Positions 1 to 64,000 of a stretch of DNA of 64,000 bases are shown piece after piece. The DNA comes from Mobula hypostoma (lineage: Eukaryota): positions 171,246,001-171,310,000 of the forward strand of contig NC_086097.1 of the NCBI RefSeq assembly GCF_963921235.1. The letters are read 5' to 3'. Made by a program: the position numbers and the translations under genes. A model generated the notes under the pieces. The model searched no databases. It had not been told where the DNA came from and saw only the letters and a program-made list of their open reading frames with translations. Position 1 is the stretch's first letter, and every line of letters starts with the position of its first letter.

Positions 1-260
1 GTCAGAAAGTAAGCCGGGGACTAGTGAAAAGGATAAGGTAGACGGGGAGCAGTCTGGTCGGAAGTCTCCTGGGGTCGTCTGTTATAATTGTGGGAAAGTC
101 GGACACTTTGCGTCCAGGTGCTTTGCCCCAAAGAAGGAGACGGGAAAAGGAAAAACAGCAATGTTGAATGGCCGTATCGAGCTGTTAAGCGAACCGCTAG
201 GGAAGGACAGGTCTGAAAAAGTCCAGGAAGAAGCGCGAGAGGTTTATCTCGGCCGGACTG

Positions 261-1499
261 GTGTCAGTGAAGGAGAGGTTAAAACCAGTTCCAGTGTGGA
301 TCTGGAGAGACACGGGAGCGTGTCAGTCACTAATACTGAAGAGTGTATTAGAGTTTAGCTCAGAGACTGAGACTGGGGAGGTAGAGGTCAAAGGTGTTGG
401 GGAAGGGACAGAGTCAGTCCCTTTGCACCAGATACACTTACAGAGCAACCTGGTCTCTGGACTAGTCACGATCGGGGTGAGGTCCGAATTACCGATGAAA
501 GACGTGGAAGTCTTGCTCGGTAATGACATCGCCGGAGGAATCGTGTTCCCAGTCGTGAGATTGACAGGTCAGCCCGCCAGCATTGAGGCCCCGCCCATGG
601 ACTCACAGGTTCATCACGGGCCCGCGATAGTGAATTTAGCTGAAACATTTCTGCCAACCTTGTATGAGACAAGGGGTAGTGAGGGAGCTGGGACGAACGT
701 AGCAGTAGCCAGGAAAGAATTTGTGCAGACGCAGGAGCGAGACGAGGGGCTGATGGTTTTGGCAGAGACCGCTCTCTCTGACACAGCCTTGACAAGCTAT
801 TGTGCGGAGGAGGAAGTGCTAAGGAAGAAAGGGAAATCAAGTACAGTATCCGCAGATGAGGAATGGGGGGTGGTGCAAAAGAGTTATGGAGATGAGGTTT
901 TTAACATGGCCCACGAGGTACCCCCCGGTGAACATTTTGCGGTGCTGGAGGAAACAGTTGGTGGAATCATGAAAGAGATTTACCGGCTGCCCAGGGGGAA
1001 AAATGTTATTGATCATGACCGACGCGAACTGAGACGATCACCGGCTTTTGATATGCTAACAAACCTAGTCGGTGTTAGCGTGGAAATCAATGAAGCTAGG
1101 GGCCCCCTGATAAGAGGAAAAAAACATTTTGAAAAGATTAGTGTGGGATCGATCAGATGGGAGAAGGCTATTGTTTTGGCCAGGTCTACTGATAAGGTCT
1201 CTCCCTTAATCCCCGAACAAAGCGAATCTTTAGAAGAAGTAATTAAACGACTCGTGCCCGTGTGTTTGATTGTCCCGAGGAAATGCAAAGAACTGGGACG
1301 TTGGGTGATGTCTGTTACAATAGGGCAGCCTAGTAAAGAACACGCATATATAATGAGTAATTCAGTGACTAAAGGGCTGATGAACACAGAGGTGTGTATT
1401 GGCAATTTAATATGGCTGTCTGAAGCCAGCTTGATAGTGAACCTTGAAAAAAAAATGAATTCGGCCACACGAGGGTCACTTACCTGGGAATTGTCGTGA
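261..1499 (+). CDS. Protease plus vestigial pol ORF of the LTR element (412 aa)
   Basis: ORF track; DTG protease motif; frameshifted relative to the gag frame near 229-240; no RT catalytic (Y/F)xDD motif seen. Confidence 0.7.
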   Translation: MSVKERLKPVPVWIWRDTGACQSLILKSVLEFSSETETGEVEVKGVGEGTESVPLHQIHLQSNLVSGLVTIGVRSELPMKDVEVLLGNDIAGGIVFPVVRLTGQPASIEAPPMDSQVHHGPAIVNLAETFLPTLYETRGSEGAGTNVAVARKEFVQTQERDEGLMVLAETALSDTALTSYCAEEEVLRKKGKSSTVSADEEWGVVQKSYGDEVFNMAHEVPPGEHFAVLEETVGGIMKEIYRLPRGKNVIDHDRRELRRSPAFDMLTNLVGVSVEINEARGPLIRGKKHFEKISVGSIRWEKAIVLARSTDKVSPLIPEQSESLEEVIKRLVPVCLIVPRKCKELGRWVMSVTIGQPSKEHAYIMSNSVTKGLMNTEVCIGNLIWLSEASLIVNLEKKMNSATRGSLTWELS

Positions 1500-1974
1500 C
1501 ACAGGGGCAGCTGGCAGCGATGCAAGCTACAGTGCAGGCTATCGCTGACCTCCCAACCCCGACAGACAAGAGGGCCCTCAGAAGGCTCTTGGAGATGGTG
1601 GGGTACTGCAGGAAGTTTTGCAATAACTCTGCGGTCAATACCCGTCCCCCTCCTACTAAGCCCTTGCGAGAGAAAACTGAGTCGGAATGGGACGACCCTT
1701 GTTATTGTGGTCCGGGACAAAACCAAATGAGAGGTTACATTGGTCGCAATTCATCAGTGTTTTTGGCCACTATGAAGTTTGCTGAGTTGGAGCCTGGTCT
1801 AAGGGATTATTAATAACACGTGTAAAAGGGACAGAAAATGTGATGACTGTCTGTCAAGGTGTTGACAGCTTCAAACTCGCTGTGTTAGCCAAATAGCTGA
1901 TAAAGATGTATATTTGTGTATGTATCAAATAATGTAGTCATGTTTGTAATTTTTACCTCCCGGTAAAAATCCTT

Positions 1975-1987
1975 AAAAGGGGGGAAG
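1975..1987 (+). other. Polypurine tract
   Basis: AAAAGGGGGGAAG directly before the TG of the LTR. Confidence 0.85.
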
Positions 1988-2831
1988 TGTGACGAGAATA
2001 CACATAAAATTAAGATGTTTGCTGGCCTGGGTTAGCATCAGTGACATCAGCAAGTGGTCTGCCACCTGCCCTCAGGGGAAGGAGAGATAAGGAACAATGG
2101 AGCAGCGTCTGGAGATGTGTAATGAAGTGACGGGGGAGAGAGAGCTGTCTGGAGCGGCTCCCCCCTTTGAAGCTTGAACTGTTTGAAGTGATGGACAGGC
2201 GATGCCCCAGCAGGGGGATAAAAAGGGACCGGTTCGCTAAGGCAGGACACACGACACCCGAGGTAACGAGACCCTGGAAGCGGTACGCCTCTCACGAGTC
2301 GGTGAGAAGTATCAGACAACACCCGGGGTGGAAAGGTACGATCAGCGGGAACCCGGTGTGTGTCCGCCCTTGCTTGGGTGCCGGGTTCACTGCAGAGGAT
2401 CGACCGCATCTGGAGGAGGGGTCACAGTCGGTGACCTCAGGTGACATCACCAAGGACCCGCCCAAAATCACCGGTCTGTGAGTGAAGCCGTGTCTGAATG
2501 ATCAGTTGTTCCTGTTCCCTCTCTCTCTTCCCCCACGTTGTCCATCGCCATGGCAACGATTACTGCAAACTGAACTACTAAACTGGACTGAACTTTGAGT
2601 CACTTTGAAATTTGGTCATTTACCCCTAGACAACGATAGAGCTTGATTGATGCTGTTATCTTGATTCTGTGCACATGTGTGTTTATCATTGCTGAACTGT
2701 TGCATTTATTATCCTTTCGATTACTGTGTTGCTTATTTCTTTAATAAAACTTTCTTAGTTCTAGTACTCCAGACTCCAACTGAGTGATCCATTTCTGCTG
2801 GTTTGGCAACCCAGTTACGGGGTACGTAACA
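1988..2831 (+). repeat. 3' LTR (844 bp)
   Basis: TGTGACG...CGTAACA inverted termini; TATA-like GATAAAA at ~2217; AATAAA at 2743; abrupt switch to Penelope sequence at 2832. Confidence 0.85.
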
Positions 2832-4216
2832 CTCTATCTCTGGAGACAGCTTATCTACTGATGTTTACTATAAGCCTACTGACTCTCACAGCTATCTGGA
2901 CTATTCCTCTTCTTACCCTGTCTCTTGCAAAAATGCCATCCCCTTCTCGCAATTCCTTCGTCTCCGCCGCATCTGCTCTCAGGATGAGGCTTTTCATTCC
3001 AGGACGAGGGAGATGTCCTCCTTTTATAAAGGGAGGGGCTTCCCTTCCTCCACCATCAACTCTGCTCTCAAACGCATCTCTCCCATTTCACGCACATCTG
3101 CACTCACCCCATCCTACCGCCACCCCACTAGGGATAGGGTTCCTCTTGTCCTCACCTACCACCCAAGAGCCTCCAGGTCCAACATATAATTCTCCATAAC
3201 TTCCGCCACCTCCAATGGGATCCCACCACTAAACATATCTTTCTCTCACCCCCTCTTTCTGCTTTCCACAGGGATTGCTCCCTACGCAACACCCTTGTCC
3301 ATTCATTCCCCCCCCCCCATCCCTCCCCACTGATCTCCCTCCTGGAACTTATTCTTGTCAGCGGAACAAGTGCTACACATGCCCTTACACTTCCTCCCTT
3401 ACCACCATTCAGGGCCCCAGACAGTCCTTCCAGGTGAGGCGACACTTCAGCTGTGAGTCGGCTGGGGTGATATACTGCGTCCAGTGCTCCCGATGTGGCC
3501 TTCTATATATTGGTGAAACCCGATGTAGACTGGGAGACCATTTCACTGAACACCTACGCTCTGTCCGCCAGAGAAAGCAGGATCTCCCAGTGGCCACACA
3601 TTTTAATTCCACGTCCCATTCCCATTCTGATATGTCTATCCACGGCTTCCTCTACTGTCAAGATGAAGTCACATTCAGGTTGGAGGAACAACAGCTTATA
3701 TTCTGTCTGGGTAGCCTCCAACCTGATGGCATGAACATTAACTTCTCTAACTTCCGTTAATGCCCCACCTCCCATTCTTACCCCATACCTTATTTATTTA
3801 TTTGTTTGTTTGTTTGTTTATTTATTGTTTTTCCCCTTTTTTTCTCTCTCTGTCCCTCTTACAATAACTCCTTGCCTGCTCTCCATCTTCCTCTGGTGAT
3901 CCCCTCTCCCTTTCTTTCTCCCTGGGCCTCCCGTCCCATGATCCTCTCCCTTCTGCAGCCTTGTATCCCTTTTGCCAATCAACTTTCCAGCTGTTAGCCT
4001 CATCCCTCGCCCCCGTCTTCTCCTATCATTTCGGATCTCCCCCTCCCCCCCACCTTCAAATCTCCTACTATCTCTTCTTTCAGCTAGTCCTGACGAAGGG
4101 TCTCAGCCCGAAATGTCGACTGTGCTTCTTCCTATAGATGCTGCCTGGCCTGCTGCATTCCATGAGCATTTTGTGTGTGTTGCTTGAATTTCCAGCATCT
4201 GCAGATTTCCTCGTGT
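2832..4216 (+). mobile_element. Penelope-like element 3' part (RT thumb, GIY-YIG endonuclease, pyrimidine-rich tail, pLTR)
   Basis: SISGDSLSTDVYYKPTDSHSYLDY..AIPFSQFLRLRRICS; ORF 3275-3760 GVIYCVQCSRCGLLYIGET..RLGDHFTEHL..PVATHFN..LEEQQLIFCLGSLQPDGMN. Confidence 0.92.
4086..4121 (+). ncRNA. Minimal type I hammerhead ribozyme motif in the Penelope pLTR
   Basis: AGTC-CTGACGA-A-GGG tctcag CCC-GAAA-tGTC-GACT: CUGANGA and GAAA cores, stem I AGTC/GACT, stem II GGG/CCC, GUC cleavage triplet. Confidence 0.75.
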
Positions 4217-4908
4217 TAACCTTTTTTGCTGACTGCTTTTGCTTTAGCCATGAATTTCAATTGCTGCGATTCATCATGATTCTTCTGAAATCAGCACTGT
4301 AGATTTTTGCTGCAAAGCACTTTGAAATAGACCTAGTTTGCAAAATAAATAAATTTTGTCTCATGTGAGTCACACCCCTCCTGCAACTGACTGGTTGACA
4401 CAGTGGTGAAGAGGCGTGAATTCTGGAATAGAATAAGAATTGAGATGCCCTATTACATTTTCAGTATGTTAGCAACTGCCGTTACCACAGTTTTGGCAAT
4501 GATTCATTGTTAATTGTATTAAAGTCTTACAATCCCTCTTTAGTGCAGTGTATAACAGCTATTTCTTTGATATCTACATTGTGCTAATTTAATGTCTCAT
4601 TAGAAATGCCTCAAGCAATGCAGTAAATAGAAAAGGTTTGAAAGTCTGATTCATCCTTCTATGCATTGCTTCTTCATTTGTTTTCTGCAGTGTTTACTCA
4701 ATCATTCTGTCTTGGAGATAAGAAATGTTTGATAAGGTGTCATTGGCAGAACAGCAGGTTGGAGTACTTCACTAATTTCACTGTGTTTTCTGACTGAAAT
4801 CTCCCTGGAAGCTGGAGACCCTGTGATACACTTTACCTCTCTGGTCTGGTGCCACATCATCCTAATAACAAGAATTCTGTGTTAAATCTTGTTAACAGAC
4901 TAATGCAT

Positions 4909-5010
4909 GGTCATGATGAAGGGTCTCGGCTCAAAACATCGACTGTTTACTCTTTTCCATAGCTGCTGCCTGGCTTGCTGAGTTCCTCCAGCATTTTGTG
5001 TGTGTTGCTA
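4909..5010 (+). mobile_element. Short Penelope pLTR fragment with a degenerate hammerhead
   Basis: Similar to 4086-4185 (tgatgaagggtctcggctcaaaacatcgact...gctgcctggc..ccagcattttgtgtgtgttgc). Confidence 0.7.
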
Positions 5011-5139
5011 ATGCCTGTTTAATCACCCTCTGAGTGACTTTGTCTTCTGCCAGTCATATCCATCTTTGTTCTGCACTGATGTTCTCCATCGCTGTTTCTG
5101 TTGTCTCTTTGCTGAACTTTCCTTAACTTCCATAGGAGG

Positions 5140-5375
5140 ACCAGCAAAGTTCAACAGATATACAGTAGATGCAGTGTATCCTGACTGGTTGAATCACCAC
5201 CTGGTGTGGAGGCTCCACTGCAATGGGTCACAAGAGGCTGCAAGGGGGTTGTAGAGTTAGCCAGCTCCATCACAGACACAGCCCTCCCCACCATCGAGGG
5301 CATCTTCCGAAGGCAGTGCCTCAAGAAGGAGACATTCATCATGAAGGATCATCACTGTCCAGAACATGTCCTTTT
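5140..5375 (+). mobile_element. Rex1/Babar LINE 3' fragment (second copy ~10043-10278)
   Basis: Degenerate ESILTGCIT.WYG..DRKRLQRVV..ITGT.LP.I..I...RC.KKA..IIKD..HP region, homologous to the end of ORF 17366-18460. Confidence 0.7.
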
Positions 5376-8300
5376 AAGACCATAAGACCGTAAGATGTAG
5401 GAGCAGAATTAGGCTATTTGGCCCATCGAGTTTGCTCCACCCTTTCATCATGGCTAATACACTTTCCCTCTCAGCCCCAATCTCATGCATTCTCCCTGTA
5501 TTCCTTCATGCCCTAATCGATAACGAATCTATCAACCTCTGCTTTATGTATACCCAATGAATTGGCCTCTTCAGCCACTTGTGGCAACAAATTCCATAGA
5601 TTCACCACTCTCTGGCTAAAGAAATTCTTCCTAATCTCCATTCTAAAATGACTCTCCTCTAATTTGAGACTGTGTCCTCTAGTCTTAGACTCCCCTACCA
5701 TGGGAAACATCCTCTCCGCAGCCATTCTGTCAAAGCCATTCAATAATCAATAGGTTTCAATGAGGTTACCCCTCATTCTTTTGAATTCCAGTGAGTACAG
5801 GCCAGAGACATCAAACAGTCTTCATAAGACAAGCCTTTCAAGCCCAAAATTATTTTTGTGAACCTCCTTTGAAACCTCTCCAATGTCGACATATCCTTTC
5901 TTAGATAAGGGGCACAAAACTCATCACAATACTCCAAGGGAGGTTTCTGCAGTGCCTTTTAAAGCCTCAGTATTACATCTTTGTGTTTATATTCTAGTCC
6001 TCTTGAAATGAATGATAATACCACATTTACCTTCCTCACCACCAACTCAACCTGCAAATTACCTTTTAGAAAATCCTGCACAAGGCCTCCCAAGTCCCTA
6101 TGCATCTCAAATTTTTGAAATTTCTCTCCGTTTATTTCTTCTACCAAATTGTGTGACCATACATTTCCTGACACTGTATTCCATCTGCCACTTCTTTGCC
6201 AATTCTCCCAATCTGTCTAAGTACTTCCGTAGCCTCTCTATTTCCTCAAGACTACCTGCCCCTCCATTTATTTTCATTTCATCTGCAAATTGTGCCACAA
6301 AGACATCAGTTCAGTCATCCAAGTCATTGACAAATAACACAAAAAGAATCAGTCCCAACACAGACCTGTGTGGAACACCACTAGTCACCAGCAGCCAATC
6401 ACAAAAGGCTCGCTTTATTCTCACGCTTTGACTCCTGCCGATCAGTCACTGCTTTATCCATTCTTGAATCTTTCCTGTAATACCATGGGCTCTTAACTTG
6501 TTAAGCAGCTTCAAGTGTGGCATCTTGTCAAAAGCTTTCTCCGATTCTCCTGTGTCTATCCTGCTTGTTATTTCTTTAAAGAATCCCATCAGATTTGTCA
6601 GGCAAGATTTTCCCTTGAGGAGTCCATGATGACTACAGTGTATCCAACTACCCTGAAACAACATCCTTAACAATCGACTCCAACATTTTCCCAATCACTG
6701 AGATAGACTAACTGACCTATAATTTCCTTTCTTCTGCCTCTCTCCCTTCTTGAAGAGTGGAATGACCTTTGCAATTTTCCATTCCTCCGAAATCATGCCA
6801 GAATCAATTGATCCTTGAAAGATCATTACTAATGCTCCATAATATCTTCAGCAACCTTTTTCAAACCCTGGTGTGTAAACTATCTGGTACAGGTGACTTA
6901 TCTACTTTCAGACCACTCAGTTTTCCAAGACGCTTCTCCCAAGTAATGGCAACTTCACACATGTCTGCCTACTGACACACTCAAACCTATGGCATACTGC
7001 TCATGTCTTCATGTCTTTGTACTACACCTGTCCCTACACCTCCTGTCTTGCCACCATTCAGAGCCCCAGGCAGTCCTTCCAGGTGAGGCAACACTTCACT
7101 TGTGAGTCTGTTGGTGTCATCTATTGCATCCGGTGCTCCCAGTGTGGCTTCCTCTACATCGGTGAAACCCGACGCAGATTGGGGGACTGCTTCTTCGAGC
7201 ACCTCCGCTCCATCCTCCAGAACAGACAGGATCTCCCAGTTGCCACCCACTTCAATTCTGCTTCACATTCCCATTCAGATATATCCATACATGGCCTCCT
7301 CTACTGCCATGATGAGGCTAAACTCAGGTTGGAGGAGCAACACCTCATATACCGTCTAGGTAGTCTCTAGCCACTTGGTATGAATGTAGAATTCTCCAAC
7401 TTCCGGTAATTCCCTCCCCCTCCCTTCCCCTATCCCTATGTCACTCTGCCCCCTCCCCCAGCTGCCTATCACTTCCCTCATGGTTCCGCCTCCTTCTACT
7501 ACCCATTGTGTTTTCCCCTATTCCTTCTTCACCTTTCCTGCCTATCACCTCCCGGCTTCCCTTCCCCCACCCCTTTATCTTTCCCCTTACTGGTTTTTCA
7601 CCTGGAACCTACCAGCCTTCTCCTTCCCACCCTCCCCCCACCTTCTTTATAGGGCCTCTGTCCCTTCCCTCTACAGTCCTGACAAAGGGTTCTGGCCTGA
7701 AACGTTGATTGATCGTTTCCAAGGATGCTGCCCTTGAGTTCCTCCAGTGTGTTGTGAGTGTTGCTCATGTCTTCCGTAGTGAAGACTGATGCAAAATACT
7801 TATTCAGTTCTTCTGCCATTTCTGTGTCCCCCAATACTACCTCTCCAGTGTCATTATTTTAGTGGTCTGATATTCACTCTCACCTCTCTTTTACACTTCA
7901 TGTATCTGAAGAAACTTTTGATATTCTCTATAATATTATTGGCTAGCTTACCTTTGTATTCCATCTTTTCCCTCTTAATCGCCTTTTTAATTTTAGTTTT
8001 TTAGTTGCCTTCTGTTAGTATTTAAAGTCTTCCCAGTCCTCTAACTTCCCATTATTTTGTGCATTATTATATACCCTCGCTTTGGCTTTTATGGTGGCTC
8101 TTGTTAGCCATGGTTGTGTCATCTTGCCTTTTGAATACTACTTCCTCTTTGGGATGTATATACCCTGTGCCTTCCAAATTGTTTCCGGAAATTCCAGCCA
8201 TTGCTGCTCTGCCGTAATCCCTGCCAGTGTTCTTTTCCAATCAACTCTGGCCAACTCCTCTTTCGTGCCTCTGTAATTCCCTTTATTCCACTGTAATACT

Positions 8301-9861
8301 GACACCTCTCACTTCAGTCTCTCCTTCTCAAATTGCATGGCGAATTCTTTCATATTATGATCACTTCTTCCCTAAGGGTTCTTTTACCTTAAATGTTCAA
8401 ATCAATTCTGGTTCATTGCATATCGCCTAATTCAGAATAAATGATCCGCTAATGGTCTCAGCCAAGAACTGCTCTAAAAAGCCAACTCGTAGGCATTCTA
8501 GAAATTCCCCTGGTTGGGATCCAGCACCAACCTGGTTTTCCCAATCTACCTGCATACTGAAATTCCCGCATGACTATTGTAAATTTGCCTTTATGGCAAG
8601 CATTTTCAATCTCCCACTGTAATTTGTAGACCACATCCTTACGACTGTTTGGGAGTCTGTATATAACTCCTATCAGAGTATTTTTACCCTTGCAGTTCTT
8701 AACTTTACCCACAACAATTCAACACCTTCTGACCCTAAGTCACCTCTTTCTATTGATTTTATTTAATTTTTCACCAACAGAGCCACACCACACACTCTGC
8801 CAACCTGGCTGTCCTTTCAATACAATGTGTATTCTTGGACATTAAGCTCCCAGCTATAATCTTTATTCAGCCACAAATTCATTGATTCCCACAACATCAT
8901 ACATACCAGTCTGCAACTATGCTACAGGTTCATCTACCTTATTCCATATACAGCGCGCATTCAAATATAACAGCTACATTCCTGTATTCAACCTGTTCGA
9001 TTTTGTCCACCTTTTACATTGCAACTCATTCTGTTGACTGCCCTTTTACCCTGTCAGCAGCCTCACTACGCATTGCCTGTTAGTAAACCAAATACCTCAT
9101 CTCAGCACTATCACTCTGCTTCCCATCCCCCTGCCATATTTGTTTAAACCCTCCTGAACAACTCTAGCAAACCTGCCTGCAAGGGTATTGGTCCCCTTCA
9201 AGTTCAGGTGTAACCAGTCCCTTTTGTACAGGCTGTACCTTCTCCAGAAGAAATCCCAATGATTCATAAATCTGAACCCCTGCTCCCTGTACCAGTTCCT
9301 CGGCCACACATACATCTGCTAAATTATTCTAGTGTTACCCTCACTGGTACTTGGCACATTCAGCAATCCAGAAATTACTACCCTGGAGGTCCTGTTTTTC
9401 AGTTTTCTATATGGCTCCTTAAAATTTCTCTTCAGAATCTCTGCACTTTTTCTACCTATGTCATTGGTGCCAATATGTACTAAGACTACTAGCTGTTCAC
9501 CCTATCCCTTTAGAATGCCATAGACTCAACCCAAGACATGCCTGACCCTGGAACTTAAGAAGGAAAATACCAACTGGGTGTCTCTGTCTTGCCCACAGAA
9601 TCTCATCTTTTCCTCTGACTATGGAATTTCCCACCACTGCTGTCCTCTCCACCTCTCTCCTCTTTTGAGCCACAACACCGGACTCAGTGCCAGAGACCTG
9701 ATCACTGCGGCTCCCCCAGTACTTCATCCCCCACAACAGTGTCTAAAGTGGTATACTTATTATTGAGGGGAACAGCCACAGGCTATGCATTTCTCATTCT
9801 CCCATATGAGCTGAAGATCATCGAGCTGCAGCTCCAGTTCCATGACACATTCTCTGAGGAG
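5376..9861 (-). mobile_element. Near full-length degraded CR1 LINE (esterase ORF1, APE endonuclease, RT)
   Basis: (TCTTATGG)n-type 3' tail at 5376; KSCLTNL..FF.EIT..D; KAFDKMPH.KLLNKL; QFADEMKI; APE TLIGVIYRLPNS; ORF1 AVVGNSIVRG and DWLHLNLKGT. Confidence 0.9.
7011..7761 (+). mobile_element. Penelope 3' fragment inserted into CR1 (second copy ~11915-12665)
   Basis: GIY-YIG ORF 7011-7370; degenerate hammerhead 7675-7710; flanked by direct repeat TGCTCATGTCTTC (6998-7010 and 7762-7774). Confidence 0.88.
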
Positions 9862-9864
9862 AAT

Positions 9865-12800
9865 GCTGCTGCCTGGCTTGCTGAGTTCCTCCAGCATTTT
9901 GTGTGTGTTGCTAATGCCTGTTTAATCACCCTCTGAGTGACTTTGTCTTCTGCCAGTCATATCCATCTTTGTTCTGCACTGATGTTCTCCATCGCTGTTT
10001 CTGTTGTCTCTTTGCTGAACTTTCCTTAACTTCCATAGGAGGACCAGCAAAGTTCAACAGATATACAGTAGATGCAGTGTATCCTGACTGGTTGAATCAC
10101 CACCTGGTGTGGAGGCTCCACTGCAATGGGTCACAAGAGGCTGCAAGGGGGTTGTAGAGTTAGCCAGCTCCATCACAGACACAGCCCTCCCCACCATCGA
10201 GGGCATCTTCCGAAGGCAGTGCCTCAAGAAGGAGACATTCATCATGAAGGATCATCACTGTCCAGAACATGTCCTTTTAAGACCATAAGACCGTAAGATG
10301 TAGGAGCAGAATTAGGCTATTTGGCCCATCGAGTTTGCTCCACCCTTTCATCATGGCTAATACACTTTCCCTCTCAGCCCCAATCTCATGCATTCTCCCT
10401 GTATTCCTTCATGCCCTAATCGATAACGAATCTATCAACCTCTGCTTTATGTATACCCAATGAATTGGCCTCTTCAGCCACTTGTGGCAACAAATTCCAT
10501 AGATTCACCACTCTCTGGCTAAAGAAATTCTTCCTAATCTCCATTCTAAAATGACTCTCCTCTAATTTGAGACTGTGTCCTCTAGTCTTAGACTCCCCTA
10601 CCATGGGAAACATCCTCTCCGCAGCCATTCTGTCAAAGCCATTCAATAATCAATAGGTTTCAATGAGGTTACCCCTCATTCTTTTGAATTCCAGTGAGTA
10701 CAGGCCAGAGACATCAAACAGTCTTCATAAGACAAGCCTTTCAAGCCCAAAATTATTTTTGTGAACCTCCTTTGAAACCTCTCCAATGTCGACATATCCT
10801 TTCTTAGATAAGGGGCACAAAACTCATCACAATACTCCAAGGGAGGTTTCTGCAGTGCCTTTTAAAGCCTCAGTATTACATCTTTGTGTTTATATTCTAG
10901 TCCTCTTGAAATGAATGATAATACCACATTTACCTTCCTCACCACCAACTCAACCTGCAAATTACCTTTTAGAAAATCCTGCACAAGGCCTCCCAAGTCC
11001 CTATGCATCTCAAATTTTTGAAATTTCTCTCCGTTTATTTCTTCTACCAAATTGTGTGACCATACATTTCCTGACACTGTATTCCATCTGCCACTTCTTT
11101 GCCAATTCTCCCAATCTGTCTAAGTACTTCCGTAGCCTCTCTATTTCCTCAAGACTACCTGCCCCTCCATTTATTTTCATTTCATCTGCAAATTGTGCCA
11201 CAAAGACATCAGTTCAGTCATCCAAGTCATTGACAAATAACACAAAAAGAATCAGTCCCAACACAGACCTGTGTGGAACACCACTAGTCACCAGCAGCCA
11301 ATCACAAAAGGCTCGCTTTATTCTCACGCTTTGACTCCTGCCGATCAGTCACTGCTTTATCCATTCTTGAATCTTTCCTGTAATACCATGGGCTCTTAAC
11401 TTGTTAAGCAGCTTCAAGTGTGGCATCTTGTCAAAAGCTTTCTCCGATTCTCCTGTGTCTATCCTGCTTGTTATTTCTTTAAAGAATCCCATCAGATTTG
11501 TCAGGCAAGATTTTCCCTTGAGGAGTCCATGATGACTACAGTGTATCCAACTACCCTGAAACAACATCCTTAACAATCGACTCCAACATTTTCCCAATCA
11601 CTGAGATAGACTAACTGACCTATTAATTTCCTTTCTTCTGCCTCTCTCCCTTCTTGAAGAGTGGAATGACCTTTGCAATTTTCCATTCCTCCGAAATCAT
11701 GCCAGAATCAATTGATCCTTGAAAGATCATTACTAATGCTCCATAATATCTTCAGCAACCTTTTTCAAACCCTGGTGTGTAAACTATCTGGTACAGGTGA
11801 CTTATCTACTTTCAGACCACTCAGTTTTCCAAGACGCTTCTCCCAAGTAATGGCAACTTCACACATGTCTGCCTACTGACACACTCAAACCTATGGCATA
11901 CTGCTCATGTCTTCATGTCTTTGTACTACACCTGTCCCTACACCTCCTGTCTTGCCACCATTCAGAGCCCCAGGCAGTCCTTCCAGGTGAGGCAACACTT
12001 CACTTGTGAGTCTGTTGGTGTCATCTATTGCATCCGGTGCTCCCAGTGTGGCTTCCTCTACATCGGTGAAACCCGACGCAGATTGGGGGACTGCTTCTTC
12101 GAGCACCTCCGCTCCATCCTCCAGAACAGACAGGATCTCCCAGTTGCCACCCACTTCAATTCTGCTTCACATTCCCATTCAGATATATCCATACATGGCC
12201 TCCTCTACTGCCATGATGAGGCTAAACTCAGGTTGGAGGAGCAACACCTCATATACCGTCTAGGTAGTCTCTAGCCACTTGGTATGAATGTAGAATTCTC
12301 CAACTTCCGGTAATTCCCTCCCCCTCCCTTCCCCTATCCCTATGTCACTCTGCCCCCTCCCCCAGCTGCCTATCACTTCCCTCATGGTTCCGCCTCCTTC
12401 TACTACCCATTGTGTTTTCCCCTATTCCTTCTTCACCTTTCCTGCCTATCACCTCCCGGCTTCCCTTCCCCCACCCCTTTATCTTTCCCCTTACTGGTTT
12501 TTCACCTGGAACCTACCAGCCTTCTCCTTCCCACCCTCCCCCCACCTTCTTTATAGGGCCTCTGTCCCTTCCCTCTACAGTCCTGACAAAGGGTTCTGGC
12601 CTGAAACGTTGATTGATCGTTTCCAAGGATGCTGCCCTTGAGTTCCTCCAGTGTGTTGTGAGTGTTGCTCATGTCTTCCGTAGTGAAGACTGATGCAAAA
12701 TACTTATTCAGTTCTTCTGCCATTTCTGTGTCCCCCAATACTACCTCTCCAGTGTCATTATTTTAGTGGTCTGATATTCACTCTCACCTCTCTTTTACAC

Positions 12801-14765
12801 TTCATGTATCTGAAGAAACTTTTGATATTCTCTATAATATTATTGGCTAGCTTACCTTTGTATTCCATCTTTTCCCTCTTAATCGCCTTTTTAATTTTAG
12901 TTTTTTAGTTGCCTTCTGTTAGTATTTAAAGTCTTCCCAGTCCTCTAACTTCCCATTATTTTGTGCATTATTATATACCCTCGCTTTGGCTTTTATGGTG
13001 GCTCTTGTTAGCCATGGTTGTGTCATCTTGCCTTTTGAATACTACTTCCTCTTTGGGATGTATATACCCTGTGCCTTCCAAATTGTTTCCGGAAATTCCA
13101 GCCATTGCTGCTCTGCCGTAATCCCTGCCAGTGTTCTTTTCCAATCAACTCTGGCCAACTCCTCTTTCGTGCCTCTGTAATTCCCTTTATTCCACTGTAA
13201 TACTGACACCTCTCACTTCAGTCTCTCCTTCTCAAATTGCATGGCGAATTCTTTCATATTATGATCACTTCTTCCCTAAGGGTTCTTTTACCTTAAATGT
13301 TCAAATCAATTCTGGTTCATTGCATATCGCCTAATTCAGAATAAATGATCCGCTAATGGTCTCAGCCAAGAACTGCTCTAAAAAGCCAACTCGTAGGCAT
13401 TCTAGAAATTCCCCTGGTTGGGATCCAGCACCAACCTGGTTTTCCCAATCTACCTGCATACTGAAATTCCCGCATGACTATTGTAAATTTGCCTTTATGG
13501 CAAGCATTTTCAATCTCCCACTGTAATTTGTAGACCACATCCTTACGACTGTTTGGGAGTCTGTATATAACTCCTATCAGAGTATTTTTACCCTTGCAGT
13601 TCTTAACTTTACCCACAACAATTCAACACCTTCTGACCCTAAGTCACCTCTTTCTATTGATTTTATTTAATTTTTCACCAACAGAGCCACACCACACACT
13701 CTGCCAACCTGGCTGTCCTTTCAATACAATGTGTATTCTTGGACATTAAGCTCCCAGCTATAATCTTTATTCAGCCACAAATTCATTGATTCCCACAACA
13801 TCATACATACCAGTCTGCAACTATGCTACAGGTTCATCTACCTTATTCCATATACAGCGCGCATTCAAATATAACAGCTACATTCCTGTATTCAACCTGT
13901 TCGATTTTGTCCACCTTTTACATTGCAACTCATTCTGTTGACTGCCCTTTTACCCTGTCAGCAGCCTCACTACGCATTGCCTGTTAGTAAACCAAATACC
14001 TCATCTCAGCACTATCACTCTGCTTCCCATCCCCCTGCCATATTTGTTTAAACCCTCCTGAACAACTCTAGCAAACCTGCCTGCAAGGGTATTGGTCCCC
14101 TTCAAGTTCAGGTGTAACCAGTCCCTTTTGTACAGGCTGTACCTTCTCCAGAAGAAATCCCAATGATTCATAAATCTGAACCCCTGCTCCCTGTACCAGT
14201 TCCTCGGCCACACATACATCTGCTAAATTATTCTAGTGTTACCCTCACTGGTACTTGGCACATTCAGCAATCCAGAAATTACTACCCTGGAGGTCCTGTT
14301 TTTCAGTTTTCTATATGGCTCCTTAAAATTTCTCTTCAGAATCTCTGCACTTTTTCTACCTATGTCATTGGTGCCAATATGTACTAAGACTACTAGCTGT
14401 TCACCCTATCCCTTTAGAATGCCATAGACTCAACCCAAGACATGCCTGACCCTGGAACTTAAGAAGGAAAATACCAACTGGGTGTCTCTGTCTTGCCCAC
14501 AGAATCTCATCTTTTCCTCTGACTATGGAATTTCCCACCACTGCTGTCCTCTCCACCTCTCTCCTCTTTTGAGCCACAACACCGGACTCAGTGCCAGAGA
14601 CCTGATCACTGCGGCTCCCCCAGTACTTCATCCCCCACAACAGTGTCTAAAGTGGTATACTTATTATTGAGGGGAACAGCCACAGGCTATGCATTTCTCA
14701 TTCTCCCATATGAGCTGAAGATCATCGAGCTGCAGCTCCAGTTCCATGACACATTCTCTGAGGAG
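9865..14765 (+). repeat. Tandem duplication, unit 2
   Basis: Near-identical to unit 1; the one difference I noticed is a 1-bp T insertion at ~11623; AAT spacer at 9862-9864. Confidence 0.97.
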
Positions 14766-15060
14766 CAGCAGAAGTCTTCCAGAATTGCCACATCTTACAC
14801 ACAGTATCACACACTGCCCCCGGAGCCATTCTCTCTACACTACTATCCTCTAACAGATGAGGGATGATGGATTAAGAACAAAGAGAAACACTTACCAGAT
14901 GCTTTACCTCAACCAAGCCTGATGAGCCGAAGCCACTCTAAACACTGATCTACTCACTACTCTGCTTGCCCTGGAGTTACGTTTATTCACCCTTTCTAAT
15001 GAATCCCACTCGGTGACTGGTTGCAGTCCAACTCCGAAGAACTGCCGCCAAGTTCTGCTT
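10279..15060 (-). mobile_element. Second copy of the CR1 LINE, keeping its 5' region beyond the duplication end
   Basis: Duplicate of 5376-9861; continues past 14765 into sequence resembling the CR1 5' end at 61550-61900. Confidence 0.85.
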
Positions 15061-15099
15061 TTTTAATCTTGAGTGTGGACCTGATTGAAAAGGTAGTTC

Positions 15100-15350
15100 T
15101 CATTATTAACATCGGGGAGGAGGTACTGAAGCCTGAAGACCCACACCCATTGTCTACGGACAGCTTTTTCCAATCTGCCATCAAATTTCTTAATGGTCCA
15201 TGAGCACTACCTAGCTATTAATCATTTGCACTATTTATTAGTTTATTTTGTTTGTAACATATTAATTTTTATGCCTTGCACTGTACTGCTGCCACAAAAC
15301 AACAAATTTCATGACATATATCAATGATAATAAACTTAGTTCTGATTCTC
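15100..15350 (+). mobile_element. Rex1/Babar 3' end fragment
   Basis: tcggggaggaggtactgaagcctgaagacccacacc...gacagctttttcc...gctgccacaaaacaacaaatttcatgac. Confidence 0.65.
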
Positions 15351-15519
15351 ATTCTCAAGTTCCATTCACTTCTCAGCAGTTGTGCCCTGTACCTGACAAT
15401 GAGGCAATGAAGTGCATACGACCGGCCTTCCACCAACGGGAACAGGCACAAAACTTGTCCATTTGAGTGATGTGGGTTTTCTAGTCTGTCTTCACCTCTG
15501 CTCATTGTTTTCTACAATA

Positions 15520-16005
15520 TTCCACCTGGGTAGCTCCAACTTGATGGCATGAACAGTAATTTCACCAACTTCCTGTAATTTTTCCCCTCCCCCACTGTTT
15601 GTTTATTCCCCACTCCGGCCCCTTCTTAGCTCTTTTCTTCTCCTTACCTGCCTATCCTGGTACCCCTCCTCCTTCCCTTTCTGTCATGGTCCACTCTCCT
15701 CTCATATCAGACTCCTTTTCTGGTCCTTTACCTTTTCCATCTATCATCTTCCAGCTTCTTCCTTCATTCCCCCCATCTCCACCATCCACCCAGCTTCAAC
15801 CATCACCTTTTAGCTTGTAGTCCTGCCTCTTGCCCCAGCTTTTTATTCTGGCGTCTTGCCCCTTCTTTTCCAGTCCCGATGAAAGCTTTTAGTCCGAATC
15901 ATCAACTCTTTTATTCATTTCCATAGATGCTGCATGACCTGCTGAGTTCCTCCAGCACTTTATGTATGTTGTTCTTGATTTCCAGCATCTGCAGAATCTC
16001 TTGTG
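15520..16005 (+). mobile_element. Penelope 3' tail/pLTR fragment
   Basis: ctgggtagctccaacttgatggcatgaac (end of GIY-YIG), C/T-rich tail, degenerate hammerhead ~15872-15907, ccagcatctgcag end. Confidence 0.75.
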
Positions 16006-17400
16006 TTTTTTTTTAATAGTAAGCTGGCAACTTTTAAAACTCCCCCTAGGCATCAAGAAGTTTTCTAGCAAAATAGTTACTGGCAACAAACCCAAAGTAG
16101 TTCTGCGGATTCGGCAAAAAAAATAGGTTGGTTTCAAAATTAGGTCACAATAATTAGGAGCATAAATTAAGTGCTGCTTTTCTAACTTTGCAATAATGAC
16201 TGTTATTCAATAGTATTTAATTGGCTGCCTGAATTTTTGAGATGTAAGAGGCACTAAGCAGAACGTTTATTCTCACTGACATATGTCATGAAATTCAATG
16301 TTTTGTGCAGCAACACAGTGGAAAACATTTTAAAAATTACTGTCATTTACAATGTCCTATTGTTTACTTAGATCAATACTTAACTTTTAAGATAGCGTTT
16401 CAGATTTCTGGGTCACTGAGATCGCTACTGGGAAGGTTTGAACTGTACAAAAAAGGTGAGCCATATCTTAACTTGGGGGCCCCAATATTCTTGTGGGTAA
16501 GTTTTCTAGAGCTGTTGGGGAGGGTTTAAACTAATTTGGCAGAGGGATGGGAACTGGAGTGATAGGGTTGAAGATGGGGCAGTTAGTGTACAAGTTAATG
16601 GATTATGTATTGAGACTGAGGAAGGACAGGCAGATCATGGGGCAAAATTGCAGTCAGTGGGATGAGTTCTATGAAATTCTATGAAACACCATGGGGGGAA
16701 AACAAAAAGGGTGGTAAATACAGTACTAAAGATGTTACATTTGAATGGATGCAGTATATGGAATATAATAGATGATCCTGTGGTGCATTTAGAGATGGGC
16801 AGCTACGACACATGGACATCACTGCGTCATGACTAAAATAACATCATAATTGGGAGCTTAACGTCCAAGGATACACATTGTATTGAATGGACAGGCAGGT
16901 AGCTCTGTTGGTAGAGAATTAATCAAATCCTTTGAAAGAGGTGATGTAAGATCAGAAGATGTGGAAGCTTTGTGGGCAGAGTTAAGAAACTGCAAGGGTA
17001 AAGAGACTCTGATGAGAGTTAGTTATACAGACCTCTGAACCGTAGTCAGGGTGTGAGATGTAAATTAAAATGGGATATAGAAAATGTATGTAATAAAGGC
17101 AGTGTTACAATAGCCATGGGGATTTCAATATGCAGACAGATTGAGAAAATCTGGGTGGTGCTGGATCCCAAGAAGGGAAATTTGTAGAATGTCTGAGCTA
17201 GAGCGGTTTGTGGTTGAACCCACTACGGGAAAGGTATTTCTGGATTGGATGTTCTGTAAGGAACACAATTTTATTAGGGAGCTTAAGGTAAAGGACCCTC
17301 AGGTGTCAGTGATTGTAATATAATAGTATTCACACTACAGCTTAAGAGGGAGAAGCTAAAGTCAGATGTATCAGTATTACAGTGGAGTAAAGGGAATTAT

Positions 17401-18677
17401 GCCTTTGCAATTCGCCTACCGAAGCAACAGATCAATGGCAGATGCCATCTCTCTGGCCCTACTTTCCTCTTTAGAACACCTGGAGAATAAAGACGCATAT
17501 GTAAGGCTCCTTTTCATTGACTACAGCTCTGTCTTTAATACCATCATTCCAAATAAACTGATTCCTAAGCTCTGGAACCTGGGTCTTAGCACTCAGATCT
17601 GCAGCTGGATCTTCAACTTCCTCACAGACAGGACCCAGGCTCTAAAAATAGGGGACAAGCTCTCCTCTACAATAAATCTGAGCACCGGTGCCCCACAAGG
17701 CTGTGTACTCAGCCCCCTGCTGTACTCACTGTACACCCATGATTGTGTAGCCAAGTTTCCATCGAACTCAATATACAAGTTTGCTGATGACACCACAATT
17801 GTAGGCCGTATCTCGGGTAATGGTGAGTTTGAGTACAGAGAGGAAATTAAGAACCTGGTGGCATGGTGTGAAGACAATAACCTATCCCTCGACATCGGCA
17901 AGATGAAGGAATTGGTTGTTGACTTCAGAAGGATTAGTGGACTGCACGACCCCATTTACATCGGTGATGCGCAAGTGAAACAGGTCAAAAGCTTTAAGTT
18001 CCTCAGGGTCAATATCACAAATGACCTGACTTGGTCCAACCAAGCAGAGTCCACTGCCAAGAAGGCCCACCAGTGCCTTTACTTCCTGAGAAAGCTAAAG
18101 AAATTTGGCCTGTCCCCTAAAACCTTCACTAATTTTTATAGATGCACCGTAGAAAGCATTCTTCTAGGGTGCATCACAACCTGGCATGGAAATTGTCCTG
18201 TCCAAGACTGGAAGAAACTGCAGAAGATCGTGAACACAGCCCAGCACATCACACAAACCAATCTTCCATCCTTGGACTCACTTTACACTGCACGCTGTCG
18301 GAGCAGTGCTGCCAGGATAATCAAGGACACGACCCACCCAGCCAACACACTTTTTGTCCCTCTTCCCTCTGGGAGAAGGTTCAGAAGTTTGAAGACTCGT
18401 ACAGCCAGATTTGGGAACAGCTTCTTTCCAACTGTGATAAGATTGCTGAATGGTTCCTGACCCGGATCTGGGCTGTACTCTCCAAATATCCGGACCTGCC
18501 TCTCGGTTTTTTTGCACTACCTTACTTTCCCTTTTCAATTTTCTATTCATGATTTATAATTTAAATTTTTACTATTTACTATCGATTTGTATTCCAGGGA
18601 GCGCGAAGCGCAGAATCAAATATCGCTGTGATGATTGTACGCTCTAGTATCAATTGTTTGGCCACAATAAAGTAAAG
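17401..18677 (+). mobile_element. Young 5'-truncated Rex1/Babar LINE with an uninterrupted RT frame
   Basis: ORF to 18460: [58 protein letters not shown] and (GTAAA)n tail; CR1 resumes at tacagaggc. Confidence 0.93.
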
Positions 18678-20188
18678 TACAGAGGCTTGAAAGAGAAGCT
18701 GGCTAAAGTTACTTGGAAGAGGACACTAGCAGGGCTGATGACAAAACAGCAATAGCTGGAGTTTCAGTGGGGGGGGGGGCAATTTGGAAGGCTCAGGATA
18801 GATCACCCTAAAGATGAAGATGTATTTTAAAGGGAGGATGAAGCAAATGCGGCTGATAAAGGAAGACAAAAGCGAAAGAGAGGGTATATAATGTAGCAAA
18901 AGTTAATCAGAAGTTAGATGATTGGGAAACTTTAAAAAAAACAATGGAAGGCAACTAAAAACGCCATAAGGAGAGAAAAGATTAAATATGAAGGAAAGCT
19001 AGCCGATAATATTAAAGAGGGTACAAAAAAAGTATTTTCAGATGCATAAAGAATAAAAGAAAGGCAAGAGTGAATATTGGATCGCTGAAAAATGACACTG
19101 GAGAGGTAGTAATGGGAACAAAGAAATAGTGGATGAACACAGTAGGTATTTTGCATCAGTTTTCACTGCGTTGTGTCAGAAATTTGAGAGTGTCAGGGGG
19201 CAGAAGTGAGTGTACTTGCTAGTACTAAGGAGAAGGTGCTTGGGAAGCTGAATGCTGAAGGTGGATAAGAACTGCACCGTGGAGTTCTGAAGGAGGTAGC
19301 TGCAGAGATTGTGGAAGCATTAGTAATGACCTTTCAAGAATCATTAGAAGATTCTGGAATGGTCCTGGAGCACTGGAAAGCTTCAAATGTCACTCCACCC
19401 TTTAAGAAGAGGAAAACAGAAGAAAATAAATTCTAGGCCAGTTAACCTGACCAGTAGTTGAGAAGGTGTTAGAGTCATTTGATAAGGAAGATGTTTTGGG
19501 GTACTTGGATGCACATAATAAAATAGGCCAAGTCAGCATTGTTTCCTTCCAAGGAAATATTACCTGACAAATTGATTGGAAATCTTTGAGAAAATAACAA
19601 GCAGGCTAGACAAGGGAGAGTCAGTGGATGTTGTGTTCATTGATTTTTAGAAAGCCTTTGATAAGGTGCCGCACGTAAGTTTGCTCATGAAGCTGAGAGC
19701 CCATGGTATTACTGCACAGACAGAAGATTAGCTGACTGGTAGGAGGCAAAGATTGGGAATAAAGGGGGCCTTTTCTGATTGGCTACTGGTCACTAGTGGT
19801 GTTTAGCATGGGTCAGTGTTGGGACTGCTTCTTTTCATATTATACAATTTAGATGACGGACTTGACGACTTTGTGGCCAAGTTTGCAGGTAATTCTGAGG
19901 TTATGGAGGGGCAGAGAGGATTAAGGAAGCATGGAGTCTGCAGGCAGACTTAGCCAAATTAGAAGAATGGGTAAAGAAGTGGCAGATGGAATATAGTGTA
20001 GGGAAATATATGGTCATGTACTTTGGTAAAAGGAATAGACTATCTTTGTCATAGACTGTTTTCTAAATGGGGAGAAAATTCAAAAATCTGAGCTGCAAAA
20101 GGACTTGGGAGACGTCATGTAGGATTTCCTGAAAGTTAACTTGTAGGTTGAGTCTGAGGTAAGGAAGTCAAATGTAATGTTAACATTT

Positions 20189-21690
20189 CTTGTTACTTGT
20201 TACATATACCTGTCACGGTGCATTCTCCAGATACTTTATAAGGTAACCGTAGCCTTCAACCAGGAGCAGATGTCATCAGGTGGTTCCCAACCTTCACAGA
20301 GTGTTTCGACCCTTAACCACAACAATCTCCAGTTGGTGGGCTGGCAGTGGTGGCCAAATCACTACCCATCTGCTCCTGGCTTCCAGCTTCCCTCCTCTCA
20401 CCTACTCCAAATCCAACAAGAGGCTCGTTCTGCCTCTTCCCCCATCCTACGAGCTGCTTGTTTTTGCTCCTTTTGTCCAGGCCCAGAGCTGACAACAACC
20501 ACCATGCTGATTTGGATTGGAAACCTCTGCAGCCGATCTCCACAGGGAACAACCATGCCTGCCATCCCTTGTCTTTACACTCCTGCACTAAGGGCTGGTA
20601 CTTCAAGGCCTTTCTCTCGTGGGCCTCTTCCCATCCCTCCTCCCACGGCACAGTCAGCTCAACCAAATTTACTTTCTTGTCTTCAGCTGACCACAGTACA
20701 ATGTCCGGGCATAGGGTTGTGTGCACCACATACGGGAACTGCAACCTCTTTCCCACATCGACCCTCATCTCCAGGATCTGGCCATTAGCAGCAGATTGGG
20801 CTTTGGTTGTTTGGTTACAAGAGGCCTGGCTCCCTCTTTGATGAAGGTGATGGCCTTCCTCAAATCTGTGCCAGCCGTCCTCTTCTTGCATCTCTCCCGC
20901 TCTAGTGTGTCAGCAAGAGCCAGAAGCACCTTATCATAGTGCCACCTATACCGTCCTTGAGTTAGAGCTATTTTACACCCGGACAGTATATGAGCCCTTT
21001 TGATCACAGAGCTTACAGTTTGGGTCCTCTCTCATCCCCCGCGTGTACAGATGTAATGGTGAAGGAAGGGTGTCATACACGGATTGCAAGAGGAAGGAAA
21101 TACAGAAGGGCTCCAGTCTCCATAACTCTGCCCATGAGATCTTGCACTTGGGAAGATTCCATTTTGTCCAGGTACCCTGGGACCCTTGTTCCACTGCCTT
21201 TGACATCCGCTTCTCTTCCTCACGGATCCGTACTTCTGCCTGTACCATGTCTCGCCTATTCCTCATGCTTGTGTTTCCCCATTGCTGGAAGTGAACTGAG
21301 CTGAGGCCTTGCCGCCCGACGATGATATCTCACAGCTTCAGAGAACGTACTGTCTGCTCCACAGCTGCGTTGGCTGCCCATTTGCACCCAGATGTGGTTG
21401 TAATGCCTGCTTGCTTTACCAAGCCATCATTGGAATCTCTCAAGCTTAATAAGGCTCTGCATTTTGCTACCTTGAATTCCTCCACAACAGATGATGGGGA
21501 AGTTGCAGTTGCCCAGATCGAATGTAGAGGCCCACTGAAGAGAAGCTTGGGGGAACTCCCAACCATCTCCGCAGGTGCTTGTTGGTTTTCCTCTCGATGC
21601 CCTCTACGGCAGTCATGGGGAACTCATAAAGTGTGAAGAGCCAGAGAAGCCTGGGCAGAATGCCGTATTGGCACAGCCTGGTCTTGAACT
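20189..21690 (-). mobile_element. HERO/NeSL-type (R2-group) non-LTR element, 5'-truncated, with restriction-like endonuclease
   Basis: GILPRLLWLFTLYEFP..LRRWLGVP; CKLCDQKG..HILSGC..QGRYRWHYDKVL (CCHC knuckle plus RHN-like motif); PDIVLWS..LVELTVPWEEG..AHERKALKY (PD-E-K nuclease); several frameshifts. Confidence 0.85.
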
Positions 21691-21974
21691 TAGAGTACTA
21701 GAATATAAAAGCAAGAATGTAATGCTGAGGCTTTATAAGGCACTGGTCAGACTGCTCTTGGAGTATTGGGAGCAGGTTTCGGTCACTTATCCATGAAAAA
21801 ATGTGTTGACATTTTACAGTGTCCAGAGGAGGTTCAGAAGAATGATTCTGGAAATGAAAAGGTTAATGTTTGAGGAGCATTTGATGGCTCAGGCTCTGTA
21901 CTCTCTGGAGTTCAGGAGAATGAGTGGGGAATCTGATTGAAACCTATCACATATTGAAAGGCCCAGATAGACTG

Positions 21975-22342
21975 ACGGGTGGCAGGATGGGGATATATTT
22001 CTACCAAAGGATGTGTAAGGCATTCCTCCCTTCCGCTAGCCTGTGGGTCACCCTTGGGCAAGATGTTGCTTAGCCTCCTGATCAGGGTCACAGTAAGCCA
22101 TGGGAGCAGGTGGGGAATGAACTGCTCGTACACATCGCAAGTCTTGGTTATGCGACCGCTGACATCAGGCAGATAATCTCTGAAGAGTTTTGATAATATA
22201 TGGGGTTACACATCTTGTAAAGATACGGTCCAAAAGAAGGCAATGGCAAATCACTTCTGCAGAGAAAAATTGCCAAGGACAATCATGGTCACTAGACCAT
22301 GATCGCCTATGTCTTTCAACGCGGCATATAATGATGGTGATG
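21975..22342 (+). mobile_element. Short RTE-tail-like SINE or non-autonomous element
   Basis: Flanked by AGATAGACTG (21965-21974) and AGATTGACTG (22343-22352); ends in a (TGA)n-like tail; gaaggcaatggcaaatcacttc resembles RTE/BovB-type 3' ends. Confidence 0.6.
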
Positions 22343-22679
22343 AGATTGACTGGAAGTGGAGAGGATGTTTCCCTGTAGTGGTGGAGTCTAGAACCAGAAA
22401 GTACAGCCTCTGAATAAAGGAACTTCTATTTAGAACGGAGATCAGGTGGAGTTACTTTAGCCGGAGGTTGTTTTATCTGTGGAATTCATTGCCACAGACA
22501 GCTGTAGAGGCCAAGTCATTGCATATGCTTAAAGCAGAGATTGCTAGTTTCTTGATTGGTGAATGTGTCAAAGGTTATGAAGAGAAGGCAGGAGAATGGA
22601 TTTGAGAGGGATAATTAATCAGCCATGATGGAATGGCCGAGTAGACTCGAAAGGCCAAATCACCCAATTCTGCTCTAAT

Positions 22680-24770
22680 CACAAACCTCCCCTCCCCCAC
22701 CACGTCATCATCTTGTAGCTGCCATCAAGTAGGAGGTACAGAAGCCTGAAGTCCCATGCCACCAGCTTCAAGACAGCTACATCCCCTTTACCATTCAATT
22801 CTTGAGCCAACCAACAAAAACTAATCACTACAGCTTAGCAACATGTCAACATTGATCACTTTGTACCACAACGGATTTGGTTCTAATTGTGTTCTTTGTT
22901 GTATAATTTTGTACAATTTATATTAACAACATATAAGAAATAGGAGCAGGAGTCGGCCACCTGGCCCGTCGAGCCTGCACTGCCATTCAATAAGATCATG
23001 GCTGATCTGACCATGGACTCATCTCCACCTACCTGCCTTTTTCTCATAACCCTTAATTCCCCTGCTATGCAACAGTATTGATAATTTATGCTTTCTTATG
23101 AATATGATGCATTTGATATTATGTGCCTGTGATGTGGCTGCAATACATTTTTTCACAGCACCTATACATATTGTTCATGCACTTGTCCATATGACAATAA
23201 ACTCAACTTTGACTTTATCTTGACTCTCCTCACTAACTTTCTGTTCTTCCATTCCCCTAGAACATCAAAATCTTTCAATTCTCTTCTTGAATATAGCCAA
23301 AATAGGAGCCACCAAGTAATAGCTCCTTCCAAACCCACAGCTTCTACTACTAAGTTCAAGGGCAACAGGTGCTTAGGAACATTACTACTTCCATGTTTTG
23401 CAGAAAATCACTCAGCTCAGTGACTTCTATTAGTTGTTTCTTCACCACCATGGCTCTAATTCCTGGAGCTCTCTCCCCAAAAGCACAGTGGGAGCTCCAT
23501 CAGACTGCAGGTATTTGATGGAAAAGCTCATCGTCATGGCTCGAGATCAGTTCGGAAAGGGTAAGAAATGTTGATCTTGTTAGAAATGCATAGGTAACAA
23601 AAAAGCATGGAAATAAGTCAGTTTTAGAATCATAGAGTAACGCAGCATAGAAACAGACTTCAGCCCAACTGATCCATGCTTATTCACAGCATCCTCCCCT
23701 GCTAGTTCCAGTTATACACATACGGCTCATAATCCTACAAGACCATTCTTTCCATCGACCTATTCAAATGCCTATTAATTGTTGTAATTGTACACAAACA
23801 ATCACATCCTCTGGAAACTCATTCCACATTCTCACTATCCTCTGTATAAAAATTACCTCTCCAGCCTCTTTTAAATTTCTTTGTTCTTATCTTCTAACTA
23901 TGGCCTCAAGATGGTGACTCCCCAACCCTGGGGAAAAGTCTATAACCATCCACTTTCTTTGTACCCCTCATTATTTTCTAAACTTTTGTGAGGTCACCCC
24001 TCATTCTCCTGCACTCCAAGGAGTAAGGATCCAGCATGAACATCTGCTTCCCATAACAGAATTAGACTTTCTAATCTAGGCAGCATCCTCATAATTCTCC
24101 TCTGCACCTTCTCCAGTTTGACAATGTCTTTCCTATAACAAGGTGACCAAAACTGTACATAATACTGCCCAACAGCTTATGTACTGTACCTGAAGCATAA
24201 TGTCCCTGCTACTAAACCTGATGCCTTTAGTGGTGAAGACCAGCATGTTAAATGGCACCCTGTCCATTTGTGTGGCTTCTTTCAGTGAATGGTGCATTTG
24301 TCCTCCCAGCCTCTTCCACAACACTCATCAGTGCCCTATCATTCATATTATAGCTGTTATCCCAGTTTGAATATCCAAAATGCATCACCTCACACTCATC
24401 TAAGTTGAAATTCATTTGCTATTCCTCAGCCCATGTCCCTTTTTATCACAACTTTAAGCTGATCCTGGGGCTTTGCATCAACACACGGTCTTTATCGCAG
24501 AGTTGGGGATCAAGAACTAAAGAATATAGGTTTAAAGAGAGGGGGACGTTAATAGGAACCTGTTGAGAAATATTTTTACACAAAGTGGAGTGAGCTGCCA
24601 GTGGTTGAGGCAGGTAAAATAACAATGCTTGGAAGACGGGTACATGGCAAGGATATTGACCATATGCTGGCAAATAGGACAAGTATCGATGGGACATCTT
24701 GGTCGACAGAGACCAGTTACACCAAAGGGCCTGTTTCCATACTGTATTGCTGTTGAACTCTATGACCCTG
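22680..24770. mobile_element. Patchwork of old Rex1, CR1 (both strands) and L2-like fragments
   Basis: Rex tail 22700-22900; CR1 3' end minus 22927-23070; L2-like 23360-23590; CR1 minus 23630-24440; CR1 plus 24490-24770. Confidence 0.6.
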
Positions 24771-25502
24771 TAACATCATAATGAGGCCAATGCCTCTCTT
24801 GTGATTGGCTCTTGCAGTGATTGTGTCAGAACTGGGGAGCGGAAAACAAGCTCGAAGACTGTGTTCCCAAGCAGAAGGAACATTATCATTTTATGTGTCA
24901 ACCAATAACATAATCAGTATAATTTTGGTTCCATTTAGGCTTCGCTTACTTTGACATTGAAGCATGAGATTGTTACTTGAAGGTGATATATAATATCTGC
25001 AAAATAAAATGTTACTAATTATTATAAATGTAATTCTACATTCAAAGTGGACAGTTATTTATTTTACAAACCCTATTAGTTTTATATGCCACACGTCAGC
25101 TGCTGTTCGAACACAGTATATTAATATTAATTATGATTAGAAAGTGTTTTTTATTAAAAACATGTCTTATTAGCCAGCATGGATGGGGGGCATCTTGGGG
25201 AATGGTGTATAATATGAATCCAAAGCAGAGTGGTGGTTAGAAACAGAGGTCCTTTAAAGGTCAAATAGTTTCAAGCAAGAAATCATGAAAATATATTGCA
25301 TTATATATTTCACTTTTAATGTGGTAAGCTATCCTCAGGATCTTTACAGGAATAATATTCAAGGTCTTACAAAAGCTATGTGCAGAAATACTGATGCAGA
25401 TGACACAAGGTAGCAGGAGCAGGAAGGAGATAGGGAGATGGAAATGTTATTAAAATCTTGGAGAGATCCCCAGCAATGATCTTATCTCCAAAACTGGAAG
25501 GA

Positions 25503-26520
25503 GTCAATTTTAGTAAGGCTTTTGACAAAGTCCCTCATGGGAGGCTAATCCAGAAGATTAAGATGCGTGGGGTCCGTGGTGAATTTGTGGTTTGGATTCA
25601 GAAATGGCTTGCGCATAGAAGACAGAGGGTAGTGGTTGAGGGGACTTATTTGAGCTGGAGGTCTGTAATTAGTGGAGCTCACAAAGATCTGTGCTGGGAC
25701 CTCTGCTGTTTGTGATGTATGTAAATGACCTGGAAGAAAATGTAGATGAGTGAGTTAATAAATTTGCAGATAATACCAAGATTGGTAGAGTTGTGGATAG
25801 TGTAGAAGATTGACAAGGAATATAACATAATATAGGTTAGATGCAGATACAGGCAGAGAAATAGCAGATGGAGTTTAACCTAGATAAATGTGAGGTGTTG
25901 CACCTTGGTAGAGCAAATGCAAGGAGACAGTACACTGTTAAGGGCAAGATCCTTAACATTGTTGCTGAGCAGAGAGATCTTGGGATCCAAGTTCATAGTT
26001 CCTTGAAAGTAGCTACACAGGTTGCTAAGGTGGTGAAGAAGGTTTATGAAATGCTTGCTTTTATTAGTTGAAGCATTGACTTCAAAAATCAGGATGTCAT
26101 GTTGCAACTTTATAAAACTCTGGTTAGACCATATCTGGAGTATTGCATACAGATCTGGTGGCTCCACTATAGGGAGGATGTTGAGGCTTTGGAGAGGGTG
26201 CAGAAGAGGTTTACCAGGATGCTGCCTGGTTTAGAGGGCATGTGTTATCAGAAGAGGTTGGATAAACTTGGGTTGTTTTCTCTGGAGTGCTAGAGGCTGA
26301 GAGGAAATCCGATAGAGGTTTGCAAGACTATGAGAGGCATAGGTAGAGTGGACAGAGTATATCTGTTTCCCAGGGTTTAAATGTCTGAAACCAGAGGGCA
26401 TGCATTAAAGGTGAGGGCAGGTAGGTACAAGCGGGATGTGAGGGGTAAGTTTTTTGACTCAGAGATGGTGGATGCCTGGAACGCACTGCCTGGTATGGTA
26501 GTAGAGGCAAATATTTGAAA
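25503..26520 (+). mobile_element. CR1 LINE RT/3' fragment
   Basis: NFSKAFDKVPHGRLIQKI; MEFNLDKCEVLHLG; LYKTLVRPYLEYCIQIW..LERVQKRFTRMLPGL. Confidence 0.9.
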
Positions 26521-27079
26521 GATCGGGAAACTGAAGGTGATGGGGTACTGGCCAGAAGAGGACTGAGGCAGCAATGATCAGCCAATTCAGGACTGAGTTA
26601 TGGGGCAGCAGCTTTACCCACAATCCCATTGTGCAACCCCTTGTTTTACTGGAAGTGAACTCAATACTCAATAGTCTTGAAACAATTTAGACGCTCAGGA
26701 ATGATTAAAAAATCATAAATATGAATCAAACTTTAAAAATGAAACATTAAAAATACAGTTAACTAAAAGCATTTAAGTGCACTTATAAATAACAAAACAA
26801 TAATTCATAGAAGATCTGTGGTCCAGAACTAGCTGCATCTCTAACCAAGTTGTTCCTGTACAATTACAACTTTATTCATTTTCTAGTAAAATTTATCTGT
26901 TAATTATTGTCGGCACCTGTCACTGTAAGCAAGTTTTGATTGTACCTGTACCTCACTGTACACGTGCACATGACAATAAACTCAACTTGATTTCACACTG
27001 GCATTTACTAGCTGATGTTACAAAGAACAAGAGAGATTAATTCTGCTAATTGAAATTAATTTAAAATCTGTCAGAAAAC

Positions 27080-29700
27080 ATGTACTACCAAGCTCATAGA
27101 CAGCTTCTATCCCGTCAATTGAACAGTCCCTTCATACAATGAGATGGACTCGATCTTACAATCTACCTTGTTATGCCCTTGCAATTCATTGTCTGCCTGC
27201 TCTGTATATTCTGTGTGACTGAAACACTTTTTTTCTGTATTCTGTTATTGCTTTCCCTTTTTCTGTCTCAGTGCATTGTTGTAATGAAATGATCTGTACA
27301 GATGGTATGCAAAACAAAATTTTTCACAGTGTCAATAAAAAAAAACAAATTTAACAATTTATCGGTCTGGGAGATATTGCAACCACAAGTCTTTCCTTCC
27401 CCTTTTAATGGGATGATATGGGATAAATATTTTGTGAAATTTCATTTCCAGCATGGAATCAGAGCTCTGGATTTCTGCCCGTCTGTAAAAATACTGACAA
27501 GACCACAGTGTGGTGAGATACCTTTGCTTGTTTCCCAGAATCTTGCCTTGAACTAAACTCAGGAAAGTTCACTCTTTTTCCAATAAATATTGATTTCCCT
27601 TTCAGCAAGCTGCTGTTAATTCCCAGCTATAGAGAATACCCTTTTTCCCTTTGCATCTATCAAAGTATATTAATATTATTATTGTACACATAACTTTTAG
27701 TCTTATTTTGCTGCAGGTATCAATGAACTCTTCAATAAAACTGCAAACTGCTCCTAAATCTAACAGATTTTCAATGAGTTAATCTAGATCCCTTAAATCA
27801 TTCACACACATTCACCATTCTCCTATATTACAACAATGCTGCATTTCAAGAAAACAGTTCTTTGATTGTGGTACAGAATTCCAAAGACTTGTGACCCTTT
27901 GAGAAAGGAAATTCCTCTTCATCTTTGTCATAAGAGTGTGTCCCTTGCTGGATATTCCAGAAATCATTTAAAGTGCCATATAGTTTACCAAGTTAAAAAT
28001 AAAAAAAAACACAGATGCCGGAAATCAGAAGTACCAGCAGAGATTAGGGGAACACTTAGTAAATCAAACAGCACTTGGGAAATAGAGCAGTTATTGCTTC
28101 AGTTCTGGGACCATTCATCAGAAATAGGAAAGAACAGAAGAAAATAAAAATAAGAGAAACCTACCAAGTTCCTCAACCTGCCTTACCTTTCAATATGTTG
28201 TGACTGATCTCACAGAAGTTTATGAAATCATAAGTGGTATGGATAATGTAGGCATTCATCATCTTTTCCGCAGGGTTGGGGAGTCGAAAACTATATGGCA
28301 CAGTTACAAGATAAGAGCGAAGGGATTCAAAAGAGACCTGAGAAGTAACCTTCACACAGAGATAACTTCACTCATTCCAGTGAGTATGATGCCAATATTT
28401 AATAGGCACTTGGATAGGTATTAGGAAGGAGGGCCTTGCAAGGTTATATGCCTTACATGGGCATATTGGACTTGCAGGGAGGATGCTCGGGTCAGCATGG
28501 GGCAGTTGGGCTGAAGGGTCTGTTTCCCTGTTGTATGAATCTATGACTTGATGACTCTGTCCAACCTCAATTCCCCATCTGTACTAGTTCCATATTGCCC
28601 TCAATTCCTTTGCCTTTCAAATATTTATCCATCTCATAAAATATCTGATGATCCGGATTCCACCAACATCGAAGGCAGAGAGCTCCAGGGATTCACCCCC
28701 CTCTGAGAAAAGAAATTATTGCACACTTTAATTTTCAATGACCTGCCACTTATTTCGTAGCTACATTGCTTGTTTGTGACTCTCAAGATAATTTACAGTA
28801 GGAGAGAAGGAGGGATGAATGAGAAGGAGGGAACATGAATATACCTGTCTGGGTGGCACTGAATAAGTTAATTTAACAGCAGGAGTAGTAGTCTAGGATT
28901 AGAAGTGCTCCTAATTTACACGAACAGCTACTCCCACTATTATGTAGAACTGAATTGAAACATTCAATTATAAAAAGAGACTGTATACTGAATAGATATC
29001 TAATACTGGAATCAGGGGCAAAAAGAAAGCAAACTGCTGAAGGAACTCGGTGAACCAGGCAGCATCTTTGAAGGTAGAGGGATAGTCAATGTGCCAGGAC
29101 AAGACTCTTTATTAGAAGAGAAATGGCTGAAAACTGAGGGGTAAGAGGAGTAATAGCCAGTAAAAGAGATGAGAGGAGGGGGAAGAGCAGGGGTTGACAG
29201 GTGAAGGTTGGCAACAGGTGAGGATGGGAGATCTGGGCAGATGAGGTCAGGCAGGGAAGGGAGAGAGATGGAATTGAGAGACAGTAATTGGTGGAGGCAC
29301 CTCAAAGCACAGCCTCAGAATACAAGATTAGAATAAAGATTAGGAGGAATTTCTTTATAGAGGGTGGCAAATCTGTAGAATTTATTGACACCAATGGTTG
29401 TGGAGGCCAAGAGATTGGATACATTTAAAGTGGAGGATGATAGGTTCTTGATTAATCTGGGCATCACAGATTGTAGGGAGAAGGCAGAAGAATGGGTTTG
29501 AGAGGGTTGATCAATTGGCAGAACAAACTTAGCAGGTCAAATGACCTAATCCTGCTCCTACATCTTATGGTCTTATGGGTTCTAGGGATATAGGCCAAAT
29601 ATAGGCAAATTACAGTAACTTTGATGTGAATCTTGGCTGGCATAGCTTGGTTGGGATGAGGGCCTGTTTCTGTACTACGTGAATCAATGAATCTATGACC
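27080..29700. mobile_element. Cluster of short old Rex1, CR1 and Penelope-tail fragments
   Basis: Rex tail 27080-27340; Penelope tail minus 28010-28125 and 29020-29300; CR1 3' ends 28200-28770 and 29305-29700. Confidence 0.55.
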
Positions 29701-29837
29701 TTGCTTGGTTTCCTTGATGGTGGAAAGAGCAGTGGTGGTATGGCAAAAGATGATTTTAATGTTTCTAACTTTTTTATTTCATGGAGAAAGTGTTAATTGT
29801 CTATTCCATCTGTTGAATTTGATGATATCATACCAAT

Positions 29838-30585
29838 ATTTGGAAAAATAGGGAAATCTCCCCAGAGCATTGCTCATGTTTAGCCTTCAATCAACATTAA
29901 AAACAGATTCTTAGACCACTATTAAATTGGTTTTCATGGCAGTCTGCTCTACACACGTCATAGGCTTCATCATAAACTATCTTCCCCATCACTGAGGACA
30001 TCTTCAAAACACAGTGTCTCAAGAAGGCAGCATCTATCATTAAGGGTCTTCTCCATCCAGGTTATGTCCTCTTCTCATTTTTATCATCAGGGAGGAGGTA
30101 CAGGAGTCAGAATACCTATTCTCGATGTTTTAGGAACAGCTTCTTCCCTTAATGCCATCAGATTTCTGTATGATCCATGAATCTATGAGCACTACCTTGC
30201 TATTCTTCCTTTGCACTGTTTGTTTGTTTATTTATTGTAACTTGTGGTAACTTTTATGTCTTGCCACAAAACAACAAATGGCAGTACTAAATAAACCCGA
30301 ACAAGAGGAAATCTGCAGATGCTGGAAATCCAAGCAACATGCACAAAATGCTGGAGGAACTCAGCAGTCCAGGCAGCATCTATGGAAAAGAATAAACAGT
30401 CGACGTCCCAAAATGTCGACTGTTTACTCTTTTCCATAGATGCTGCCTGGCCTGCTGGGTTCCTCCAGCATTTTGTGTGTGTTGCATTAATAAACCTGAT
30501 ACTTCTTCTGACGCATTACTTGCTGCATTTTAAAGATTTCATTTTGTGGTGAGTACTTTGAAATGTCCTAAAAGGTATTTTATCA
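29838..30585 (+). mobile_element. Old Deu-SINE (SacSINE1/AmnSINE1-like) remnant split by Rex1 and Penelope insertions
   Basis: ggaaatctccccagagcattgctcatgtttagccttcaatcaacattaaaaacagatt resembles the Deu core as I recall it; tail-like agtactttgaaatgtcct at ~30552. Confidence 0.45.
30296..30485. repeat. Head-to-head inverted Penelope pLTR pair (hairpin)
   Basis: Arms 30334-30406 and 30413-30485 are reverse complements with a few mismatches. Confidence 0.9.
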
Positions 30586-31495
30586 TTTTTTTGATTGCTA
30601 TGCAATACAACCAGCTTTCTTTGAATTAAAATAATGAGACAATTTATTGGTGAAGAGCAGATAAATAAAAAACAATTTGAATGATTAAATTGAAACTCCA
30701 GACTAAGATACTAAAATCAGGTTTTGTTAATAGTAACATTCATATGTTCATCACTGAATATATAGTTTAAATATTTGAATGTGATTAGGCACATCTGGAA
30801 CCATCATGTGACAACCAGACCTATCAGTGTTAGATCCCTTGGTATTGCTGCAAAGAGGAGTTGAAGAATTCACCCCATTCTTCTGTCACTGATTAAATAT
30901 CAACTCATTGCTCATTAAAGATGATTAGAATGTGGGATCTCTATGTACATAATCTGGCAGAAGATACAAAAACTGAAAAACATGAACCACCAGACTCAAG
31001 GACAGCTTCTATCCCATACTAATAAGACTCCTAAGTGGACCTCTTGTACAGAAAAAGATGAACTCTTGATTGCAGTGTATTTAAAATTTCAGAAATATTA
31101 GAGTAATATTGTAAATATAGTGTTCGATTAAGCATTCTTTGTTTACATGACTCAGTATGGGTTATGTGTAAGAAGTATGTATATGAATGGCATGCGGCAC
31201 TATGCCACCACGCACTATATGTGCGCCTTATTAAAATAAAAAGAGCAAAAAGACCTAAGTAGACAAGTACCCCAGCTCCTCTGTTTTCTTTCAATTAGTT
31301 TTATGGAGTTAGAAAACATAACGGTGGTGATGAGGAAGTTCTAAAATGAACCTGAGATGACTAACTACTGTACCTGTTGAAGTACATTGTGTTTTTCTTT
31401 GGAAGATGGAAGAGATGTTTGAGAGAGTTAAACTAAAGGTAGAAATTAACAAACAATGAGTACCGCCACAGGCAGATACACAGAGAGTATAGTGT

Positions 31496-31497
<2 letters not shown>

Positions 31498-31533
<36 letters not shown>
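31498..31533 (+). repeat. (TAA)12 microsatellite
   Basis: Read directly. Confidence 0.95.
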
Positions 31534-31535
<2 letters not shown>

Positions 31536-32266
31536 GTTACAGGAGTACATCCAGTTGTCAATATCTGAAAGGTAGACTCATTTGATTGCACAACAGATAA
31601 CAGGATGATGTATACTAATAAATTAAGTAGTATTTTGAAGCAAATGAAATAGCTGATGAAAAATAATTGCCAGTGCTGCTGAATGTAAAGGGTGGAAAAA
31701 CATAGTTTGCTTAGATGCTTAACTGCTTCAACCAAACCAGCTGAAATGGACTTTACTGATACCATGAACGTAAAGCAGTATAACTTAGAACCAAAACCAT
31801 TGTTGATTGCAGAAGTGAACAGCAAATTAATTAAAATTTAATTGGACACTGACTCGGCTGTTCAGTCATTGCACAGTATAGTTTCAATGGCATTTCACAG
31901 ATACTGAACTGAAGTCTGCAGATATCTAACTAAGAATGTCTGCTGAAGAAAAGACACTTTTCTGGGACTGTCATTCATAATAGTGAAATACAACAATGAC
32001 CAACGAGCCTCATTGGGCTTGTATGTGGTAAAAACAGGACGGCCAGCCTTGTGGGCTGTGATTGATTGAGACAATTAGAGATCCATTCACCATTTACAGC
32101 ACATACCACATCCCCTTGCGACAGAGTCAACTGAAAGTGAATTAAGAGGATACTATATGATGCCACAACAGTGTTCAAGGATGGTATTGAAAACGCAAAC
32201 ATACCAAAGGTAAAATAATGTTAAATTAAAATGCCACACCCAAGCTTCACAAAGCCTGTCTGATGC

Positions 32267-32619
32267 CAGTGATCCCCAAACTCCGGGCTGCGAAGCATGC
32301 AGTGGTACATTGGTAGCTGGGACGCACCCAACACATCTTTAAGAAAAAAGCCGAAATAAACAAGTTAATTAATTAGGTGCCGCCTGGCACGTAAATGTTA
32401 GCCCAGATCAGAGGCAATTGCTGATTTCACTTGCTCTACAAAATCGGCAATCGCCTCTGATCTGGGCTGACATTTATGTGCCGGGCGGCACCTAATTAAT
32501 TAGCTTGTTTATTTTGGCTTTTTTCTTAAAGATGTGCTGGGTGCGTCCCAGCTACCACTGCATCCCTGAATGCTTCGGGGCCTGGTATCGGTCCCTGGCC
32601 CGGAGGTTGGGGACGACTG
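32267..32619. mobile_element. hAT (Charlie-like) MITE with a long internal palindrome
   Basis: TIRs CAGTGATCCCCAA / TTGGGGACGACTG; 117-bp inverted arms 32311-32427 and 32441-32557; 8-bp TSD not clean. Confidence 0.8.
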
Positions 32620-33461
32620 CCTTATACCATCAGTGATAAAGCAGCCAGTGAGCTAGATCACATAGAGGCTGAAGGAATTCTTTCCAAGGTTGAGTGGATC
32701 CCATGGGCAACACCAGTGGTCCCCGTAGCCAAGAAAACTGAGCTTGTCAGGATCTGTGATGACTTTAAGGTCACCATCAACCCAGTACTGAAAGTGGCTA
32801 AATGCCCTCTGCCCAGGATAGTTCAAAGTTAAAAGTACATTTATTATCAAAGTATAGATTTGTCACCATATACAATATTGAGATTCATTTTCTTGTGGGC
32901 ATACTCAATTATTTCACAATAGAACAATAACCATATTAAAATCATTGGGAGACTTCACCAACTTGTGCATTCAACCAGTGTGAAAAAGAAACAAACTGGA
33001 CAAATACAAAAAGTAAGAAACAATAATACTAAATAAATAAATAAGAATTAAATATCAATAACATGATACAAAGAGTCCTTGAAAGTGATGGGGCAAGTGA
33101 AATTGAATGAAGTTATATGCTTTCGTTCAAAAGCCCAATGGTTTAGGTAATATCTATTCCTGAACCTTGTGGTGTGAGTCCGAAGACTCTTGTACCTTCT
33201 TCCTGATGGCAGCAACAAGAAGAGAGCATGACCTGGGTGGTGGGGGTCCCTGATGATAGAAGATGCTTTCCTGAAACAATGTTTTATGTAGATGTCCTCA
33301 GTTGTGGGGAGGGCTTTATCCATGATGGACTGGTCAATATCTACTTATTTGTGTTGGATTTTCCATTCAAGGACATTGGTGTTTTTATACCAGACTGTGA
33401 TGCATCCAGTCAATATACTCTCCACTACACACCTATAGAAGTTTTTCGAAGTTTTAGATGT

Positions 33462-34365
33462 CTTTACTTTACTTTATTGTCGCCAGACAATTGATATTAG
33501 AGCGTACAATCATCACAGCAATATTTGATTCTGCGCTTTGCATTCCCTGGATTACAAATCAATAGTAAATATTAAAAATTTAAATTATAAATCATAAATA
33601 GAAAATAGAAAAGGGAAAGTAAGGTAGAGCAAAAAGAAACCGAGAGGCAGATCTGGATATTTGGAGGGTACGGCCCAGATCCAGGTCAGGATCCGTTCAG
33701 CAGTCTTATCACAGTTGGAAAGAAGCTGTTCCCAAATCTGGCTGTATGAGTCTTCAAGCTCCTGAGCCTTCTCCTGGAGGGAAGTGGGATGAAAAGTGTG
33801 TTGGCTGGGTGGGTCGTGTCCTTGATTATCCTGGCAGCACTGCTCCGACAGCGTGCGGAGTAAAGTGAGTCCAGGATGGAAGATTGATTTGTGTGATGTG
33901 CTGCGCTGTGTTCACAATCTTCTGCAGCTTCTTCCGGTCGTGGACAGGACAACTTCCATACCAAGTTGTGATGCACCATAGAAGAATGTTTTCTACGGTG
34001 CATCTATAAAAATTAGTGAGGGTTTTAGGGGACAGGCCAAATTTCTTTAGCTTTCTCAGGAAGTAAAGGCTCTGGTGGGCCTTCTTGGCAGTGGACTCTG
34101 CTTGGTTGGACCAAGTCAGGTCATTTGTGATATTGACCCCGAGGAATTTAAAGCTTTTGACCTGTTCCACTTGCGCACCACTGATGTAAATGGGGTCGTG
34201 CGGTCCGCTACTCCTTCTGAAGTCAACAACAAATTCCTTTGTCTTGCTAACGTTGAGGGATAGGTTATTGTCTTCGCACCATGCCACCAGGTTCTTAATT
34301 TCCTCTCTGTATTCAAACTCGTTATTACCCGAGATACGGCCGACAATTGTTGTGTCATCAGCAAA
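33462..34365 (-). mobile_element. Young Rex1/Babar copy, same subfamily as 17401-18677
   Basis: [36 protein letters not shown] nearly identical to the other copy; same 3' UTR and (GTAAA)n tail; 5'-truncated at FADD. Confidence 0.92.
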
Positions 34366-35344
34366 TCTTGCTGAATCTTCACAAACTCCTAAGGGAGTAG
34401 GGGTACTGCCACGCTTTCTTCGTGATTGCATTTATTGCAGGGCCCAAGACAGGTCCTCTGAAGTAATAACACTGAGGAACTTAAAGTTGCTTAGCCGCTC
34501 CACCTCTGATTCTCCGATGAAGACTGGCTCATAGATTTCTGATTTCCTTCTCCTGATGTCAATAATCAGCTCCTTGGTCAAGCTGACACTGTCAAATTGT
34601 TGTGGCATTACTCAGCCAAATTTTAAATCTCTCTGTCTTATATGCTGATTCATCACCACCTTTGATTCGGTCTATGACAGTGATGTCATTAGCAAACTTG
34701 AATATCACTTTGGAGCTGTAATTAGCCACACACTCATATGTGTAAGGCGAGTAGAACAGGGGCTCAGCACACAGCCTCGTGGTGCATCTGTGCTGATGGA
34801 CATTGTGGAGGGGATGTTGTTGCCAATCCAATCTGACTGGGGTCTGCAAGAGAGGAAATCAAGGATCCAATTGCACAAGGAGGTATTGTGGCCAAGGTCT
34901 TGAAGCATACTGATTGGTTTTGATGGGATGATGGTACTGAATGCCGAGCTGTAGTCAATAGAGATCTTGATGTGTGCAGCTTTGCTGTCTAGATGTTTCA
35001 GGATTGAGTGAAGAGTCAGTGCAATTACATCTGCTGGAGATCTGTTACTCTGGTAAGCAAATTGGAGCAGTTCCAAGTCGCTTCTCAGGCAGTTGATACA
35101 TTTCATTATTACCCTCTCAAAACACTTCATCACTGTGGATGTAAGTACTACTGGACCATAATTATTGAGGCAGGATACCACGTCCTTCTTAGGCGCGCGT
35201 ATAATTGAATCCTGCATAAAGCAGGTAGGTACCTCAGACTGCTAAAGGGAGAGAGTTTAGAGGTCTCAGGGAACACTCCAGCCAATTGATCAGCATACAT
35301 TTTTAGTGCTTGGCCAGGTTCCCAATCTGGGCTGGATTCAGGAT

Positions 35345-36210
35345 TCCCTAAATATTAATTTACATGTTGACTCATTGGTGAGGAGGGCAAATGCAATGTT
35401 AACATTCAATTCGAGACTCCTTTGCTTGCATCTTCAGAAAGAGCTCTATCTCTATCTTTAATACCTCTTTTTTTTCCTTTTCAGGGTTCTTTTGAAGACC
35501 CTGACCTGGAGTTACATGCTGACTTTGGTTCTTTGTGGAACTGGGACCCGCTCTCAGGGCCTCACAACCAGCCACTTTTCGATACGCCGAGGATGCGGTC
35601 TGGAAGACTAGCGCGTCTTCAGGGTGCCAGATTTTTGTGGCTCTGGAGGCGGGCAGACGCAAAGTTGGTGCCACCTCCTGATGTGTTGTGGGAGTACACA
35701 GAAGATCAAAAGCAGCGAGCTGGCTGCTGGCTGTGTGCCCAGAGACCTGGGTTCTTTGGGCACAGAGTTTGGCAAAAGCGACGCAACAGACTTTTAACAC
35801 CATAATCGGCGAGTTGTTTTGTTATGTCTCCCCTCTCGCTGTGAAATGGGGACACCTCTTTTTCCCTTACTAGGGAGAGAGAGAGAGATTGCGGTATGTC
35901 AAATTACCGGGTGAACGAGTAGTCTTTGGGGTATTGCAAGTCTGTGTCTTTATTAATGCTTTGTTGCATGCAAAGGAGGAGTTTCTTTTGCCAGAAGGTG
36001 ATGAATTTGTGGAATTCAGTGTTACAGGCATCTGTGGAAGCCAGGTCATTGGATGTATTTCAGGCGGCATTCTTGATTCGGGGCGTAAGAAGTTACAGAG
36101 AGAAGGCAGGGGAATGGGGTTGAGAAGGAAATGCATCAGTCATGATGAAATTGCGGAGCGGAGTTGATGGGCAGAATGGCCTAATTATGCTGCTATGTCT
36201 TATGGTCTTT
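35345..36210 (+). mobile_element. CR1 3' fragment split by an unclassified GC-richer insert (~35411-35972)
   Basis: CR1 at 35345-35410 (aaggcaaatgcaatgtt-type) and 35973-36210 (ending tcttatggtctt); the middle is not CR1-like. Confidence 0.6.
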
Positions 36211-37321
36211 TGGTCTTTTTGTGGATTCACTTTCCTGAAGGTTGCTTGCACGTTGGCCTCAGAGTCTGAAATCACAGGATCATTGAGATTTCATGATGGT
36301 CCATGTTTTAACAAATGGTCAAAGGGAACATAAAAGGCATTGATTTCATCTGGAAGTGAAGCCCTGTTGTTGCCTATGTCGCTTGATTTAACTTTATAAA
36401 GCGATGATGGTATTCAAAATTCTGCCACAACTGTCGAGCATCCATTTATTCAAGTTTAGTCTGGAATTGCCACTTCGTCCCTGAGGTGGTTTTCCAGAGA
36501 TTGTACCTGGACCTGTTGTAACTTTCTTGGTCACCAGACTTGAATTCCTCTGATCTGGCCCTCAGCAGATTGTGGACCTCATGATTCATCCAGGACTGCT
36601 GGTTGGGGAAACTCTGAATCATATTGTGAGGTAATATTTGTCTACAGCTGTTTTAATAAAGATCATGACAACCGTAGTATATCCATTCAGATCTACAGAT
36701 GGGTCCTTGAACATGGCCCAATCTCACTATTATGGTAGAGGTGATCCAGGAGGAAACCAGAAAAGATCCCACATTGTCTCAGCTCTAAATGGCCACACAA
36801 AATGGCTGGAATGTGCAGCAGAACTTCCATTTCACCTATTTTACCAGCACCGGAATGAACTTGTTTTGACAGGGTTGCCTTATGTGGGAACTCTGAGTTG
36901 TTGAATTTTGAATTTTGAATTTTGAATCTGGAGCTAAAGATTTTCAGGAGCTTTAAGCTGGTCATCCAGGCATGGTCGAAATGAAAGTATTGGCTCGAAG
37001 CTTTGCTGTTGGCCTAGGATAAATCAGCAAATCGAGCAGTTGTTATGCACTTTGGGATGCCAACACATCTAGTAATGCTAAGAGCAGTTCCTCTCTATCC
37101 CTGGAAATGGCCTGCATTGCATTGGCAGAGGATTCATGAGGATTTTGCTGTACCATTCATGGACACAAATATCTTGGTAGTAGTGGATGCAGCTACAAAG
37201 TGCCAGAAGTGTTCCCAATAGCTTCCACTGCAGCCTTGCCCACTGTTAATATGTTGAGAAGCCTCTTCACAAGGACTGGTGTCCCAGAACACTTAGTCAC
37301 TGACAATGGACCACATTTCAT

Positions 37322-40300
37322 TTAAAAAAAAATTATTCTTTTATGGGATATGGACGTCGCCAGCTAAGCTAACATTTAATGCCCACCCCTAGTTGCCCTT
37401 GAGAAGATGGTGATGAGCTGCCTTCTTGAACTGCTGCAGTCCCTGAGATGTAGGTACACCCACAGTGCTGTTAGGGAGGGAATTCCATGATTTTGACCCA
37501 GTGACAATGAAGGGACGGTGATATGTTTCCAACTCAGGATAGTGAGTGACTTGGAGGGGGAGTTCCAGGTGGTGGTGTTCCCAGGTATCTACTGTTCTCA
37601 TCCTTCTAGATGGTAGTGGTCGTGGGTCTGGAAGGTGCTGCCTTAGGAACTTTGGTGTGTTGTGTGAATCTTGTAGATAGTACGCACTGCTGCAACTGTT
37701 TGTTGATGGTGGAGGGATTAAATGTTTGTGAGAGGGGTACCAATCAAGTGGGCTGTCTTGTACTGGATGGTGTCAAGTTTCTTGAGTGTTGATGGAGCTG
37801 CACCCATCCAGGTGAGTTTCGAGTATTCAATTACACTCCTGACCTGAGCCTTGTAGATGGTGGACAGGCTTTGGGGAAACAGGAGGTGAGTTAGATGCCG
37901 CAGGATTCCTAGCTTTTGACATACTCTGCTAGCCACGGTGTTTATATGGCTAGATCCATTCAGTTTCCTGTCAATGGTTACACCCCAAAAGTTGATAGTA
38001 GAGGATCTTGTTGTGCTGATGCCATAAGACCATACAACCATAAAACATTGGAGCAGAATAGGCTATCCAGCCCATCGAGTCTGCTCCGCCATTCAATCAT
38101 GGCTGATCCTTTTTTTCCCTCCCCCTCAACCCCAGTTCCCTGCCTTCTCCCTGTAACCTTTGATGCCATGTCCAATCAGGAAACTATCAATTGCTGCTTT
38201 AAATACACCCAAAGAACTGGTCTCCACAGCTGCATGTTGCAACAAATTACACAAATTCACTAATCTTTGGCTGAAGAAATTTCTCCGCATTTCTGTTTTG
38301 AAAGGGTGCCTTCTATCCTGAGGCTATGCCCTTTTGTCCTAGTCTCTCTCACCATGGGAAACATCCTTTCCATATCTACTCTGTCTAAGACTTTCAACAT
38401 TCAAAAGGTTTCAGTGAGATCACCCTCATCCTTTTGAATTCCAGTGAGTACAGACCCAGAGCCAAAAAAATGTTCTTCGTATGATAACCCTTTCATTCCT
38501 GGCATCGTCCTTGTGAAACTCTTCTGGACCCTTTCCAATGCCAGCATATCTTTTCGAAGATGAGGGGCCCAAAACTGTCACTATATTCAAGGTGAGTCCT
38601 CACCTTATAAAGCCTCAGCACCACATCCTTGCTCTTGTATTCTAGACCTCTTGAAATGAATGCTAACATGGCATTTGCCTTCCTCACCACCGACTCAATG
38701 TGCAAGTTAACCTTCAGGGTGTTCTGCACCAATCAACCAATGGTCTAACCATGTTAGTAACTTTCCTGTAATACCACGGACTCTTAATTTGTCAAAGGCC
38801 TTCGGAAAGTCCAAATATACAACATCCACTGCATCCTCTTTATCTATCCTACTTGTAATCTCCTCAAAGGATTCCAACAGGTTTGTCAGGCAAGACTGAC
38901 ACAAAATACTCAGTTCATCAGCCATCTCCTTGTCTCGAGTTATTATTTCTCCTGCCTCATTTTCTAGTGGTCCTATATCCACGTGCATCTCCCTTTTATT
39001 TTTAACATACAGTACTTGAAAAAACTTTTACTATCCACTTTGATATTATTTGCTAGCTTGCTTCCATATTTCATCTTTTCCCTTCTAATGATTTTTTTAG
39101 TTGCTCTGTGTAGGTTTTTTAAAATTTCCCAATCCGCTATCTTCCCATTATTTTTTGCTATGTTGTATGCCCTTTCTTTTTCTTTTACAATAGCTTTGAA
39201 TTCCCTTGTCAGCCATGGTTGTACCATGTTACCATTTGAGTATTTCTTCATTTTTGGAATACACATGTCCTGCACTTTCCTCATTTTTTCCAGAAACGGA
39301 TGCCATTGCTGCTCTGCTGACATCCTTGCCAGCAGCTTCTTCCAATTTACTTTGCCCACATTTTCTCTCATGTCACTGTAATTTCCCTTACTCCACTGAC
39401 ATACTGCTACATCAGACTTTACTTACTCCCTATCAAATTTCAAGTAAACATAATCATACTGTGATCACTGTACTGGTTCCTAAGGGCTATTTTACTTTAA
39501 GCTCCCTAATCACCACCAGTTTATTACATAACACCCAATCCGGTATAGCTGATCCCCGAGTTGGTTCAGTGACAAGCTGCTCTAAAAAGTTATCTCTTAG
39601 GCATTCAACAAACTCATTCTCTTTGAGATTCATTACCAACCTGATTTTCCCAATTGACCTGCATGTTAAAATCTCCCATGACTACCATAACATTGCCCTT
39701 TTGACTCGCCTTTTCTATTTCCTGTTGTAACCTGTGGTCCACCTCCCAGCCATTGTTGGGAGGCCTGTATATAACTGCCATTAACGTCCTTTTACCCTTG
39801 CAGTTTCAGAATTCAACATCTTCCAATCCTATGTCACATTTTTCTGTTGATTTGATGCCATTCTTTACCGGTAGAGCCACGCCGTCCCCTCTGCCTACCT
39901 TCCTATCCCTCCTATATAATGTGTAACCTTGGACATTCAGCTTCCAACTACAACTATCCTTCAGCCACGATTCAGTGATGGCCACAACATCATACCTGGC
40001 AATCTGTACTATTGCAACAAGATCATCCACCTTATTTCTTATACTACGCGCATTTAGATACAACACCTTGAGTACCGTATTTGCTAACCTTTCTGACTCT
40101 GCATCCCTAATGCTTTGATACTTAGCCTGTTGGCTGCAACTAAGTCCCATCATATGCCTGCCCTTCCTGACAGTCTGACCGCATACTATCTTTAGTTTTT
40201 CACCATCTGTCCTCTCCTGGGTCCCTTCATTCTGGTTCCCTTCCCCCTGCCAAACTAGTTTAAACCCTCCCCAACAGCTCCAATAAACCTGCCTGTGAGA

Positions 40301-41140
40301 ATATTGGCTCCCCTTCGGGTTCAGGTGCAACCTGTCACTTTTGAACAGGTCATACCTTCCCCAGAAGAGATCCCAATTATCCAAGAACCTGAAGCCCTGC
40401 CCCCTGCACCAGCTTCTCAGCCACGCATTTATATGCTAAATCATCCTGTTTCACTGGCACGTGGTATAGGCAGCAATCCAGAAATTACTACCCAGGAGGT
40501 CCTGCTTCTCTGCTTTCTACCTAGCTCTCTAAATTCTCTTTTCAGGACCTCATTGCTTTTCCTTCCTATGTCATTGGTATCAATATGTACCAAGACATCT
40601 GGCTGCTCCCCCTCCCTCTCCAAAATGTTGTGGATGCAGTCTGAGGCATTCCTGACCCTGGCACCTAGGAAGCAACATGCCATCTGGGTGTCCCGTTCAC
40701 GTCCACACAATCTCCTGAATCTTCCCTTCACTATTCCTCTCACATATCACTGAGTGTCAAGGGACGATGGTTAGAGCCTCTCTTGTTGGAGATGGTCATT
40801 GCCTGGCACTTGCATGGCTCGAATGTTACTTACCAGTTGCCAGTTCAAGCCTGGATATTGTCCAGGTCCTGCTATATTTGGGTATAAACTGCTTTGCTAT
40901 CTGATGAGTCATGAATGGTGTAGAACATTGTGCAGTCATCTGTGAACATCCCCACTTCTGACCTTATGATGGTAGGAAGGTCATTGATGAAGCAGCTGTG
41001 GATGGTTGGTCCTGGGACAATTCCCTGAGGAACTCCAGCAGTGATGTTCTGAGGATGAGCTGACTGACCTCCAACCACTACAACCGTTTTCCTTTGTGTC
41101 AGGTATGATTCCAACCAGCAGAGAGTTTTCCCCTGTTCTG
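37322..41140 (-). mobile_element. CR1/L2-group LINE 3' half inserted in the Gypsy integrase
   Basis: WLESYLTQRK.VVVVGGQS..ITAGVPQG..FINDLP..MFTDDCTMF (40872-41174); GVTIDRKL..TIYKAQVRSVIEY; FKKAAHHHLLKGN* C-terminus. Confidence 0.85.
38022..40745 (-). mobile_element. Internally deleted CR1 LINE nested in the previous LINE
   Basis: ORF1 esterase CFLGARV..PDVLVHIDTNDIG..VVISGLLP, SDRLHLN; ORF2 LKVLYLNARSIRNK..VAITESWL; YLDFPKAFDK. Confidence 0.9.
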
Positions 41141-42769
41141 GAACATTTTCAGTCATTCCTGAAAATGAATGCAAAATACATTTTACATCTGCACTTTCCC
41201 ACCCAGCTACAAATGACTTGGTGAAAGGTTTGTCCAGAGTCTAAAGATGGCACTGCAAGCAATGTCAGCAGAACACACTGCACTGAAGCAGAAGATCTCC
41301 AATTTCTTCTTTGCATATCACAAAGCAGCACACTCCACAACCAATAACTCACCAGCTATGCTGTTTCTGGGTCATCCCTTTTGGACACACTTGGATCTCC
41401 TCAAACCCAATCTTAGAAGGGATAGGCAGGATAAACAGCTGAGACAAATTGAGGGCTTCTCGAACAAGGAGGTTCAATGTTTCACTCCTGGACAAACAGT
41501 CCCGGTGAGAGACTACAGGAAAGGTCAAAACTGGGTACTTGGCAAGATTAAGGACAGACTTGGAGCACTCTCCTACACAGTGGAGTTTTGCATCTGATAT
41601 CATCTGGAGCTGACACATTGATCAGTTGAGGAGAGTCGTCAACTGTTAGAGAAGAAAGGTGTCCAATCACTTCCTGCCGTCCCAGAGACAACTCCTACAA
41701 CCACTATGATGGAAGCCCCAGAACTGGAGATTGCCTCACAGCCACAAGTCTCACATGCCAAGCAGAGACCCCCCTCCCCCACCTGTCAGGAAGACATTAT
41801 CCCACAAGAGTAAGAAATACTCCACAGCGTTTAAATCTTTAGGTCTGAATGGGACAACTTAAAACTTGCTATGCTGTGGATATTTATATAGTAGTTGTAT
41901 TATATTGTATACTATGCATATATACACAACGTATAAGTAAATAGAGAGCAATATGTTATGTATTTGAGTTGGGATGCATTCTGTATTAAGTTGAAGTTTA
42001 TAGCTGAGTAGGGAGGAGTGTACTTAATACTTCAGTAATATTTGAGTAATATTGTAAATATATAATTTGATTAAGCATTATTAATTCATTTATATGTAAG
42101 AAGTACATGAATGGTATATGTCATTATGTCATATGTGACAAAAATAAAGGGGAAAAAAATAAGTAGACAAGTTTCTTGGCCCTTGTGCTTTCTTTCAGTT
42201 AGCTTCTAGAGTTAAAAACATGACATTGATCTCCCAGTCTATCTTGTTATGCTCCTTGCACCTTATTTGTCTGTATGCTCTGCACTTTCTCTGTAACTGC
42301 AATATCATATTCTCTACTCCGTTTTCATTTTATTTATTCTGTGTAGTTATGTATGGCGTGATCTGTCTGGAGACCATGCAAACAGAAGATTATCACTTTA
42401 TCTCAGTACAACTGGCAATAATAAACTAATAGCCCTGCTATTTACTTAAATTTCCTTTGAATAAAGGTAAAGCACCAGATGTACGCAAATATGCCATTTG
42501 CCTTGAAATAATTTGAGAGTGTTCTGAGTTGGGAAAAGATGATAAATGCGTATCAGTCCCTTTATCGTCTTAAAACTGCAGTAACGTTTTGTTTGGTGAT
42601 GACAATTCTGTTCGCACTTTTCACCAAAATGTTTTATTACACTAATTTATAGGGTCAATCCATGTACTTGGGGAGGGAGGGGAATAGAGAGCCCTACTAA
42701 TTTTCATTTTCAGATAGCTTACTCTCCTTTTTAATATATTTTACTACTCTGCTAATTCTTCTTTTGAAA

Positions 42770-45610
42770 GTTCAAAGTAAATTTATTATCAAATTACATC
42801 AGCAACCGTATGCAACCCAGAGATTCATTTTCTTTTGGGCATAATCAATAGATCCAATAACCATAATAGAATCAATGAAAGACTGCACCCAACAGGGAGG
42901 ACACCAGTGTGCAAAAGAAAACAAATTGCAAATACAAAAGGAAAATAATGAAATAATAGTAATAATAAATAAATAAGAAATAAATGTTGAGGACATGAGA
43001 TGAAGAGCCCTTGAAAGTGACTCCGTAGGTTGTGGGAACAGTTCAGTGATGGGGCAAATGAAGCTGAGTGAAGTTATTCCCTCTGGTTCAAGAGCCTAAT
43101 AGTTGAGGGGTAATAATTGTTCCTGAACCTGGTGGTGTGAGTCCTGAAACAGTTACTACCCTTCAATTCAAGCATTCATTTCAAGAGGTCTAGAATACAC
43201 AAGCAGGGATCTGATGCTGAGGCTTTATAAGGCATTGGTGATGCCTCACCATGAGTACTGTGAACAGTTCTGTGCTACTCGTCTAAGAAAGGATGTGCTG
43301 ACATTGGAGTAGGTTCAGAGAAGGTTCACAAGAATGATTCTGGGAATGAAAGGGTTATCATACAAGGAACATTTGATAGCTCTGGGTTTATACTCACTGG
43401 AATTTAGAAGGATGAGGGAGGATCTCATTGAAATCTTTCGAACATTGAAATACCTTGACAGAATAGATGTGGAAAAGATGTTTCCCATGAAGGGGAGGTC
43501 TAGGACATGAGGGTACTGCATCAGGATAGAGGGCTGTCCATTTAAAACAGAGATGTGGGGATATTTCTTTTGCCAGAGGGTGGTGAATTTGTGGAATTTG
43601 TTACCACAGGCAGCTGTAGAAGCCAGGTTGTTGGATGTATTTAAGACAGAGCTTGATAATTCTTGATTGGACAGAGTGTCAGAGGTTATGGGAGAAGGCC
43701 GGGGAGTGGGGCTGAGGAGGGAAAGAAAGGATCAGCCGTGATTGAATGGCAGAGTGGACTCAATGGGCCAAATGGCCTAATTCTGCTCCTACGTCTTATA
43801 GATGATGGACTTATGTCTAAGCATCAGTGTCTTGAACCAGAGGGAGGATGTTACAATGTTGTCATTGAGTCAAACATAAGTTCCTGAATCCAAATATCAT
43901 CCAATGTTTGTATTCTGTAGATTGTTTGGTATTTATGACAGTGTCTTAGCTTTAAAATGTGGTTCTTCAGAATATTGTGAAGTATTCTTCTATCAAGTGA
44001 ATGCAATTGTATCTTATGCAGTGGCACTGAAGTAAAAGATCAATCATGATCTTATGGAATAGAGCAGGTAGATGATACTCAATGACCTAGTTCTGCAATG
44101 AGAGCATTATTTTGATGGATTTGGATGGGTTATTTTAAAAGTCTATCCAGAGCTTTGACTGCCTGGAGGAGACATATCTTTTGATCCTGTGTGAATATCA
44201 GGTACATCAGGAGCTGTTAGCAGAAGGATTGGATCTTGTGAAGGATGAAGAAAGATTGTGGACCCCTGGCACATTTGGTGAAGAAGGGCCTGGAGCCGTG
44301 GGAGAGGGCAATAAGCTACCAGGTCAGGACAGAGATGGTGAAGTGCAAGACATGGAATGTAAACTGTAAGGAGAAGTGGTGAAAGGAATGGACATACCTG
44401 ATATCTTGGTTGGAGCCGAAGATCTCACAATCAGATTCTCTTGGTTCCAACAATAATAGAGTCACAGAATCATACAGCACAGAAATAGGACCTTTGGAAC
44501 ACCTCATACACACCAACCAGGATTCCCATCTAAGCTACCCTCATTTAGCTTTGTTTGGCCTTCATTCCTCTAAATCTTTCCTATCTATGTACCAAGTATC
44601 TTTTGAATGTTGTTAGAGTACCAGCCTCAACCACTTCCTCTGGCAGCTTGTCTCTTATTTGCACCATCCCCTGTATGAAAAGCTGCCATTTAGACTCCTC
44701 TTCTAGGAATAAGACAGCGCACATTCACTACCAAATACCCCTCATATTTTATGTACCTCTATAAGATCACTTTACAGACTCCTACGTTCCAAGGAATAAA
44801 GTCCCAGTATTTCTCAATCTCCCTTCTTAACTTTGTCCCTTGTATCCGAGCAGCACCCATATAAATCTCCTCTACACTCTTTCCAGCTGTATGGCACCCT
44901 TCCTATAACAGGGTGGCCAAAATTGAACACCATGCTGTAAATGCGCAATCTCCAGCATCTTGTGCAACTGTAAAATCATATTCCAACTTTCCAACTTTTA
45001 TACTCAATGGCCTGACTTATGAAGGCCAGCATGTCTGTACCTGAGATCTCAACTTGGAGGCCTGGAGACTGAATTGGAAGTCACGGGGGATAAGATGGCA
45101 GTGAGGACACGTCCTGAGGAAGGATTTGTGGCTGTAGTGCCCAGTCTTGGAAATAACAAGTTTGAAGAGCAAAAGAGCAGTAGAAACCATTGAGGGGAGC
45201 GCTAAGAGAGAGCAGCAAGTGGAGAGCATTCCTGCATCACAGCCGAGTACAGAAGCTCCAATGCACAGGACTGAAAAAGATTGAAGAAGTTGCCAGCTCC
45301 ATCACAGACACAACCCCGCCCCCCGCCCCCCATCAAGGACGCCTTTAACAGGCGGCATCATCATTAAGGATGCTCACCCTCTTCTCGGGGAGGAGGTATA
45401 GAAACCTGGAGACCAACCCTTATTGTGTTAGGAACAACTTCTTCTCTACCATCAGGTTTCTGAACAGTCCATGAATACCACCATGCTATTCCTCTTCAGC
45501 ATTATTTATTTATTTTTTGCAGCTCACATTCGTTTTTATGTTCTACACTGTACTTTTGCCACAAACCAACATATTTTATGGTGTATGTTATTAATAATAA
45601 ACCTGGTTCT
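42770..45610. mobile_element. Rex1 (minus 42770-43150; plus 45250-45610) and CR1 (plus 43170-43800; minus 44455-45040) fragments
   Basis: Similarity to other Rex1 and CR1 3' ends in the window. Confidence 0.7.
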
Positions 45611-46774
45611 GTTTCATTTTTAAATAGAGTTAGTCTTCTCTAATAATAATTTAACCACATTGTACTTACGTATAAGCATAACATATGCCCTTTTAAACAC
45701 AGCCAATTCCCAGCCCAATCTCCATCATTAGGATTTACAATGCAGCCTTGGAAGTGCACCTGGTGTCAATGTAATATAAATTAACTTGTAAAAGCCTATT
45801 TTGGGGATTTTTAGCAGGATGCAGAATGTAATTGAACTAATAATGAGTGCTTTATTAGTTATTGTTTTTTTCCACACTATCATTTGCAATCATGTAGTTA
45901 GTAATTAATTGCTGCTGTGCAGATGGTAAACCTTTAATCATTGTATGTCTGAGCATTCAGAAATTAATGTGTGGCAATTAGCATTTAGGGGGTTTTCAGA
46001 CAACTTAATAGATGGAAAACTATACTCTTCATTGTATATCCTCCTCATAACTTTTTTTCATAATGCAACATGCCAGCAATTTTATTGTATTTGGTGGTAA
46101 TAGTCCAAGGGTTAATGATTTGCTTTGCAATCTCTATTAGCATGACAAATTTCCCACAAAGGGCATGAAAAAATGTTGAAATGCTGAATGAGAAAGAACT
46201 ATAAAGAGAGCAAGGCTGCCCATAACAGTCACTTCACTGAGATGCTCGGACCATACATTAGGGCTACACAATTGGATTTTTGTCCCAAGTTCAACAAGGT
46301 TGCTGGAAGAAAATGCTATGAATGTTGACGAAATTGATTACTGGCAAGTGAAAGACAAAACTGTCATTTTGAGTTGAAAATATGTTAGGTCACAATGTCT
46401 GTGGTTCCATCCAGATTCAGTATTGCATATAGAAGCTCTCCTTGTTAAGGTTTAATCTACTATATGTTGTTCTGTTTCACAAAGACACAAGCAAAGCCCA
46501 TGAGTCAATGCCTTCATCTTATCTACACCAGCTTTTCATTGCTTGTTGGTTAAATTTGGCAAGTCATAATTGGTACATGTGAGAAGAGGGTCTCTATCGG
46601 TCAGTATAGACAATGGACATCGCTTCTGTTTCTGCTTGGTACTGTGCAAGCACTGCCGGACGGCTGTTATAACGCACAGTCGTTGTGAACGTCGTGGGAG
46701 TTATATTGTAAAGTAATCTTTTTTGACTTGATCCCCTAAATCAATTTGATTGAGTCTATCTTTAAAAATATTAA

Positions 46775-47326
46775 TGTCCTAGCTGTCTTGATACCCAAGC
46801 CTGGGCAATACGATATGAGAGCAAGCTGTTGCCCGTGGAGCAAACTCTCCTTCTCCATGCATCTGATGAACCCAAAGGAACGGCAGAGACTTATAGAGTT
46901 TGGTACCAGCAGCATTGCAGTAGTCACTAGTCCATATTGAACTTAATGTAAGACTGCCTTAGGGACTCGAGCTCTGGACTTTTCCCTCAAGGTTTACTCC
47001 TGAAGCCTTCCCCATGATTGAGTATAGCCACAAGGCAGCAAAGTTTTGAGATCAGAGTTTTCCTTCTCCTAGATGAGCTGCCAACCACACCTGATGAGCC
47101 CCATCTGCCGGAAGCGACGGGTTTTAAGGCACCAGTAACCCGCCTTTGCCCCTTCTCCTGTCAATAGAAATTGTTCTGTCAGGCTTAGTAACTAAGCCAC
47201 ATGTGAAGGCCAGGAACTGGACTTGGTTGTCAGTGTCTAACTGAGGTGCAGGCCATTGGGAGTATTTAATAAGTAGAGGGTGCTTGTCCCCATTACTACC
47301 TCCAGCTATTACAACCTTAAGGAACC
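46775..47326 (-). mobile_element. Non-coding retroelement piece resembling an RTE/Vingi-type LINE 5' UTR
   Basis: Minus strand gatggggctcatcagg..ggcagctcatctaggagaaggaaaactctgat resembles LINE 5' regions as I recall them; hairpin GGCTTAG-taa-CTAAGCC (47182-47198). Family uncertain. Confidence 0.45.
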
Positions 47327-47859
47327 GTGGTACATACAGTTGCAATATGTTAATAGCACCACATCTCAAGAAGGCAGGAAAGAGGATTCAAAATGATATA
47401 GGTGGACACTTACTTTGACTAATTATATACTCTAGGTCACAAGTAATTTCTGTTTACTGAGCAAAAACTGGAAAATGCAAAAGCTGCTCTTCAATTTCTG
47501 CTTAATACACAGAACATCCTTCTAAGAGGCGGCTACAAGCAGATTTCCATCACCACTGACAGTTCATCAGGAATTTATGGCAAAAAAATCTGCTTCAAGT
47601 CTGCTGATGATACACAAATGTGTTGTCCAAGGTAATGGGAAGATTTTTCTCATGATTGAACAACACAAAGTTAGATTAGAGGTTTCACTCTTCTCAATGT
47701 TTCCATCATTTTCTGACCAACTAGTGGGAGCACAGAAGGGAATACAATGACAGAAATTCATCTTCAGTCAGGAGAGAAAAAAATCAAACCTTCTGAGGTC
47801 AGAGGAACTGAATGTCAGAAGTGGGGAGAAACAAACAATGCCTGCTGTTCTCCACATTT

Positions 47860-48370
47860 AATGAACTCATTGGCCTGGTATGGAAACTCCAATGCACAGG
47901 AATTAAAACGCCCACAGAGAATGGTGGACTCAGCAAATTGTATCATGGGTACAAACCTCCCCTCTAGCAGGGAGGTTTGCAAAAGGCAAATGTCATCCAT
48001 AATCAGGGCCTCCAATCACCTGAATCTCCAATCACCTTTTCTCCCTGGTACCATCTGGCAAAGTACACAGAAAATGAAGCTACATGCCTCAAGGCTGGCC
48101 AATAGTATATTTCCCCACTGCCATCAGGTTCTTGAATCGACCTGACAAACTTTATAATATTACCACGGGCTATAAATTTTCTCTCTCTCCTTAATCTTAC
48201 TTTACTGTCATTATGTTTATTTTGTTATTTTACACTGATATTAGTTATGTATAATTTATGATCATTTATGTATATGATAATTTCTGTTTCTGTCCTGTGC
48301 TGCTGCTGCAAAAAGCTAATTTTCATGGCATTTATACCCGTTGTATATATGCCAATGCCAATAATAAACA
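47860..48370 (+). mobile_element. Old Rex1/Babar 3' fragment
   Basis: LAWYGNSNAQELKRPQRMVDSA.CIMGTNLP. Confidence 0.7.
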
Positions 48371-48614
48371 TAAAACACCATTTTTAAGATAATCAGTTTT
48401 GAAGAATTGTTGTTGATTGTCAGAAAGTCTTGAGCCCTGTCCTTGGTATGTCTTCAACACGCCTCTACATTAATCCTAACCCCAAGACATTCTTTCCCTA
48501 AATCTTCAAACTCTCATTCCCTTTTTCAGTACTTTCTTAAAACATTCTTTCATTATCATTCTTCAACTAACTTTCTGAATAAAATATTTGCTGTTTTAAA
48601 AATGCTTGAATAGC

Positions 48615-48790
48615 CCTGTGATGTGATTAGCAGCACAAGGCTTTACAACTCCAGAGACCCAGATACAATCCAGACCTGGAGCTATTTGTGTGGTGCACAC
48701 ACTTCTATCTGTGACGTATGCATTTCTATCAGGTGCTTTGGTTCAAATCCCAAAAAAACATGCTAGCTGATGGATTAATTGGCCACTGTC
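48615..48790 (+). mobile_element. Degenerate tRNA-derived V-SINE (HE1-like)
   Basis: gattagca..ctttacaactccagagacccagatacaatcc..tgtgtgg..ctgtgacgtatgcatttc..ggtgctttggtt..ttaattggccactgt pattern. Confidence 0.45.
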
Positions 48791-49080
48791 ACAGTATTTT
48801 TGTGAAAAAGTAAATATAAAATTTAAAAACTCTCATTTCTTGGCTTCAGGTTATGGAAAGATGCTCTGGACTATTTACTTGGAGCATCCTCCCATAACAC
48901 AGTGGTAATTGTAGTTAGTATTCTAAGAATTCTGAATTATTCCGGGAGTCTGCCATTTTCAGCCAGAGGAGCATTGCTGGTAACTATGGAACATTAATGG
49001 TCCTAATATAGAACATAGAACATAGACCAGCATAGCACAGACCTACTGATGAATGGAAAGTTCTCATCGGTGATGATTAA

Positions 49081-49182
49081 GAGTCACAATGAAGGGTCTC
49101 AGCCTGAAATGTCAACCATTTATTCCCTTCCATACATGCTGCCTGAGTGCTGAGTTCCTCCAGCATTTTGTGTGCATTGCTT
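49081..49182 (+). mobile_element. Penelope pLTR fragment with a degenerate hammerhead
   Basis: gagtcacaatgaagggtctcagcctgaaatgtcaacc...gagttcctccagcattttgtgtg. Confidence 0.7.
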
Positions 49183-50734
49183 CGCATAATGTGGCATTCA
49201 TTAAAAAGGTACAGTCAAGTTATTTTTATTTTTGTTTATTTGTCTTTATTTTACTTTATTTATGAAACATAGGTCGTAGAAAATTGAATAGCTCAGCACA
49301 GGAACAAGCCCTTTCGCCCACAATGTTGTGCTAAATTAATTAAATTCATAACTAAATGCCCATCTAAACTAATCTCCTCTGTCTACTAATGCCTGTATTC
49401 TTCCATTCCCGGCACATTGATGCACCTGTCTAAGAGCTTCTTAAGCACATCTATTGTATCTGCATCCAGGGCCACCCCAGGCAGCTCTTGACAGGCACTC
49501 ACCACTTTCTGTGTAAAGAATCTTGCAAAGTACATCCTCTTTAAGCTCACCCCTCACTTTAAATTCATGCCCTCTGGTGTATCAGAATTTAGCTTCATGC
49601 ACTCAGTAGGAGCAGGGTAATTACAGGTAGGGTGTCCAAAGTACTCTTTCCCATTTCCCATTTTAATGCTCCATTTGTTTCAGAGTCAGTGTATCATCCA
49701 GGTTATGTATCATGGTCAAGAATTTCCAGAGGTTCTGGTAGAGGATCTCTAAGAATAGTTTATAAAAAGTGTCAGATGTGATACAGTGTAATTTCCTTTC
49801 TCTCTGTGAAAACATGCTCATGGATGACTGCATCTGACAGCATCTAAAATGTCCTGATTTCAGAGAAAAATGTCCAGAGGCCTCAGTTCTCATTTCTATT
49901 TTAGGAAGGAAAGATGAAAACAGAAGAAGGGAAGTAAGAGAAGGGAAGCAGGTAGTTGGGACTAGACAAAAGATCAGGTTGGCATGGACTAGATGGGCCA
50001 AAGGGCCTGTTTCTCTGCTCTAGTACTCTATGACTTTATGATTCTCAGTGCTTCTTAAAATGATACTATTGCACCTGCCCCAACTACTTTCTCTGACAGC
50101 TCGTTCCATGCCCTCTGTGTGAGAGAAAATGTCCGAAGAACAGGCACAAGTACAATGGGTCAAAAGTCCCTTGTCAACTCTGTGGTTCTGACTTTTGGGC
50201 AAAGAGTCAGGATGAATAATGATATTGTCTATAATCAAATACACAGTGTGATGCTTGTTTCAGTAAGGACTGAAGCAAAAGTTTCATGAATGCAAAGTGT
50301 TGAGATAAAGGTTCTGATAATAACATGACTGATGTGTTTGTCTCTGAGACCACAGAGGGAAGATGCATTGGAATGGAATTGCACACTGCAGTCCAGGACA
50401 TTGGGTGTAGGAGAATGAATAAAATGCAAATCTCTTCCTCGTGAGGGGCAACTAGTTTAAATGATCTTGGAGGTTAGATATCACTGAGTCAGCTGCAATT
50501 ACAGCAGACAGCTGGACAAAATATAATAGGAGGTTTGTTCTAACCAAACACATTGCAACAAGATTAAACTGAACAAAGTACTAGTCATGTCTCTGCAGAT
50601 TATTTTTATAGTTTTTATGTTCAAACATTACATTAGAAATAAAACATTAATAAGCATCTCATGAAGTTTAAAATTTACCTTTAAGGGCAGTAACTCTGTT
50701 ATATTTTCTAATCATAACATAATCAGTTGACCAC

Positions 50735-51260
50735 TTGACCACATAGACATGGTGGCCAAAAACACACACCTGTTCCCCCATTTTCTCAAAAAGCTAAGCA
50801 AACTTGACATATCTCAAATGGCTCTCATGAATTTTTATAAGAGCAACATAGAAAGCATTCTGTCCAGATGCATTATGGCTTGGCATGGTAACTGTTCTGT
50901 GTGTGGCCATAAAAGACAAGAGAGTTGTGGCCAGAGCTCAGCATATTACCAAAACCAACCTCCCTCCATGGACTCTGTCTATACTTCCCACTGCTCTGGG
51001 ATAGCAGCCAGCATAATCATAGGTATCACCCATTCCAGACATTCTTTCCTCCCCCGCCCCCCCTCTCATCAGGCAGAAGATACAAAGCTTGAAAGCACAC
51101 ACCACCAGGTCCAAGGACAACTTCTATCCTGCAGTTATAAAATTCTCATATAGTCACCTAGTAAAACAAGATGGGCTCTTGAATTCCCAGTCTACCTTTT
51201 CATGACCTTGCACCTTATTATCTGCACTTTCTTGGTGACTGTAACACTTTATTCTGCATT
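50735..51260 (+). mobile_element. Old Rex1/Babar 3' fragment
   Basis: HFLKKLSKL..LMNFYKSNIESILSRCIMAWHGNCS. Confidence 0.75.
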
Positions 51261-52899
51261 CAAGTGATAGTGAGGTCAGTAGTCAATAGGCTGGGAGATC
51301 TGTGGGGAGAGGTCAGCAGAACGAGATGTCAAGGGGTGGAAGTCAGTGGAGTGACAGGTTAATGAGTGAGGGATCAGTGTGTGTGGAGAGATTGGAAGGG
51401 TGAGACGTCAGTGGGGTGAGAACTTAATAGGATCCAGCAATTGAGATAGATTGAAGTCCCATTTGACATTACGATGCAGAATTTGGTCAGAGTTCCTACC
51501 ATCCTGATTGGTGCATCATTTGAGGGAGAGAATGACACACTTCAGATTTCTGGCCTCTTGTAAAATTGCTTTCCAATCAGTTTTCTCTGGAAGTTATGCA
51601 GGAAGCATGTGAAGAAGATAGGACTCACAGATCTGATGTGGGAACTAAACTTTGGAAGCAGAGTGATGGCCATTGTCAGAGTGACTGCACAGTGGTTAGT
51701 TGTGGTTTGTAGAGACAGCCATATCTAAATTCTCCATCTGACTTTCACCTCTCCTCTCCTGGATTCACTTATCACCTGACAGCCCTGACTCCAGTTCTTC
51801 TCCTCACCTCTTTATACTGACTATCTCCTCTTTATCTTTTATTCCAGGTGAAAGGACCAAAAACAATGACGTCCATTTCCCTTCACAGATGCTGCTCGAC
51901 CCATTGACCTCATACTGCTTGTTGGCTCTTACTTCAAATTTCCACACCTGCAGTCTTCTGTATCTCCGCTCCCAATGAGTGAGGGGACATGAGGTTTTTC
52001 TACTTCCCCCTTGCATTGGATATTGAAGTAGGTGGATATATTTGTTGGGAAGATTAACTGTATCTTTCTCTCTCCACAAATTAACAAATTTGTTATCTAT
52101 GAATAATTTACAGAATGTCACGCACATTAAAAAGCAATTGCTTGGGTTTGTCCTCTTGACTTGCATCCTGCTCTTTAATTCGTCTGTCATTGTCAGTTAT
52201 GTTAATCCAACTTTAATCACTCTGTTTAATTACTAACCCTCTTGTATGCCTGTGGTTTAATTCTTCATACAGTCTACATCACTGGATGCTGTGATAAAAT
52301 TTTTATCAGCAAATTTCAGGCAGCTGTGACAAAATGTTTATTCCATCACTGCAGTTTATAACATTTAAATGGGTTTCCTGTGAGAAAGAATATTATGTAA
52401 GTGTGCATGATTGTCTGAGATTTCCTGTTGAAGGGTGGGTGGGAGCCAACAGTCCCTCAAACTGACATAAAACCACACATTCCTTTGGCATTGCAGTTTG
52501 TCCGTGATTCACCTTATCAAGAACCTCATTGTTTATTGACAACATTAGGCTTCAAGCAACAAGCCGAAATAATGTTATTGAGTCCGGCCTGTTAATGGGC
52601 AAAGTCTTATCTTGAAGGTGCAGCTCACACAAAAGCCAGGAAAATATAATGAATTAAATACTGGTCACAAAGTCCAGTGCTTCTGCATCTCATTGTTAGG
52701 AAGTACTTGAATTCCACATTTAGCTGCACTGTACCACAGGAGATGGTCAATGGAAGAGAACCAAGTGTCCAGGTGCTACATCTTTGAAAAACAAAAATGC
52801 TGAAGTTGTCTCTATAATTAATTGAGCAGTGTGACAGTTTGATCTCAGCATCACAAAGTGATCTTCTAGCCTGTGCTTGCTTTGGTGTGACATTGAAAG

Positions 52900-53377
52900 G
52901 TGTAGGAGCAGAATTAGGCCATTCGGCACATCGAGACTCCTCCGCCATTCTATCAGGGCTGATTTATTATTTCCTCTCAATACCATTCTCCTGCTTTATC
53001 CCCGTAAACTTTGATGCCCTTACTCATCAAGAAGTTGTCAAAATCTGCTTTAAATATACCCATTAACACAAACTTCACAGCCATTTGTGGCAATGAATTC
53101 TGAAGATTCACCATCCTCTGGCTAAAGAAATTCCTCCTCAGTTCTGACCTTTACGGATGTCCTTCTATTCTGAGGCTGTGCCCTCTGGCCCTAAACTCTT
53201 CCACTAATAGATACATCCTCTCTAGCTCCAATCTATTTAGGTTTTTCGATATTTGTTAGGTTTCGATGAAGAATCAATTGTACTTCTAAACCAGCGAGTA
53301 CAGGTTCAGAGCCAGCAAACACTCCTCATTGATTAACCCCTTTATTCCAAGGATTGCTCTCAGAAACCTCCTCTGGG
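52900..53377 (-). mobile_element. CR1 3' fragment
   Basis: gtaggagcagaattaggccattcggc tail, matching 5398 onward. Confidence 0.8.
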
Positions 53378-53976
53378 CATGACACAGGACCGCAGAGATA
53401 TTCCATCACAGGCATGACCGGCATAGGGTCATGTAGTCACGATTTACGCAGCACAGAAACAGGCCCTTCAGTTCAGCATTCCTGTGCTGACCATCATGTA
53501 TCAATATTACAAGGTTACAAATACCAGATTTATATTGGCCATATACAGTACATAGGAATGAACCCCCATAAAGTAATCAAACACCACTGTCTTGTAATAT
53601 CACAGGCTGCCAGTTTCACCATGGGACACGACTTCAAGGAGTTGCTTTAGAAATTTACAACCTGTTGATGTGGTGATATCACGTGTCATGTGTAAGAACG
53701 TGATCGGACAGAGTTCGGAGCATGCTCAGAAATGACAGAATGATCTGGAAACTTGTATGTTAAAAACGTGGTTGCTGTTGCTGTTGTAAATAAAAGTTCT
53801 AGTTTTAATTCTTCCAGAATATGGTTTGTTCTTAGTAACCCACGGTACGTGTAAAGAACACAACATGGTGTCAGAAGTCAGTCTGGAAGAATAATTTGTT
53901 TCGCTAACACAGGAGAAGCGAAGATAATTGAAAAAAAGAGTACAAACTTTTTCATTATTTGCTAACAGCTTTAAAA

Positions 53977-55599
53977 ATGGAACTTTTGCAACCCCCATCG
54001 ACGCTTCAGCTGACTGGAAACGTAGCTGAAAACTGGAAAAGATTTAAACAACGTTTTGAAATTTATTCATCGGCGATCAGAGCAGATAATAAAATGGAGA
54101 AAACAAAAGCTGCACTTCTACTCCATGTGATAGGGGACGATACAATTGAGGTATATAACCATTTTACTTTTTAAAATGGAGATAATTTGAACCTAAAAGC
54201 GATAATCGACAAATTTGACGCATTTTGTATACCAAAGTGTAATGTGACGTATGAGAGCTATAAATTTTTCAAATGTCAGCAGAGACCTGGTCAAACAATT
54301 GATCAATTTGTTATGGAGCTGAGAAACCACATTAAGAATTGCGAGGTTGTAGAGCTTACAGATTCTCTCATTAAGGGCAGAATTGTTCGCGGCATTCTGG
54401 ATAATGGTCTGAGAGAAAAACTGTTAGAACAAGATTTGAATTTGGAAAAGATTGCGGCACTCTATAAAGCTTCTGAGACCGTGACGTCACAGACTAAAGA
54501 GCTTTTTATTGAGAACTGCAACGTACATGCTGTGCGCTAACATATTAGAAAAACTAATAAAACGGCAACAGAACCGACAGAAAACAAGACGTCATCTGAA
54601 AGAAAAAAATTTTGTGATCGCTGTGGGCGGGAGCACTGACCTAAAAAGCGTCCAACATATCAGAAAATGTAAAACAACTGTGGTAAGAGTAATCATTTTT
54701 CATGCTGTTGCAGAAGTAGAAAGGAAATAAAACACGTAAATGCAGTGCTTGAAAATGAACGCGAAGAGTTTTACATAGATGTGCTTTGTGAAAACAAACA
54801 AAGTAAGAATGACTGGACTATGCCATTACAAGTGAACCAAAACAATATTCTGTTTAAACTGGATACTGGAGCACAAGTAAATGTTCTTGGAAAATCTGAG
54901 TTTAATGCATTAAAGACAAGACCAAAGTTACATCAGACAAATATAAAAGTGACTGAGTATTCAAGTGTAGACATTCCAGTTAAAGGAGCATGTGTGGCAA
55001 AATTATCACACAAAAATATTGAGCACATACTTTCATTTGTGGTAGTGCCAAAAAATGTACAGTCAATATTGGGTTTATCTGCCTGTGAGAGACAGAATTT
55101 AGTGAAAAGAGTTTTGGTCCTGGATAGTGACACAGAGTCAGAATACAGTGACTCAATAAAAGAGAATATAAAAGTAGTAGCTGCAGTGTCAGAAACGACC
55201 AAACAGAAGGCAATTGATGATGTGAAAAAGCAAAGGCAGGAGGAGGTTGCTTCAAGGCAAGCGATGATGAAAGAGACACTGAGAGAATATGAGATTCAGT
55301 TTCATCACCGTCTAGAGCAAGAATGCTCACAGTGGGCACAGTATAAGGAAGCAGTGGAATGTGAATTGACTGATCTAAGGAGACATTTGTCTGAAGGACA
55401 AGGAGATGAAGTAAAGATACAAGACAAAATGAACACATGGACACAGAAAGCTACAGTACTTGAAGAAGTACAACCCAGATCATACATGGTCCAAACAGAA
55501 GAAGGAGCAGTGTTAAGAAGGAATTGCAAAGACTTTAAGAAAGAGCCAGCTTCAGCGTTTCAGTTAACTGATGCAGACCAGATGAAACACAAGAACTAG
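53977..55599 (+). pseudogene. Single-frame Gag-protease-RABEP1-integrase-tail fusion with four premature stops in gag
   Basis: MELLQPPSTLQLTGNVAENWKRFKQRFEIY (Gag); knuckles CDRCGREH and NNCGKSNHF..CC; FKLDTGAQVNVL (protease); GDEVKIQD..W..ATVLEEVQPRSYMVQTEEGAVLRRN (integrase C-terminal tail); stops at 54172, 54538, 54637, 54670; no frameshift. Confidence 0.88.
55162..55401 (+). pseudogene. RABEP1: Captured fragment of the Rabaptin-5 N-terminal coiled coil (80 codons)
   Basis: ENIKVVAAVSETTKQKAIDDVKKQRQEEVASRQAMMKETLREYEIQFHHRLEQECSQWAQYKEAVECELTDLRRHLSEGQ aligns without gaps to human RABEP1 as I recall it: ENIKAIATVSENTKQEAIDEVKRQWREEVASLQAVMKETVRDYEHQFHLRLEQERTQWAQYRESAEREIADLRRRLSEGQ (~aa 86-165). 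Confidence 0.93.
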
Positions 55600-56044
55600 A
55601 AGGTCTACTCGTGTTCGTAAACCCCTAGAGAGACTGATAGAGTCATGTTAATTTATGTGTTTGTTCTGATCAATGTTGCTAATTGTTTTTCTTTTTAAGG
55701 AAAGGAAGATGTGGTGATATCACATGTCATATGTAAGAACGTGATTGGACAGAGTTCGGAGCATGCTCAGAAATGACAGAATGATCTGGAAACTTGTATG
55801 TTAAAAACGTGGTTGCTGTTGCTGTTGTAAATAAAAGTTCTAGTTTTAATTCTTCCAGAATATGGTTTGTTCTTAGTAACCACGGTACGTATAAAGAACA
55901 CAACAGTTGATACCTGTTCAATGATACTCGATCAAAGAATGTAACATACACTGATAGTTCAAGCTCATCAAAATTAGGCACAGAGTGGGGGATATCCTGG
56001 TTTTGTACCATTGCAACTAGGTAGAGAAAGACAATAAATAAATG

Positions 56045-56402
56045 TTCAGGCAGCGCCTCAAGAAGTTATCATTAAGAACCTTCACTATCTGGATTACGCC
56101 ATCTTCTCATTACTACCAGTGTGGAGGAGGTACAGGAGTCTAAAGACCCAAACTCAACATTTTAGGAACAGCTTCTTCCCTCCCCACTCAGATTTTTGAA
56201 TGTTCCATGATCTCATGACCATGATTCTTCTTTCCTTTTTTCCCCTCTTTTCTTCACTATTCCTCTTTTGCAGTACTTATTTACTTGTATTTTAATTGTA
56301 ATTGATAGTAATTTATTATGCCTTGTATTGTACTGCTGCCACAAAAACAAGAAATTTCACAATTTTGTCAGTGATAACAGACCTAATTCTGACTCTGATT
56401 CT
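56045..56402 (+). mobile_element. Rex1/Babar 3' fragment
   Basis: ggaggaggtacaggagtctaaagaccc..ttaggaacagcttcttcccc..(TTCTGA)n tail. Confidence 0.7.
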
Positions 56403-56692
56403 GGTTCATTCATTGCAATGGTATAGAAAATACGAATACAGGTGTCCCCCGCTTTTCGAACATTCGCTTTACGAAACCTCACTGTTATGAAAGACCTACA
56501 TTAGTACCCTGTTTTCGCTAACAGAAGGTTTTTTCACTGTTACGAAAAAAGCAGTGCGCGAGAAATGGCGGTGTGTGAAAAAAAAGCAGCGCGCGCCCTG
56601 AGCAGCTAAGCTCCTCCCCCGGAACTGCATTCTAGCCGCCATTGCTTAAACACGTGCTTTATCTCGATTTATTTTGTGCATCCATTAACAAA

Positions 56693-58484
56693 ATGAGTTT
56701 GAAGGTATTGGAAAAGCCTAAAAGAACTCATAAGGGTGTTACACTTAGCGTAAAACTAGACATAATTAAGCGTTTCAATCATGGTGAACGAAGTAAGGAC
56801 ATTGTCCGCGCGTTGAACTTGCACCATTCGCACTATTTATACGCAGAGAGAAAAAATCTTGAAAGCTGCCGATGTTACTGTTGGTTCTGCTCGTAGCAAA
56901 GTGGTCTCTCGTAGTCGGCATCCAGTAATGGATAAAATGGAAAGTCTATTGCTTGAGTGGATTGATGGGTGTACAAAACATGGTGTTCCTTTAAGTTATC
57001 TTATACTTGAGAAATCAGTCAGTCTTTTTAATAAGCTGAAACAGAAAGCGCTGGCCGATGGTGATGAAAGTATTGCAAAAGTGGAATTTAAAGGTAGTTA
57101 CGGGTGGTTTGATCGGTTTCTGAGACGAGGGCAGCTTCATAGTTTAACGGTTACAGGAGAGAGTGTTTCGGCTGATACTGAAGCTGCTGAAAGGTTCCCA
57201 GCAGAACTGAAGAAAATATTACAGAAGGTGGTTATTCATATAAGCAAGTGTTTAACTGTGGTGAAACTGCAATTTATTGGAAAAAATTGCCGAGTAAGAC
57301 ATTTATTTTGAAAGAAGAAAAGCAGGCTAAGGGACACAAGGTATCAAAGGACAGGTTTACCCTAATGCCTATTATTAACGCCACTAAGCCTCTACTAGTG
57401 TACCATTCAGAAAATCCGAGGGCACTTAAAGGCGTTGATAAGAAACCACTTCCCGTTGTGTCTCGTTCACATCCAAGCAGTTGGTACACCCAAGTGCTTT
57501 TTTTCTGAGTACATGAGCAGATGCGTTAGTCCTTTTGTTGAAAAATACTGCAGAGAAAATAACCTCCATAGTAGGTGTCTTGTGATTGTCGATAATTGTG
57601 CTGCTCATCCGCCTGGCATTACCGAGTATGGCGGTAACATTCATGTTGCGTTCTTACCGCCGAATACGACATCGTTGCTGCAGCCGTGCGACCAAGGCCT
57701 AATAGCCACAATTAAGGCTTACTATGCGCAAAATGTGATGCGTTTTATTGTAAGTGCTATTGATAGAGAGGGCAACTCTGAAGCATCTTTGCAAGAGATC
57801 TGGAAAGACTACAATATAAAACTGGCAATCACCAGCATTGGAGATGCTCTTGATAGGCTAACAGTCTCGATGAGAAATGGCGTTTGGAGGAAGCTATGTC
57901 CCAAAGCAGTGAACGATTTTAAAGGCTTCGAACCATCGACAATGAAAACGACAATAGTGAGCTTGGCTAAGGAGGCAGGGTTTGTGGAAGTTGACGAAGA
58001 TGATGTTGAAGAGGTTTTGGCATCCCATGACCAAGAATTGACAGATGAAGAGCTGATGCAATTGCAAGAGGAAAGGATAACAATCGAAACTGAACGCAGT
58101 AGTGAAAATGAAGTCGTCCAGGGACTGAACGTGAAGCAGTTGCATGAGATTTTCGCTGTGATTGACAGCACTGCAATGATTGCAGAAAAGTATGACTTTA
58201 ATTTTGAAAGGTCATGTAGGTTTAGGGCAGGTTTGCAGGATGTTTTGAGTGCTTACAAAGAACTCTATGATCTAAAAATGCGCGAGGCTCAGCAGTCAAG
58301 TATACTGTCGTTTTTCAAGCCTTGCACATCAGCCACAGCAGACGACGAACCTCAACCTTCGACACCGAGGCAGGCAGACATAGAAGAAGATGACCTGGCT
58401 GCCCTATTGGAAATAGACTACGATGAGATGACACCCCAGTCTCCTCTACGTCCCACCACCCCAATTTCCGATGACTCAGCCTAA
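56693..58484 (+). pseudogene. Frameshifted Tigger transposase (CENP-B-type HTH plus DDE_1)
   Basis: VTLSVKLDIIKRF; MESLLLEWI; FKGSYGWFDRFLRR; VFNCGETAIYWKKLP; LVIVDNCAAHP; FLPPNTTSLLQPCDQGLIATIKAYY; spread over four ORFs. Confidence 0.9.
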
Positions 58485-58529
58485 CACACCATTCCGATGC
58501 CCGTAAGTGAAACTACACTGCACATACAT

Positions 58530-58941
58530 TATTTCTACTTTATATAGGTTGTGTATTTTTGTGTTATTTAGTATGATTTGTTATTTGGTATGATTTGCCT
58601 GCCTCATAGCTTAAAGGTTACTGGAGAGAGTGCTTCTGCCGACCGTGCCTGCACCGACAGCGCTTCCGCCGACAGCGCTTCTGCCGAGAGCGCATGCGTG
58701 AGATTTTCGTTGCGCTAGATTGTGCTTCAATGATTGCAAAAAGTATTTCTACTTTATATGGGCTGTGTATTTTTGTGTTATTTAGTATGATTTGTTATTT
58801 GGTATGATTTGGCAGCCTCATAGCTTAAAGGTTACTGGAGAGAGAGCTTCTGTCGCGAGCGCATGCGTGAGATTTTCGCTGCGCTAGACAGTACTTCAAT
58901 GATTGCAAAAAGTATTTCTACTTTATATAGGCTGTGTATTT
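58530..58941 (+). repeat. Subterminal tandem repeat in Tigger (units of 214 bp and 169 bp plus a partial unit)
   Basis: tatttctactttatatagg recurs at 58530, 58744 and 58913. Confidence 0.9.
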
Positions 58942-59589
58942 ATCATATCATTCCTGCTTTTACTATATGTTACTGTTATTTTAGGTTTTATGTGTTATTT
59001 GGCATGATTTGGTAGGTTATTTTTTGGGTCTGGAAACGCTCAGAAATTTTTCCCATATTAATAAATGGTAATTGCTTCTTCACTTTACGACATTTCGGCT
59101 TACGAGCTGTTTCATTGGAGTGCTGTACCTTCAGATGGGGGGGGAAACCTGTATTGCATCAAGGGATTTCGTGTGGTTTCTGAATAACAGACAGAATTGA
59201 CTTATAAAAAGCCTATAAAAACAGAACCTGTTCATAACTCAAGGACAGCCTATGAAGTCATTTCCTAGCACTTGGCAATTTAAGTGCTTTTCTAGGTACT
59301 TCCGAAATGGGGTGGGAGTACCTGGCTCTACTTATTCTTCACCAAAGAACCTAATTATTAGTCACAGCAATGCAGAAAATGTGACACTGAACGCTGTCCT
59401 ATGCCAGTATTTGGGGGGGGGTGTCTTAACATGGGAATTTCTTCATCATGGCAGAGTCTAAATCCTGGGATGCCCAACATCAAGGTGAGAGAAATTTCAT
59501 CAGAAGGAGTGTAGTGGTTTAAAGGAGGCAGCTCATGACCACTCCACTTAGAGTCATATAACACTACAGCACAGAAACAGGAATGCCTT

Positions 59590-61900
59590 GTCAACTCTGG
59601 GGACTTATCCACCCTAATTTATCTCAAGACAGAAAAAAACCCTCCTCCTCTGTAATCGCATAGGATCTATGACCCTGCTGCTGCATGCCTCACTTCAAGA
59701 GACTCAGTGTCCACCTCCCAAGTAAATACAGCTGCAAAGAATGCATTTAAGATCTCTCCCGTCTCTTTCAGCTCCACACATAGTGTTACAGTACGCACCT
59801 GACTGTGCTAGTCTCTAGGGTTTAGACGCTCCGATACTCCAGAGTATGGATAGCTGGCACGGCCCATTTAAAGATCCTGGCTTGCTCCGCTAGTTGGCGG
59901 GTATGTTCTGGTGCCAAGGTTTGCATATCCAAAGAGCTCAGATTCAGTGCCTAACTGTCAGCTGAACTTTGATTCAGTCTACGATTGCATGTAGGATTTC
60001 TTATCCTTTTGGATTCTTGTCTCGTCTCATCAGGTTCCCATCTAGCCTCTAGTCAAGAACCCTGCTCTCATCTCAGTCTCAAAACCTTTTCTCGATTGTA
60101 GTCTTGGATACAGCAGCATTTGGGTCCTTATCAGCCTTGCCTAGGCCTCTTGTCACAGCATAAATTACCACTCTGATCTTCCAGAGGACCAATTTTGATC
60201 CTTTCAATCTTTTTGCTCTTAATATATCTGTAGAAGTCCTTTGGATTATCCTTCACTTTGTCTGCTAGAATAACCTCATGCCTTCTTTTAGCCTTCTTGA
60301 TTCTTTCAAAAGTGTTCTCTTGCATGTCTTGAGGTATTCCTCAAATGCCTCATTTATTCCTACCTGCCTATAGCTGCTATGCACTTCCTTCTTTTTCTTA
60401 GCACGCTCTCAATATCTGTCAGGCACTAAGGTTTCCGTAAACCTGCCATCCTTGCCATTTATTTTGACAAGAACATACAAACTGTGTTCTCAAAATTTTA
60501 CTTTTGAAAGCCACCCACTAACCAACGAGCCCCAAAACACTGAGCTGCCAGTTCTGTCCCTCCTGCAACCAAGTTTCAATAATGGCTACAATGTCGTAAT
60601 TCCACAAGCTGATCCATTCCTAACCTCATCCACCCTCGTCCATGTATTGAAACATCCACAGCTCAGAACATTAGCCTCACCATGCTTGACCTTTTGATTT
60701 CTATCTTTGTATATAGGGTTAACGACATTTTTATCCCTGTTATCTGTTTTGGCACTCTGGTTCCAACCCTCTGCAACTTAAAACCCCATGCAGCACTAGC
60801 AAACCTTCTCACAGGGATACTAGAGCCCTCCTGTTTAGGTGCAAACCGTCCCTTCCGTACAGGTCCCACTTTCTCTGCAAGAGAGCTCAATGATCCAAAG
60901 ATGAAAAGCCCTCAAACTCCTCAGCCACATGTTAAATTGTATGATTTTTCTACTTCTGGCCTCACTAGCATGTGGCATGGGTAGCAATCCTGAGATCACA
61001 ACACTGGAAGTCCTGTCCTTTAACTTAGCACCTAGGGCCTTGAACTCATTTTGTAACTCACTTTTGTCACCTGTCTTACCCATGTCAATGAAGGCGACGT
61101 GGACCACGACCTCTGGCTGCTCACCCTCCCAATTAAAAATGTTGCGGACTCAATCCAAGACATCCGACCCTGGCACCCTGGGGCAACATACCATCAAAGA
61201 ATCTTGTTCTCATTTACAGAACCTCCTTTCTGTTCTCCTAATGAACGAATCCCCTATCATTTCAGCTCGCCTCTTCTCTCACATTTCCCTTCCAAGCCAC
61301 AGCATCAGACTCAGTGTCAAAGACCTGTCCACTGTAACCTCCTCTGCAAGGTCATTTCCCCTCAAAAGGTTCCAAAGCAGTATTCCTGTTATTGAGGGGA
61401 AAGGCTATAGGGGCACTCTGCATCGTCTGCCTCTTCCCTTTCCCCATCCTGATGGTCACCTAGTTACCTGTGTCCTGCATCTTGGGTGTAACTACTGCAC
61501 CTCCTTGTATGCCCTGTCTATCAGGCTCCCGAATGAACCAGTTCCAACTCCTTAACGTGGTCTGTTAGAAGCTGGAGCTGGATGCCTTCTCACATCATGC
61601 ATTTCAGTATCCAGCCTGGCATCACCATACTCTAAATGTGCAACAAGAAAGAAAGAATAAATAAATAACAAAACAAAATCTACTTCCAGCCTATGCTTCT
61701 TCTAGCAGAAGCCTCGATGAGCAAAAGCCTAAACTCTATCCTTTAACACCATCCCACTCACACTTTGCTGAAACCTAATTTCTTTTTATTGGACCTTGCA
61801 AGTGCCTGATTATGCGCAATCCAATGTCTCCTCAGGAACTGTTGTGCGCAAAATGTGCTGACTATCCCCACTCACTTCTTTTAAACTGTCTCTCCCCCTA
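59590..61900 (-). mobile_element. CR1 LINE 5' half with deletions (esterase ORF1 and ORF2 pieces)
   Basis: VVVHVAFIDMGK..VVISGLLPMPHAS (60835-61107); KVKDNPKDFYRYIKSKK..IGPLEDQSG (60131-60325). Confidence 0.85.
59784..60157 (+). mobile_element. Probable solo LTR inserted in CR1
   Basis: TGTTACA...TGTCACA termini; TTTAAA TATA-like box; gcatttgggtcc near the 3' end; CR1 resumes across the insert; flanks acatag/gcataa imperfect. Confidence 0.6.
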
Positions 61901-62689
61901 CATAATCCAATGTCACTTTAGGAACTGTGACAAGCAAATCTGGGACACTTTCTCATGCTGGCTAAATGCTGGCTTATCCAGTGAAGCAATGTTTTGAGAA
62001 CTGAAAGGAAGGTATCTTGCGGAAATGTTAAAAATCTCATGAAATTGTATCCCAGTTGCCTTCTAACTGGTCCACAGTGCAAGCATGAGTCCATTACATG
62101 GAGCCTATGTGAAATATTATTTTAAGTTCTAGGTGACAAGTCAACATAGGAAATTCAGGTGGACCCCTGCATTATAGAGGTTTGGGTAACAGAAATTCAT
62201 TCTTATGCAATTCACAAATCAGCACCAAAATTGTGAGATACAGAAAAACAATTCGCTCTCACGGAATTTATACTTCAATTTTTATTTTATTTTCAGATTT
62301 CTTGGTGCATGCACAAATGATGTGGCTTTTCATTAAGAAAAACCGCAACATGAATTGTTTTCCTGGAATGCAACATCCCAGTAATGTGAGTGTCAATGAT
62401 GTTGATATTGTTTTGAAATTGATGCCAAATTTCAGAAAAAGAGGGCTTGAAGTCAACTCTTTGGTTGTTGAAAAGGTTTAATGATAAAATAATAAAAGGT
62501 TATCTTTAACTAAAATTTAAAGTTTATTACTTTGCCTCATTATGACAACAGACAATTTAAAGGATTTATCTGTTTCAGTTATTAACTTGTGACAGTGTTT
62601 GTGGCTGTTCTCAAACTTCTCCTCAGCACAGATAGCTCACTGGGCCACTTCATAATCAGTCATATTTCTTGGGGTCTGGAGTCACATTG

Positions 62690-64000
62690 TGGGCAGCAAT
62701 GTTGCAAAAGATACAAAGAAGCTTCAGTGGGATATGGACAGGCTAAGTGAATGGGCCAAGAATATAATGTGGGAAAATTTGAAGTCATTCAGAACAAATA
62801 GAATGGTGGAGTAGTTTTAAAAAGTTCAATAATTCAGTGTTTGAAAATTCATAGTAATCCAGCATGTAAACAAGCTTCAGTGCAACACACAAAGTGCTGG
62901 AGGGACCCAGGAGGTCAGGCAGCATTTAGACAAGAAAATGGACAAGTGATCTTTCATGTCAAGACCATTCAGCCTATTTTGTCCATGCCAATCAAGATGC
63001 CTACCTACACTAGTCCCATTTACCTGCATTTGGCCCATTTCTTTCTAAAATGTGTTGTTTGGGACACTGAGTATAAAAATTGGCAAGTTGTGTTGCAGCT
63101 GCACAGACACAGAGGACCTACTGGTGGGTTCCTTCTGCTGCTTACTGAAACAATTTCCCTTCTTGTATCTTTACTTTCACTTTCAGATCCCTATGGAAGA
63201 ACATCTAGGGTCCTCTGAATGCCATCTCCTTTCAAACTCTCACCATTAAAAAGATACGCTCCTTTTTCTTATTGTTCTCTACGAAATTAGATGACCACAT
63301 TTTTCTACATGATCTTCCACTTTCTATGTCCTTGGCCATTTGCCTTAACCCCTCTATATGGTCCTGAATCTTTTCTCCATCTATCTCATAAATCTCACAT
63401 CAGAAAATTTTAATATATTACACGTGGTCCTCCGACCAAAATTATTACTTGCTGCAGGATCTGGGCCAGCTGGAAAAATGGACTGAAAAATGACAGATGG
63501 AACTTAATGCAGACGTATTAACGTATTGCACTTTGGGAGGACAAATCAGCATAGTACTTACACTGTGAACAATAGGGCACTGAGGAGTGTGGTAGAACTG
63601 AATGATCTGAGAATATAGTTCCATAGGTTGTAAGGTTGTAAGAAGATATTTTGGAACGTTGGCCTTCAGAAATCAAAGTATCGTGCACAGAAGTTGGGAT
63701 GTTATGTACATGTTGTATAAGACGTTGGTGAGACCTAATTTGATAGAGGTACAGTATAAAAAATTATGAGGGATATAGATAGGGTAAATGCAAGCAAGCC
63801 TTTTCCCTGAGGTAGGGTGAGACTAGAACTCGAGGCCATGGGTTAAGGAGGAAAGGTGAAATGTTTAAGGGGAACATGAGGGGGATCTTCTTCACTCAGA
63901 GGGCGATGAGAGTGTGGACCAAAATGCCAGTGAAAGTGGAAAATACGGGTTCAATTTCAACATTTAAGAGAAATTTGGATAAATATATAGATGGGATGGG
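62690..64000. mobile_element. Old CR1 fragments plus a Penelope tail piece, running off the window
   Basis: aagcttcagtgggatatggacaggctaagtgaatgggc (62720); CR1 RT end 63450-64000; Penelope tail minus 62880-62970. Confidence 0.7.

Follow-up and report, generated by a model that had tools for sequence, protein, structure and literature searches.

Ray gypsy-like retrotransposons carrying pieces of spliced host mRNA in place of pol, and a probable role for an unbroken reading frame in their spread

The window analysed here is a 64,000-nt stretch of the Mobula hypostoma genome (NC_086097.1, positions 171,246,001 to 171,310,000, forward strand), of which positions 53669-55905 are occupied by a 2,237-nt LTR element with the following parts:

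53664..53668, no strand: left TSD, GTTGA, forming a perfect 5-bp pair with the right copy at 55906-55910
53669..53865, plus strand: 5' LTR, TG...CA, 197 nt, from LTR comparison and the TSD
53866..53878, plus strand: PBS, directly 3' of the 5' LTR, presumably for a tRNA-Leu primer; the same 13-mer is present in 26 of 86 loci
53977..54800, plus strand: gag (capsid, zinc knuckle and linker), a single frame broken by four stops
54823..55092, plus strand: aspartic protease (Pfam gag-asp_proteas, E 7e-6)
55159..55164, plus strand: left junction of the window copy, a private 222-nt in-frame deletion
55162..55406, plus strand: captured piece of spliced RABEP1 mRNA, the end of exon 3 and most of exon 4
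55399..55406, plus strand: 8-nt microhomology at the right switch point, present both in host exon 4 and in the integrase sequence of relatives that retain pol
55407..55650, plus strand: integrase C-terminal tail, in which a deletion shifts the last codons out of frame, with a stop at 55597-55599
55697..55709, plus strand: polypurine tract, preceding the 3' LTR
55710..55905, plus strand: 3' LTR, 196 nt, from LTR comparison and the TSD

Elsewhere in the window lie LINE-type RT fragments with a Pfam ALKBH8_N tail (17360-18460, plus strand, and 33826-34431, minus strand) and, 1.5 kb past the 3' end of the element, a 361-aa open frame (57399-58484, plus strand) whose DDE_1 domain (E 1e-14) marks it as part of a pogo/Tigger-like transposase. 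No Pfam match at E 0.001 was obtained for two further open frames, of 432 aa (201-1499) and 216 aa (60905-61555), both on the plus strand.

An initial annotation of this DNA had described a complete LTR element lacking RT, RNase H and the integrase core. The LTRs, GTTGA duplication, PBS and purine tract were all confirmed, as was the loss of pol: aligned to P0150, a relative whose single ORF encodes a full Gag-Pol, it covers residues 1-398 and ~1190-1285, and the ~790 missing residues comprise RT, RNase H, and the zinc and core domains of integrase. Among full-length proteins, the element is closest to Gag-Pol of K02A2.6-like, single-ORF Ty3/gypsy type, and the domains of P0150 are collinear with those of L084, a pol-bearing family member, which gives the order gag-PR-RT-RH-IN for the parent family. 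The element is a non-autonomous Ty3/gypsy derivative, as it has LTRs, TSD, PBS and polypurine tract, but neither RT, RNase H nor an integrase core of its own.

The annotation had also proposed that the frame runs open from Gag, and that a protease-releasable Rabaptin fragment could have been encoded. Neither holds for the window copy, in which gag has stops at 54172, 54538, 54637 and 54670, mostly private to this copy, and the integrase tail carries a frameshifting deletion, so that no Gag-protease-Rabaptin polyprotein can be made. By the criterion of an intact frame it is not a domesticated retrogene, but a late, dead insertion of a decayed element. Its two LTRs have 4 differences over 196 aligned sites (2%), yet its cargo is 5.4% from the host sequence and its gag has four mostly private stops; apparently, either a decayed template was copied late, or the LTRs were homogenised or converted.

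At both LTR-flank junctions (window 53500-53713 and 55853-56100), spanning contigs come from two organisms, and the cargo region is covered by contigs of three. The spanning contigs of one organism, which may be the source, match exactly; those of the second have four differences at each junction, indicating that the same insertion is present there. A joint bypassing the whole element (53624 to 56009) was found in two runs, with a 20-nt side that makes it too weak to be called an empty site. An assembly artefact was rejected, given these spanning contigs and the hundreds of copies described below. Coverage of the cargo by one RNA run was thin, and its reads may derive from host mRNA or from DNA.

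The 80 aa at 55162-55401 had been assigned to the N-terminal coiled coil of RABEP1 without gaps, and this proved correct: they match the Pfam Rabaptin family (E 1.9e-35), and are 90% identical to Mobula RABEP1 in an ungapped alignment and 89% identical to the Hypanus and Hemitrygon proteins, which places the host among the myliobatiform rays. The whole piece (55162..55406) is a coiled coil corresponding to residues 91-172 of Mobula RABEP1. Searched against PDB sequences, the 80 aa gave nine matches, all with E > 0.2 and none a Rabaptin chain. In a pattern search of the genome, host RABEP1 exons 3 (204 nt) and 4 (161 nt) gave one match each, separated by 9,063 nt on C71, and the RABEP1 and SH3KBP1 exons of the host genome translate like Mobula's. 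The insert aligns gap-free to exons 3 and 4 at 227 of 240 nt, across the splice at window 55273/55274, which is exactly where the annotation had placed an intron (in the E123 codon). Since the 9,063-nt intron is absent from the element at this position, the cargo came from spliced mRNA, as had been proposed. Neither a poly(A) tail nor a TSD of its own, which are hallmarks of L1 activity, was seen on inspection of the cargo sequence.

Both cargo junctions of the window copy are in frame, as annotated. The proposal of two template switches at microhomologies stood as regards the switches, although not in its details. On the left, the three shared nucleotides (GAG) belong to a later, private deletion of 222 nt, which took out the beginning of RT along with the initial 30 codons of the RABEP1 cargo; a genome-wide search for this junction at 55162 returned the window copy only, so that the copy count suggested for it yields one. 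In most copies the RABEP1 cargo begins at the start of exon 3, and seven loci retain the original left switch, in which the RT start is joined to exon 3 via a 6-nt microhomology. On the right, exon 4 rejoins the integrase tail through a microhomology of eight nucleotides, rather than the four proposed. The chance expectations per junction are 0.0022 for the 6-nt and 0.00017 for the 8-nt microhomology, and the sequence of L084 provides the donor side of the junctions. A spliced RABEP1 piece thus replaced the RT-RNase H-integrase core at these two microhomologies.

The original left junction lies at most 2 nt from the exon 3 acceptor, as would be expected had capture followed the route of retroviral oncogenes, with an element in RABEP1 intron 2 being read through and spliced to exon 3, and a single recombination restoring the 3' end. 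However, the retro side of this junction has no GT splice donor, for which reason capture by splicing was rejected, and it shares the 6-nt microhomology with the exon start, making this route very improbable.

The RABEP1 carriers are an amplified family, rather than the product of a single event. A DNA search with the RABEP1 insert gave 205 candidates, and all 40 of those scored matched. Allowing up to three mismatches, with a reversed-pattern control of zero, the intron-less RABEP1 junction occurs at 161 places genome-wide, as the annotation's suggestion of amplification would have it. The equivalent junctions of two further cargoes occur at 327 places for SH3KBP1, recombinants included, and 82 for SLU7, the RABEP1 and SH3KBP1 places being overlapping sets; 252 places have native integrase where the right switch occurred. 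Copies also differ in their TSDs: among 19 other loci with an LTR-size self-repeat, nine, including L084, have a 5-bp TSD (at most one mismatch), all different. The LTR pairs of other copies are 82-94% identical (6-18% divergent), one non-LTR repeat aside.

Mobilisation in trans by a partner with the same LTR, also envisaged in the annotation, is supported by the existence of pol-bearing relatives of the same LTR type, of which L084 has a TSD. The Gag-Pol match of L084 extends to within ~60 nt of the 3' LTR, too short a gap to accommodate env. Decayed pol-bearing relatives are many in the genome, and 49 were scored; a guessed pattern for the RT continuation of pol-bearing copies had no match in the genome, these relatives having been found by other searches. 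It is almost certain that the cargo was captured from spliced mRNA and that the carriers were amplified in trans.

The additional cargoes come from two more host genes. In many copies, ~120 extra bases encode the C-terminal coiled coil of SH3KBP1/CIN85 (PDB 2n64 and 5abs, E 3e-11), and a longer piece in L043 holds a proline-rich stretch and the coiled coil, 97% identical to Mobula. The introns between the host SH3KBP1 exons on C18 (L074, 126-376 and 1464-1527) are missing in the elements. A sister family without RABEP1 has this cargo in place of pol, and was represented by 29 fetched loci (L042-L070). The third cargo gave a weak match to human SLU7 (E 0.002), then confirmed on host exons: it matches two host SLU7 exons on C21 (L085 and L086), with introns lost, at 86-90% identity to the host exon, lower than for the RABEP1 and SH3KBP1 cargoes. 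A guessed pattern for the SLU7 acceptor had no match, and the source was settled by other searches. One host SLU7 exon (L086, C21:67583226-67583309) is followed by GC rather than GT, likely a GC-AG intron. Three SH3KBP1-carrying matches lie within 45 kb (C1:168385116, 168424769 and 168430009), one of them inverted, which suggests local segmental duplication rather than separate insertions. The carriers fall into four groups:

Group A, which includes the window copy: RABEP1 only
Group B: RABEP1-SH3KBP1-RABEP1
Group C: RABEP1-SH3KBP1-SLU7, mostly without protease
Group D: SH3KBP1 only

A sister line thus took spliced SH3KBP1, and recombinants stack RABEP1 with SH3KBP1 and SLU7, with up to three host genes in one element. 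Most of the triple carriers (L018, L023, L024, L026, L030 and L075-L082) are without protease, and several carry a duplicate of the purine tract and LTR start ahead of the genuine 3' LTR. Two annotated proteins of Hemitrygon akajei (P0028 and P0126) are element chimeras, and as these gene models are of B and D type, the carrier forms are common to ray lineages. P0126 retains three residues absent from P0125, the Hemitrygon model of host SH3KBP1, which would fit a capture before the lineages split.

The same cargo is found in backbones that diverged long before. In pairwise codon comparisons between groups A and B, dS is 0.68 in gag, 0.25 in protease and 0.28 in the integrase tail, against 0.087 in the RABEP1 cargo, which is no more than the decay within a group. 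As judged by protease, A and D stand no farther from L084 than from one another. The simplest reading of these distances is that capture took place in the subfamily of A, D and L084, and that the cargo would later have been transferred to another by recombination between co-packaged RNAs.

The junctions themselves differ according to whether they were propagated. They were mapped on natural references in ~70 non-redundant loci, duplicate fetches having been dropped; these loci are the best matches out of several hundred. Raw mapping gave 17 shared and 23 single groups, with 16/17 and 11/23 in frame respectively, after which four groups were merged or split by eye: two SH3KBP1-to-tail groups were merged, as were two SLU7-to-tail groups, a two-locus gag deletion was split into two out-of-frame singles, and L046 was moved to the singles, giving 14 shared and 26 single. 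All 14 junction types present in at least two loci are in frame, against 12 of the 26 (46%) confined to one locus (Fisher p 0.0004). Base composition alone would place 0.42-0.56 of microhomology joins involving cargo in frame, and ~0.35 of retro-to-retro joins. Were there no selection, with frames arising by chance and codon-phased microhomology, and a few master copies being amplified by drift, then the composition range, the 46% among single-copy junctions, and the window copy, with its apparent mobilisation despite a broken gag, would all be accommodated. But 14 of 14 has a probability of 0.0002 at a null of 0.55, and of 0.0002-0.00001 across the composition nulls, and the shared set includes the retro-to-retro deletions for which the null is lowest. 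Hence chance and drift are an improbable explanation of the shared junctions, and selection for an open frame is quite likely.

What this selection would act on can be narrowed by what the groups have lost. The least decayed copies of groups A, B and D end their frame ~40-60 nt short of the 3' LTR; in group C, it stops ~190-290 nt upstream of the true 3' LTR. The integrase end motif was rejected as a requirement, since one large group (B) deleted it and terminates its frame at a new stop, and protease in cis was rejected because the SLU7 group is mostly without it. Because protease, the end motif and the cargo residues are not common needs, it is a frame running open from gag almost to the 3' end that is kept. 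The best reading is therefore that amplified lines were selected for an unbroken frame, and not for Rabaptin function. As to the cause, an early stop probably either exposes the RNA to nonsense-mediated decay, or removes a Gag that is needed in cis. For the former there is a precedent, as premature stops in the gag of Rous sarcoma virus (RSV) trigger UPF1-dependent decay according to one study (PMC2925335), and nonsense-mediated decay as the specific cause is possible, if rather doubtful. Other observations stand against the selected-frame explanation: the window copy apparently came from a broken template, unless its LTRs were homogenised, the SLU7 group ends its frame early and mostly lacks protease, and the proteins of Ty1 reportedly lack cis-preference (PMC3945221). 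The window copy suggests that the frame rule bears on amplification through many rounds rather than on any one jump.

The cargo residues themselves bear few marks of selection. Mean divergence of the cargo from host exons is 5.0% in 42 loci, in which small cargo indels comprise 15 frameshifting and 4 in-frame, and singleton changes are 105 non-synonymous and 38 synonymous. Pooling RABEP1 and SH3KBP1, changes in at least four loci (16 non-synonymous and 7 synonymous) do not differ from singletons (209 and 66; p 0.46), in a test of low power, as few changes arose while the lines replicated. Pairwise dN/dS of the cargo is mostly 0.8-1.3, near 1, again with low power; gag and protease give 0.3-0.45 between diverged groups, values that may have been inherited from helper lines by recombination. 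Within the limits of this power, the captured RABEP1 and SH3KBP1 amino acids evolve near neutrally. The exception is group C, where dN/dS is 0.61 for the RABEP1 cargo, 0.45 for SH3KBP1 and 2.1 for SLU7, the first two values being a hint of constraint on the cargo.

These group C values are among several observations that would fit selection on the captured coiled coils themselves, through Gag(-protease)-coil fusions that aid oligomerisation, entry into helper particles or contact with endosomal partners, and so outcompete plain deletion derivatives. The two main cargoes each contribute the coiled coil of an endocytic adaptor, although SLU7 is a splicing factor, and the cargo spread into diverged backbones. 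All 29 SH3KBP1-only loci retain most or all of the C-terminal coil, with several trimming the proline-rich part, but they were fetched with a coil-containing query, such that this retention is partly built in. The SH3KBP1 coil is joined in frame into the RABEP1 coil, but at 43 residues is no multiple of seven. Furthermore, the cargo is 59-69% purine, compared with 56% for the element, favouring A/G microhomology without any protein role, and dN/dS in most group pairs, the mostly non-synonymous changes that mark clades, and the likeness of shared and private changes all count against constraint. Selection on the coils is consequently judged unlikely. The same low probability attaches to its boldest form, in which the ray gypsy carriers would be a translated exon-shuffling platform, with host coils selected as Gag extensions and swapped as cassettes between diverged subfamilies, enabling pol-less elements (161 places for RABEP1, 327 for SH3KBP1) to rival native-integrase copies (252). 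Were it true, the cargo would be a tool that the parasite took from its host, rather than a passenger.

The account that we favour as probable is of a non-autonomous, K02A2.6-like, single-ORF Ty3/gypsy family with host-mRNA cargo, spread under selection for its frame. Switches would have occurred as RNA was reverse transcribed in particles where element RNA was packaged alongside host mRNA or the RNAs of other carriers; RT and integrase would have come in trans from relatives with pol. The lines that amplified, reaching hundreds of sites, would be those whose single frame, starting at gag, stayed open to near the 3' end, with the cargo acting as a frame-keeping filler rather than as a selected Rabaptin protein.

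With hundreds of copies and at least 14 shared junction types, this family offers a sequence-only test of what lets pol-less LTR elements amplify, and the suggested answer is an unbroken frame, whatever fills it. Such carriers also yield false gene models, as exemplified by the Hemitrygon "RABEP1-like" and "uncharacterized" proteins, and they are likely missed by retrocopy surveys that filter repeat-overlapping matches, as described for one such survey (PMC13320880). Hypothetically, hundreds of transposons with sense exons of RABEP1, SH3KBP1 and SLU7 might direct piRNA silencing at the host genes themselves. In a moth, silencing small RNAs reportedly arise from W-linked retrocopies of Masc (10.1101/2022.04.04.486979).

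Among known systems, the K02A2.6-like Ty3/gypsy elements of fish and amphibians (P0150 and P0152) are 57-69% identical to the ray element across gag, protease, RT start and integrase tail, but keep RT, RNase H and the integrase core where the ray element has host cargo. TR-GAG elements are non-autonomous LTR elements of plants that, like the protease-less SLU7 group, keep gag and have lost most of pol; host cargo is not known to be part of their definition. The annotation's analogy with oncogene-carrying retroviruses is weak, because there is no env, no capture of a splice donor at the left junction, and a cargo dN/dS near 1; acutely transforming retroviruses have env or an infectious helper, whereas the ray element is a gypsy backbone without env.

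The closest parallel is with the LTR-mediated retrocopies of animals, as described in the accessible portion of Tan et al. 2016 (Genome Res 26:1663, PMC5131818), four features of which were tested and found in the ray carriers. Firstly, the captured sequence is a partial spliced mRNA. Secondly, it replaces internal ORFs between two LTRs, rather than interrupting an intact element. Thirdly, there is microsimilarity at the switch points, with a median of 6 bp in that study, and 6 and 8 nt here. Fourthly, the captured piece is without a poly(A) tail or its own TSD. The same text also describes chimeras of two to four genes, and further retroposition as non-autonomous elements. It reports few insertion sites per retrocopy, however, in contrast to the 82-327 places per cargo in rays, and serial stacking in an amplifying family, transfer of cargo across backbones and the frame rule go beyond what it sets out. 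A literature search, which did not extend to supplements, Repbase, Dfam or most subscription papers, found no report of this family, of RABEP1, SH3KBP1 or SUDS3 capture in rays, or of the frame rule. Maize Bs1, as described in PMC5131818, is likewise an LTR element that holds pieces of three unlinked host genes and was re-mobilised with shared switch points, but has 1-5 copies and one of its three pieces out of frame, whereas the ray family has hundreds, with all shared junctions in frame. Crocodilian endogenous retroviruses (ERVs) with KIT-ligand or nectin3 are, like the ray carriers, vertebrate LTR elements amplified with captured host mRNA; they are retroviruses of 6-9 copies with near-complete ORFs and reported purifying selection (PMC4299795), unlike the short, near-neutral fragments in the ray gypsy elements. 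The mechanism, LTR-mediated retroposition, is therefore known, and it is the scale, the stacking and the frame rule that are the new part.
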